A stretch of DNA of 30,416 nt from positions 1 through 30,416 of the IMG/VR virus record IMGVR_UViG_3300034072_002212. One strand, written 5' to 3'. Below the pieces are notes generated by a model, which did not search any database, was not told the origin of the DNA, and worked only from the letters and a program-made list of their open reading frames with translations. The translations under genes and the position numbers were made by a program. Below are positions 1 through 30,416 of the stretch, in pieces (position 1 is the stretch's first letter; each line of letters begins with the position of its first letter). The DNA is from a virus (taxonomy: Duplodnaviria; Heunggongvirae; Uroviricota; Caudoviricetes).

Positions 1-111
1 ATGATGGGCTATTCGCGTGAAGAGTCCGTCGAGGAAACCGATCTTGAGTCTGATTCCATCGAAAAAGACGTCGAGGCTATCCGAGGCCTTCACCGTCCGC
101 GCAGGATCTGA
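1..111 (+). CDS. 3' end of a gene entering the window (…MMGYSREESVEETDLESDSIEKDVEAIRGLHRPRRI*)
   Basis: Open frame from base 1 to TGA at 109-111, followed by a TAAATA box; product unknown. Confidence 0.55.
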   Translation: MMGYSREESVEETDLESDSIEKDVEAIRGLHRPRRI

Positions 112-118
112 CGCCCAA

Positions 119-124
119 TAAATA
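119..124 (+). promoter_or_regulatory. TAAATA box, putative T4-like late promoter
   Basis: aaTAAATA in the intergenic gap upstream of the collagen-like genes; core of the T4 late consensus TATAAATA; recurs about 10 times intergenically. Confidence 0.6.
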
Positions 125-164
125 CTGAGCTGGACTAACCAGTTCAATATTCATGGAGGGCATC

Positions 165-1340
165 ATGGCGAATCCACCTGATAAGTCGTGGACGACAAAC
201 GACGATCGCATTGATAACACGCGCCGCGCTTCGCGTGATACCTTCTATCACAAGCTAGAGAATCCCAAAGACTCTGGGTTCGATCCCGCCCGCCTTCAGG
301 CCTACGTTGGTCCTATCGGTCCCGAGGGTCCGCAGGGTCGCGCTGGTCCTCCAGGCCCAAAGGGCGATCTCGGCGACCAGGGACCTCAGGGTCCTATCGG
401 TCCTAAGGGACCAACTGGTGACCAGGGCCCCGTGGGTGATACTGGTCCCCGTGGCCCTAAGGGCAGTCAAGGTGATCCTGGTCCTCGAGGACCACAGGGA
501 CTCCAGGGTCCACCAGGACCACAGGGAGCCAAAGGTCTAGACGGGGACATGGGCCCCAAGGGCCCTACTGGCGATCCCGGTCCTCGAGGTCCGCAGGGTG
601 AAACTGGTCCAGCTGGTCCCAAGGGACCGCAAGGCGATCCTGGCCCACAGGGTCCGATTGGTCCTCAGGGCCTTCAGGGCCCCAAGGGACCAACCGGTGA
701 TACTGGTCTTCCCGGACCAGTAGGTGAACCCGGTGCTCCAGGCGCCGCAATCTATACCAATGTGATGTATATGACTGCCAGCATTCGTTACCGCAAGGTT
801 ACGATGGTCAATACTTCTGGTCAGACTGTAGCAACTTGGCTTCCGGCTATTAAGTGGGACAACCCAACCGATTGGACTCCACATGCTTCTGAACCTCTAA
901 CTGAACAGTGGCAGGAACTCACCATTCGTCCTAATGGAGTTACCACCCCAGCAGTTGGTACTTGGACCCATCCCTACAACTTCTTTACGCCAATAGCCTT
1001 TACTGATGGTTGTAGGAATCCAAACCAGAACACTCCCGGCAACGCTGGCTCAGTGGGAACCGTTATCACCTACGGCGGTCTCAAGGGTGGTGAGATCATC
1101 AACGGCCAGGTAGTTCTCTACAAGAGCTCTATCAATTCACGACAGGATCAGAGCGGCAGGCAAGTCCAGATCAAGTATTATTTCAATGATCTGGATATCG
1201 CATATCCACCAACTGCTGATTTGCCTCTTTATCAGGATGGTGATATTTGGAATGCCACAACTACCTATAAGGTTTCGGTGTGCTTCTTTGCCAATATCTC
1301 GCTCCAGGATACGGGCGCTCGTTACTATTATCAGAGCTGA
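165..1340 (+). CDS. Collagen-like (Gly-X-Y repeat) virion fibre protein
   Basis: About 150 aa of GPxGPx/GDx repeats followed by a ~200-aa globular C-domain. Start moved to ATG 165 because GGAGG lies just upstream. Confidence 0.8.
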
Positions 1341-1347
1341 GGTATAG

Positions 1348-2586
1348 ATGTCTAAGCTTCGTAATGCTGGTGAAATCCCAGCACCACCCGAACTACCAGC
1401 CGATGTTGTGATTGTTCCCGGACCACGTGGCCCTATGGGCCCTCCAGGTATTGACTCTAAGGAAGTTGGTCCCAAGGGAGACAAAGGTCCTCAAGGCATC
1501 CAGGGTCCTCCGGGCTTTGTGGGTAACAAGGGTCCACAAGGATTCAAGGGAGACACTGGGGCAGTCGGCGAACCCGGTGATAAGGGTGAGCCTGGCATTG
1601 AAGGAGAAGTTGGACCAATGGGTCCAGAAGGTCCTGAAGGTGACTATGGACTCAAGGGTCCTATGGGTCCTACTGGTGACAAAGGCGGGATTGGCCTTAT
1701 GGGCTTCCAAGGCCCCCAGGGACCACAAGGAGGCGAAATTGGTGATAAAGGAAACCAAGGCATACAGGGTCAAACTGGCCCACAAGGTCCTATAGGCCCA
1801 GCTGGAGATAAAGGCCCTCAGGGCCCACAGGGTGCGCCTGGTGGTTCCTCGACAATGCTCTATGGCTTCACCAATGATAACTTTGGCGCAACCGTTCGTC
1901 TGAGGGTGGGAACCTATACCACTCCTCGAGGTACGGTCAAAGGTTGGATTGCTGAAGCTTATGGCCTGAATTGGGATTTCTCCCAATACCGTAGCCCTAC
2001 GACCTTGCCACCAACAATTCAGACTCTAGGCAGGAAAGCCTCTGTAGAGTTTCCCAACGATCCTAGCAAGGATACTTTCGCGAACCCGCTGCAGATAGCT
2101 TTCAATGTCAAAGGATTTTGGACTTCTAGTAGATTGCCATCTACCAGCTCTAACAAACCGTCAGCTATTCAACTTGCTCATGCGGCATGTAGTTACAATA
2201 TACCAGCAGGAACCGCAATTCCACCTTTTGGAAACCCTCTGAACTTGCGAGTGGAGAATGGGCAGCTAGTCTGGGATAAGACTCGCATCTGGACTGGCAA
2301 TTACGACTATGCGGTGAACAACGTCAACGCAGGCGGTCAATTGGTCAACTATTCTCAGCAGGGTGTCTTTGGTAGCGTCTGGTTAGATACGACCTACTTT
2401 GTTTGGCCACCTGATTCAGAAGCTCAGAGCCTGCCTGATGGGACCATCTACAACGGCACGATTGGTATCAAGTCAGGCGGTAATCAGCCCTATCAGCCAT
2501 TCAGCATCTCGTTCTTTTCGTTTGATGAGATTGGCACTAATCCACCAGTGTTCTATATGCCCTACATCGATCTCAACAAGGGTTAA
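1348..2586 (+). CDS. Second collagen-like fibre protein
   Basis: Gly-X-Y run (about aa 24-165) plus a ~245-aa beta-rich, aromatic C-domain; RBS GAGGT; tandem with the previous gene. Confidence 0.8.
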   Translation: MSKLRNAGEIPAPPELPADVVIVPGPRGPMGPPGIDSKEVGPKGDKGPQGIQGPPGFVGNKGPQGFKGDTGAVGEPGDKGEPGIEGEVGPMGPEGPEGDYGLKGPMGPTGDKGGIGLMGFQGPQGPQGGEIGDKGNQGIQGQTGPQGPIGPAGDKGPQGPQGAPGGSSTMLYGFTNDNFGATVRLRVGTYTTPRGTVKGWIAEAYGLNWDFSQYRSPTTLPPTIQTLGRKASVEFPNDPSKDTFANPLQIAFNVKGFWTSSRLPSTSSNKPSAIQLAHAACSYNIPAGTAIPPFGNPLNLRVENGQLVWDKTRIWTGNYDYAVNNVNAGGQLVNYSQQGVFGSVWLDTTYFVWPPDSEAQSLPDGTIYNGTIGIKSGGNQPYQPFSISFFSFDEIGTNPPVFYMPYIDLNKG

Positions 2587-2999
2587 GAATCCTTGGCAGC
2601 ACGGCGGGAGGCAGCTCTAGCAGTTGCCTCCGCTCCTGTCTTTGCATGATGGCATGGCTGGCAGAGTGTCTGAAGGTTGGGCAGCTTCCAATAGTCAATG
2701 TTGCCCTGGCTCTCGATGAGAGGCTTGATATGGTCTAGATGCCAAACATCTTTGCCGGCCTTCGCGCACTGGTGACCACACTTCACACACTTGCCCTTAT
2801 CCCGCTTAAACACTTCTCTGCGGGTCACTGCGGGCCAGGCGACTAGCTTATACTCCTTGACACACTTGGGATGCCAGTTAGCCCTCTTATTGAGGGTCTG
2901 GCCGTCTGCCTTGAATATCAGCTGGCCGCACCAACGGCACTGACCGGGTAGCGGGTTGTGGTAATGAGGAGGCTTTGGTGGTTCACGGTGGCTTGACAT
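2583..2999 (-). CDS. HNH endonuclease (Cys-rich, McrA/terminase-associated type)
   Basis: CxxC…LDHIKPL…NLQTLCQPCHHAKT. ATG at 2999 is 7 nt after a TAAATA box. Confidence 0.85.
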   Translation of the reverse strand: MSSHREPPKPPHYHNPLPGQCRWCGQLIFKADGQTLNKRANWHPKCVKEYKLVAWPAVTRREVFKRDKGKCVKCGHQCAKAGKDVWHLDHIKPLIESQGNIDYWKLPNLQTLCQPCHHAKTGAEATARAASRRAAKDS

Positions 3000-3006
3000 A
3001 GCCACC

Positions 3007-3012
3007 TATTTA
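3007..3012 (-). promoter_or_regulatory. TAAATA box, putative late promoter
   Basis: cgTAAATAggtggctATG on the minus strand. Confidence 0.55.
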
Positions 3013-3014
3013 CG

Positions 3015-3449
3015 TCAGAAGTTGTCGTCACCCAGAAGACGCTTGGCATCTTCCTTGCTAGGATACTTCTTCAGGCTGGTCATCTTCAGCGCCAGCTGAT
3101 ATTGCTTCCATGCCGCGACCACCTGCTCGCTCTGTGCGTCTTCACCCATCAACGTGGGCATGATGTCCATCCATACGGCATCTTCGACAATGTAACGAGC
3201 GCGGTGGCCGTTGATGCGTGGCTGGAATAGTTTGCCCGACAAGTAGAGCTTGGTCGCCACATCGTAGCACTTGCCCTGATCCAGACCCATGAGGTAATCG
3301 GGACGGTGGAGATATTCATCTACCACGTCCTCAACCTGCGATGAGTCAAAGATGGCTGTCTGGGCGACTACGAGGAAGACGTCCTCAAAAGCCACAGTGC
3401 CATTCACGATGTCACGGACGCAACGCCCAAAGGAGAATCCAATCTTCAT
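3015..3449 (-). CDS. Hypothetical phage protein (MKIGFSFGRCVRDIV…)
   Basis: Clean ORF with RBS GAGGTG and protein-like composition. Confidence 0.75.
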   Translation of the reverse strand: MKIGFSFGRCVRDIVNGTVAFEDVFLVVAQTAIFDSSQVEDVVDEYLHRPDYLMGLDQGKCYDVATKLYLSGKLFQPRINGHRARYIVEDAVWMDIMPTLMGEDAQSEQVVAAWKQYQLALKMTSLKKYPSKEDAKRLLGDDNF

Positions 3450-3456
3450 TCACCTC

Positions 3457-3705
3457 TTATGCTGGTGGTGCCCCTTTGGCGTCAAGATTCTTCTCAAGCT
3501 TGTCAATCGACAACAGGACATTGCGAGTCTGGTTGATGCGCTCACGGGAGAGACGATCCCCCAGAGCTTCTGCTTCCGCGAGCTCATCATCGTCTAGCCG
3601 ATCGCCAAGGCCCTTGAGCACGAGCAGCAACTCTCTTGGCGTCACGTGGAAGTTCCACAGGATCGACGCAGTGAGGTGACCGTGGTACATTTTCGTCTCG
3701 CTCAT
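3457..3705 (-). CDS. Small helical hypothetical protein
   Basis: GGAGG/GGTGAG upstream of ATG 3705; amphipathic helices. Confidence 0.65.
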   Translation of the reverse strand: MSETKMYHGHLTASILWNFHVTPRELLLVLKGLGDRLDDDELAEAEALGDRLSRERINQTRNVLLSIDKLEKNLDAKGAPPA

Positions 3706-3819
3706 TCTTCTCACCCTCCGATGCGAGAACCTCTCGGGCTCTCATAATATTCGTATGTGAGAAGCGCGAATCGTTACCCGTCGGTTGGGGATTAGCGACG
3801 AAGTGTTGCTTTCTAGCGA

Positions 3820-4257
3820 TCAGTCGTAGTCAATGTCCATATTGAGCAGGATCACAGTCTTTCGTTGGCCATTGCGCTCCACGGCCAGAGCGTGACCTTC
3901 CCGACCACAAACCGTGGTCGCTTCCTTGCCCCGAGCGGTCAGTTGGAAGCCAGGCTGACGATCTTCGCAGATGCTGTTGAGGATGCCCACCACACGATAA
4001 ACAGGACCCTCTTTGACAGTAAGGCGGAAGGGACAACCCATCTGGGCCGCTTTGCGACGACGCTCAACAACGTCCTTCAGGTCGATCAGGCTTTCAACGA
4101 CCACACCCGCTTGCGCTTGGTCGCAAACGTAGAAGCCCTGATTGAGATCGACCTCATAGCCGACCTCGAAGTCTTCCGCGTAGGAGATGGGAGCAGGCTG
4201 AGCCAAGGCCGAGCCGGAAAGCGCCAGTGCCAGAATACCGATCGCTGCCTTCACCAT
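3820..4257 (-). CDS. Secreted/periplasmic protein with signal peptide and several Cys
   Basis: AGGAGG 6 nt before ATG 4257; MVKAAIGILALALSGSALA|Q is a typical SPase I signal. Confidence 0.7.
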   Translation of the reverse strand: MVKAAIGILALALSGSALAQPAPISYAEDFEVGYEVDLNQGFYVCDQAQAGVVVESLIDLKDVVERRRKAAQMGCPFRLTVKEGPVYRVVGILNSICEDRQPGFQLTARGKEATTVCGREGHALAVERNGQRKTVILLNMDIDYD

Positions 4258-4303
4258 TGTAAGCCTCCTGTTATTTGTCACGCTACGCTCTTCCCTCTGG
4301 GCG

Positions 4304-5182
4304 TCAATAGCCGCCCATTGCGCGCCGGCGCTTGGTCATGCTGCTCTTGTTGTTTGCGGCGCGCTTGCTGCGGGCCGCAGCTTGGAAGGCCAAAAGCTCT
4401 GCTGCCAGCATGGGGTTGGTCCGCACATGATTGCGAGCTTCCTCACTGGCCTGAAGGATCAAGTCCAGCTTGACCTTGGCCAGACCGCCGCTGGGCGTCT
4501 TGACCATGTAGCCATAGAGCTTGGCATTGCGGGGGTTGCGACCAGCGACCTCGTAGATGCCGCCCTTGAGCTTGAGCTTCAGACCGATCAGCGGGTTGCT
4601 CTCTTCGGTCTTGGCCGCCATGCGCTGTTCCAGCAGCCCAGCGTCAACGAAATCCTTGCGCGGGTTGGTGTATGCGCTCGAGGGCACCCGATCATTCACG
4701 AACCGCTTGCGGAACCGCTTGTAGATCTGTCGGAAGAAGTAGCCGTGATTGCCCTCATAGCAGCCGATGCCGTCGAAGTAGAGGTCCTTGGGAAACTCGG
4801 GGCGCTCAACAAAGAGGGGATGGTTGCGACCGGCCTGCTTCATCGCGAACTGGATGATGTGGGCCAGTTCGTGGGCGACCAGGGCATCAACGGCCAGGGT
4901 CCAGTCAGTGGTCTCGAAACCACCGACCTCGGGCCAGGCATTGTAGGCCTTGTATTCCACATAAGCCTTGACCTCTTCGCGCAGGAAGTGGTAGCTCTGG
5001 AACTTGACCGTGTAGGCTCCCAGGCGCTGCGAGGCCTGACCCATGGGGCCCGAGGGCACGTCGACGATGCGGACCTTGAGGGGAAGCTTGCTGAACTTGA
5101 ATTCTTCCAGGGCCCACGCGACCTGCTCTGCTACGGCCTTGTCGACCTGTGCCTTAAACTGAGCTGCGGTGGGAAGGGCCAA
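4304..5182 (-). CDS. SprT-like zinc metallopeptidase (HExxH)
   Basis: LVAHELAHIIQ plus downstream NHGYFF; TTG start with RBS CAGGAG. Confidence 0.65.
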   Translation of the reverse strand: MALPTAAQFKAQVDKAVAEQVAWALEEFKFSKLPLKVRIVDVPSGPMGQASQRLGAYTVKFQSYHFLREEVKAYVEYKAYNAWPEVGGFETTDWTLAVDALVAHELAHIIQFAMKQAGRNHPLFVERPEFPKDLYFDGIGCYEGNHGYFFRQIYKRFRKRFVNDRVPSSAYTNPRKDFVDAGLLEQRMAAKTEESNPLIGLKLKLKGGIYEVAGRNPRNAKLYGYMVKTPSGGLAKVKLDLILQASEEARNHVRTNPMLAAELLAFQAAARSKRAANNKSSMTKRRRAMGGY

Positions 5183-5185
5183 GTT

Positions 5186-5244
5186 CGATCTCCTGTTTGT
5201 GCCTCGTTACCCAGACTTGGTAGCACAAACAGGTGAGCAGTCAA
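5186..5244 (-). promoter_or_regulatory. Sigma70-type promoter nested in an 11-bp inverted repeat that covers the RBS
   Basis: TTGACT(5244-5239)-N16-TACCAA(5222-5217); CCTGTTTGTGC (5233-5223, in the spacer) pairs with GCACAAACAGG (5202-5192, RBS). Confidence 0.7.
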
Positions 5245-5250
5245 CCACTT

Positions 5251-5874
5251 TTAGAGCTTTCGCTCCTTGAGATAGGCCTTCACGCGATCCTGCACCTCAG
5301 TGATCTTTGCCGTAGTCCGAAGACGCTCTTCCTCCAGAGTCTTCAGTGTTGCGTCCACCTTGTCCTTGAACAGGAGGGTCTCCTGGAAGATGTTGTCAAG
5401 CATGGGATGACGATTACCACGGGAAGCGCGATCCGCAAAGCTATTCGTGGATGAGCGCATATAGCTGACCTGGTTGAACTGATCCTGCATGCTCTTCTGA
5501 TAGTTCATCAGAACTTCATATTCCATGATCTCAGCTTCAATGGCCGAAGGCTCAAGGTCTCGCCATCCGCCAATGTATTTGGTGATGTTCTTGCCCACCT
5601 GATCATAGTTGAGCTTGAACCAGATCGCGTTGCGGGCTTCTTCAATCTGAACGATGTGACCGTAGAACTCGTGCTCCAAGCCTACCTTTTTGAGAGCCTG
5701 CTGGAACTCGTGCTCACCGTGAGGGAGGATCTTGAAGCGACCCTTGATTCCTCGCTTGAGCAGTTCAAGATCAAAGTCACCACGAATGGTGCCCTGCTTG
5801 TAGCGGTAACGGGTTCCACCCCAAACTGAGGTAGTGGCTTTGTGCCTTGCGGCCTGGTAGAGGAATAGGTGCAT
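5251..5874 (-). CDS. Hypothetical protein with AIWFKLNY motif and C-terminal coiled coil
   Basis: 207-aa ORF; the xxFKLx(W/Y) motif is shared with other genes in the window. Confidence 0.7.
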   Translation of the reverse strand: MHLFLYQAARHKATTSVWGGTRYRYKQGTIRGDFDLELLKRGIKGRFKILPHGEHEFQQALKKVGLEHEFYGHIVQIEEARNAIWFKLNYDQVGKNITKYIGGWRDLEPSAIEAEIMEYEVLMNYQKSMQDQFNQVSYMRSSTNSFADRASRGNRHPMLDNIFQETLLFKDKVDATLKTLEEERLRTTAKITEVQDRVKAYLKERKL

Positions 5875-5910
5875 ACCAGCTTTGTGCTAGGTTAGGTGCT
5901 GAAAAATCAA

Positions 5911-5916
5911 TAAATA
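5911..5916 (+). promoter_or_regulatory. TAAATA box, putative late promoter
   Basis: aaTAAATA upstream of AGGAGG and ATG 5943. Confidence 0.6.
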
Positions 5917-5942
5917 GGTTTAACCGCTTTTAGGAGGTCCCT

Positions 5943-6737
5943 ATGACTGACGCAAACAACATGCGCGGCTGGCTCAAGCTTTTTGAAGCCGCAGCACCAG
6001 ACTACGTGGGCCCCAAGGCCAGCGATACCGTTACCTACGCCGCAGAGCAAACCAAGGGTCAGATCACCAAGGTGACTGCATTCCTGAAGTCCTATGACTC
6101 GGCCCGCTATACCAATCTAGGCCGTAACCTGCTGAAGATTGAAACCCTCACCGAAGAGATCAAGATTCTGCAGCAGGAGACCAAGCAGGAAGCTCGCGAA
6201 CTCGTTGCGGACCTCTTCAACGCTGAAGACGCAGCGGTAACCCGTGTCGTTGATACTGTGGGTTTTGTGTTTCACATGAGCAAGGACCCTGCCCCAACGG
6301 CCTCTGTCAGCTATGCCAAAGTCCTCAAGGAACTCGAAGAGCATCTGACCCCAGAGCTTCTGAATGTCCTCGAGACCCTGAAAGCCAAGCACACCAGCGC
6401 GCCTGTTCAGAAGGCAGCTTCGCTAAAGGCAACCGACAAGGCTGCTCCAAAGACCGAAGAGAGCATCAATGAAGGTCTTGGCGATATGGCAGCAAAGCTG
6501 ACTGGCTTCTTCAAGAAGCTTTATCAGGATATCAAGGGCTGGGGCGTGAGCTACGACAGCAAGCTGGACCACCTCAAGGCCGAAATAGGCATGACTGAAG
6601 CCTGGGACGGCACCGGCGACGTCAGGGACGAAGTCGAGGGTTGCGAGCATGACTGGCACGAGGGCGTCGATGACGACGGTCACCTCGTTGAGCCACCATA
6701 TGATGTTTGCGTGAACTGCGGCGCAACGCGCCACTAA
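5943..6737 (+). CDS. Putative late/virion (internal head-like) protein
   Basis: Strong RBS and TAAATA box; LFE|A, INE|G and MTE|A resemble T4 gp21 prohead protease sites; CxH…CxxC at the C-terminus. Function is inferred. Confidence 0.6.
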   Translation: MTDANNMRGWLKLFEAAAPDYVGPKASDTVTYAAEQTKGQITKVTAFLKSYDSARYTNLGRNLLKIETLTEEIKILQQETKQEARELVADLFNAEDAAVTRVVDTVGFVFHMSKDPAPTASVSYAKVLKELEEHLTPELLNVLETLKAKHTSAPVQKAASLKATDKAAPKTEESINEGLGDMAAKLTGFFKKLYQDIKGWGVSYDSKLDHLKAEIGMTEAWDGTGDVRDEVEGCEHDWHEGVDDDGHLVEPPYDVCVNCGATRH

Positions 6738-7165
6738 GCGGGAACCCGCTTCAGGAGAACATTCTCCCAATCTGTGAGGCGACGAAGCATTTCATATTTC
6801 TTGAATGCTTCGTCCCTCTTAACCTCGAGGTCCTTCAAATCGGCCTCGAGGTTTCTTATGATCGACTTCCGCATCCAGCGGGTCACGAAGCTTCTCTCAA
6901 GCTCGCTCTTCAGTATTTCGCGCTGGTCTGCTACGCGGATGTTCGCCTCAAGGAAGGCCCTGAGGAGGGATCTGAGGTGCTCATTTTCCCTGACAATCCC
7001 GAAGCCATGTTTGTCAATCACATGACTGCGAATGGTGGCGACTCCATAACCAGGGAAGCCGCTTGGCGGCTTCGTCCAGCCCTCGTCTTCACCCTCGACG
7101 ATTTGGATCGCGCGCAGAAACGTGCGGTCGTCGAGCGTGAACTCGAAGTCACCATCCCACTTCAT
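6734..7165 (-). CDS. Hypothetical protein with C-terminal coiled coil
   Basis: Start overlaps the stop of the upstream gene (TGATG). Confidence 0.7.
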   Translation of the reverse strand: MKWDGDFEFTLDDRTFLRAIQIVEGEDEGWTKPPSGFPGYGVATIRSHVIDKHGFGIVRENEHLRSLLRAFLEANIRVADQREILKSELERSFVTRWMRKSIIRNLEADLKDLEVKRDEAFKKYEMLRRLTDWENVLLKRVPA

Positions 7166-8697
7166 CAGTTGGCCCGAACCCGAACCAGCCAGATATCCAC
7201 GCCGGGTTCTTCGCCCTCGGTTACTACCTTGCGCTTGGCATAGACAGCGTAGCCGTCCTTGGTAGTATCCTCGCGGCTGACCACCATGACACCCGGGCCG
7301 CTCATGGTCATCGTGCCCTCAACTGTGATGTTGGTCCCGCCAATCATCCGCATGCCGTTGGGGTTGAGGGAGTCGAAGGGCAGAAGCGCACGGCCGCCCA
7401 GCTCGCTGTTGTAGGGATAATTCTTGACCAGAATCTCATCGCGCTTGAGGTCGGCCTTCTCGAGCTCTTCGCGCAAATCCTCGGGCAGTTCATCCCAGAC
7501 CGTGGGGTCATCGTCGTGGACGAGATCCGCACCCTTGAAGATGCCGCGATCGCGTTCGCCACGAGCCTTGACGTCCTGCTCCTTCTCGGCCTGCTGGCGA
7601 CGGCGCTTCATTTCCTTGCGCTCGTTCTCCTGATGCTCGGCGCGAGCAGCTTCCGCGTGATCGCTCAGCTTGGGACGGGCCATGCCCTCGCCGCGCCGGA
7701 TGCGGTCATCACCCTTGACGTTGATCACGGAGTCAGCCGAACCATCGCCGCGCAGAACAGCCGCGAAGTCCTCAGGGCTGAACACCTTGCGGCCACCCTT
7801 GGCTTCAGCGACCTTTTCCGCGTGAGCAGCTTCAGCCGCGGCCTTTGCGACCTCGTCGACTTCGCCACCGCTCTTGTGTGCCATCACGCTCGTGATGCTG
7901 TCGAGGTCGATGCTACCGTCCTCGTTGCGCTCGGCCTTGATGTCCTCGATGAAGATCTCGCCGGCCTGTGCCTTGGCCTTCTGTGGAACCTCGCCGTCAT
8001 TGTAGACGCCCTGGACGTCAGGAACGCCCATACCCTTGAGGGCTTCGGCGAGCTCCTCGTTGGTCTTACTGTCATAGTCGGTGTTGGGGTCGAATTCCTT
8101 GAGCGCCTCCTGCGCCTGGGTGCGACCATATGCACCAGGGACATTGTTGGCGCCAGGACGTTCGCGACCGCTCCGCTGAGCATCGGCGCCGCCGAAGGAG
8201 TCGTCGGACAGGGTGCCCTGCTTCCGCATCTCCTTCATCTGTTCCTTCATCTTCTTGTCCGCCTCGACCTCTTCCTCGGTCCGGCGATCCCAGGGATCGT
8301 GCTGATCCAGGCCGAACCGCTCTTCGATGGTGCGGTTCTTTTCCTCTTCGGTCATCGTGGCCGCTTCATGCTTGATCTTGGCGTCATGGAGCATGTCAGC
8401 CTGGCGATCACGCCCGGCCATGCTCTTGACTTCCTGAAGCATGGACCACTCGGCCCAGAAGGCATCGCGCTGCACTTCGTCGTCATGATAAACGGCGAGA
8501 ACGCTATGCTTGTAGCCCTTGTAGGTTTCGGAGCGCATCGCGTCGAGGAAGTTTGACGCGTAGGTCTCGTTCCAGTTGCGATTGTCTTCCTGGCCGGTCA
8601 CGGCCTCGACGAAAGCCGTATATTCCTCGACAGTGTCACCCGCCACAACCAGCGTGGCCACTCGACTGTCGAGCATTTCCTTGTAACCGTAGATCAT
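7165..8697 (-). CDS. Large acidic, largely low-complexity hypothetical protein (510 aa)
   Basis: RBS AGGAG, own promoter, strongly GC3-biased codons. Confidence 0.75.
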   Translation of the reverse strand: MIYGYKEMLDSRVATLVVAGDTVEEYTAFVEAVTGQEDNRNWNETYASNFLDAMRSETYKGYKHSVLAVYHDDEVQRDAFWAEWSMLQEVKSMAGRDRQADMLHDAKIKHEAATMTEEEKNRTIEERFGLDQHDPWDRRTEEEVEADKKMKEQMKEMRKQGTLSDDSFGGADAQRSGRERPGANNVPGAYGRTQAQEALKEFDPNTDYDSKTNEELAEALKGMGVPDVQGVYNDGEVPQKAKAQAGEIFIEDIKAERNEDGSIDLDSITSVMAHKSGGEVDEVAKAAAEAAHAEKVAEAKGGRKVFSPEDFAAVLRGDGSADSVINVKGDDRIRRGEGMARPKLSDHAEAARAEHQENERKEMKRRRQQAEKEQDVKARGERDRGIFKGADLVHDDDPTVWDELPEDLREELEKADLKRDEILVKNYPYNSELGGRALLPFDSLNPNGMRMIGGTNITVEGTMTMSGPGVMVVSREDTTKDGYAVYAKRKVVTEGEEPGVDIWLVRVRAN

Positions 8698-8700
8698 GCT

Positions 8701-8752
8701 CGCTCCTGGAATTAGATCATCGCCGTTATAGCTGGAAACACCAGGGCGTCAA
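8701..8752 (-). promoter_or_regulatory. Sigma70-type promoter with an anti-SD arm in the spacer
   Basis: TTGACG(8752-8747)-N16-TATAAC(8730-8725); CGCCCTGG pairs with CCAGG(A)GCG (RBS, 8709-8701). Confidence 0.7.
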
Positions 8753-8757
8753 CACCA

Positions 8758-9165
8758 TTATGGTGCTGTAGGACCTCCCAGTTCAAAGTCTAATTGATAG
8801 GCATTCTTGCGGTTCTGTAGATTTTTGACGTTCACATAGTAGGTCTTATGTGAGTCCAGGAACAAGCGGTCATCCTCGCGATCAACCTTGAGAAAGCTGT
8901 CGTGGATCATGAACTTATCAGCACGTCGTTTGGCCCGGTGATGACCAAAGCCCGGATTAAGAACCAACCCATCTAGTGGTTCTTCGGAGATCCAAACGTC
9001 AATGCTGAAGTCTTGGCTGTTGGGCAGAATGTGCGCCACCGTAAGCTCAACTGAGCCAAACATAGGAACGCGAAGCTCAAACACATGGGTGTGGCCAGGA
9101 AGGATAGCATATTGCCCATATGGGTCACGCTGATCAACGGCATATTGAGTGATGATTGTGTCCAT
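8758..9165 (-). CDS. Beta-rich hypothetical protein (MDTIITQYAV…)
   Basis: Start taken as ATG 9165 because the longer track ORF reads through the tRNA. Confidence 0.65.
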   Translation of the reverse strand: MDTIITQYAVDQRDPYGQYAILPGHTHVFELRVPMFGSVELTVAHILPNSQDFSIDVWISEEPLDGLVLNPGFGHHRAKRRADKFMIHDSFLKVDREDDRLFLDSHKTYYVNVKNLQNRKNAYQLDFELGGPTAP

Positions 9166-9183
9166 GTGTCTACTTAGTAGGCA

Positions 9184-9255
9184 TGGAGCCCCTGTAGGGA
9201 GTCGAACCCTATCTTTAGGCTTAGAAGACCCAAGTCCCGATCCGCAGGCAGGGGC
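9184..9255 (-). tRNA. tRNA-Arg(UCU) with encoded CCA and a short, atypical D-arm
   Basis: Acceptor GCCCCTG/CAGGGGC, T-arm TAGGG-TTCGACT-CCCTA, anticodon loop CTTCTAA, U73-CCA; 72 nt in total. Confidence 0.85.
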
Positions 9256-9263
9256 GGATACGA

Positions 9264-9269
9264 TATTTA
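9264..9269 (-). promoter_or_regulatory. TAAATA box 8 nt upstream of the tRNA
   Basis: ggTAAATAtcgtatcc-GCCCC…. Confidence 0.5.
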
Positions 9270-9302
9270 CCTGAGAATGGGTCTCTTCCAAGTCATAGGT
9301 GT

Positions 9303-9331
9303 ATGGTAGAGCATCCCAGACTAGATGTCAA
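9303..9331 (-). promoter_or_regulatory. Sigma70-type promoter upstream of the tRNA
   Basis: TTGACA(9331-9326)-N17-TACCAT(9308-9303). Confidence 0.6.
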
Positions 9332-9333
9332 AC

Positions 9334-9339
9334 TAAATA
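9334..9339 (+). promoter_or_regulatory. TAAATA box, putative late promoter, probably giving a leaderless mRNA
   Basis: acTAAATAtggacATG; only 5 nt to the start codon and no SD sequence. Confidence 0.55.
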
Positions 9340-9344
9340 TGGAC

Positions 9345-9608
9345 ATGAGACTCTGGGAACTCCTCACACCACCAGCTCGCAAGATCAACGAAGACGGGAA
9401 GATCATTCCCGGCGTCAACACCACTGTGGACGTCAAGCCCGGTGAAACTGAGCGTCAGGCTGCGAAGTTTGGGAACAAGCTAGATAGCAAAGGTCGTCCA
9501 CCGTTGCTATCGGGTAGCTACGGGGACGACTCAGCTAGGTTCTCAGCGAACCAGGGTGACCCGTTTTACGGGTCCGATGGCACTCGACTTACGGCCTCAC
9601 GTAAGTGA
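9345..9608 (+). CDS. Small putative late/virion protein (MRLWELL…)
   Basis: MRxxE-type N-terminus immediately after the TAAATA box. Confidence 0.6.
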   Translation: MRLWELLTPPARKINEDGKIIPGVNTTVDVKPGETERQAAKFGNKLDSKGRPPLLSGSYGDDSARFSANQGDPFYGSDGTRLTASRK

Positions 9609-10074
9609 TCTTGGAGAAGCCCTCTTCCTTGGTAGGGGCTTGGTAACGCTTCTGCATGGACAGCAATGCCACGTAGGGCACGCTCTTCCCTGTTGCCAGC
9701 TTCCGCGCTTCCATCCGACGCTTTAGTTCAGCATCATCCACCACAAAGACCACGGCCTCTACCTCGGTCCCCTCGGGGAGGTCCTTGAAGTAGTCCTTGC
9801 GGTTCTTCGCACTCATCGAGGTGCGGTCGATGATGACATTCTTTCCAGCATTCAGAGCGTTCCTGTATGCGTACTTGAACGTCTTGTTGAACTGACCCCA
9901 CGGCGCCTTGGGGTGCGCTTCGTCGTAGGTCAAGCCCCGTTCCTTGGCCCACTCCTCAACTAGATCATCAGTCGAGGCAACCACCCATTCCTCCGTCTGC
10001 GTGGCCAGGAACTTTTCCCGCCACGTGGACTTGCCAGACGCCGGAGGCCCGATAAGGATGATTAGCTTTGCCAT
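9589..10074 (-). CDS. P-loop kinase, AAA_33 / polynucleotide-kinase-like
   Basis: LIILIGPPASGKST Walker A; STDD; VIIDRTS…NRK; LKRRMEAR lid. Confidence 0.8.
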   Translation of the reverse strand: MAKLIILIGPPASGKSTWREKFLATQTEEWVVASTDDLVEEWAKERGLTYDEAHPKAPWGQFNKTFKYAYRNALNAGKNVIIDRTSMSAKNRKDYFKDLPEGTEVEAVVFVVDDAELKRRMEARKLATGKSVPYVALLSMQKRYQAPTKEEGFSKITYVRP

Positions 10075-10080
10075 ACCCTC

Positions 10081-10109
10081 ACAATAGAGTAGGCATCACC
10101 TGCTGTCAA
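10081..10109 (-). promoter_or_regulatory. Sigma70-type promoter, probably leaderless
   Basis: TTGACA(10109-10104)-N17-TATTGT(10086-10081), then 6 nt to ATG. Confidence 0.55.
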
Positions 10110-10110
10110 C

Positions 10111-11010
10111 CTATTCCACAGGATAAAGGCGACGAACGTCAGCCTCAAGGCTTTCCATAAACGTCACCCCGTAACCTGGATTGGCGACATCCATGGCATC
10201 AATGAGATGCTTGGGAAGGTCGTTCTCAATGTCCGGGCAGCACGAAGCGACCGCCACTGACACCGCTGCCGCACTGTCGGTATCCCCGCCGCGATCAATA
10301 GCATCGTAGATGATGTGAGAGAGCTTGTCGAACTTGGTCAGCGCGTGAACCATATAGGACGAAATGCTGCTGCTCTTGATCGTCGTAGGCTTGCCTTCAT
10401 CCTGCTGATCTACCAAGTAGGCCCAGCGGTAGGCATCATCCCGACCGTTGACCCAGTCAACGTGGTTCATCAACCAACCCTGAAGGCATTCCTTGTTGTC
10501 GATACCCTGGTTGAAATAATAGACGGATAGAGCGACGATCTGCGCGTCCACCGCAGTAATGGGATGGTGGGTGGAGATTGCCTGGATTGTGGCCGCCAGC
10601 TTGACGATCTCCGTGTCAGGCAGAAGACCAAGCGGGGCCACGCCCATGACGCTGCCATTGCTTTCCTTGGTTCGGCTGATAGCCATGAGGAACTCATCGG
10701 CATCAGGAATGCCTTTGATAAAAGCCTGATAGCCACGGCTGTAACCCTCACGTGGGTCCTGACAATAGGCTCGCAGGTATGCGTCTACGTAGGTGTGAGG
10801 GTTGAACATCTCTGCCATGGGCCCACCGCTGGTCATAACCAGACAGTTAGCAATCGCCCGCTGAGTGTCGTCGGTATATTGTCCCGGCTTCAGCTCAACA
10901 TAGGTTGGATGCTGGAGAAACTCTTTGAAGTCGATCGGGGCGGTTTGTTGCTTGCGGGCAAACTCCCACGCGATTGCGTAGGCGTCCGCCACTGCCATTT
11001 CTACCAGCAT
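10111..11010 (-). CDS. ADP-ribosylglycohydrolase (DraG/ARH family)
   Basis: YTDDTQ, SNGSVMGVAP and GGDTDSAAA motifs; RBS AAGGAG before ATG 11010. Confidence 0.85.
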   Translation of the reverse strand: MLVEMAVADAYAIAWEFARKQQTAPIDFKEFLQHPTYVELKPGQYTDDTQRAIANCLVMTSGGPMAEMFNPHTYVDAYLRAYCQDPREGYSRGYQAFIKGIPDADEFLMAISRTKESNGSVMGVAPLGLLPDTEIVKLAATIQAISTHHPITAVDAQIVALSVYYFNQGIDNKECLQGWLMNHVDWVNGRDDAYRWAYLVDQQDEGKPTTIKSSSISSYMVHALTKFDKLSHIIYDAIDRGGDTDSAAAVSVAVASCCPDIENDLPKHLIDAMDVANPGYGVTFMESLEADVRRLYPVE

Positions 11011-11020
11011 TGTGGTCTCC

Positions 11021-11281
11021 TTAGAAGGGAAAGTGACCCCACGAGTTACCGAAGAGCTTGCGAATGGTCGCAGCCTCCTCAGGTGTGATTTCCGTGACAG
11101 TGAAGTCATCGTCCTCGAAGTCGCCCTCGTCTTCCCAACCCTCGTTGGTGCCGAACATAAAGGTATGCTCCGAGAGGTCACCCTTCTCTTTCAGCCAGTC
11201 AGCTTCACTGTTGTAGATCTTGTAGCCATAGACATCGAACTCGTCGGCCCAATCCTTCTGGAACTTAACTAGCACTGGCAC
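11021..11281 (-). CDS. Small acidic hypothetical protein
   Basis: AGGAG 7 nt before GTG 11281. Confidence 0.65.
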   Translation of the reverse strand: MPVLVKFQKDWADEFDVYGYKIYNSEADWLKEKGDLSEHTFMFGTNEGWEDEGDFEDDDFTVTEITPEEAATIRKLFGNSWGHFPF

Positions 11282-12041
11282 GGGTCTTCTCCTTTGCGAA
11301 ATGAACCATAGTCGAGGGTCCTGGGTCCACTCCCTTGGCTTCCGCGAAGAGCTTGCGCGTGGAACCTTCAATTGATTCCTCGAGCCGCTTCATGAACTCA
11401 GCCTTGGAAAGTCCAGGCGGGATGGGTTCAAGGTATTCCACGACAGCATTGCCGGGAGTCTTGTTGAACTGTGTCTGTTCCCAGAAGCAACCAAGGTTCG
11501 TCCCTGCAGGAACCACTGGCACATGGTGGGCGCTGTAGAGTGCGTAGATGCCCAGGCGGTAACGATGGTGCGTTCCTGGCTTTGAGAGGTGACCCTCAGG
11601 GTAGATGAGGATCCGCTTGCCTTCCGCGAATGCCTGCTCGGCACCTCGCATCAGGTCTTCCTTGCTCTGTCCACCGCCACAAGAGTCGACCACGATGGCG
11701 CCAATCTTGCGAAGCAATCCCTTGAGCAGCGGGATCTTTTCCAAGTGATTGCCGGTCACGAAGACCAGATCATCCACAACACTGAAGCTTGCGAAACCGT
11801 CACCCCAGCTCTGGTGCTTGGGAGCGAGAATGAAAGCACCCTTGGGTAAGTTCTCGAGTCCACGATGTTCCACGCGGATCCCAGCTACCGCCTTCATGGC
11901 CCAAAGCATTCTCTGGGCATAGCGACGCACGATCCAGCGCGTGATCAGCTTGCCAGGGAAGATCACCGAAAGCGTTGCCATGAACACATAGCTGACGCTC
12001 AGAAAATAGTAGGCGAACAGAAAGGCTGCGCTGCGGATCAC
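11265..12041 (-). CDS. plsC: 1-acyl-sn-glycerol-3-phosphate acyltransferase-like (PlsC/LPLAT family)
   Basis: N-terminal TM helix, KHQSWGD (HX4D) and IYPEG motifs. Confidence 0.85.
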   Translation of the reverse strand: MIRSAAFLFAYYFLSVSYVFMATLSVIFPGKLITRWIVRRYAQRMLWAMKAVAGIRVEHRGLENLPKGAFILAPKHQSWGDGFASFSVVDDLVFVTGNHLEKIPLLKGLLRKIGAIVVDSCGGGQSKEDLMRGAEQAFAEGKRILIYPEGHLSKPGTHHRYRLGIYALYSAHHVPVVPAGTNLGCFWEQTQFNKTPGNAVVEYLEPIPPGLSKAEFMKRLEESIEGSTRKLFAEAKGVDPGPSTMVHFAKEKTRASAS

Positions 12042-12595
12042 TGATCGCCGTCCCGTGCTGCGAGGTTGGCGGCCTTGTAGGCTTCGCCGCGGGCGCGCTT
12101 GGCATCCTTGCTCTGCCGGATCTCTGCCAGCTTGGCCTTGACTTTGCTGTCAATGAGGGCTTGGCCCTGTGGACTCTCGAGGAACTCTTCAACGCTCTTG
12201 CGCGTCTGCCGGTTGTCATCTTCCTTGAGCAACTGGCGTGCCAGCTCTAGCTGATCCGCTCGCTCACGCTCATCACGGGCCATCCGATGATAGTTGGACT
12301 CCTCGTCATACTTCTCCCAGGAGTTGGTATCGTGGTCCCAATGCCTGGAGTCGTAGATCTTACAATCCACCATGAATCCCAGGAGTGTGAGACTGAAGCC
12401 CACACTCGCATGGTCAGAGCCAGTGGGGATCAGATCGAGATTGAAGCTGAAGAGCTCATTCCAGCCGAAATAGTCGGTCTGCCACTCAAAGGATTTGTTC
12501 TCGCTGATGTTGCGATGAGCGTAGGTCGAGAACCACTTCATGGGGCGGTTCTTCGCCCAACCATGTGGCAACGTGAGGTTGAGTCTGAAAGTCAT
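12038..12595 (-). CDS. Hypothetical protein (aromatic beta N-half, charged helical C-half)
   Basis: Own promoter; GTGA/ATGA-type overlap with the downstream gene. Confidence 0.7.
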   Translation of the reverse strand: MTFRLNLTLPHGWAKNRPMKWFSTYAHRNISENKSFEWQTDYFGWNELFSFNLDLIPTGSDHASVGFSLTLLGFMVDCKIYDSRHWDHDTNSWEKYDEESNYHRMARDERERADQLELARQLLKEDDNRQTRKSVEEFLESPQGQALIDSKVKAKLAEIRQSKDAKRARGEAYKAANLAARDGDQ

Positions 12596-12596
12596 A

Positions 12597-12630
12597 GCAC
12601 CGCGTTATAGGACTGCGGTGCACTTGTCAA
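12597..12630 (-). promoter_or_regulatory. Promoter with -10 in the loop of a 7-bp inverted repeat next to ATG
   Basis: TTGACA(12630-12625)-N15-TATAAC(12609-12604); GCACCGC/GCGGTGC; ATG 8 nt downstream. Confidence 0.55.
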
Positions 12631-12631
12631 A

Positions 12632-12669
12632 ACAAATGGCGTCGGGGCCCAACCCCCGACGCCATTTGT
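12632..12669 (-). terminator. Intrinsic terminator after the WYL gene
   Basis: Perfect 16-bp stem ACAAATGGCGTCGGGG/CCCCGACGCCATTTGT, 6-nt loop, followed by TTT. Confidence 0.8.
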
Positions 12670-12690
12670 CCAACCTAGGGAGCGGTTGAC

Positions 12691-13053
12691 TTAGGCCGCG
12701 ACTGTGTCAGCGGGATTTGAAACACGAGTGGGAAGATCCTTGCCGATACCTGTAGCAGCGTAGATCTCATCCCACTTGGTAAAATGGGCTTCACCCTCAG
12801 GGTGGTGTTCGATCCGTTCGCCGGTGAGCTTGACGCTCTTCACGCGGCGCATGTCATAACGACGCATCCCAGATTCACCGCCACTGACCTGATATCCGTA
12901 GAGGCTCTCCTTGCCGTTCTTGCAGCCGTAGATCCAAGGCTCGACGATGCGCTCGGTGGGCTCTTCGCTCGAGGAATTCTCGCTATGATAGCGAAAGCAG
13001 ACTGTGAGCCTGCTTTCTATTGCGTCGACAAGGGTGGGATGCTGAGGTGTCAT
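12691..13053 (-). CDS. Stand-alone WYL-domain protein (no HTH)
   Basis: AIESRLTVCFRY…RIVEPW…LYGYQ…RRYDMRRVKSV is a WYL pattern; GGAG before ATG 13053. Confidence 0.75.
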   Translation of the reverse strand: MTPQHPTLVDAIESRLTVCFRYHSENSSSEEPTERIVEPWIYGCKNGKESLYGYQVSGGESGMRRYDMRRVKSVKLTGERIEHHPEGEAHFTKWDEIYAATGIGKDLPTRVSNPADTVAA

Positions 13054-13085
13054 TTGGAACTCCACTTTGTTGCGTGGTAGAGCTA

Positions 13086-13117
13086 ATCAAGCACTTGTGT
13101 TCGTGCCTATCAAGCAC
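13086..13117 (-). repeat. 9-bp direct repeat GTGCTTGAT x2, 23-nt period, upstream of the WYL gene
   Basis: Copies at 13086-13094 and 13109-13117. Confidence 0.6.
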
Positions 13118-13162
13118 ATTCAACGCAAGAATCAAACAACCCGTCCACTAGCTGTGGACAAG

Positions 13163-13609
13163 TCAGGTAATGCGGAGTGGCTTCTGTTTGAATCCTGGCT
13201 TGCTGAAACGCTTCTCACAGTCACCTGTTGGCTTCCCAAAGAACGTTGGATCGAAATAGGTATCAACGCTGGTCTTAGGCGGTAAACCCTTGCGCGTCCG
13301 GCTGTGAACCTTGACTTCCTTGTAGGTCCAGGACAGCTTGAGCATCACATACTGGCTCTTGGTCAAGCCATAGGCGCAGAAGTGACGATCACACCAACCA
13401 TAGCTTCCATCCTCATACCAGCGAACCGGCACATCACGGAATTCGTTCCTGACTTCGGGGAACTGCTTACGGAGATGATTGATGAAGTCCTTGTTGGAGT
13501 TACGTGAATCCTTATAGCTGGGACTATAGAGATAAGAGGGATGGTTGATATAGAGGTTGATCAGTCCATCCTTGCGGACCAGAACCCGCACCTTGTTCTT
13601 CATGCTCAT
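13163..13609 (-). CDS. Hypothetical protein, paralog of 13606-14079
   Basis: Shares F(I/C)NxLRKxFP…CD(R/K)HFxAYGL…KL(S/A)W. Confidence 0.75.
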   Translation of the reverse strand: MSMKNKVRVLVRKDGLINLYINHPSYLYSPSYKDSRNSNKDFINHLRKQFPEVRNEFRDVPVRWYEDGSYGWCDRHFCAYGLTKSQYVMLKLSWTYKEVKVHSRTRKGLPPKTSVDTYFDPTFFGKPTGDCEKRFSKPGFKQKPLRIT

Positions 13610-14079
13610 GCGGTCCTCACGGGCTTGGCTTTGGTCTTGTTCTCAATGCGCTTCACTAGCGCATCGCTGGGACGAAAGCCCGCAGGTGCTTCAATGGCGT
13701 AAGCCGAGGGATCTGGGTGAGTAGCGGTCTTGAGTCGACAAGGCTGAGATGTGAATTGCCAAGCCAACTTGACCATCATGAGCTCGCTTCCCTTGAGACC
13801 ATAGGCCACGAAATGCTTGTCGCAGTTCACAGTCTTGAAGCGACGCCGAGACCAATAGGATCCGCGACCAACACGAACTTGCTTGGTGTTGACGTAGCGG
13901 AACTCAGTAGGGACGTGTGGAAAGGTCTTGCGGAGCCAGTTACAGAACGCCCTGGTCTTGTTGGCTTTTTCCTTGCGCTCCTTGTCCTTCCAATAGGTCA
14001 GGGAGTCGTGAGGCACCAGGATACAGAAGTCATCGGGACCACGCTCCAGGATTCTGATTGGATAGTCTAGCTCTTGCAT
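13606..14079 (-). CDS. Hypothetical protein, paralog of 13163-13609
   Basis: Same motif set; start at ATG 14079 preferred (7 nt after a -10-like box). Confidence 0.7.
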   Translation of the reverse strand: MQELDYPIRILERGPDDFCILVPHDSLTYWKDKERKEKANKTRAFCNWLRKTFPHVPTEFRYVNTKQVRVGRGSYWSRRRFKTVNCDKHFVAYGLKGSELMMVKLAWQFTSQPCRLKTATHPDPSAYAIEAPAGFRPSDALVKRIENKTKAKPVRTA

Positions 14080-14081
14080 AA

Positions 14082-14122
14082 TCCGCACCATAAAGAGGTG
14101 CGGAGCAAGGTGTCATTATTTA
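14082..14122 (-). promoter_or_regulatory. TAAATA box plus a weak sigma70-like promoter nested in an 8-bp inverted repeat
   Basis: TAAATA 14122-14117; ATGACA-N18-TATGGT; TCCGCACC/GGTGCGGA arms at 14104-14097 and 14089-14082. Confidence 0.45.
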
Positions 14123-14416
14123 GATCCAGGTAAGAGGCCGCTTGGCGCGCCGCTCCTGAAAGTTCTGGAAGTCACGTTTTTGTTGGCGGATCTCTTCCTC
14201 GTTATCCAAATGGCTCTTACAAGCCAGGATAACCTCTTCATAGGTCTTCATGACTCGCTTGTCCAGATCACCACGCAGACGAAAGCCTACCTGGCCTCCT
14301 ACGATGAGGCAAGTGATCATCCAGAGAATTGCGGTCGTTCGACCTATAGATTTGCGAGCTTGTCCAGCGTCATGGCGTTGACCATGTTCTGGCTGAGCCG
14401 GGCGATGTAGCGACAT
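14120..14416 (-). CDS. Small membrane-anchored protein (start uncertain)
   Basis: Hydrophobic AILWMITCLIVGG followed by a charged helix; the N-terminal extension overlaps the upstream gene. Confidence 0.5.
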   Translation of the reverse strand: MSLHRPAQPEHGQRHDAGQARKSIGRTTAILWMITCLIVGGQVGFRLRGDLDKRVMKTYEEVILACKSHLDNEEEIRQQKRDFQNFQERRAKRPLTWI

Positions 14417-14727
14417 TCCTTGACTTCCTGCTCAGCGACCACATCCTTGGGATGGGTCTTCATGGTCTTCACAGTGACCTTGCCGGTCTTGCCAATGCGG
14501 GAGACCCGACCGAGCATTGCCATGGGATAGCCACCCCAATGCACGAACATCACGTAGTCGCCCACATCAATCTCATCGCCGTAGCGATCCTTGGGCCACT
14601 TGTGACCCCTGAGCAGCTTGATGCGCTCAGGGGTCTGAGGATCACTTCCAGGGGCTGGGGATTCCACCGGTTCGCCCGTTGTCGTTGCCGGCGGTTGGCT
14701 TGGCTGTTCCGAGTTCGTCGACAGCAT
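14344..14727 (-). CDS. KOW/SH3-like small protein, paralog of the C-domains of the 15022 and 15741 genes
   Basis: KDRYGDEIDVGDYVMF…GRVSRI…; GGGGGTAAGG precedes ATG 14727; overlaps the lipoprotein gene. Confidence 0.6.
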   Translation of the reverse strand: MLSTNSEQPSQPPATTTGEPVESPAPGSDPQTPERIKLLRGHKWPKDRYGDEIDVGDYVMFVHWGGYPMAMLGRVSRIGKTGKVTVKTMKTHPKDVVAEQEVKECRYIARLSQNMVNAMTLDKLANL

Positions 14728-14965
14728 AGCTGACCTTACCCCCTTCCTTTTTGTAGCAGATCTGGCCAGTGCGAACGCTGCCGGCCTTGGTGCCGATGAA
14801 GTGACGACCCTTGCCCATTTTGCCGCAGGAGAAGGAGTCACGAATCAGGACCTTGCTGTAGCCCTGGCTCTCGAGATGCTTGGTAAGGTCCTCGTTGCGG
14901 ACCATGGGGCTCTGACCACACGCTGCGAGCGTTACGGCGAGAGCGACGATGCCAATGCGAAACAT
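14642..14965 (-). CDS. Small lipoprotein
   Basis: Lipobox LAAC after a hydrophobic stretch; RBS CAGGAG. Confidence 0.75.
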   Translation of the reverse strand: MFRIGIVALAVTLAACGQSPMVRNEDLTKHLESQGYSKVLIRDSFSCGKMGKGRHFIGTKAGSVRTGQICYKKEGGKVSYAVDELGTAKPTAGNDNGRTGGIPSPWK

Positions 14966-14967
14966 AT

Positions 14968-15017
14968 TTGGTCTCCTGATACGCAGACTGTTCTACGCTC
15001 AGGAGACCAATTGTCAA
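14968..15017 (-). promoter_or_regulatory. Promoter nested in a 12+6-bp hairpin that sequesters the RBS
   Basis: TTGACA(15017-15012)-N16-TAGAAC(14995-14990); TTGGTCTCCTGA/TCAGGAGACCAA is a perfect 12-bp repeat. Confidence 0.75.
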
Positions 15018-15021
15018 CCGC

Positions 15022-15741
15022 TTACAGGATCGAGAGGCGTGCCAGCATGAGCTTGTCCATGAGGTCCTTGCTCATGATGACGATCAGGCTGTTGTCCTTG
15101 ATTCGCTTCTCATCCACACGGTCATCTTCCTTGAGCTTGATGTTCTTGGCGTGAACCGTGCCATCATTCTCAATCTTCGAGACCTTGCCATAATAGATGC
15201 CTGCGGCGTTATGGCTGTTGTCGAAGTGATAGAGGATATAGGAGATGAAGTCGCCCTTCTTAATCTCACGACCCAGCTTATCCTTGGGTGTGATTGCGGG
15301 CGGGTCCTCCGGCTTTGCCCAGACCCACTTTGTGCCTTGCGAGGCGTCATAACCCTTAAGCCAATGAGCGCCCCAAGAGGCGTCAATACTGTTCGAGCGA
15401 CCGTCCCACTTTACCTTGAGCGTGGGATTGTATCGTTCAAGCTTGAGAGCATCTACGTTCTCTTCCTTGACCTCAATGGTCTGGCGCGCTGGACCTCGAT
15501 TGTAATAGCCACGATATTCAGTGGCACCGTGGAGGATGTTCTGCATCTCTTCATCAGAGATCACAATGCGACCAATGGAGCCAGTGCGGCGAGCATCGGT
15601 AGAACCGTCAAACTCTACAAACTGCGGCTCACCGCGAATGTAGGCCTTGACCATTTCGGCCATTTCCCTTGCCCACACCGAGGCGGACAAGCTCTGACCA
15701 TAATAACGGGAGATCCCGATTTTCTGAACCTGCTGGGTCAT
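15022..15741 (-). CDS. Hypothetical protein with C-terminal KOW/SH3-like domain
   Basis: KDKLGREIKKGDFISY…LMLARL; tandem paralog of 15741-16451. Confidence 0.75.
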   Translation of the reverse strand: MTQQVQKIGISRYYGQSLSASVWAREMAEMVKAYIRGEPQFVEFDGSTDARRTGSIGRIVISDEEMQNILHGATEYRGYYNRGPARQTIEVKEENVDALKLERYNPTLKVKWDGRSNSIDASWGAHWLKGYDASQGTKWVWAKPEDPPAITPKDKLGREIKKGDFISYILYHFDNSHNAAGIYYGKVSKIENDGTVHAKNIKLKEDDRVDEKRIKDNSLIVIMSKDLMDKLMLARLSIL

Positions 15742-16451
15742 TAGTCTGCACTCAAACGGGCCATCATGAGGCGGCCCATCAACTTGTCGTTGACAATGAG
15801 GAGGTGCTGAGCTTCGAAAGCCTTGAGCTCTTCACCAGCGCGCTCACCATCGCGAAGCTTGAGCGTCTTCACGAACACGCCACCCTTGTCAGTGAGGCGG
15901 GTCACGCTACCAAACTTCATCGAGATGTTGCCATAGCGACGATGCACGAAGCAGACGAACTGGCCGGGCTCAATTTCCTGACCTAGCGAGTCATAGGGCA
16001 CAACGCGCGGCGGCTTTTCTTTGCTGGGACCCTTGGTCCACTGCCACTCAGTGCCACCGGTCCAATTGGGCAGGTATTCGACCTCATTGGGCATGGGTGA
16101 GCACTTGTTCTTGCGTCCGTCCCAGACAACTTCGATGTCACGGATGCCCAGGTAGTCCTCATAGCGCGAACCCCAATAGTTGCGAGTCTGACTGCCCGAA
16201 GGACGATAGTCGAAAGTGATCTTGCTCAGACGCCCCACAGAACCCTTACGACGTTCATCCATGATCTGGACGTAAACGGGTTCACCCTTGGCTAGCTTGC
16301 CCTCGATTTCAGCTTTGAGGGCCAGATATTCCTGAGTGTCTTTGTTTCCGGTGGAATAGGAACCCCAACGATGCGTCTGGAGTAGCTGGCCGCCCTCCCA
16401 GAACATCAGCTCTTCAGCTTCGTCCTGCGTTTCTTCGATTTCTTCTGACAT
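15741..16451 (-). CDS. Paralog of 15022-15741
   Basis: D(A/E)RRxGS(I/V)GR, VxWDGR, GTxWxW and DxLGxEIxxG motifs shared; TAATG coupling. Confidence 0.75.
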   Translation of the reverse strand: MSEEIEETQDEAEELMFWEGGQLLQTHRWGSYSTGNKDTQEYLALKAEIEGKLAKGEPVYVQIMDERRKGSVGRLSKITFDYRPSGSQTRNYWGSRYEDYLGIRDIEVVWDGRKNKCSPMPNEVEYLPNWTGGTEWQWTKGPSKEKPPRVVPYDSLGQEIEPGQFVCFVHRRYGNISMKFGSVTRLTDKGGVFVKTLKLRDGERAGEELKAFEAQHLLIVNDKLMGRLMMARLSAD

Positions 16452-16490
16452 TGTGCCTCACCAGTTTATTCGATCTGGCCGGCAAGGCTG

Positions 16491-16532
16491 GGGCGTAGCC
16501 TCGTTGTAAGACTACGCCCTGTGAGTTGTCTA
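16491..16532 (-). promoter_or_regulatory. 10-bp hairpin with a possible -10 in its loop (terminator and/or promoter)
   Basis: GGGCGTAGTC/GGCTACGCCC; TAGACA-N18-TACAAC; no U-tract. Confidence 0.4.
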
Positions 16533-16543
16533 TATTGAGGAGA

Positions 16544-17188
16544 TTAGACCCCCATCTTCACGGGATCGCTAGCCGCGTGGACCGCCTCGATCAGCTGGAT
16601 CTGGCTCTCGAGAATGTGCTTGATGTTCTCGTAGGCGTTGACCTGGTGCGAGAACAGTCGGCGGGCCTTCTTCAGCATGGGAAAGAAGAGGTCATGCACC
16701 TCGCGGATGTATTCCTTCTGCTTCTCCAGCTTGAACACGCCGACCATGGACTGCAGGTTGTGCATCCGGTCGCAGCCCTTGGCGATGCTCGCGATGGGGT
16801 CCTGGCTCATGGCCTCGAAGAGGGCCTTCTCGTCCTTCTTCACACCGCGGAACTCTTTGGTCATGTTCTCGACCGCACGGTCGACGCGGGCTGCGAACTC
16901 GGGATCTTCGAAGAAGAGATCGCGGATCTCGGCTGCGGTCACGCCGTAGTCTTCCCGCACATCGTGGAGCAGGATGGTCGCAATCACTTCCTGGCGGAAC
17001 ATCAGGTCCGGCAGGGTCAGCGCAAAGAGCGCAATCTCGATTTGATGTTGGAACTCGGGAGTGATGCCGTCCTTGCGGAGGCCGGTGTGATACCGATGCG
17101 CGAATTCCAGTGCGGCCAGCGCGTGATGATAGCGGGCACCAATGAGCTGTTGCCGGAGCGTCAGCAGCTTCTTCTGGAACTTGGTCAC
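16544..17188 (-). CDS. HD-domain hydrolase, RelA/SpoT/Mesh1-like (small alarmone hydrolase-like)
   Basis: FAHRYHTGLRKDG…H…LLHDVRED…KGCDRMHNL. Confidence 0.8.
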   Translation of the reverse strand: MTKFQKKLLTLRQQLIGARYHHALAALEFAHRYHTGLRKDGITPEFQHQIEIALFALTLPDLMFRQEVIATILLHDVREDYGVTAAEIRDLFFEDPEFAARVDRAVENMTKEFRGVKKDEKALFEAMSQDPIASIAKGCDRMHNLQSMVGVFKLEKQKEYIREVHDLFFPMLKKARRLFSHQVNAYENIKHILESQIQLIEAVHAASDPVKMGV

Positions 17189-17243
17189 CTGTTAGTCTCC
17201 TATTACCTACGCTCAAGAGAACATAGGTGAGACCAGGTGTCAA
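17188..17243 (-). promoter_or_regulatory. TTGACA box followed by an inverted repeat covering the RBS of the HD gene
   Basis: CCTG-GTCTC-ACCTATG pairs with CGTAGGT…GAGAC…CAGG; the -10 is not clearly identifiable. Confidence 0.5.
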
Positions 17244-17247
17244 CCAA

Positions 17248-17694
17248 TTAGATGTAGGAAATCGAGAACCAGTAACCGAGACCTTCAATCATACGGCTGT
17301 GAACCTGTCGGGCACCAGGGCAGACATCCATGATCTCCTGGATGTATTGGTTCTTGGTCTTGCCCATAAAGGGAGGAGGGACCATCATCTGAATGGAACC
17401 CTGTCGTAGAAAGTTGATCTCATTGGGTGCAGGGCTGAGCGCACATAGGCCCTCGTAGAGAGCGCCCAGAGGAAGCCCTGTGAGGAACTGACGGTCAAGG
17501 TCGTCCTCAGTAATGTTGGTCTGGACAGTGATGCGTGAGCGGGGCTCTTCGGAGCACTCGCTGGCCATCAAGAGCTCGAGACGACCACGCGCGACTTGGC
17601 GCACGGTTTCTTCTGTTCCGGGATGATCGATCAGCGCTTTCAGCTTATCAATCTTGCTACGGCTGTCCTCGAATAGGAACTCTCTGGCGCGCAC
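17248..17694 (-). CDS. Putative late protein with MRAREFLFE N-terminus; weak DUF2786-like helical segment
   Basis: GTG start, RBS AGGTGAG, TAAATA box upstream. Confidence 0.65.
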   Translation of the reverse strand: MRAREFLFEDSRSKIDKLKALIDHPGTEETVRQVARGRLELLMASECSEEPRSRITVQTNITEDDLDRQFLTGLPLGALYEGLCALSPAPNEINFLRQGSIQMMVPPPFMGKTKNQYIQEIMDVCPGARQVHSRMIEGLGYWFSISYI

Positions 17695-17702
17695 GACTCA
17701 CC

Positions 17703-17730
17703 TATGGGTAGAATTAACTACCCATATTTA
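17703..17730 (-). promoter_or_regulatory. TAAATA box overlapping the 5' arm of a 9-bp hairpin that abuts the RBS
   Basis: TAAATA 17730-17725; TATGGGTAG-ttaatt-CTACCCATA-GGTGAG. Confidence 0.6.
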
Positions 17731-17731
17731 G

Positions 17732-18166
17732 TCACTCGGTGATCTTGTTGTAATCATCGTCGATTTCGCCGTTCTCCTGCGCCTGCAGGATGCCGTCACC
17801 GATGATGTCGAGGTTGCTGTTGCTCATGCCGTGAAGCTTGTGGAACTCGATGATCTTCTCGCGATCATAGATCTCCTCGACGTCCACGTTGCTCCAGAAC
17901 TCTACGCTGGTCTCACTGTGCTTGCCCGCGAAGTCGCTGAAGTAAGCCGTTGTGCCCTCGAGAGCTGCCTTGATCTTGGCCCACTCTTCGCGAGTGTAGA
18001 TGACCTCGTCATAGAGGTCAGAGACACGACCATAGGTGAAACTGACCTTGACCAGCACCTTGTCCGCAAAGCGGAAGAGGTTCCGCTGAGCGTCGACCTC
18101 TTCCCAGGTCATTGCGAGGACACCGGCAACCACGATGCCCTCTGGTGTAACGCCTACATCAGCCAT
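17732..18166 (-). CDS. Acidic hypothetical protein (FAGKHSE motif)
   Basis: Clean ORF coupled to the upstream gene. Confidence 0.7.
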   Translation of the reverse strand: MADVGVTPEGIVVAGVLAMTWEEVDAQRNLFRFADKVLVKVSFTYGRVSDLYDEVIYTREEWAKIKAALEGTTAYFSDFAGKHSETSVEFWSNVDVEEIYDREKIIEFHKLHGMSNSNLDIIGDGILQAQENGEIDDDYNKITE

Positions 18167-19865
18167 CGACCGCTTCCTTCAAAGTCTCGAGATCCAGAAT
18201 GGTAGTCTTCAGCTTGCCATTGTAGGCCAGCTTGAACATCATCGCCGCGCCCTTGTTGGGGAACGTGACTGCGACCGAGCGGAAGTCAGTGGCCTTTTTA
18301 TAGGTCCCCTTCTTCATCTGGGTGCTCTTGATCGCAGCGTCGATGAGCGCCTGCTCCTCCTTGGAGATAGCGGTCGTGTCGCCGTGGTAGCCCACGTTGT
18401 CCAGCTTCTCCTCGTCGGTCTCAGTGAAGACTACCATGCCCTTCTGACTGTCGAGCAAGTTGGCCTTCTCGAGGGCCTTGTAGGCGGTGCGGACAGACGA
18501 GCCATACTTGACCGTCAGCTCACGCAATTCCCAAGACCGCTTGAACCAGTCGTGGAAGTCTTCGACCGGGCCGATTTCCTGGCGGGCCAGCTTGTCGAAC
18601 TTGACCAACTCCCAGTCCTCGGTCATGTGGAAGGTCTTGCCGCCGCCGCCCCACTCGGGCAGGGATTCGTCAGCGCCAGGCAGACCGTCATAGTAGCCAG
18701 TCATCATGAGGATGCTGGTCTTGGCCTTACCGAGGTTGTCCCACTTCTTGCCCTTCATGAACGTGTCGACCATCTCCTGATGATCAACACCATTGTCCTC
18801 GTTGGCGTCCTCTTCGTAGTGGTTCTTCCAGCGATAGTTGCCCTTGCTGTAGTCGGGCGCCAGGTAAAAGCGACCCGTGGGCTTGTGTCGCAGGCACCAC
18901 ACGTCGACCGTCGGAATGCTCTCGGCCTCGATGAAGTCCTTGATCATGCTGTATTCCAGACCGACCAGCTTGTCCTCGCCGTCGAACTGAACTTCGGCCA
19001 CGTTGCCGTATCGCTGACCGTGCCAACCGTTGGGGTTGAAGTAGGTATTGAACTTGCCGCGAACGGTGAAGATCTCACCGGCCTTGATGCTGCGGTAGAG
19101 CTTGGGCGTGTATTCGCCCAGGGTCTCCTGTGCGTTCTTCCGCATTGCCTCGCGAGCGGTGTACCAGTTCTGGTGCGCGTTGTTGTCGCAATGATTGTGG
19201 TCAGGGCGGGGATTAGCCTTGTCCCACTTGTCGATGTGGGCGTGATAGGCGCCGTTGGGAGCACCATAGTAGATGTCCACGTCTTGCGTGAACTTCCAGC
19301 GGCTCTTGTCGACCATCTGTTGACGCAGGTTGACCTTGGGCTGCTTCTTGCGCGCCTCAGGCTTTTCTGCAATCTCGAGGTGTCGAGCCTGAGCCCATTT
19401 GTTGTTCTTCGACCAGCCGACCAGGACATCATCCGGCGTATAGCGGGACTCACCCAGCTTTGTATATTCATCATGGATGGCGTGTTGAGCCTTGTTGTCG
19501 GCCTTCCACGCCTTCTCGAATTCCTTTTCTTTCTCGGGAAGGATCTCCCAGCGATCGTATGCCTGCTGGGTCCAGGTCTGACCGCCACGCGAATGAGTGG
19601 TCGCGGGATAGTGGACCTTGTGGCTGAGCGACTTCCGCAGCGTCTCGAACTCTTCCTGCAGGGCGCCGATACGACGCTGCCGCTCGTCCTTTTCCTGTTG
19701 GGTCAGCATGTCCTCTGCGCTAGGAAGCGCAACGTCGCTGATCTCTACGATCACTTCTTTGCTGGTCGTTTCCTTGGAAGTGCCATACCAGCGGCTGATC
19801 AGGGGAGTGCCCTTGGGCACCTTCATGTAGAGGCCCTTACGGAAGGGACTGTCGGTGAGGTCCAT
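18159..19865 (-). CDS. Large hypothetical protein (568 aa) ending in AMMFKLAY
   Basis: Start taken as ATG 19865 with RBS CAGGAG; the track's longer N-terminus overlaps the HNH gene. Confidence 0.75.
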   Translation of the reverse strand: MDLTDSPFRKGLYMKVPKGTPLISRWYGTSKETTSKEVIVEISDVALPSAEDMLTQQEKDERQRRIGALQEEFETLRKSLSHKVHYPATTHSRGGQTWTQQAYDRWEILPEKEKEFEKAWKADNKAQHAIHDEYTKLGESRYTPDDVLVGWSKNNKWAQARHLEIAEKPEARKKQPKVNLRQQMVDKSRWKFTQDVDIYYGAPNGAYHAHIDKWDKANPRPDHNHCDNNAHQNWYTAREAMRKNAQETLGEYTPKLYRSIKAGEIFTVRGKFNTYFNPNGWHGQRYGNVAEVQFDGEDKLVGLEYSMIKDFIEAESIPTVDVWCLRHKPTGRFYLAPDYSKGNYRWKNHYEEDANEDNGVDHQEMVDTFMKGKKWDNLGKAKTSILMMTGYYDGLPGADESLPEWGGGGKTFHMTEDWELVKFDKLARQEIGPVEDFHDWFKRSWELRELTVKYGSSVRTAYKALEKANLLDSQKGMVVFTETDEEKLDNVGYHGDTTAISKEEQALIDAAIKSTQMKKGTYKKATDFRSVAVTFPNKGAAMMFKLAYNGKLKTTILDLETLKEAVDG

Positions 19866-19866
19866 A

Positions 19867-19916
19867 CGATCTCCTGTTACTTTCAACCTGTGTAGCAGAT
19901 TGAGCAAACAGGACAA
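19867..19916 (-). promoter_or_regulatory. Promoter nested in a long hairpin covering the RBS
   Basis: TTGTCC-N16-TACACA; TCCTGTT…TCAATCTG-ctaca-CAGGTTGA…AACAGGA. Confidence 0.55.
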
Positions 19917-19958
19917 GGCAATTTTGACGCCCGCTGTTCGCTTCATATAGAATAGGAT

Positions 19959-20387
19959 ATGCGCGAAAAACAGGCTGCTTCTATTGAAGAAACCAAAATC
20001 TATATTCAATCTAGGATTGTAAAAGATCCAGAAACTGATTGCTGGATTTGGTCCCAATTGAAGGACAAGAAAGGCTATGGTCTAGTTGATAGGGACACAC
20101 GGATCTTTCGTCTAGCCAAAACTACACATATCCATCGCGTATCCTACCTAGCATTCAAAGGCAAGTTAGAGGAAGGAATGGTTATTCGCCATCGCTGTAA
20201 TAACCATTCCTGTTGCAACCCTGTTCATCTAGAACAAGGAACTCAGCTTCAAAATATGGCTGACAAATATGAAGCTTTGGGTCAAAGGTCAGATGCTGCG
20301 CTAGTTGTTCTCAAACGTCAGCTGCAAGAATCTTTAGAAGCGGTCGAACAAGAACTCAGCCGACGAAAAAAGAGCCCCGGCGCATAG
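19959..20387 (+). CDS. Free-standing HNH homing endonuclease (HNH_3 type)
   Basis: CWIW…GYG…HRVSY…VIRHRCNNHSCCNPVHLEQGTQLQNMAD; AT-rich (17/60 GC at 19981-20040); TTGACG-N18-TAGAAT upstream. Confidence 0.85.
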   Translation: MREKQAASIEETKIYIQSRIVKDPETDCWIWSQLKDKKGYGLVDRDTRIFRLAKTTHIHRVSYLAFKGKLEEGMVIRHRCNNHSCCNPVHLEQGTQLQNMADKYEALGQRSDAALVVLKRQLQESLEAVEQELSRRKKSPGA

Positions 20388-20398
20388 CACCAGGGCCC
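20366..20398 (-). terminator. Intrinsic terminator of the putative sRNA
   Basis: GGGCCCTGGTGC-TAT-GCGCCGGGGCTC-TTTTTT (12-bp stem with G-U pairs). Confidence 0.8.
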
Positions 20399-20538
20399 AA
20401 GGAAAGCAGGAGATCGGTCTCAACTGCTATCGGAAACTCGGTTGCAAGGTTATTGTCGGGGCCCTATTGTCGGGCTGGCGATGGACGGCCATCCACACCA
20501 GTAAGTCCCTATCGCCGGGCCCTTATCGTCGCCTTGCC
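20366..20538 (-). ncRNA. Putative ~173-nt small RNA
   Basis: Lies between a promoter and an intrinsic terminator; no SD-led ORF; nested helices with two symmetric internal loops; anti-RBS segment. Confidence 0.65.
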
Positions 20539-20543
20539 ACACC

Positions 20544-20571
20544 TTGATAGCACCAGGAGACTTTGTGTCAA
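20544..20571 (-). promoter_or_regulatory. Sigma70-type promoter of the putative sRNA
   Basis: TTGACA(20571-20566)-N16-(TGc)TATCAA(20549-20544), same geometry as other promoters here. Confidence 0.7.
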
Positions 20572-20575
20572 CCGT

Positions 20576-20767
20576 TTAATTGAAGGTATGACGAGAAATT
20601 CCACCCAGGTGAATCAGCACGCGATTGGTGCCTTCCTCTGTCTCACTGAGTGCCCTGGGAGTGCCACCAAGAGTAGCAGAGGTATGGTCAATCCAGTCGA
20701 GGGCCTTGGCTTCGTCACCTAGGACGTCAGTGGCTTTCTCGACAATCTTCTGTAGGTTAGGGGTCAT
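20576..20767 (-). CDS. Orphan antitoxin, Xre/MbcA/ParS C-terminal toxin-binding domain (DUF2384-like)
   Basis: ATDVLGDEAKALDWI…LGGTP…TEEGTNRV…L matches the family pattern; no HTH and no adjacent RES toxin. Confidence 0.75.
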   Translation of the reverse strand: MTPNLQKIVEKATDVLGDEAKALDWIDHTSATLGGTPRALSETEEGTNRVLIHLGGISRHTFN

Positions 20768-20770
20768 GAT

Positions 20771-21262
20771 TTACTCCACGCGGAGGTCTGTGTTCCTAAC
20801 CGTTTTAGCATATTCCACCACGTCGCCGCACTTAAAAGATGACAAACGGCTCAAAGTATAATCACCAGGGATGAGCTTCGCAGGGACATCAAGTGCCTGG
20901 GCAAACTTCTCGCTCTTATCACCGGCATAGAATTCGCCATTGTCCTGTGACCACATGACCGTGTTACCCGACGGGTGATGGAGGATCCAACGCCAGCTGG
21001 TTTTCACATAGCAGGGCTCGCCTTCGGTGCGCTTGATCTGGATGTTGTAGAAGATCTGCGAGTCGCGCTTGATCTGAACAGTTTCCTGGCCGAATGGTTC
21101 TGCGCTCACGTAGCTACTGGTGATCACGGCACTAGCCGCGTTGTCACGGTCTTCCTGGATGCTTTTGTTGGTGCTGGCAATAACATTGGCGAGCATAACG
21201 TAAATGCCGAAGAGGCCAATAGCCACCACGCCAAGCTTAATGATAGTGCGAATCCAGTCCAT
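20771..21262 (-). CDS. Membrane-anchored protein with periplasmic beta domain
   Basis: N-terminal TM helix, two Cys; RBS GGAG; TAAATA upstream. Confidence 0.7.
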   Translation of the reverse strand: MDWIRTIIKLGVVAIGLFGIYVMLANVIASTNKSIQEDRDNAASAVITSSYVSAEPFGQETVQIKRDSQIFYNIQIKRTEGEPCYVKTSWRWILHHPSGNTVMWSQDNGEFYAGDKSEKFAQALDVPAKLIPGDYTLSRLSSFKCGDVVEYAKTVRNTDLRVE

Positions 21263-21279
21263 GAGGTCTCCAGAGACAA

Positions 21280-21312
21280 TAAGGGCTCGCTGTATTTACC
21301 AGCGAGCCCTTA
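21280..21312 (-). terminator. 13-bp perfect hairpin (terminator-like) with TAAATA in its loop
   Basis: TAAGGGCTCGCTG-GTAAATA-CAGCGAGCCCTTA-TTGT. Confidence 0.7.
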
Positions 21313-21348
21313 ATGTGTTCTAGGCCCTCTACGGGCTTCTGTGGACCC

Positions 21349-21795
21349 TTACGGGACCATGCAGGCCGCCTGGAGGATGCCGATGCCCAGACCGATGCCG
21401 CCGATGAAAACGCCCGAAGCCGAGCAGTTGTCCTCGATGCGCTTCTCGATTCCCGAGAACGCCTTGGCGATCACGAAGAACACCGCCAGCTGGACGACCA
21501 GCACGACCGCGCCCCAGAGGGCCATGTCGAAGATGCTGACCGAGTGGCCGATGACGATCGCCATCGGAACCGCGAAGCCGAGGAACGTGCCGACCAGCTG
21601 AGTTGCTGCCGCGGTGTTGCCGTTCTTGATCAGCGCGAATTCCTTGTGCGGCGTGATCAGGGTGTAGAGCACCAGGAAGACCACGGCCAGGAGCAGCGAG
21701 GCGCCGAAATAGCCGAGGAAGTGCGGGAGGGCGTCACCGAAATAAGCGACGATCGGGTTGGTGGTGGCCTCAGTGGCCGGAGCGGTGGTATTCAT
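21349..21795 (-). CDS. DUF350 membrane protein (YjfL-like)
   Basis: Four TM helices, ITPHKEFALIKNGNTAAA motif. Confidence 0.85.
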   Translation of the reverse strand: MNTTAPATEATTNPIVAYFGDALPHFLGYFGASLLLAVVFLVLYTLITPHKEFALIKNGNTAAATQLVGTFLGFAVPMAIVIGHSVSIFDMALWGAVVLVVQLAVFFVIAKAFSGIEKRIEDNCSASGVFIGGIGLGIGILQAACMVP

Positions 21796-21808
21796 TGCTG
21801 CGATCTCC

Positions 21809-22987
21809 TTATTCGCTGTCGGGCAGGAAGTAGTGAGGGATGAAGCGAGAAGTGTTGCCCGTCACCTCGCTCACGTCTTCGCGGATGCCCATGCCCGACG
21901 GGCGGCCGCCTACGATCCAGCTGCCGATGATCGGCGTCATGCCGTCGTGCTTCGGAAGCGGAAGGTATTCCTGGTAGATGGCCTTGGCCAGCGCATCATA
22001 GCCGCGCTTGACGCCCTCGACGGCGACCTTACCATCCCGAATGATCTTCACGTCTGCGCCCTCGCGCGCCAGCATGGGCTTCTCGACATAGTTGCCCTTG
22101 AGCGGCGCGCTCTGCCAGTAGGCCGGCAGCAGGTTCTCGTGACCCTCGTAGAGTTCCCAGAGGATGGGCAGGATGCCCTTGTTCGAGAGAACCAGCTTCC
22201 AGGCCGGCTCCAGAACGTCCCAGGGCTCCTTGAGCATGAACTTGCCGAAGTCCTCGCGGACCAGCCATTCCCAGGGATAGAGCTTGAAAATCGTGTTGAT
22301 CGGCTTCTCGTTGAGATCCGTGAACGAGGTGCCGTTCCAGCCGATCTGCTCGATATCGAGATAGTCGGTCTTGAGGCCGGCCTGGATCGCGCAGTCCCGG
22401 AGGTATTCCGCCGTGCCCTTGTCCTCGAGGTTCTCCGCGACCGCCGCGAAGTAGAACGTCTCGTTCGGGCCGAGCACCTGGTCGCCGACATACTTCAGCT
22501 GTTCGATCAGCCGCTCATGGATGCTGTTGAACTGATCGAGCGTCTGACCCGTGCGCTGGGCATACTGTTCCATCCAGAACCACTGGACGACCGATGCCTC
22601 GAGCAGCGAAGTCGGAGTGTCGGCGTTGAACTCCAGCATCTTGGGAGTGCCATCGGCCGCCAGAGCGAAGTCGAAGCGACCATAGAGGTCCACGTCCTGG
22701 CGCTCCCAGGACTTCTTGATCAGCGCGTGGAAGTCGGCGGGGATGGCGAGCTGGCTGAGCAGGTCACGCTCGATCGCATAGTCGACTGCCGAAAGGCACA
22801 TGCGATCGAGGACCGTGCTGGCTTCCTCGATCTTGTCGACTTCGCCGGCCGTGAATTCATATGCGTGGGTTTCATCCCAATACATGGGATCGACACCGGG
22901 GTCGGTTGCGAGGGTGTGCCAGTAGAAACCGACCTTCTCGCACTGTGCCTGCCAATCCGGCCGGGCTTCAATTGCCAAACGCTTCAA
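21809..22987 (-). CDS. Glutathionylspermidine-synthase-like ATP-grasp ligase (YgiC/YjfC family)
   Basis: YWDE…YGRFDF…KMLEFNADTPTSLLEA…FKLYPWEW…EPAWK…SNKGILP…KPMLAREG…IGSW…GIRE; no amidase domain. Confidence 0.9.
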   Translation of the reverse strand: MKRLAIEARPDWQAQCEKVGFYWHTLATDPGVDPMYWDETHAYEFTAGEVDKIEEASTVLDRMCLSAVDYAIERDLLSQLAIPADFHALIKKSWERQDVDLYGRFDFALAADGTPKMLEFNADTPTSLLEASVVQWFWMEQYAQRTGQTLDQFNSIHERLIEQLKYVGDQVLGPNETFYFAAVAENLEDKGTAEYLRDCAIQAGLKTDYLDIEQIGWNGTSFTDLNEKPINTIFKLYPWEWLVREDFGKFMLKEPWDVLEPAWKLVLSNKGILPILWELYEGHENLLPAYWQSAPLKGNYVEKPMLAREGADVKIIRDGKVAVEGVKRGYDALAKAIYQEYLPLPKHDGMTPIIGSWIVGGRPSGMGIREDVSEVTGNTSRFIPHYFLPDSE

Positions 22988-22989
22988 TT

Positions 22990-23042
22990 CGATCTCCTGT
23001 GATCCGTTGTCCTGTGTCTATGCGAAACAGGACCGAAGTCAA
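22990..23042 (-). promoter_or_regulatory. Promoter whose spacer arm can pair with a proximal arm or with the RBS
   Basis: TTGACT(23042-23037)-N16-TAGACA(23020-23015); GTCCTGT/ACAGGAC, alternatively TCCTGT with ACAGGA of the RBS. Confidence 0.6.
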
Positions 23043-23054
23043 CCGCTTTGTGGC

Positions 23055-23528
23055 TTATTGTGGAACGCCTCGGGTAATCTGAACCACATCACCCACTTTC
23101 CAAGTGCTGTAGTCACCGGGCTGTCCACACGTGAACAAAACCTTGCCCCCTACAAGGGTGCCGTCAATCCACGTCGTCTTGTCATCATCCTTACCGGACA
23201 CTGACAACGCCTTGATTTCAATAGGAAGCTTACCTGAGCAAACTGCCTTGACGTCCACGGGATCGTATTCCTTACCAGGAACCCTGAACACCACACGGTC
23301 CTTGTAGACGATCTCGGGTGGCTTGACCCGCTTTTCGACCACTTCCTTGACCACAGTTTCTTTGCGCGTCACGGGGATCGCTCGGGCAATCAGGATACCA
23401 ATACCCGTGATTGCGCCGAGGATCACACCTGTGGTCACCACCGTGCGAAACGAACGCTGATCCCTTGGCCAGAAGTAGAAGCTGATTCCAAGAATCAGGA
23501 TCAGGAGAAAGGCCCAGAGAATCGACAT
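23055..23528 (-). CDS. Two-TM membrane protein with soluble C-domain
   Basis: Two N-terminal hydrophobic helices; RBS AAGGA. Confidence 0.7.
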   Translation of the reverse strand: MSILWAFLLILILGISFYFWPRDQRSFRTVVTTGVILGAITGIGILIARAIPVTRKETVVKEVVEKRVKPPEIVYKDRVVFRVPGKEYDPVDVKAVCSGKLPIEIKALSVSGKDDDKTTWIDGTLVGGKVLFTCGQPGDYSTWKVGDVVQITRGVPQ

Positions 23529-23537
23529 AATCGTTCC

Positions 23538-24068
23538 TTAACCGGCCTTGCGGCCCGACTGGCCAACGATGGGTAGATCAGCCGGCGAGGATGCCTCGGG
23601 GGTTGGGGTGGCGACCGGAGCCGGCGTTTCCGTCGGCGTTGGGGTCGGGGTAGGGGTTGGCGTTGCGACCGGCTTGGGCTCGTCCGGCTGATAGAACGGA
23701 CTCACACCAATCGGGCTGAGCCCGAGCCGCTGAGCATATTCCTGGAGCGTGAGACCTTCCATCCACAAGACGCAGTTTGCCTGCGCGTTCGTGTATTGGA
23801 GAGTCTGCTGGCCGAAGTTCGTGACATCGCTGTCCTTACGGAAAACTCGGACACCAGCAGCCAGGGCCTCAGGGGTCAGCAGCCGCGCGCGAAGGTCACC
23901 CGTGACCTCGGACGACACATAGACGCCCATGTTGCTGGCAGGAATACACCGACCGGCCTTGCCTGCGAGATCCACTGCCTGGACGTTCACCGGCGCGTTG
24001 GGATTGGACTCCGCGCAGCCGGCCAACAGGAGGCCGACTGCGAGAGTGCCCAGGATTGCGGCGCGCAT
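23538..24068 (-). CDS. Lipoprotein with Pro/Thr-rich tail
   Basis: Lipobox LAGC; PTPTPTPT tract; TAATG coupling to the DUF1190 gene. Confidence 0.75.
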   Translation of the reverse strand: MRAAILGTLAVGLLLAGCAESNPNAPVNVQAVDLAGKAGRCIPASNMGVYVSSEVTGDLRARLLTPEALAAGVRVFRKDSDVTNFGQQTLQYTNAQANCVLWMEGLTLQEYAQRLGLSPIGVSPFYQPDEPKPVATPTPTPTPTPTETPAPVATPTPEASSPADLPIVGQSGRKAG

Positions 24069-24835
24069 TAGCCGCCGAACCCACCGCCGAAGCTACGACC
24101 CGAGGCGCCGAAACCACCGCGCGAGCTGATGCTCGACGAGGCCTTGTAGCTGGAGCCGCTCGAATAGCTCTTGCCCGCCGTGCTGCCGGTCGAACGCGAG
24201 TAGGACGAGTTGCCGAAGCTGCTGGGGTTGGTCGCCTGGTAGGACGACTTGAAACTCTGCGTGGGCTTGAACGACGAACCGAAGCCGCCGCGAACGCTCG
24301 AGGGCGGCGTCATTGCCGTGCTGGACTTCAGCGCGCCCTTGGTGGAAACGCCCGTGCCAGCGGTGCTGCGGTAGGGTGCTGCGCCGATGGGAGCATTGCG
24401 GGCATAGCCAGCGCCCGACGTGTAGATCGGCGCCTGGTAGTCCCGACGATCACGGTAGCGATAGGAGCCCGGACCGTAATAGAGAGGAGCCGGCGTCGAG
24501 AGAGCCGAACCCATCATGTAGCCCATCATCATGGGCACGAAGAAGTTGCCGCTGCCGCCATATGCCGAGATCGGCTGGCACATATCCGGACCATACTCCT
24601 GGCGGCACGCCTCGATCGAGGCATAGCGCGGAGCATTGTTGACGTGTTCGGTGCGGGCGAGGCGGTCAGCCGCATCGCAGGTTGCCTGGTCATAGACCGC
24701 GACGCATTCCGCCTTGTTCGCGAAAGTGCCGCCGTTGTCCGCGGGCGCCGGGGGTGCTTGTTCGCAACCCGAGAGCGTTGCCGCGGCACTGACGCTGGCC
24801 AAGAGGACCAGCGAAACTCGGGTGCTGCGCTTCAT
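24068..24835 (-). CDS. DUF1190 lipoprotein (YgiB/YjfM family)
   Basis: Lipobox LSGC, paired Cys (ECV…TC, APRY…AC…YG…C), PMMMGYMMG, Gly/Ser tail ending SRGGFG…GG. Confidence 0.85.
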   Translation of the reverse strand: MKRSTRVSLVLLASVSAAATLSGCEQAPPAPADNGGTFANKAECVAVYDQATCDAADRLARTEHVNNAPRYASIEACRQEYGPDMCQPISAYGGSGNFFVPMMMGYMMGSALSTPAPLYYGPGSYRYRDRRDYQAPIYTSGAGYARNAPIGAAPYRSTAGTGVSTKGALKSSTAMTPPSSVRGGFGSSFKPTQSFKSSYQATNPSSFGNSSYSRSTGSTAGKSYSSGSSYKASSSISSRGGFGASGRSFGGGFGG

Positions 24836-24903
24836 TTTGTTCCTTCCCCGTTAAGGCACCATGCCTTTAGAGGCTCTCCATTTGCTGGGTATAGGTGTGT
24901 TTG

Positions 24904-25137
24904 TCAACCGTTCTTTGGGCGAAAATCCACCACCAGCAAATTATCAGTCTTTTCAACAATGCGCTGGTCAGGCTGAGCTTCTTCAGCAGCTTCAGCGGTC
25001 AGGTCGAGATGTAGGAACAAATTCTCAATCTGCTCAAGATCCACATTGCTGTGTTCATAGTTGCAGAGGAAGTAGTCAACCGCGAGGGCGATGATATTGA
25101 GCTCCTCGAGGGTTAGTTCGTCAATTTTGTAGTTCAT
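24904..25137 (-). CDS. Small acidic hypothetical protein ending VVDFRPK
   Basis: GGTGAG before ATG 25137. Confidence 0.6.
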   Translation of the reverse strand: MNYKIDELTLEELNIIALAVDYFLCNYEHSNVDLEQIENLFLHLDLTAEAAEEAQPDQRIVEKTDNLLVVDFRPKNG

Positions 25138-25147
25138 AGAGCTCACC

Positions 25148-25175
25148 AAAAAGAGGAGAAGTTTCCTTCTCCCCT
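25148..25175 (-). terminator. Intrinsic terminator
   Basis: AGGGGAGAAG-GAAA-CTTCTCCTCT-TTTT (GNRA loop). Confidence 0.8.
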
Positions 25176-25205
25176 TTATAGCAGAACTGGTGAATTAGGG
25201 CCAAA

Positions 25206-26099
25206 TTATCCCTGCCAGCCCGGAGGCGGAGTGCATCCCACACCAGCGAAAGCCTGAGGCAAATCGTTGATATGACGCTGTTCCTTCTTCACTACCTCAA
25301 TCCCGCGAGCCTGAAGGTTACGACGGCTATCATAGTAGAGAACCATCGTCGCAACCACAGGACCACGCTCAAAAGAAACTTCCTGGGTCTTGAACTGCGA
25401 ACGCTCACCGAAACCAGCGCCCATTTCAAAGGCGTTCTCCAGAGGAGCAGGGTTGCTCACAATGCTGTCGGCCTGAACGCTGTTGTTGGCTTGTGCCGTT
25501 GATGCGCTGAGCGTTGCGGTCGCGCTGGCGCTCATGCCACGCATCACGCCCTTGGGGATTGCCGAATCAGCAGTTCCACCCAGGGCAACCGTATTGTCCG
25601 CCGACCACCAGGGCTGCTGGGGGTTGAAAGGATCATAGGGAGAGCGCGGCCAAGTAGGCTGCGGACGTGGCTGATAGTAGTGGTGATAGTGGACAGGCTT
25701 GGGCTTTTCCACCTCGCTGTAGACGAGAACACCGATGACACCCGACTGGACAGCTTCTCCCTCTTGAACAGTCTGAGCCGCATAGCTCTTTTCCTTGTCC
25801 TCAAAGGTGAACTTCGCAACGTCGTTGCTGTCTAGGGTCCAGCCAGGAATGCGGATGCTTCCCCAGGCACGAACCACATAGCCGCGGCTCTCGGGAGTTG
25901 CGGGCTTGCCGTCCAGAACACTCTTGCCGTCCACACTTGGGACAACAAGGACCTGCTTGCCGGTCTTGTTCTTGAACTCCACCTCGAACTCAGAACCCTT
26001 GCGGCCCTCGACGAAGATGTTGTCGTTGTGCTGATATTCGGTGATTGGCTTGCCAGCCACTAGGACGTTGAGCTCATAGGCTCGTGTTGCATTGAACAT
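25206..26099 (-). CDS. Hypothetical protein (beta-rich N-domain with SVDG motif, low-complexity middle)
   Basis: RBS AAGGAG; structured leader; function not recognised. Confidence 0.75.
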   Translation of the reverse strand: MFNATRAYELNVLVAGKPITEYQHNDNIFVEGRKGSEFEVEFKNKTGKQVLVVPSVDGKSVLDGKPATPESRGYVVRAWGSIRIPGWTLDSNDVAKFTFEDKEKSYAAQTVQEGEAVQSGVIGVLVYSEVEKPKPVHYHHYYQPRPQPTWPRSPYDPFNPQQPWWSADNTVALGGTADSAIPKGVMRGMSASATATLSASTAQANNSVQADSIVSNPAPLENAFEMGAGFGERSQFKTQEVSFERGPVVATMVLYYDSRRNLQARGIEVVKKEQRHINDLPQAFAGVGCTPPPGWQG

Positions 26100-26107
26100 G
26101 CTGTTTT

Positions 26108-26199
26108 CTCCTTACAGGACTTCTGCTCGCCTGCGCGCGAGACTTCTGCCTGCTATTGTTGATCCCATCCGAGCCGGGATCGTTGCTCAGCCCTATTTA
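26108..26199 (-). promoter_or_regulatory. TAAATA box followed by a structured 5' leader with a symmetric CAGAAGU/CAGAAGU internal loop
   Basis: TAAATA 26199-26194; GATCCC/GGGATC hairpin; GCAGG-CAGAAGT-CTCGC-loop-GCGAG-CAGAAGT-CCTGT-AAGGAG. Confidence 0.6.
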
Positions 26200-26580
26200 G
26201 CCCGCAGAATGGGCGCTAAGAGCCATTAGGGTTAATAGCACGTAAGTGAGCTGATGAGCAAGCTGATCCAGACCAAGCGCGGTCCAGAAGTTCTTCTGAT
26301 CGCTCTTAAGTGCGAAGCGGCTGTTGACCTTGCTCTTGATCCAATCCACATGGTAGTGGATCAGCGCGTCAATGACCGCAAGAGTAGAGGCCAGTTCGGC
26401 CATGCCAAAGAGAGCAAAGACGATGAACGTGCCAGCACCATGGATTGCGGCATGATGAATACCACCCGTCCACAGATAGCTGCCCTTCTCCTCCAGCATG
26501 TATTTGAGCTGGAGGGGATAGTCACAGATAAAGTGCTTGATCAGCAGGGCTGTGATGAGCCCGAGAGTTAGTGCTACCAT
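26197..26580 (-). CDS. DUF3307 membrane protein
   Basis: KHFICDYPLQ…HAAIHG…HYHVDWIK…FW…GLDQLAH. Confidence 0.8.
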   Translation of the reverse strand: MVALTLGLITALLIKHFICDYPLQLKYMLEEKGSYLWTGGIHHAAIHGAGTFIVFALFGMAELASTLAVIDALIHYHVDWIKSKVNSRFALKSDQKNFWTALGLDQLAHQLTYVLLTLMALSAHSAG

Positions 26581-26587
26581 GCCACCA

Positions 26588-27046
26588 TTATAGGGTGGCA
26601 GGCGGCTCCTCGTCATTATTCAGGTCATCCTGCTTGCTGAGCAGGAGAGGAAGAATCGCGAAGATGATTGCTAGAGCAATCACAATCTTAATGGGCTGAC
26701 CCTTGGCGCTAGTGGCCGCCGCGCTGATTACGAAGAAGGCCAGAATGGCCGTGCTCACCGGACGGAGACGAAAGTAGGTCTCCACCTTATCGAGCAGGTT
26801 CTTGTCCTTCTCGATGCTAGTGGCCAGAGCCTTTTCTGTTTCCGTCTGATAACCCTCAGGATTATCAGCGGTGCGGTTCTGAGGGTTCACGGGATCATAC
26901 TGCATGCGGTTGAGTTGCCGATGCAGATAGATCACCAGGCGTCGGAAAGGCCCAAAGCGCCGGAGCGAACGCTCATAACGGCGCAATAGAGAATCTCGGG
27001 TTTCCTGAACCTGGTGAACTACGTCGTCGATGAAAGTGTTCTTCAT
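26588..27046 (-). CDS. Membrane protein with two C-terminal TM helices
   Basis: Hydrophobic segments AILAFFVISAAA and IVIALAIIFAILPLLL. Confidence 0.65.
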   Translation of the reverse strand: MKNTFIDDVVHQVQETRDSLLRRYERSLRRFGPFRRLVIYLHRQLNRMQYDPVNPQNRTADNPEGYQTETEKALATSIEKDKNLLDKVETYFRLRPVSTAILAFFVISAAATSAKGQPIKIVIALAIIFAILPLLLSKQDDLNNDEEPPATL

Positions 27047-27618
27047 TCCCTGACCAGCTTGATGATCTTCGCAATAGCGCGCTTCACCCTTTCATCGGGC
27101 AAATTGGCTGCGTCGTCAAGCGAAATCCACTCGGCTCCCAGCACCTCTTCTTCCTGATGAACCAGCGACACTTCAGCAGTCGCGATGCCAAGATAGAGGA
27201 AGTCATGATGCCAATGCGCTGCTTCATCCTTTTCGGGACGAGCGGGAATCGCATGAGTGTCGATATCAAGAGCCAGGTAGTCCATGTGATCCAAGAAGGC
27301 CACATGCTCTTCCGGAAAACCAGTTTCCTCAGTGAGCTCACGGAGTGCTGACTTACGAGGAGCAACCGCGCCCTCATAGTGGCCACCAGGGAAAAGCCAC
27401 TTGTCAAAACCCCTGTGGTGGATCATCAACACCTTGGTCTTCTCGGGATTCAGAAGAGCAAAGCTGGACGTCACGTGTCCCGCGAAGTTGCGACGATCCT
27501 GTAGATCATGCCCTTCGTCAATCTGACGCTTCAAGTGGGCAAAGATCTGGGTGTCCAGCATCTTGTGATAGGCTAGATAGTTGTGGAGGTGGAGACCCAC
27601 CAGCGAGGTAATGTTCAA
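27043..27618 (-). CDS. Nudix hydrolase
   Basis: WLFPGGH…SALRELTEETG Nudix box. Confidence 0.85.
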   Translation of the reverse strand: MNITSLVGLHLHNYLAYHKMLDTQIFAHLKRQIDEGHDLQDRRNFAGHVTSSFALLNPEKTKVLMIHHRGFDKWLFPGGHYEGAVAPRKSALRELTEETGFPEEHVAFLDHMDYLALDIDTHAIPARPEKDEAAHWHHDFLYLGIATAEVSLVHQEEEVLGAEWISLDDAANLPDERVKRAIAKIIKLVRE

Positions 27619-27776
27619 GGATTCACTCCAAGCTGAGCCAGGATGCCCTTGGCAACCCTGAGCTCAAGCTCATATTGTTCTGGCGTGTGGTTGCCGTTGA
27701 ACCTCTTGAGTGCGAAGTCCAGCATCAGCTTGATCTTGCGCTCATAGGCATTCTGTGGTTGAAAGCCGTCGCACAT
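27615..27776 (-). CDS. 53-aa ORF absent from the track (MCDGFQPQNAYERKIKLMLDF…GVNP)
   Basis: Fills the clpS-Nudix gap exactly; its TGA overlaps the Nudix TTG start (TTGA). Confidence 0.65.
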   Translation of the reverse strand: MCDGFQPQNAYERKIKLMLDFALKRFNGNHTPEQYELELRVAKGILAQLGVNP

Positions 27777-27779
27777 GGA

Positions 27780-28073
27780 TCAAGCCTTTTCGACAATAGC
27801 CTTGAGGGGATGCTTATAGGACTTGGCGACCGTGTTGGTCTCATAGACCTTCTGCTCGGCGACTTCCTTGCTGTAGGTGCCGCAGATGCCCCGACCCTGA
27901 TGGTGAACGTCCATGCAGAGCTTGTGCGCTTCTGCGTGGCTCTTGCTGAAGATCTCCATCAGCACCTGGATCACGAAGTCCATGGGCGTGAAGTCATCGT
28001 TCAGGATCACAACCTTGTAGAGGCTGGGAACCTTCAGCTTGGTTACAGTCTGAGTGTCGAGTGCGGTGCTCAT
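27780..28073 (-). CDS. clpS: ATP-dependent Clp protease adaptor ClpS
   Basis: PSLYKVVILNDDFTPMDFV…MDVHHQG…EVAEQKV…HPL; RBS AAGGAG. Confidence 0.92.
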   Translation of the reverse strand: MSTALDTQTVTKLKVPSLYKVVILNDDFTPMDFVIQVLMEIFSKSHAEAHKLCMDVHHQGRGICGTYSKEVAEQKVYETNTVAKSYKHPLKAIVEKA

Positions 28074-28088
28074 GTGGTCTCCTTGGTT

Positions 28089-28123
28089 CACACCTACATA
28101 CGGATCACGGTGTGTAGAATCAA
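28089..28123 (-). promoter_or_regulatory. clpS promoter with -10 in the loop of a 6-bp inverted repeat
   Basis: TTGATT-N17-TATGTA; CACACC/GGTGTG. Confidence 0.45.
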
Positions 28124-28984
28124 TTACGATTTTACAGGTCGTTTGACCTTAAGGAACTTGGCTCGGCTCTGAATTGCCTTTTTGGTCCGGCCGGGGAAAA
28201 GAGCTAGGATCTTGTCCAGTGGTTCACCAGTTGTCCACAAGCTTATAAAGAGTTCATCCCGGTCCTTGCTCCACACATGGGCATCAGAGGGATCACGTCC
28301 ATACCGGTCGTAGATGCGCTTTTCCCAAGCTTCAACACCAACTGGTTCGAGAGTCTCTTGATAGACCTTCTGACCATGCTTCATGAACGCCGCTAGGGTA
28401 ATGCTGCGCTTCTTGGAAGTCTTGTCCTCGCCGCTGGTCTGGTTCTTGGCCAGGAGCTCAACAACCTTTTCACCAGTCATCCGATAAACGTCGATGAGTT
28501 CCCAAGTGTCCTTGTCGAACGCAATGAGGTAGGTGTCCACGTTCTTTTTGTTGATGTTGTGGACAATCTCATAGTAGGCACAAACATCACTGCGGAAATT
28601 ACCTGAGCCGTTGATGATATTGATGTGCCCCTTTTCGTGGATCTCGTAGCGGAAGTTGGACTTCATACAAAGCTTGAGTTCCACTTCCCTGATGTTACCA
28701 CATTCATCTAATCTGATACCATCACTGCCGTGGAGATCAGCAAAGGGAAGGGCTCCGACCAGTGAGCCAGCCACAAAGTCGTTGAAAGCACGACCATTGT
28801 CCATGGTATGGGTTTCAGGTTGAATAAGCTCTAGACCATTATCGGTGGTTTTCACGAAATAATAGTCAGCATCACAAATCCGGCGAGTTCTGAGTTGTTC
28901 AATCAGAACGGCTTTGTTGTGCTTAACAGCCGCGAGAAAGGCTGGGATCTGTTCTGGTCGCAGGACCAGAGATGTCTTGTTCAT
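28124..28984 (-). CDS. PD-(D/E)XK-type nuclease fused to a C-terminal GcrA/Myb-like HTH
   Basis: GSDG…EVELK catalytic pattern; WSKDRDELFISLWTTG…I…GRTKKAIQSRAKFL HTH; RBS GGGAGG before ATG 28984. Confidence 0.6.
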   Translation of the reverse strand: MNKTSLVLRPEQIPAFLAAVKHNKAVLIEQLRTRRICDADYYFVKTTDNGLELIQPETHTMDNGRAFNDFVAGSLVGALPFADLHGSDGIRLDECGNIREVELKLCMKSNFRYEIHEKGHINIINGSGNFRSDVCAYYEIVHNINKKNVDTYLIAFDKDTWELIDVYRMTGEKVVELLAKNQTSGEDKTSKKRSITLAAFMKHGQKVYQETLEPVGVEAWEKRIYDRYGRDPSDAHVWSKDRDELFISLWTTGEPLDKILALFPGRTKKAIQSRAKFLKVKRPVKS

Positions 28985-29094
28985 TGGCCCCTCCCGGGCT
29001 CTTATGTTTTTGGATGCGATCACGTCGCACCGGTTGTCCTGCTTTTAGAACAGATGGAACATAGGAGTCATTATTCAGGAGGATCAGAGATAGG

Positions 29095-29294
29095 AAGAGC
29101 GGCCCGTAGGCCGCTCTTGGGAAGATCTAAAGATGCGCCCTACCTTCTACGGTAGGCCTGGTTTCCATGCGCCACACGTGACACATCTTCCTAGGGACGT
29201 CGCGCTCTCCCGAAGCTCTAGCACCGGGGAGGGGAACCAGGACCCTCCGCTGACCGTCACAGGAAATCTATGATGGTCAGCGGCAGGATGTCAC
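29095..29294 (-). ncRNA. Putative ~200-nt structured RNA
   Basis: At least six complementary segment pairs, some crossing; ends in a 10-bp C(UACG)G hairpin; no ORF. Confidence 0.5.
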
Positions 29295-29298
29295 TATT

Positions 29299-30105
29299 TT
29301 AGGCAGTAACCTCGTAGGTGAACACAACCTGGTCGATGTTGTCCAGGGTGTAGTCAAGACCGGTGAAGGTCACAACACGAGTGGTGCCATTGTAAGCATA
29401 CTTCTCAGCCTTAATGACCAGACCATTCACATGGACGATGATCGAAGCTGGAATTGCCTTTTCCTGAAGGGTGAAAGTCTGCGAACCATCAAACTCGCTG
29501 CGAGTCTGGGTAACGGTTGCTGCGGCGGTTGCTGCCGAAACATCACCCTTGGTTGCGATTTCCTTGGTAGCGTCAGAAGCATCGCTGGCATAGTAGATCT
29601 TACCAGTGCCACCACCGTTCAGGAACAGATTACCTGCGCCTTCACCACCAAAGAGAGCAAGGTCTTCACCATCGTCAGCCTGGATGATACCACCGCCTTC
29701 GTTACCGATGATAACATCGCCGCCACCCTGAGGTGCGATCACAATGTCAACGTCAGTAGCAGTGCCCTTGGCAGCAATCTTCAGCTCACCAGCCGTGCTG
29801 CTGAACTCAAAGGATTCATCAGCGGCCGAACCGCTCTTGAAAGTTGCGATATCAACGGCTGCGGTGCCGCCAGCATTCTGAACAGCGACCTTGACGCCAG
29901 TGGCATCAGCTGCCGTAACAGTGTTGAAAGTGTTAGCAGACTTCAGGTTATCGTTGACCGACCAAGCTGGGCGACCATCAACAACGCGAAGGATCTGTCC
30001 AGCCTTGCCAGTAGCTGCAATGGTCGTGCCGGTGCCACCGGAGCCACCAATCAGCAGGTCGCCTTCTGCGGCCAGCTTCAGCTGCTTTGCCTTTAGTTGA
30101 GACAT
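29299..30105 (-). CDS. Putative virion structural protein (Gly/Ala/Thr-rich, C-terminal FDG…VHVNG…Y…TF…D…Y beta module)
   Basis: GGAGG RBS, TAAATA box, fibre-like composition. Confidence 0.65.
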   Translation of the reverse strand: MSQLKAKQLKLAAEGDLLIGGSGGTGTTIAATGKAGQILRVVDGRPAWSVNDNLKSANTFNTVTAADATGVKVAVQNAGGTAAVDIATFKSGSAADESFEFSSTAGELKIAAKGTATDVDIVIAPQGGGDVIIGNEGGGIIQADDGEDLALFGGEGAGNLFLNGGGTGKIYYASDASDATKEIATKGDVSAATAAATVTQTRSEFDGSQTFTLQEKAIPASIIVHVNGLVIKAEKYAYNGTTRVVTFTGLDYTLDNIDQVVFTYEVTA

Positions 30106-30189
30106 AGGTTAAACCTCCATATGGAATCAGAAACACTAGGACGTTGCCCCGTCCTGCAGAACACGGACAAACTGGTTTCTACTCTGGAG

Positions 30190-30195
30190 TATTTA
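30190..30195 (-). promoter_or_regulatory. TAAATA box, putative late promoter
   Basis: gcTAAATA downstream of a hairpin and upstream of the structural gene. Confidence 0.6.
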
Positions 30196-30212
30196 GCTCA
30201 ATCGTTCATGGA

Positions 30213-30238
30213 AATGGTGGGGCCAAGACCCCACCATT
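30213..30238 (-). terminator. Terminator-like 11-bp hairpin
   Basis: AATGGTGGGGT-CTTG-GCCCCACCATT; weak U-tract. Confidence 0.55.
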
Positions 30239-30246
30239 ACTTGGCC

Positions 30247-30354
30247 TTAGAGACCAATCTTTGCGCGGACTTTGTCCACTGCTGTCTTCACGAAAGCAGG
30301 CTGAGGAAGAAAGTTCCAGCCCACGATCAGACCAGCGATGAAACCAATAAGCAT
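30247..30354 (-). CDS. 35-aa membrane microprotein absent from the track (MLIGFIAGLIVGWNFLPQPAFVKTAVDKVRAKIGL)
   Basis: RBS GAGGT, TM helix plus amphipathic basic helix. Confidence 0.7.
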   Translation of the reverse strand: MLIGFIAGLIVGWNFLPQPAFVKTAVDKVRAKIGL

Positions 30355-30357
30355 GGC

Positions 30358-30416
30358 TTACCTCGTTAGTTTGAACAGATTGTTGAACTGCAGGATAGCC
30401 TGGCAAATTGCGTGAG
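30358..30416 (-). CDS. 3' end of a gene entering from the right edge (…HAICQAILQFNNLFKLTR*)
   Basis: Open frame to TAA 30358-30360; the choice of frame is inferred. Confidence 0.35.
   Translation of the reverse strand, partial: HAICQAILQFNNLFKLTR

Follow-up and report, generated by a model that had tools for sequence, protein, structure and literature searches.

The c4 antisense RNA of phages P1 and P7 (Rfam RF01695) is a phage sRNA that blocks a ribosome-binding site (RBS) via short exposed segments, and it acts on the single operon from which it is processed. In the multi-target anti-Shine–Dalgarno (SD) sRNAs RsaE/RoxS, mmgR/alpha-r8 and NsiR1, it is the unpaired seed that is most strongly conserved. 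The RegB protein of phage T4 is an endoribonuclease that cuts GGAG within the SD sequences of early genes. Bacterial Y RNAs, built on a long stem interrupted by large internal loops, carry the motif GNCGAAN0-1G near the 5′ end; they are present in 22 phages, and nearly all are encoded on the same strand as rsr and within 4 kb of it (PMC4201824). PeSL are the promoter–terminator cassettes of T4-type phages (PMC2839356, PMC4122927). The non-coding RNAs of very large phages, meanwhile, are almost unexplored.

The sRNA described herein lies within a window of 30,416 nt, the whole stretch of DNA analysed, at the start of a viral record of 181.8 kb. It resembles c4 in being phage-encoded and in harbouring short segments complementary to an RBS, the pairing here being predicted from sequence, but differs in possessing its own promoter and terminator, a large rod unrelated to pairing, and no Rfam match. 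With RsaE/RoxS, mmgR/alpha-r8 and NsiR1 it shares a CU-rich stretch situated close to a 3′ hairpin and terminator and complementary to several GGAG-type RBSs; its seed, however, is variable and mostly stem-bound, and Rfam scores reach only about half of the gathering thresholds. Short repeated loop motifs on a stable structure, with structure and loops conserved rather than a seed, recall the CsrB/RsmZ sponges and 6S RNA, although the motif is RRCGAUA/RACAAUA and not GGA, CsrA is absent from genomes G000–G004, and there is no 6S-like central bubble. The long stem with large internal loops, in a phage that encodes a TROVE protein, is reminiscent of Y RNAs (YrlA/YrlB), and a longer form of the sRNA in G004 has T-arm-like hairpins where YrlA has a tRNA-like domain; nevertheless, the sRNA of the window is not adjacent to rsr, lacks a tRNA-like domain, and is absent from 17 other TROVE phage records. 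The likeness to PeSL is one of layout, with a repeated early-type promoter ahead of small genes, whilst the sequence is different and the cassettes of this clade also fix the leader and SD. RegB offers a parallel only in the concept of shutting off a phage gene class via its shared SD, and is a protein nuclease rather than an RNA.

An independent sRNA gene

Judged by the sequence comparisons below, window positions 20366–20537 (minus strand) are a genuine sRNA gene of ~172 nt that was previously undescribed. Its boundaries are set by two elements:

20544..20571, minus strand: promoter, with TTGACA at 20571–20566, a 16-nt spacer and TATCAA at 20549–20544, and TGC before the −10
20366..20398, minus strand: intrinsic terminator, a 12-bp GC-rich stem (20398–20372) followed by U6 (20371–20366)

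Both had been named in the original prediction, and both are present as described. The TGC ahead of the −10 makes this an extended −10 element, which a generic sigma-70 scan missed because the final −10 base is not T. The promoter belongs to the same class as that of the repeated gene cassettes of the clade (TTGAC ... TG(C/T)TA), and TTGAC with TA is found at a constant distance from the first helix, P1, in 9/9 homologues. Whilst we infer transcription of the sRNA, with a start at approximately 20538–20536 suggested by the sequence, its conservation, covariation, copy number and excess complementarity were observed directly. Just upstream of the terminator is a U-rich spacer (UUCCUU, 20404–20399). 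A GC-rich hairpin followed by T5–6 closes every homologue, with a different hairpin sequence each time; of the homologues, the eight whose 3′ end is complete in the alignments each have their own promoter plus intrinsic terminator. The proposal of an independent, terminator-ended non-coding RNA gene is borne out, in that promoter, structure and terminator are retained, with compensatory changes, in eight other homologues.

The sense strand of the sRNA contains only two ORFs, of 30 and 31 aa, each starting with GTG and neither with an SD, in line with the earlier statement that no SD-led ORF is present. The 30-aa ORF begins near the predicted transcription start, whilst that of 31 aa begins upstream of the promoter. 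A small-peptide reading was rejected: beyond the GTG starts and missing SDs, the 30-aa frame (the sole frame compared) is lost in the nearest relative, L013, and indels of 1, 16 and 17 nt between homologues also bear against it. The whole sRNA folds with −77 kcal/mol (z = −3.9 versus shuffles), and this single-sequence fold agrees with the comparative structure. Neither the window, L052 nor the surroundings of the TROVE gene contain a tRNA or tmRNA that a scan could find.

A conserved 5′ rod

The part of the sRNA that is retained across the family is a rod at its 5′ end, the elements of which are:

20444..20537, minus strand: conserved 5′ rod (RNAalifold, covariation, covariance model R1)
20537–20532 with 20449–20444, minus strand: helix P1
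20531–20523 opposite 20457–20450, minus strand: internal loop, CGACGAUAA opposite GACAAUAA
20522–20517 with 20464–20458, minus strand: helix P2
20516–20510 opposite 20471–20465, minus strand: internal loop, GGCGAUA opposite GACAAUA
20509–20507 with 20474–20472, minus strand: helix P3
20506–20475, minus strand: variable apical hairpin

Three helices are thus separated by two near-symmetric 7×7 internal loops, the strands of which (RRCGAUA / RACAAUA) are invariant and could form A–C pairs across the loops. RNAalifold recovers the same helices, with compensatory changes in five pairs. Across nine sequences from one clade, and hence few independent events, 84.7 % of rod cells are paired compared with at most 42.6 % in slid-partner controls, and 17 are changed on both sides compared with 1–4 in slid controls, a level attained by 0/500 shuffles. 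The proposed seed, meanwhile, reads CGAUCUCCUG, UUGCUCCCGC, UUUACUCCGG, UUAUCUUGG or UUGAUCCGG amongst homologues in which the rod loop strands do not vary. On this alignment, the conserved part of the sRNA family is the rod and not the seed. A covariance check in related phages had been suggested at the outset; once run, it reveals that rod and P4 covary and that conservation does not centre on the seed.

Within a clade of ~450-kb phages, nine distinct homologues were identified, each genome having a single copy. They have in common a TTGAC-type promoter, the covarying rod, a linker and, ahead of an intrinsic terminator, the likewise covarying hairpin P4. Covariance model R1 finds a single copy in each of G000–G004, with that of G004 being a long form of 630 nt that has a TTGAC promoter, two T-arm-like hairpins and, at its end, a P4-like hairpin followed by T5. 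Genome and metagenome scans yielded L015, L034 and duplicates, but no others; with a relaxed pattern, scanning viral contigs returned 78 new loci, none of which matches R1, and a BLAST search of the sRNA region against 50,697 GenBank phage records gave zero matches. At gathering thresholds, no Rfam family matches the window or four homologous loci. In E-value mode, the sRNA region produces weak matches only, to the terminator-proximal hairpin, with the best sub-threshold scores being 20.6 bits for NsiR1 (gathering threshold 39) and 19.1 bits for mmgR/suhB (threshold 41). The sRNA represents a well-supported new structured family, unusual for its two near-symmetric internal loops and situated beside a clear cassette system.

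Complementarity to a cassette-borne ribosome-binding site

RBSs in the window with 9 or 10 nt of complementarity to the sRNA include:

5186..5195, minus strand: RBS CAGGAGAUCG of a 292-aa gene (4304–5182), with a full cassette promoter upstream (TTGAC ~5244–5240)
19867..19876, minus strand: RBS CAGGAGAUCG of a 568-aa gene (18159–19865), a candidate target
22990..22999, minus strand: RBS CAGGAGAUCG of a glutathionylspermidine-synthase-like gene (21809–22987), with a cassette-type promoter upstream
21801..21809, minus strand: RBS AGGAGAUCG of a DUF350 gene (21349–21795), a 9-nt match to the sRNA

The 10-mer CAGGAGATCG has exactly four copies in the window (0.10 expected; 0/100 shuffles), three at the first three of these RBSs and one antisense in the sRNA itself (20407–20416), and is absent from the rest of the 181.8 kb record. 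The original prediction had listed precisely these three sites, and was equally correct regarding the DUF350 match and a 7-nt match, CAGGAGA at 14978–14972, ahead of the ATG at 14965. At the 568-aa gene, an upstream GAAAG could add 5 bp past a 3-nt bulge, as read from the sequence. When the sRNA is compared with the 242 predicted RBS windows of its own record, perfect complementarity of at least 9 nt is found in 13 (shuffle mean 2.6; 0/300) and of at least 10 nt in six (shuffle mean 0.6; 0/300). A single segment gives a perfect 10-nt match to five RBSs and 8–9 nt to seven more in this record; the frequency of such 9-mers on the sense strand of natural sequence is just 0.03–0.06 per kb.

The shared RBS itself has a simpler origin, as sequence comparison reveals it to be part of a repeated promoter–leader cassette. 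AGGAGAUCG belongs to a stereotyped arrangement ahead of small genes (median ORF length 111 aa), in which the leader and SD are fixed as well (AGGAGAUCG-aaa-AUG). AGGAGATCG occurs 67, 56 and 37 times in the complete relatives G001–G003, respectively, compared with 0–3 for the reversed control, and TTGAC...TG(C/T)TA lies upstream in 53 of 61 inspected copies. These cassettes, with an early-type promoter and flanking inverted repeats, are present in dozens of copies within a variable genome block. AUAG in the cassette leaders was considered as a counterpart of the core loops, and was rejected as too weak (16/53 leaders only).

Amongst relatives, the excess of complementarity follows lineage, being above chance in G000 and in G001/G002 but at different places in the RNA. 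The sRNAs of L010/L014 match G001 leaders over at least 9 nt in 20/40 cases (shuffle mean 0.3–0.4; 0–1/300); this complementarity is to the same cassette RBS, and lies within the linker, a more accessible site with an opening cost of 3.7 kcal/mol. For L013 against G003 leaders and L012 against G005 leaders, complementarity is at chance level (reached by 173/300 and 211/300 shuffles, respectively), even though G003, the genome of the nearest relative, has 37 AGGAGATCG sites. RNAduplex energies versus shuffles reproduce the lineage differences of the k-mer comparison, albeit by a noisy method. In L034, UCUCCUG sequesters CAGGAGA in cis, in the leader of the downstream gene.

The idea of one sRNA for a shared RBS class survives in part: complementarity is far above chance, but the seed is neither conserved nor co-varying with its target RBSs, as the results for L013/G003 and L012/G005 demonstrate, and the RBS is part of a repeated cassette. 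On this comparison, the seed stretch is a recent, lineage-specific addition. Selection for anti-SD pairing has nonetheless to be kept in view, because L010/L014 independently carry 9 nt to the same cassette RBS. For complementarity to one SD to have been gained twice independently, the joint chance probability is roughly 1 × 10−3 or less. Two such gains favour a larger role for base pairing than a reading centred on the rod allows.

Accessibility of the 3′ region

Downstream of the rod, three elements bear on whether such pairing is likely:

20429..20443, minus strand: linker AACCGAGUUUCCGAU, the most accessible part of the sRNA
20405..20428, minus strand: hairpin P4 (AGCAG-UU-GAGA-CCGA-UCUC-CUGCU), present in the minimum-free-energy fold and covarying
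20416–20407, minus strand: proposed seed CGAUCUCCUG, comprising three loop bases and the 3′ strand of both P4 stem segments

In 10-nt windows, the linker opens at a cost of 1.0 and 4.2 kcal/mol, compared with 3.7–18.9 elsewhere in the sRNA. Its sequence AGUUUCCGAU is kept in 4/8 homologues, with AGUAUCUCCUGU in its place in L010/L014. As the true seed, the linker was rejected, since its complement, ATCGGAAAC, is just as frequent in relatives as the reversed control and has zero leader matches in its own record.

The hairpin foreseen in the original prediction does form in the minimum-free-energy fold, with most of the seed held in the 3′ stem strand. The fourth pair of the lower P4 stem exists in all four Watson–Crick forms amongst homologues (CG 4, GC 2, AU 1, UA 1), and CUCC is found in the 3′ domain of 7/8. 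The seed is thus neither wholly single-stranded nor conserved, differing in every lineage and residing mostly in a covarying stem. To open it would cost 8.3 kcal/mol, compared with −16.2 for the 10-bp duplex, and opening the mRNA at the RBS would cost a further +1.3 to +5.2 kcal/mol, giving a weak predicted net pairing energy of ~−3 to −7 kcal/mol.

Proposed function

We regard as evenly balanced between right and wrong a reading in which the sRNA family works via its rod, with SD occlusion an accessory in some lineages. The sRNA would be transcribed independently, from a promoter of the class that also serves the dozens of small-gene cassettes, and the conserved function of the family would reside in the 5′ rod. 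This core of the family probably binds a protein: the rod may be a binding platform, likely for a dimer, with the RNA serving as a decoy, a sponge or a scaffold. Evolutionary plasticity would belong to the 3′ part (linker, P4 and terminator), such that an expansion of the P4 loop in this phage could have created the 10 nt of complementarity to the cassette-leader SD CAGGAGAUCG, whilst the L010/L014 linker would independently have gained 9 nt to the same SD. Because two lineages gained this complementarity independently, occlusion of the RBS on cassette mRNAs is plausible as a lineage-specific accessory activity, but would not be the defining mechanism of the family. If the rod does bind a protein, the complex would be a new ribonucleoprotein of megaphages; should the 3′ module base-pair with the cassette SD, dozens of genes could come under the control of one RNA at once. 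The natural variants, with a hairpin seed, a linker seed or no seed, form a ready comparative experiment.

A more tentative proposal, the chances of which we put clearly below even, is that of an sRNA made of two modules. Its protein-binding rod would be fixed, whilst its 3′ module would be free to evolve and has twice independently gained cassette-SD complementarity, and the sRNA would throttle the small (probably early) gene class as an RNA analogue of RegB; or else the rod would act, within an anti-defence neighbourhood, as a decoy for or Y-like partner of an RNA-binding protein of the host or phage.

Two further readings concern the complementarity alone. It is unlikely that the main function is that of a dedicated trans-acting riboregulator, with the CGAUCUCCUG seed pairing with the SD of a phage gene set to stop translation. 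The many matches of one segment (0/300 shuffles), the independent match in the accessible L010/L014 linker, the recurrent CUCC, the sub-threshold Rfam resemblance of the 3′ hairpin and terminator to anti-SD-type sRNAs, and the cis sequestration in L034 are all in keeping with such a role; yet the seed is not conserved or co-varying, with no excess in L013 (for all the 37 cassettes of G003) or L012, it lies largely within a covarying stem, its net energy is small, the most conserved part of the sRNA is elsewhere, and the promoter class of the sRNA is the same as that of its supposed targets. We are similarly doubtful that the complementarity is a functionless by-product, in which the P4 stem, through GAG/CUC and its closing G–C pair, holds CUCC constant, the bases on either side have drifted to match the commonest RBS of the genome, and the RNA acts via its core only. 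With CUCC-NGC conserved, N = U and four loop bases suffice to complete the 10-mer; L013 and L015, both close relatives, possess this hairpin yet lack the match, and the interaction energy is marginal. Against this, the four loop bases plus N = U would arise by chance in only ~1 in 1000 cases, and a second lineage acquired a 9-mer at another position (~1 in 100).

Neighbouring genes and candidate partners

Two genes flank the sRNA in the window:

19959..20387, plus strand: HNH_3 homing-endonuclease gene (Pfam PF13392, E = 1.3e-12; PHROG HNH endonuclease families)
20576..20767, minus strand: 63-aa stand-alone Xre/MbcA/ParS C-terminal (toxin-binding) domain protein (PF09722, E = 6.2e-7)

Candidate protein partners were considered, with CsrA and Hfq genes absent from the phages in which they were sought (CsrA in G000–G004). 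A TROVE (Ro60) protein is encoded in all of G000–G004, each of which has the sRNA, and it is just conceivable, if quite improbable, that the latter is a Y-RNA-like partner of this phage Ro60/Rsr, its rod being the Rsr-binding site with GACGAUAG near the 5′ end. The described Y RNAs likewise bear their motif in a long, loop-bearing stem, the invariant GACGAUAG is one position off GNCGAAN0-1G, and the two T-arm-like hairpins of the G004 form invite comparison with the tRNA-like domain of YrlA. However, GACGAUAG and GGCGACG are each one mismatch from the motif, and about one such match per 170 nt is expected by chance (an estimate). The TROVE gene lies at 122.7–124.4 kb in G000, compared with 20.4 kb for the sRNA, and the two are at least ~100 kb apart in G001–G004 also, well beyond the distance typical of Y RNAs, whilst a conserved, ORF-free stretch of 0.95 kb adjoining the TROVE gene is a better candidate. 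Furthermore, no Rfam family is matched at gathering threshold, and model R1 finds nothing in 17 other phage records with TROVE homologues (nine at least 90 % complete). A link between TROVE/Ro60 and the sRNA, when examined by co-occurrence, finds no support outside of the clade.

The 568-aa protein had zero matches in Pfam, PHROG and PDB-sequence searches. Its homologue begins ~60–100 nt after the sRNA terminator in seven other loci (L010–L015 and L034), none of which has an HNH gene at this position; in the window, the HNH_3 gene, an insertion in this genome only, sits between the two, with its last codons overlapping the terminator on the opposite strand. This proximity, along with a layout of conserved aptamer-like domain followed by terminator, would suit a cis-acting leader, riboswitch-like or a protein-dependent attenuator, that governs read-through into the 568-aa gene. 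Such a leader is highly improbable, as relatives have a second conserved promoter between terminator and 568-aa homologue, the opposite-strand HNH gene intervenes here, G004, a complete genome, possesses the RNA core but not a 568-aa homologue, and consistent antiterminator pairing was not found on reading the sequences. Obligate pairing of the sRNA with the 568-aa protein was rejected on the same G004 observation.

Least credible of all is that the locus does not encode an RNA, with its CGATAG/CAATAG repeats being DNA sites for a protein (operator, origin or partition-like) or the region a 3′ UTR of the antitoxin-like gene, for although a short motif is repeated four or five times and most homologues have a palindromic GGGCCC/GCGCGC centre, the halves in L013 and L015 are complementary yet not identical (GAGCCC with GGGCTC), those of L010 match at 5/6 positions as a helix but 3/6 as a direct repeat, promoter and terminator are its own and conserved in position, and the upstream genes vary between loci, a homologue of the 63-aa protein lying immediately upstream of the sRNA in five of nine.

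Locus and genomic setting

The window makes up the initial 30.4 kb of an IMG/VR virus record (G000) of 181.8 kb, estimated to be 39% complete, and the relatives of this phage are phage contigs of 435-465 kb. The predicted sRNA (20537-20366, minus strand) is flanked by genes on its own strand, except for an HNH_3 gene on the opposite one:

20771-21262, minus strand: 163-aa membrane-anchored protein
20576-20767, minus strand: 63-aa stand-alone Xre/MbcA/ParS C-terminal domain protein (PF09722)
Between the 63-aa and HNH_3 genes, minus strand: non-coding stretch with the sRNA
19959-20387, plus strand: HNH_3 endonuclease gene (PF13392)
18159-19865, minus strand: gene for a 568-aa protein, with no match in Pfam, PHROG or PDB-sequence searches

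The architecture originally predicted for this gene was recovered in full. Its promoter comprises TTGACA, a 16-nt spacer and TATCAA with a TG upstream, followed by ~172 nt harbouring no credible ORF and a terminator with a 12-bp stem and U6. The minimum-free-energy fold of the predicted transcript (-77 kcal/mol, z = -3.9) contains the proposed hairpin AGCAG-UU-GAGA-CCGA-UCUC-CUGCU, referred to here as P4. An exact 11-nt direct repeat, CCTGGTGCTAT (minus strand), is found at 20384-20394, inside the terminator hairpin, and at 20547-20557, across the spacer and -10 of the promoter; it resembles the GGTG(C/T)TA -10 region of a second promoter located 3′ of the terminator in relatives.

With regard to the neighbouring genes, the 63-aa protein consists of the toxin-binding domain alone; it lacks an HTH, and its surroundings contain no RES toxin gene. 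In three related phages it is conserved at 78-82% identity, its gene immediately preceding the sRNA. The 568-aa protein adjoins the sRNA in the related genomes G001-G003 and G005 (57-74% identity), and is absent from the complete genome G004. The HNH_3 homing-endonuclease gene, which has its own promoter (TTGACG-N18-TAGAAT, 19924-19953), is an insertion that separates the 568-aa gene from the sRNA terminator in the window genome only, and its stop codon falls within the terminator loop.

Homologues and the conserved core

Sequence comparison identifies the element as a conserved RNA gene that would define a new family of structured sRNAs in megaphages. In related phages it follows the 63-aa gene or precedes the 568-aa gene. 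Viral, metagenome and genome collections were scanned for its pattern, with a covariance model as filter, which left nine distinct homologues: the window, L010 (G001), L014 (G002), L013 (G003), L015, L034, L012 (G005), L011 and L008/L052 (G004). All share a promoter of TTGAC, a 16-17-nt spacer and a TA-initiated -10, with a 5′ rod beginning 7-12 nt beyond it, followed by a linker, P4 and a GC-rich hairpin with T5-6. RNAalifold analysis of the nine cores yields three helices, P1-P3, with five compensatory pairs. For a core structure that we specified, 84.7% of cells are paired, compared to at most 42.6% with slid partners, and two-sided changes occur in 17 cells, compared to 1-4 in the slid controls; the observed values were reached by 0 of 500 column shuffles. 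Between the helices are two 7x7 internal loops, with invariant strands RRCGAUA (5′ side) and RACAAUA (3′ side). The covariance model of the core finds exactly one copy per genome in G000-G004 and no match in 78 unrelated viral loci. No Rfam family matches the sRNA, with sub-threshold hits to NsiR1 and mmgR deriving from the 3′ hairpin and terminator only. In L013 and L015 the two strands of P2 (GAGCCC/GAGCCU vs GGGCUC) are complements, not repeats, of each other, which rules out a simple DNA direct repeat.

In G004 this core stands at the head of a ~630-nt ORF-free RNA (L052 3976-4606) with a P4-like terminator at its end, and L011 contains an insertion of ~200 nt; as a module, the core can thus be combined with widely differing 3′ parts. 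The G004 RNA also contains two T-arm-like hairpins (GCUGG-UUCGAUC-CCAGC and CUGGG-UUCGAAU-CCCGG), neither of which is called a tRNA by ARAGORN. A second non-coding stretch of partly similar sequence (L052 ~4860-5480) follows a small lipoprotein gene in this genome.

The reading we judge most likely, and to which we give about an even chance, assigns the rod, which displays two conserved, near-symmetric loops, a role as protein-binding platform. The plastic 3′ module has gained complementarity to the SD of cassette leaders (described below) in the window phage, and may or may not use it.

Complementarity to ribosome-binding sites

The original prediction held that the sRNA shuts off a regulon by SD occlusion, through a 10-nt antisense seed in P4 (20416-20407). 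The shared 10-mer is real. The window contains four copies of CAGGAGATCG, where 0.1 would be expected; three lie at RBSs and one is antisense within the RNA, and the rest of the 181.8 kb record has none. The shorter matches to further RBSs, of 9 nt and 7 nt, are likewise correct. When the window RNA is compared with its own 242 RBS windows, matches of at least 9 nt occur in 13 genes (shuffle mean 2.6) and of at least 10 nt in 6 (shuffle mean 0.6), each with 0 of 300 shuffles reaching these values. The P4 segment matches twelve genes, five by 10 nt, five by 9 nt and two by 8 nt.

Across the family, complementarity is above chance in two lineages and at chance in two others. A 9-nt match of the L010/L014 RNA (AUCUCCUGU vs ACAGGAGAU) is present in 20 of 40 G001 leaders (0-1 of 300 shuffles), and the natural-sequence background of such 9-mers on the sense strand is 0.03-0.06 per kb. 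This match sits in the linker and not in P4, at an opening cost of only 3.7 kcal/mol. Chance levels were obtained for the L013 RNA against 21 leaders of its own G003 (173 of 300 shuffles) and for the L012 RNA against 153 RBSs of its own G005 (211 of 300). Because the window is closest by flanking-protein identity to G003, which lacks the seed, the two complementarities are independent gains, with a joint chance probability of roughly 1e-3 or less.

P4 itself is a conserved hairpin, with one lower-stem pair present in all four Watson-Crick forms and an upper stem of GAG/CUC. The seed, made up of three loop bases and the 3′ strand of both stem segments, is not a conserved element: it reads differently in each lineage, and the conserved CUCC follows from the stem. 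Opening it costs 8.3 kcal/mol and opening the mRNA target 1.3-5.2 kcal/mol, against -16.2 kcal/mol for the 10-bp duplex, leaving a weak predicted net energy of about -3 to -7 kcal/mol. The linker AGUUUCCGAU is the most accessible segment and better conserved than the seed; its complement is not enriched in any set tested. SD occlusion of a regulon is an improbable primary function of the sRNA. The two independent gains leave anti-SD pairing plausible as a lineage-specific activity, not as a function of the whole family.

Promoter-leader cassettes

Amongst the 94 GGAG-type RBSs of the 181.8 kb record, GGAGATCG is found in 10, the next most common tetranucleotide after GGAG occurring four times. 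AGGAGATCG is present in 67, 56 and 37 copies in the complete relatives G001, G002 and G003, respectively (reversed control 0-3), almost all on one strand and clustered in ~50 kb blocks. The repeated unit runs aaaCTGG-TTGAC, a spacer with an inverted repeat, TG(C/T)TA, a ~20-nt leader ending GCAAAC, and AGGAGATCG-aaa-ATG, and precedes small genes (median 111 aa). All three proposed target genes in the window have a cassette or degenerate version upstream, cassettes lying at 5196-5250, 23000-23050 and ~19877-19960, and also in L042-L047. As the shared RBS belongs to a stereotyped cassette, it needs no sRNA to account for it. The promoters of the sRNA and of the cassettes fall into one class. Among described systems, the cassettes come closest in concept to the PeSL cassettes known from T4-type phages (PMC2839356, PMC4122927).

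The cassette spacer repeats, in inverted form, the bases just upstream of TTGAC, and does so with co-variation (ACTGG...CCAGT, ATAGG...CCTAT, ACAGG...CCTGT), which suggests a hairpin or operator around the -35. Separately, the leader of the 568-aa-like gene in L034 (~130-160, minus strand) contains a perfect 7-bp hairpin, UCUCCUG-UAG-CAGGAGA, that would act in cis to mask the leader's own SD (CAGGAGAUCG).

Other roles considered

Phage-encoded CsrA or Hfq was not found. A Y-RNA-like role with a phage TROVE/Ro60 protein was considered, as such a protein is encoded in all five genomes (G000-G004) and GACGAUAG, which is invariant, has a single mismatch to GNCGAAN0-1G, the motif of bacterial Y RNAs (PMC4201824). 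However, the sRNA and the TROVE gene are ~100 kb or more apart, and the sRNA is absent from 17 other phage records with TROVE homologues; a conserved 0.95 kb ORF-free stretch adjoining the TROVE gene is a better candidate. It is unlikely that the sRNA serves the 568-aa gene as a cis-acting leader, given that the terminator is followed by a second conserved promoter, that G004 has the RNA without this gene, and that the homing-endonuclease gene separates the two in the window genome.

The TROVE/Ro60 (Rsr)-like protein (598 aa; G000 122652-124448, minus strand; L194:3653-5449) is encoded outside the window; G001-G004 have it too, as do at least 26 further viral contigs. Immediately upstream of its gene and a 98-aa gene, the ~0.95 kb stretch (G000 ~124.8-125.8 kb; L194:5820-6775) has no Rfam match, shows 68-74% nucleotide identity in G001-G003, and is a candidate large Y-like RNA.

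Follow-up and report, generated by a model that had tools for sequence, protein, structure and literature searches.

A conserved RNA of huge phages with two tandem loop-E-like internal loops, a possible protein docking handle with variable cargo

Introduction

What is an RNA whose 5' domain sets four near-identical heptamers face to face in two internal loops, and what might it do for the phage that encodes it? The question is raised by a locus in a 30,416-nt stretch of phage DNA (the window), the opening part of a 181.8-kb IMG/VR record whose completeness is estimated at 39%. The genes of the window are also present on a 468-kb contig, and its relatives are complete phage genomes of 436–465 kb, two of them with direct terminal repeats; the 'provirus' label of the IMG/VR record is therefore probably wrong, and the record is probably a fragment of a free huge phage. 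To our knowledge, huge phages are known mostly from metagenomes, and we know of almost nothing on their non-coding RNAs. Here we describe the fold, transcription signals and homologues of the RNA, compare its loops with loop E of 5S rRNA, and weigh the roles that it might have.

Results

Fold of the 5' domain

A preliminary description of the locus had read the minus strand as a hairpin in which the heptamers face each other in pairs between short helices. The minus-strand letters match that reading exactly over 20444-20537, and RNAfold returned the claimed architecture as both the minimum free energy (MFE) and the centroid structure, with GACGAUA, GGCGAUA, GACAAUA and GACAAUA paired off across two loops (Table 1). 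A 99-nt piece folded with -42.1 kcal/mol (z = -3.2), a value that 2 of 200 shuffled sequences reached, and the whole RNA, 178 nt as folded, with -78.4 kcal/mol (z = -3.5), a value that none of 200 reached. The rod scored 82.8 bits against covariance model R1 (E = 6e-18).

Heptamers of the form RRCRATA occur about 50 times per strand in the 181.8-kb record, near expectation, and the rod locus is the sole place in the record where at least three of them lie within 120 nt. The outer loop of the window measures 9x9 because C.A replaces both closing C-G pairs. Within the linker that follows the rod, GAGUUUCC is kept in most short forms of the RNA, and the P4 stem takes the forms GCAG/CUGC, GCGG/CCGC, GCUG/CAGC, GCCG/CGGC and GUGG/CCAC among the homologues.

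Table 1. Features of the RNA locus and of genes named in the text (window coordinates)
Feature	Position	Strand	Description and basis
Promoter	20544-20571	-	-35 TTGACA (20566-20571), 16-nt spacer, extended -10 TGcTATCAA (20544-20552)
5' rod domain	20444-20537	-	P1, outer loop, P2, inner loop, P3, apical hairpin; MFE and centroid
P1	20532-20537 with 20444-20449	-	GCAAGG/CCUUGC; RNAfold
Outer loop, 5' strand	20523-20531 (heptamer 20524-20530)	-	c-GACGAUA-a; sequence
P2	20517-20522 with 20459-20464	-	GGGCCC on both strands; pairing and covariation
Inner loop, 5' strand	20510-20516	-	GGCGAUA; sequence
P3	20507-20509 with 20472-20474	-	GGG/CCC; RNAfold
Apical hairpin	20475-20506	-	Variable; relatives can dispense with it
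Inner loop, 3' strand	20465-20471	-	GACAAUA; sequence
Outer loop, 3' strand	20450-20458 (heptamer 20451-20457)	-	c-GACAAUA-a; sequence
Linker	20428-20443	-	AACCGAGUUUCCGAUA, single-stranded; sequence
Hairpin P4	20406-20427	-	GCAG-UU-GAGA-CCGA-UCUC-CUGC; stem covaries
RBS complement in P4	20407-20416		CGAUCUCCUG
Intrinsic terminator	20366-20398	-	Strong; 12-bp stem and U6, the hairpin at 20372-20398 ahead of the U6
RBS 10-mer, three sites	5186-5195, 19867-19876, 22990-22999	-	CAGGAGATCG
HNH_3 endonuclease gene	19959-20387	+	Pfam PF13392, E = 1.3e-12; between RNA terminator and 568-aa promoter
568-aa protein gene	18159-19865	-	Conserved downstream neighbour with own promoter; homology
163-aa protein gene	20771-21262	-	Upstream; hydrophobic N-terminus, membrane-anchor-like
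WYL-only protein	12691-13065		124 aa

Transcription unit

The position of the promoter predicts a transcription start at about G20537, which is the first base of P1. This promoter did not appear in a consensus scan because the last base of its -10 element is A. A TTGAC(A/G)-N16-17-TAnnnn box stands at the same place upstream of the RNA in 13 of the 15 homologues described below, the exceptions being L002, which has TTGATT, and L004, in which the box is shifted. A terminator hairpin and U tract follow 3' of the RNA in most homologues, and the distance from rod to terminator ranges from ~50 to >500 nt. In the window, the predicted RNA is ~172 nt long and runs roughly from 20537 to 20366 on the minus strand. 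As judged from these signals, the 5' domain probably belongs to an independently transcribed RNA, which has a promoter to itself and in most genomes a terminator as well. A search of sequencing runs returned no RNA run with the stretch, and the sole DNA run was a subsurface metagenome.

The kept order of promoter, structured RNA, intrinsic terminator and co-oriented genes could also be that of a cis-acting processive antiterminator of the HK022 put kind, in which the nascent 5' domain would modify RNA polymerase so that it reads through the terminator into the 568-aa gene and beyond. Like put, the phage RNA is structured, contains internal loops and is encoded immediately 3' of a phage promoter, with a terminator further on, and its variable terminator distance would suit a processive mechanism. 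However, the put RNAs are two separate hairpins, whereas the phage RNA is a single rod with two identical loops and has no sequence or Rfam relation to them. In most genomes a separate promoter for the downstream gene adjoins the terminator, an opposite-strand gene of 430 nt intervenes in the window, and the conserved linker and P4 would lack a role. Antitermination is, in our judgement, very improbable.

Homologues and conservation

Fifteen distinct homologues were found, one per genome, in uncultured phages of 436–468 kb that form a clade. Nine of them came from a pattern scan of viral, metagenome and genome collections that required three heptamers; the other six were located by synteny, upstream of homologues of the 568-aa gene that are 34–53% identical, and the heptamers were not used in finding them. 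Because the pattern behind the nine presupposed the heptamers, the case for conservation rests most cleanly on the six synteny-found sequences, to which an R1 search of the fetched contigs assigned E values from 5e-7 to 6e-21. Exactly one copy of the RNA is present in each of four complete genomes of 436–465 kb.

The R1 search did not find the RNA beside two distant, differently placed homologues of the 568-aa gene (L059 and L060), and in the cultured jumbo phages Phosso, Atu_ph07 and XaC1 it returned no more than two weak rows (E 0.27 and 0.5), both judged to be chance. Likewise, no match came from a BLASTN comparison of the locus with 50,697 phage records or from a search for an exact 24-mer in viral contigs, and a search for related loci via the 163-aa protein found none. 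Sinorhizobium phage Phosso contains a weak single-loop look-alike, GCAGCC-GACGATA-...-GACAATA-GGCAGC, at ~1505-1550 of locus L066 (448025-448076 of the phage; R1 E = 0.5); its apical stem is poor, and it was rejected as a homologue and put down to chance.

The preliminary description had tied its interpretation to conservation of the motif, and the motif is kept in the 15 homologues. The 5' heptamer of the outer loop is GACGAUA in 15/15. The 5' heptamer of the inner loop, GGCGAUA in the window, is elsewhere AACGAUA (11), GACGAUA (2) or GGCAAUA (1). On the 3' side, the inner loop has GACAAUA in 12 sequences including the window, and AACAAUA, GAAAAUA and GACGAUA in one each; the outer loop has AACAAUA (9), GACAAUA (5, including the window) or GGCAAUA (1). 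At 25 of the 28 loop positions, at least 13 of the 15 homologues share the same letter.

When the two strands of each loop are set against each other, every one of the 60 cells at positions 1/7' and 7/1' holds G.A or A.A, and positions 2/6' and 6/2' are A-U in 57/60 and G.U in 3/60. Positions 3/5' are C.A in 29–30 of 30 cells in both loops, and positions 5/3' are A.C in 29/30, with A.A once (L003). The central position 4 is G.A in 29/30; the single A.G, in the inner loop of L057, is the flip expected for a pair at a symmetry centre. Both loops measure 7x7 in 14 of the 15 homologues, with closing C-G pairs in 13–15 of the 15.

The helices that flank the loops vary in sequence and keep their pairing. 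Across the alignment, 87% of helix cells are paired, compared with 77% in shuffles (0 of 500 reach 87%), and shifted registers give 23–42% pairing. Twelve helix pairs show changes on both sides among the 15 homologues, and the covarying helices are P1, P2 and P3. In P2, 95.6% of cells are paired and four of six pairs have two-sided changes, the forms being GGGCCC, GAGCCC/GGGCUC, GCGCGC, GCGCGC/GCGUGC, GCACAC/GAGUGC and GGAACCC/GGGAUCC; P3 has the forms GGG/CCC and GAC/GUC. The loop centres are 13 bp apart in 13 sequences and 14 bp apart in the window and L057. The apical segment measures 4, 6, 32, 33, 47–50, 62 or 82 nt; these lengths show no multiples-of-three spacing, so the region is non-coding and the two-loop core is the constant part.

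Since the four heptamers are direct repeats on one strand, they might instead be sites for a protein on DNA, or their arrangement might be due to chance. Compensatory changes keep P1, P2 and P3 paired, and the G.U and U.G cells of the helices become A/C mismatches on the opposite strand or in a cruciform; the structure is thus that of the RNA of this strand, not of DNA or an antisense RNA. Because the helices covary and G.U pairs occur, DNA-level repeats are excluded. A promoter and a terminator bracket the element, and the arrangement is kept in 15 genomes. Hardly any credence is left for a DNA-level feature or for chance.

A search of Rfam 15, which the preliminary description had named as a check, found no family over the 5' domain in the window or its relatives at gathering and E-value thresholds; the weak rows were only NsiR1 and suhB (E 0.17–0.26), both over the terminator hairpin. 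From the comparison of these sequences, the locus encodes a conserved, previously uncatalogued RNA of huge phages, and a chance arrangement is rejected.

Likeness of the loops to 5S rRNA loop E

Read antiparallel, each loop runs R.A, A-U, C.A, G.A, A.C, U-A, A.R between closing C-G pairs, and the strands have the frame C-[RACRAUA]-G. In bacterial 5S rRNA, loop E lies in the helix IV/V region, and its ribosomal protein bL25 also goes by the names L25, CTC and TL5. Loop E of 5S rRNA consists of seven non-Watson-Crick pairs, is stabilised by Mg2+, has its symmetry centre at G75-A101 and is the site of L25 (PMC1976436; PMC4408793). Among 30 Pseudomonadota, 5S rRNA loop E reads C-GAUGGUA-G / C-GAGAGUA-G in 25, and the variants in the same set are AAUGGUA (4) and GAUGAUA/GAAAGUA (2). 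The phage loops resemble loop E in their symmetric 7x7 layout, in C-G closure on both sides, in the frame C-[R A n R n U A]-G and in the central G.A at the pseudo-dyad. Their end letters would allow sheared R.A pairs and neighbouring reverse-Hoogsteen A.U pairs, a likeness in which the letters were compared and the geometry is deduced. Five of the seven pair types are common to both, and so are kinds of natural variant, namely A in place of G at position 1 and an A.A pair at 5/3' (phage L003).

The pairs beside the centre differ, being U.G and G.G in 5S rRNA and C.A and A.C in the phage loops. The replacement of G.U by A.C is a classic isosteric swap for wobble pairs, but loop E pairs are not plain wobbles. 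Because the U.G/G.G feature beside the centre is absent, we call the loops loop-E-like and do not count them as members of the motif. The phage hairpin differs further in having two tandem loops, 13–14 bp apart, and the RNA has no other likeness to 5S rRNA: no hit to RF00001 reached the gathering threshold, and a scan of 20100-20900 gave none with E <= 10. From the letters, we infer that the non-canonical pairs of each loop are stacked as one unbroken helix whose groove has a distinctive shape. A simpler arrangement, with two isolated cis Watson-Crick A-U pairs on either side of a 3x3 loop, would also fit, and the three A-to-G changes at position 2, which give G.U, are compatible with this alternative.

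Kink-turns and the sarcin-ricin motif (eukaryal loop E) also combine sheared G.A with Hoogsteen-type A.U pairs and serve as protein-binding platforms. Both are asymmetric, the former with a 3-nt bulge and the latter with a bulged G and AGUA/GAA, whereas the phage loops are symmetric 7x7 and bear neither signature; a search of the phage loops for the kink-turn signature found no 3-nt bulge and no tandem G.A.

The likeness to loop E raises the possibility of a 5S rRNA mimic. The RNA would imitate the loop E surface twice, carry an anti-RBS stretch in the window, and capture host bL25 (L25/CTC) or some other factor that recognises the shape of loop E; translation of the host or the phage would be retuned in this way, as part of a takeover by the phage. 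The loop E layout is matched, including the closing C-G pairs and the central G.A, and distantly related cultured jumbo phages have translation-factor genes beside their homologue of the 568-aa gene. Lu and Steitz are said to have found in 2000 that L25 recognises mainly RNA shape. On the other hand, pairs 3/5' and 5/3' differ from those of 5S rRNA, L25 also reads helix IV, which has no counterpart in the phage RNA, and Rfam gives no 5S match. In addition, bL25 is dispensable in E. coli, which counts against a clear benefit of its capture. We consider such mimicry improbable; if true, it would mean that a phage encodes an RNA mimicking elements of rRNA.

Covarying helices that enclose highly conserved internal loops, with a terminator downstream, would also be expected of a riboswitch-like element that senses a ligand or a metal, and loop E binds Mg2+ (PMC1976436). 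Against this, no conserved alternative (antiterminator) pairing with the terminator was seen, unrelated inserts of ~200–600 nt lie between domain and terminator, the downstream gene has its own promoter, and Rfam gives no match. The prospect of a sensor is remote.

Symmetry and protein recognition

The two-fold symmetry that had been claimed for the loops stands as an approximate pseudo-symmetry and not as a true dyad, since the 5' strand supplies the G of the central pair and the 3' strand the A, an asymmetry kept in nearly all genomes. The two strands of the loop-P2-loop unit are identical at 13–19 of 20–21 positions. P2 is an exact palindrome in five sequences and is non-palindromic in L058, L002, L003 and L010.

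The preliminary description had deduced sites for a dimeric protein from the symmetry. Strong sequence-specific selection on the loops, the pseudo-dyadic unit and the fixed spacing bear out part of that deduction, but symmetry alone needs no dimer because ribosomal loop E is bound by a monomer (bL25). Conserved loops, pseudo-dyad and fixed spacing fit the idea that some macromolecule recognises the loops, perhaps as a dimer or as a single protein bound twice.

In its full form, the earlier proposal placed a dimeric protein on each two-fold loop and made the RNA a sponge or decoy, with the WYL-only or KOW-like proteins of the window as partners. The pseudo-dyadic character of each loop and of the loop-P2-loop unit agrees with it, and the window does encode a WYL-only protein of 124 aa. 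Some WYL proteins are dimeric and nucleic-acid-binding. Support was found neither for the link to this protein nor for one to a KOW-like protein: the WYL-only gene lies 7.5 kb from the RNA and shows no co-localisation with it or other tie to it. The strand-specific central G/A asymmetry means that a loop is not a true dyad, the only binder of the loop E type known to us is the monomer bL25, and a single RNA gene with two sites would make a weak sponge unless the RNA were very abundant. A dimer-binding sponge is accordingly a reading that we hold to be quite unlikely.

A docking handle with variable cargo

The reading that we tentatively put first, at somewhat short of even chances, is that the two loop-E-like modules of the 5' domain form a docking handle for a putative protein. 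The rod would consist of three short Watson-Crick helices joined by two copies of a 7x7 loop-E-like module. With the modules 13–14 bp apart and a pseudo-dyad through P2, it would present a sequence- and shape-specific handle with one protein site on each module. The variable 3' part would carry the cargo, which in the window would be a stretch complementary to the RBSs of three phage genes. A near-invariant handle of fixed geometry, joined to very different 3' parts, is what would be expected of a scaffold that binds a protein and whose cargo varies. We infer protein docking by the modules from this pattern of sequence conservation.

A protein partner would not be needed if the rod were a stability cap that blocks 5'-end-dependent decay, its loops sparing a ~30-bp hairpin from RNase III. 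Such a cap would explain why the domain stands at the predicted 5' end of every homologue and precedes unrelated 3' parts. Protection from RNase III, however, needs mismatches and not particular letters, and 25 of the 28 loop positions are nearly fixed while the neighbouring protein falls to 34% identity; the fixed spacing of 13–14 bp would also be left unexplained. We regard a cap with no specific partner as unlikely, although it deserves to be kept in mind.

If the rod is a docking handle, its 3' parts are of interest as cargo. They measure ~80 nt in the window and ~330–600 nt in L057, L058 and L012, and no similarity was found among the long inserts of L007, L012, L057 and L058. In the window, CGAUCUCCUG in P4 is the exact complement of the extended RBS CAGGAGAUCG. 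The 10-mer CAGGAGATCG stands at three minus-strand RBSs; together with the complement in the RNA, this makes four matches, compared with 0.1 expected. A duplex between the 3' part of the RNA and the start of the downstream gene stands out in the window (z -2.5) but not in most homologues, a comparison in which the gene starts of a few loci were missed or misdetected. No enrichment of the heptamers or their complements was found across the 181.8-kb record, and trans targets complementary to the loops are therefore unlikely.

Two of the longer forms hold structured or tRNA-like sequence. L007 has an extra ~200 nt of structured non-coding sequence just 3' of the 5' domain (4852-5050) relative to its close relative L054 (2335-2345), with no Rfam match. 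In L012, which shares its 455-kb contig with L005, the ~560 nt that follow the 5' domain contain no ORF (2440-2960), and this insert includes two pieces like a tRNA T arm, GGTTCGATCC and GGGTTCGAATCCC. One of these has a possible 7-bp acceptor stem and CCA end, ~130 nt overall. ARAGORN called no genes in the window or in the loci with tRNA-like pieces, and Rfam calls nothing in the L012 insert.

With a predicted promoter and intrinsic terminator of its own, a short conserved single-stranded linker and, in the window, a 10-nt RBS complement, the RNA resembles modular trans-acting sRNAs of bacteria and phages, which couple a module for structure or protein binding to a seed and an intrinsic terminator. 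It differs from them in that its structured module is 5'-terminal, unlike the known Hfq or ProQ modules, and in the hundreds of extra nucleotides that some relatives carry. With 15 sequences, covarying helices and no Rfam match, the RNA is well supported as a new family. Its core is a tandem pair of loop-E-like modules, which we did not find described, and a search of the literature on the heptamers found nothing relevant. Should the modules indeed be a handle for a protein, the RNA would give a route to a new RNA-binding protein or to a new use of a ribosomal protein in infection. No cultured phage carries the RNA, so tests must begin in vitro or in surrogate hosts, and the very short forms in L057 and L058, with a core of 66 nt, are well suited to structural work.

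Neighbouring genes and candidate partners

The conserved downstream neighbour of the RNA encodes a protein of 568 aa, 56% identical to that of L007. It has 60 homologues (clusters), all on large phage-like contigs of up to 958 kb. Its AF2 model is confident (pLDDT 88.8) but has no recognisable RNA-binding fold and gave no Foldseek match to PDB folds; the sole structural match was a hypothetical protein of the Agrobacterium jumbo phage Atu_ph07. Genes for threonyl-tRNA synthetase and ribosome recycling factor adjoin the homologue of this gene in Sinorhizobium phage Phosso. The bL25 family (PF01386) was not found in five phage records in which controls were detected.

The last 16 nt of the HNH_3 endonuclease gene fall within the terminator stem of the RNA. 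This gene is absent at the corresponding site in all relatives, and there the promoter of the 568-aa gene lies within a few bases of the terminator, which makes the HNH_3 gene look like a recent insertion of a mobile endonuclease.

On the upstream side, the 163-aa protein has 33 invariant residues across 18 homologues, and its gene always follows genes for GSP_synth and DUF350. This gene order suggests that the protein is probably part of an envelope module and not of the RNA; given also its membrane-anchor-like N-terminus, it was dropped as a candidate partner. A 63-aa Xre/MbcA/ParS-C protein, antitoxin-like, is also encoded upstream and is missing beside the RNA in several genomes.

Elsewhere on the plus strand of the window, two adjacent genes (153-1340 and 1348-2586) encode proteins with collagen triple-helix repeats, and the product of a third (5943-6737) weakly resembles phiKZ-like internal head proteins, with a score under the Pfam cut-off.
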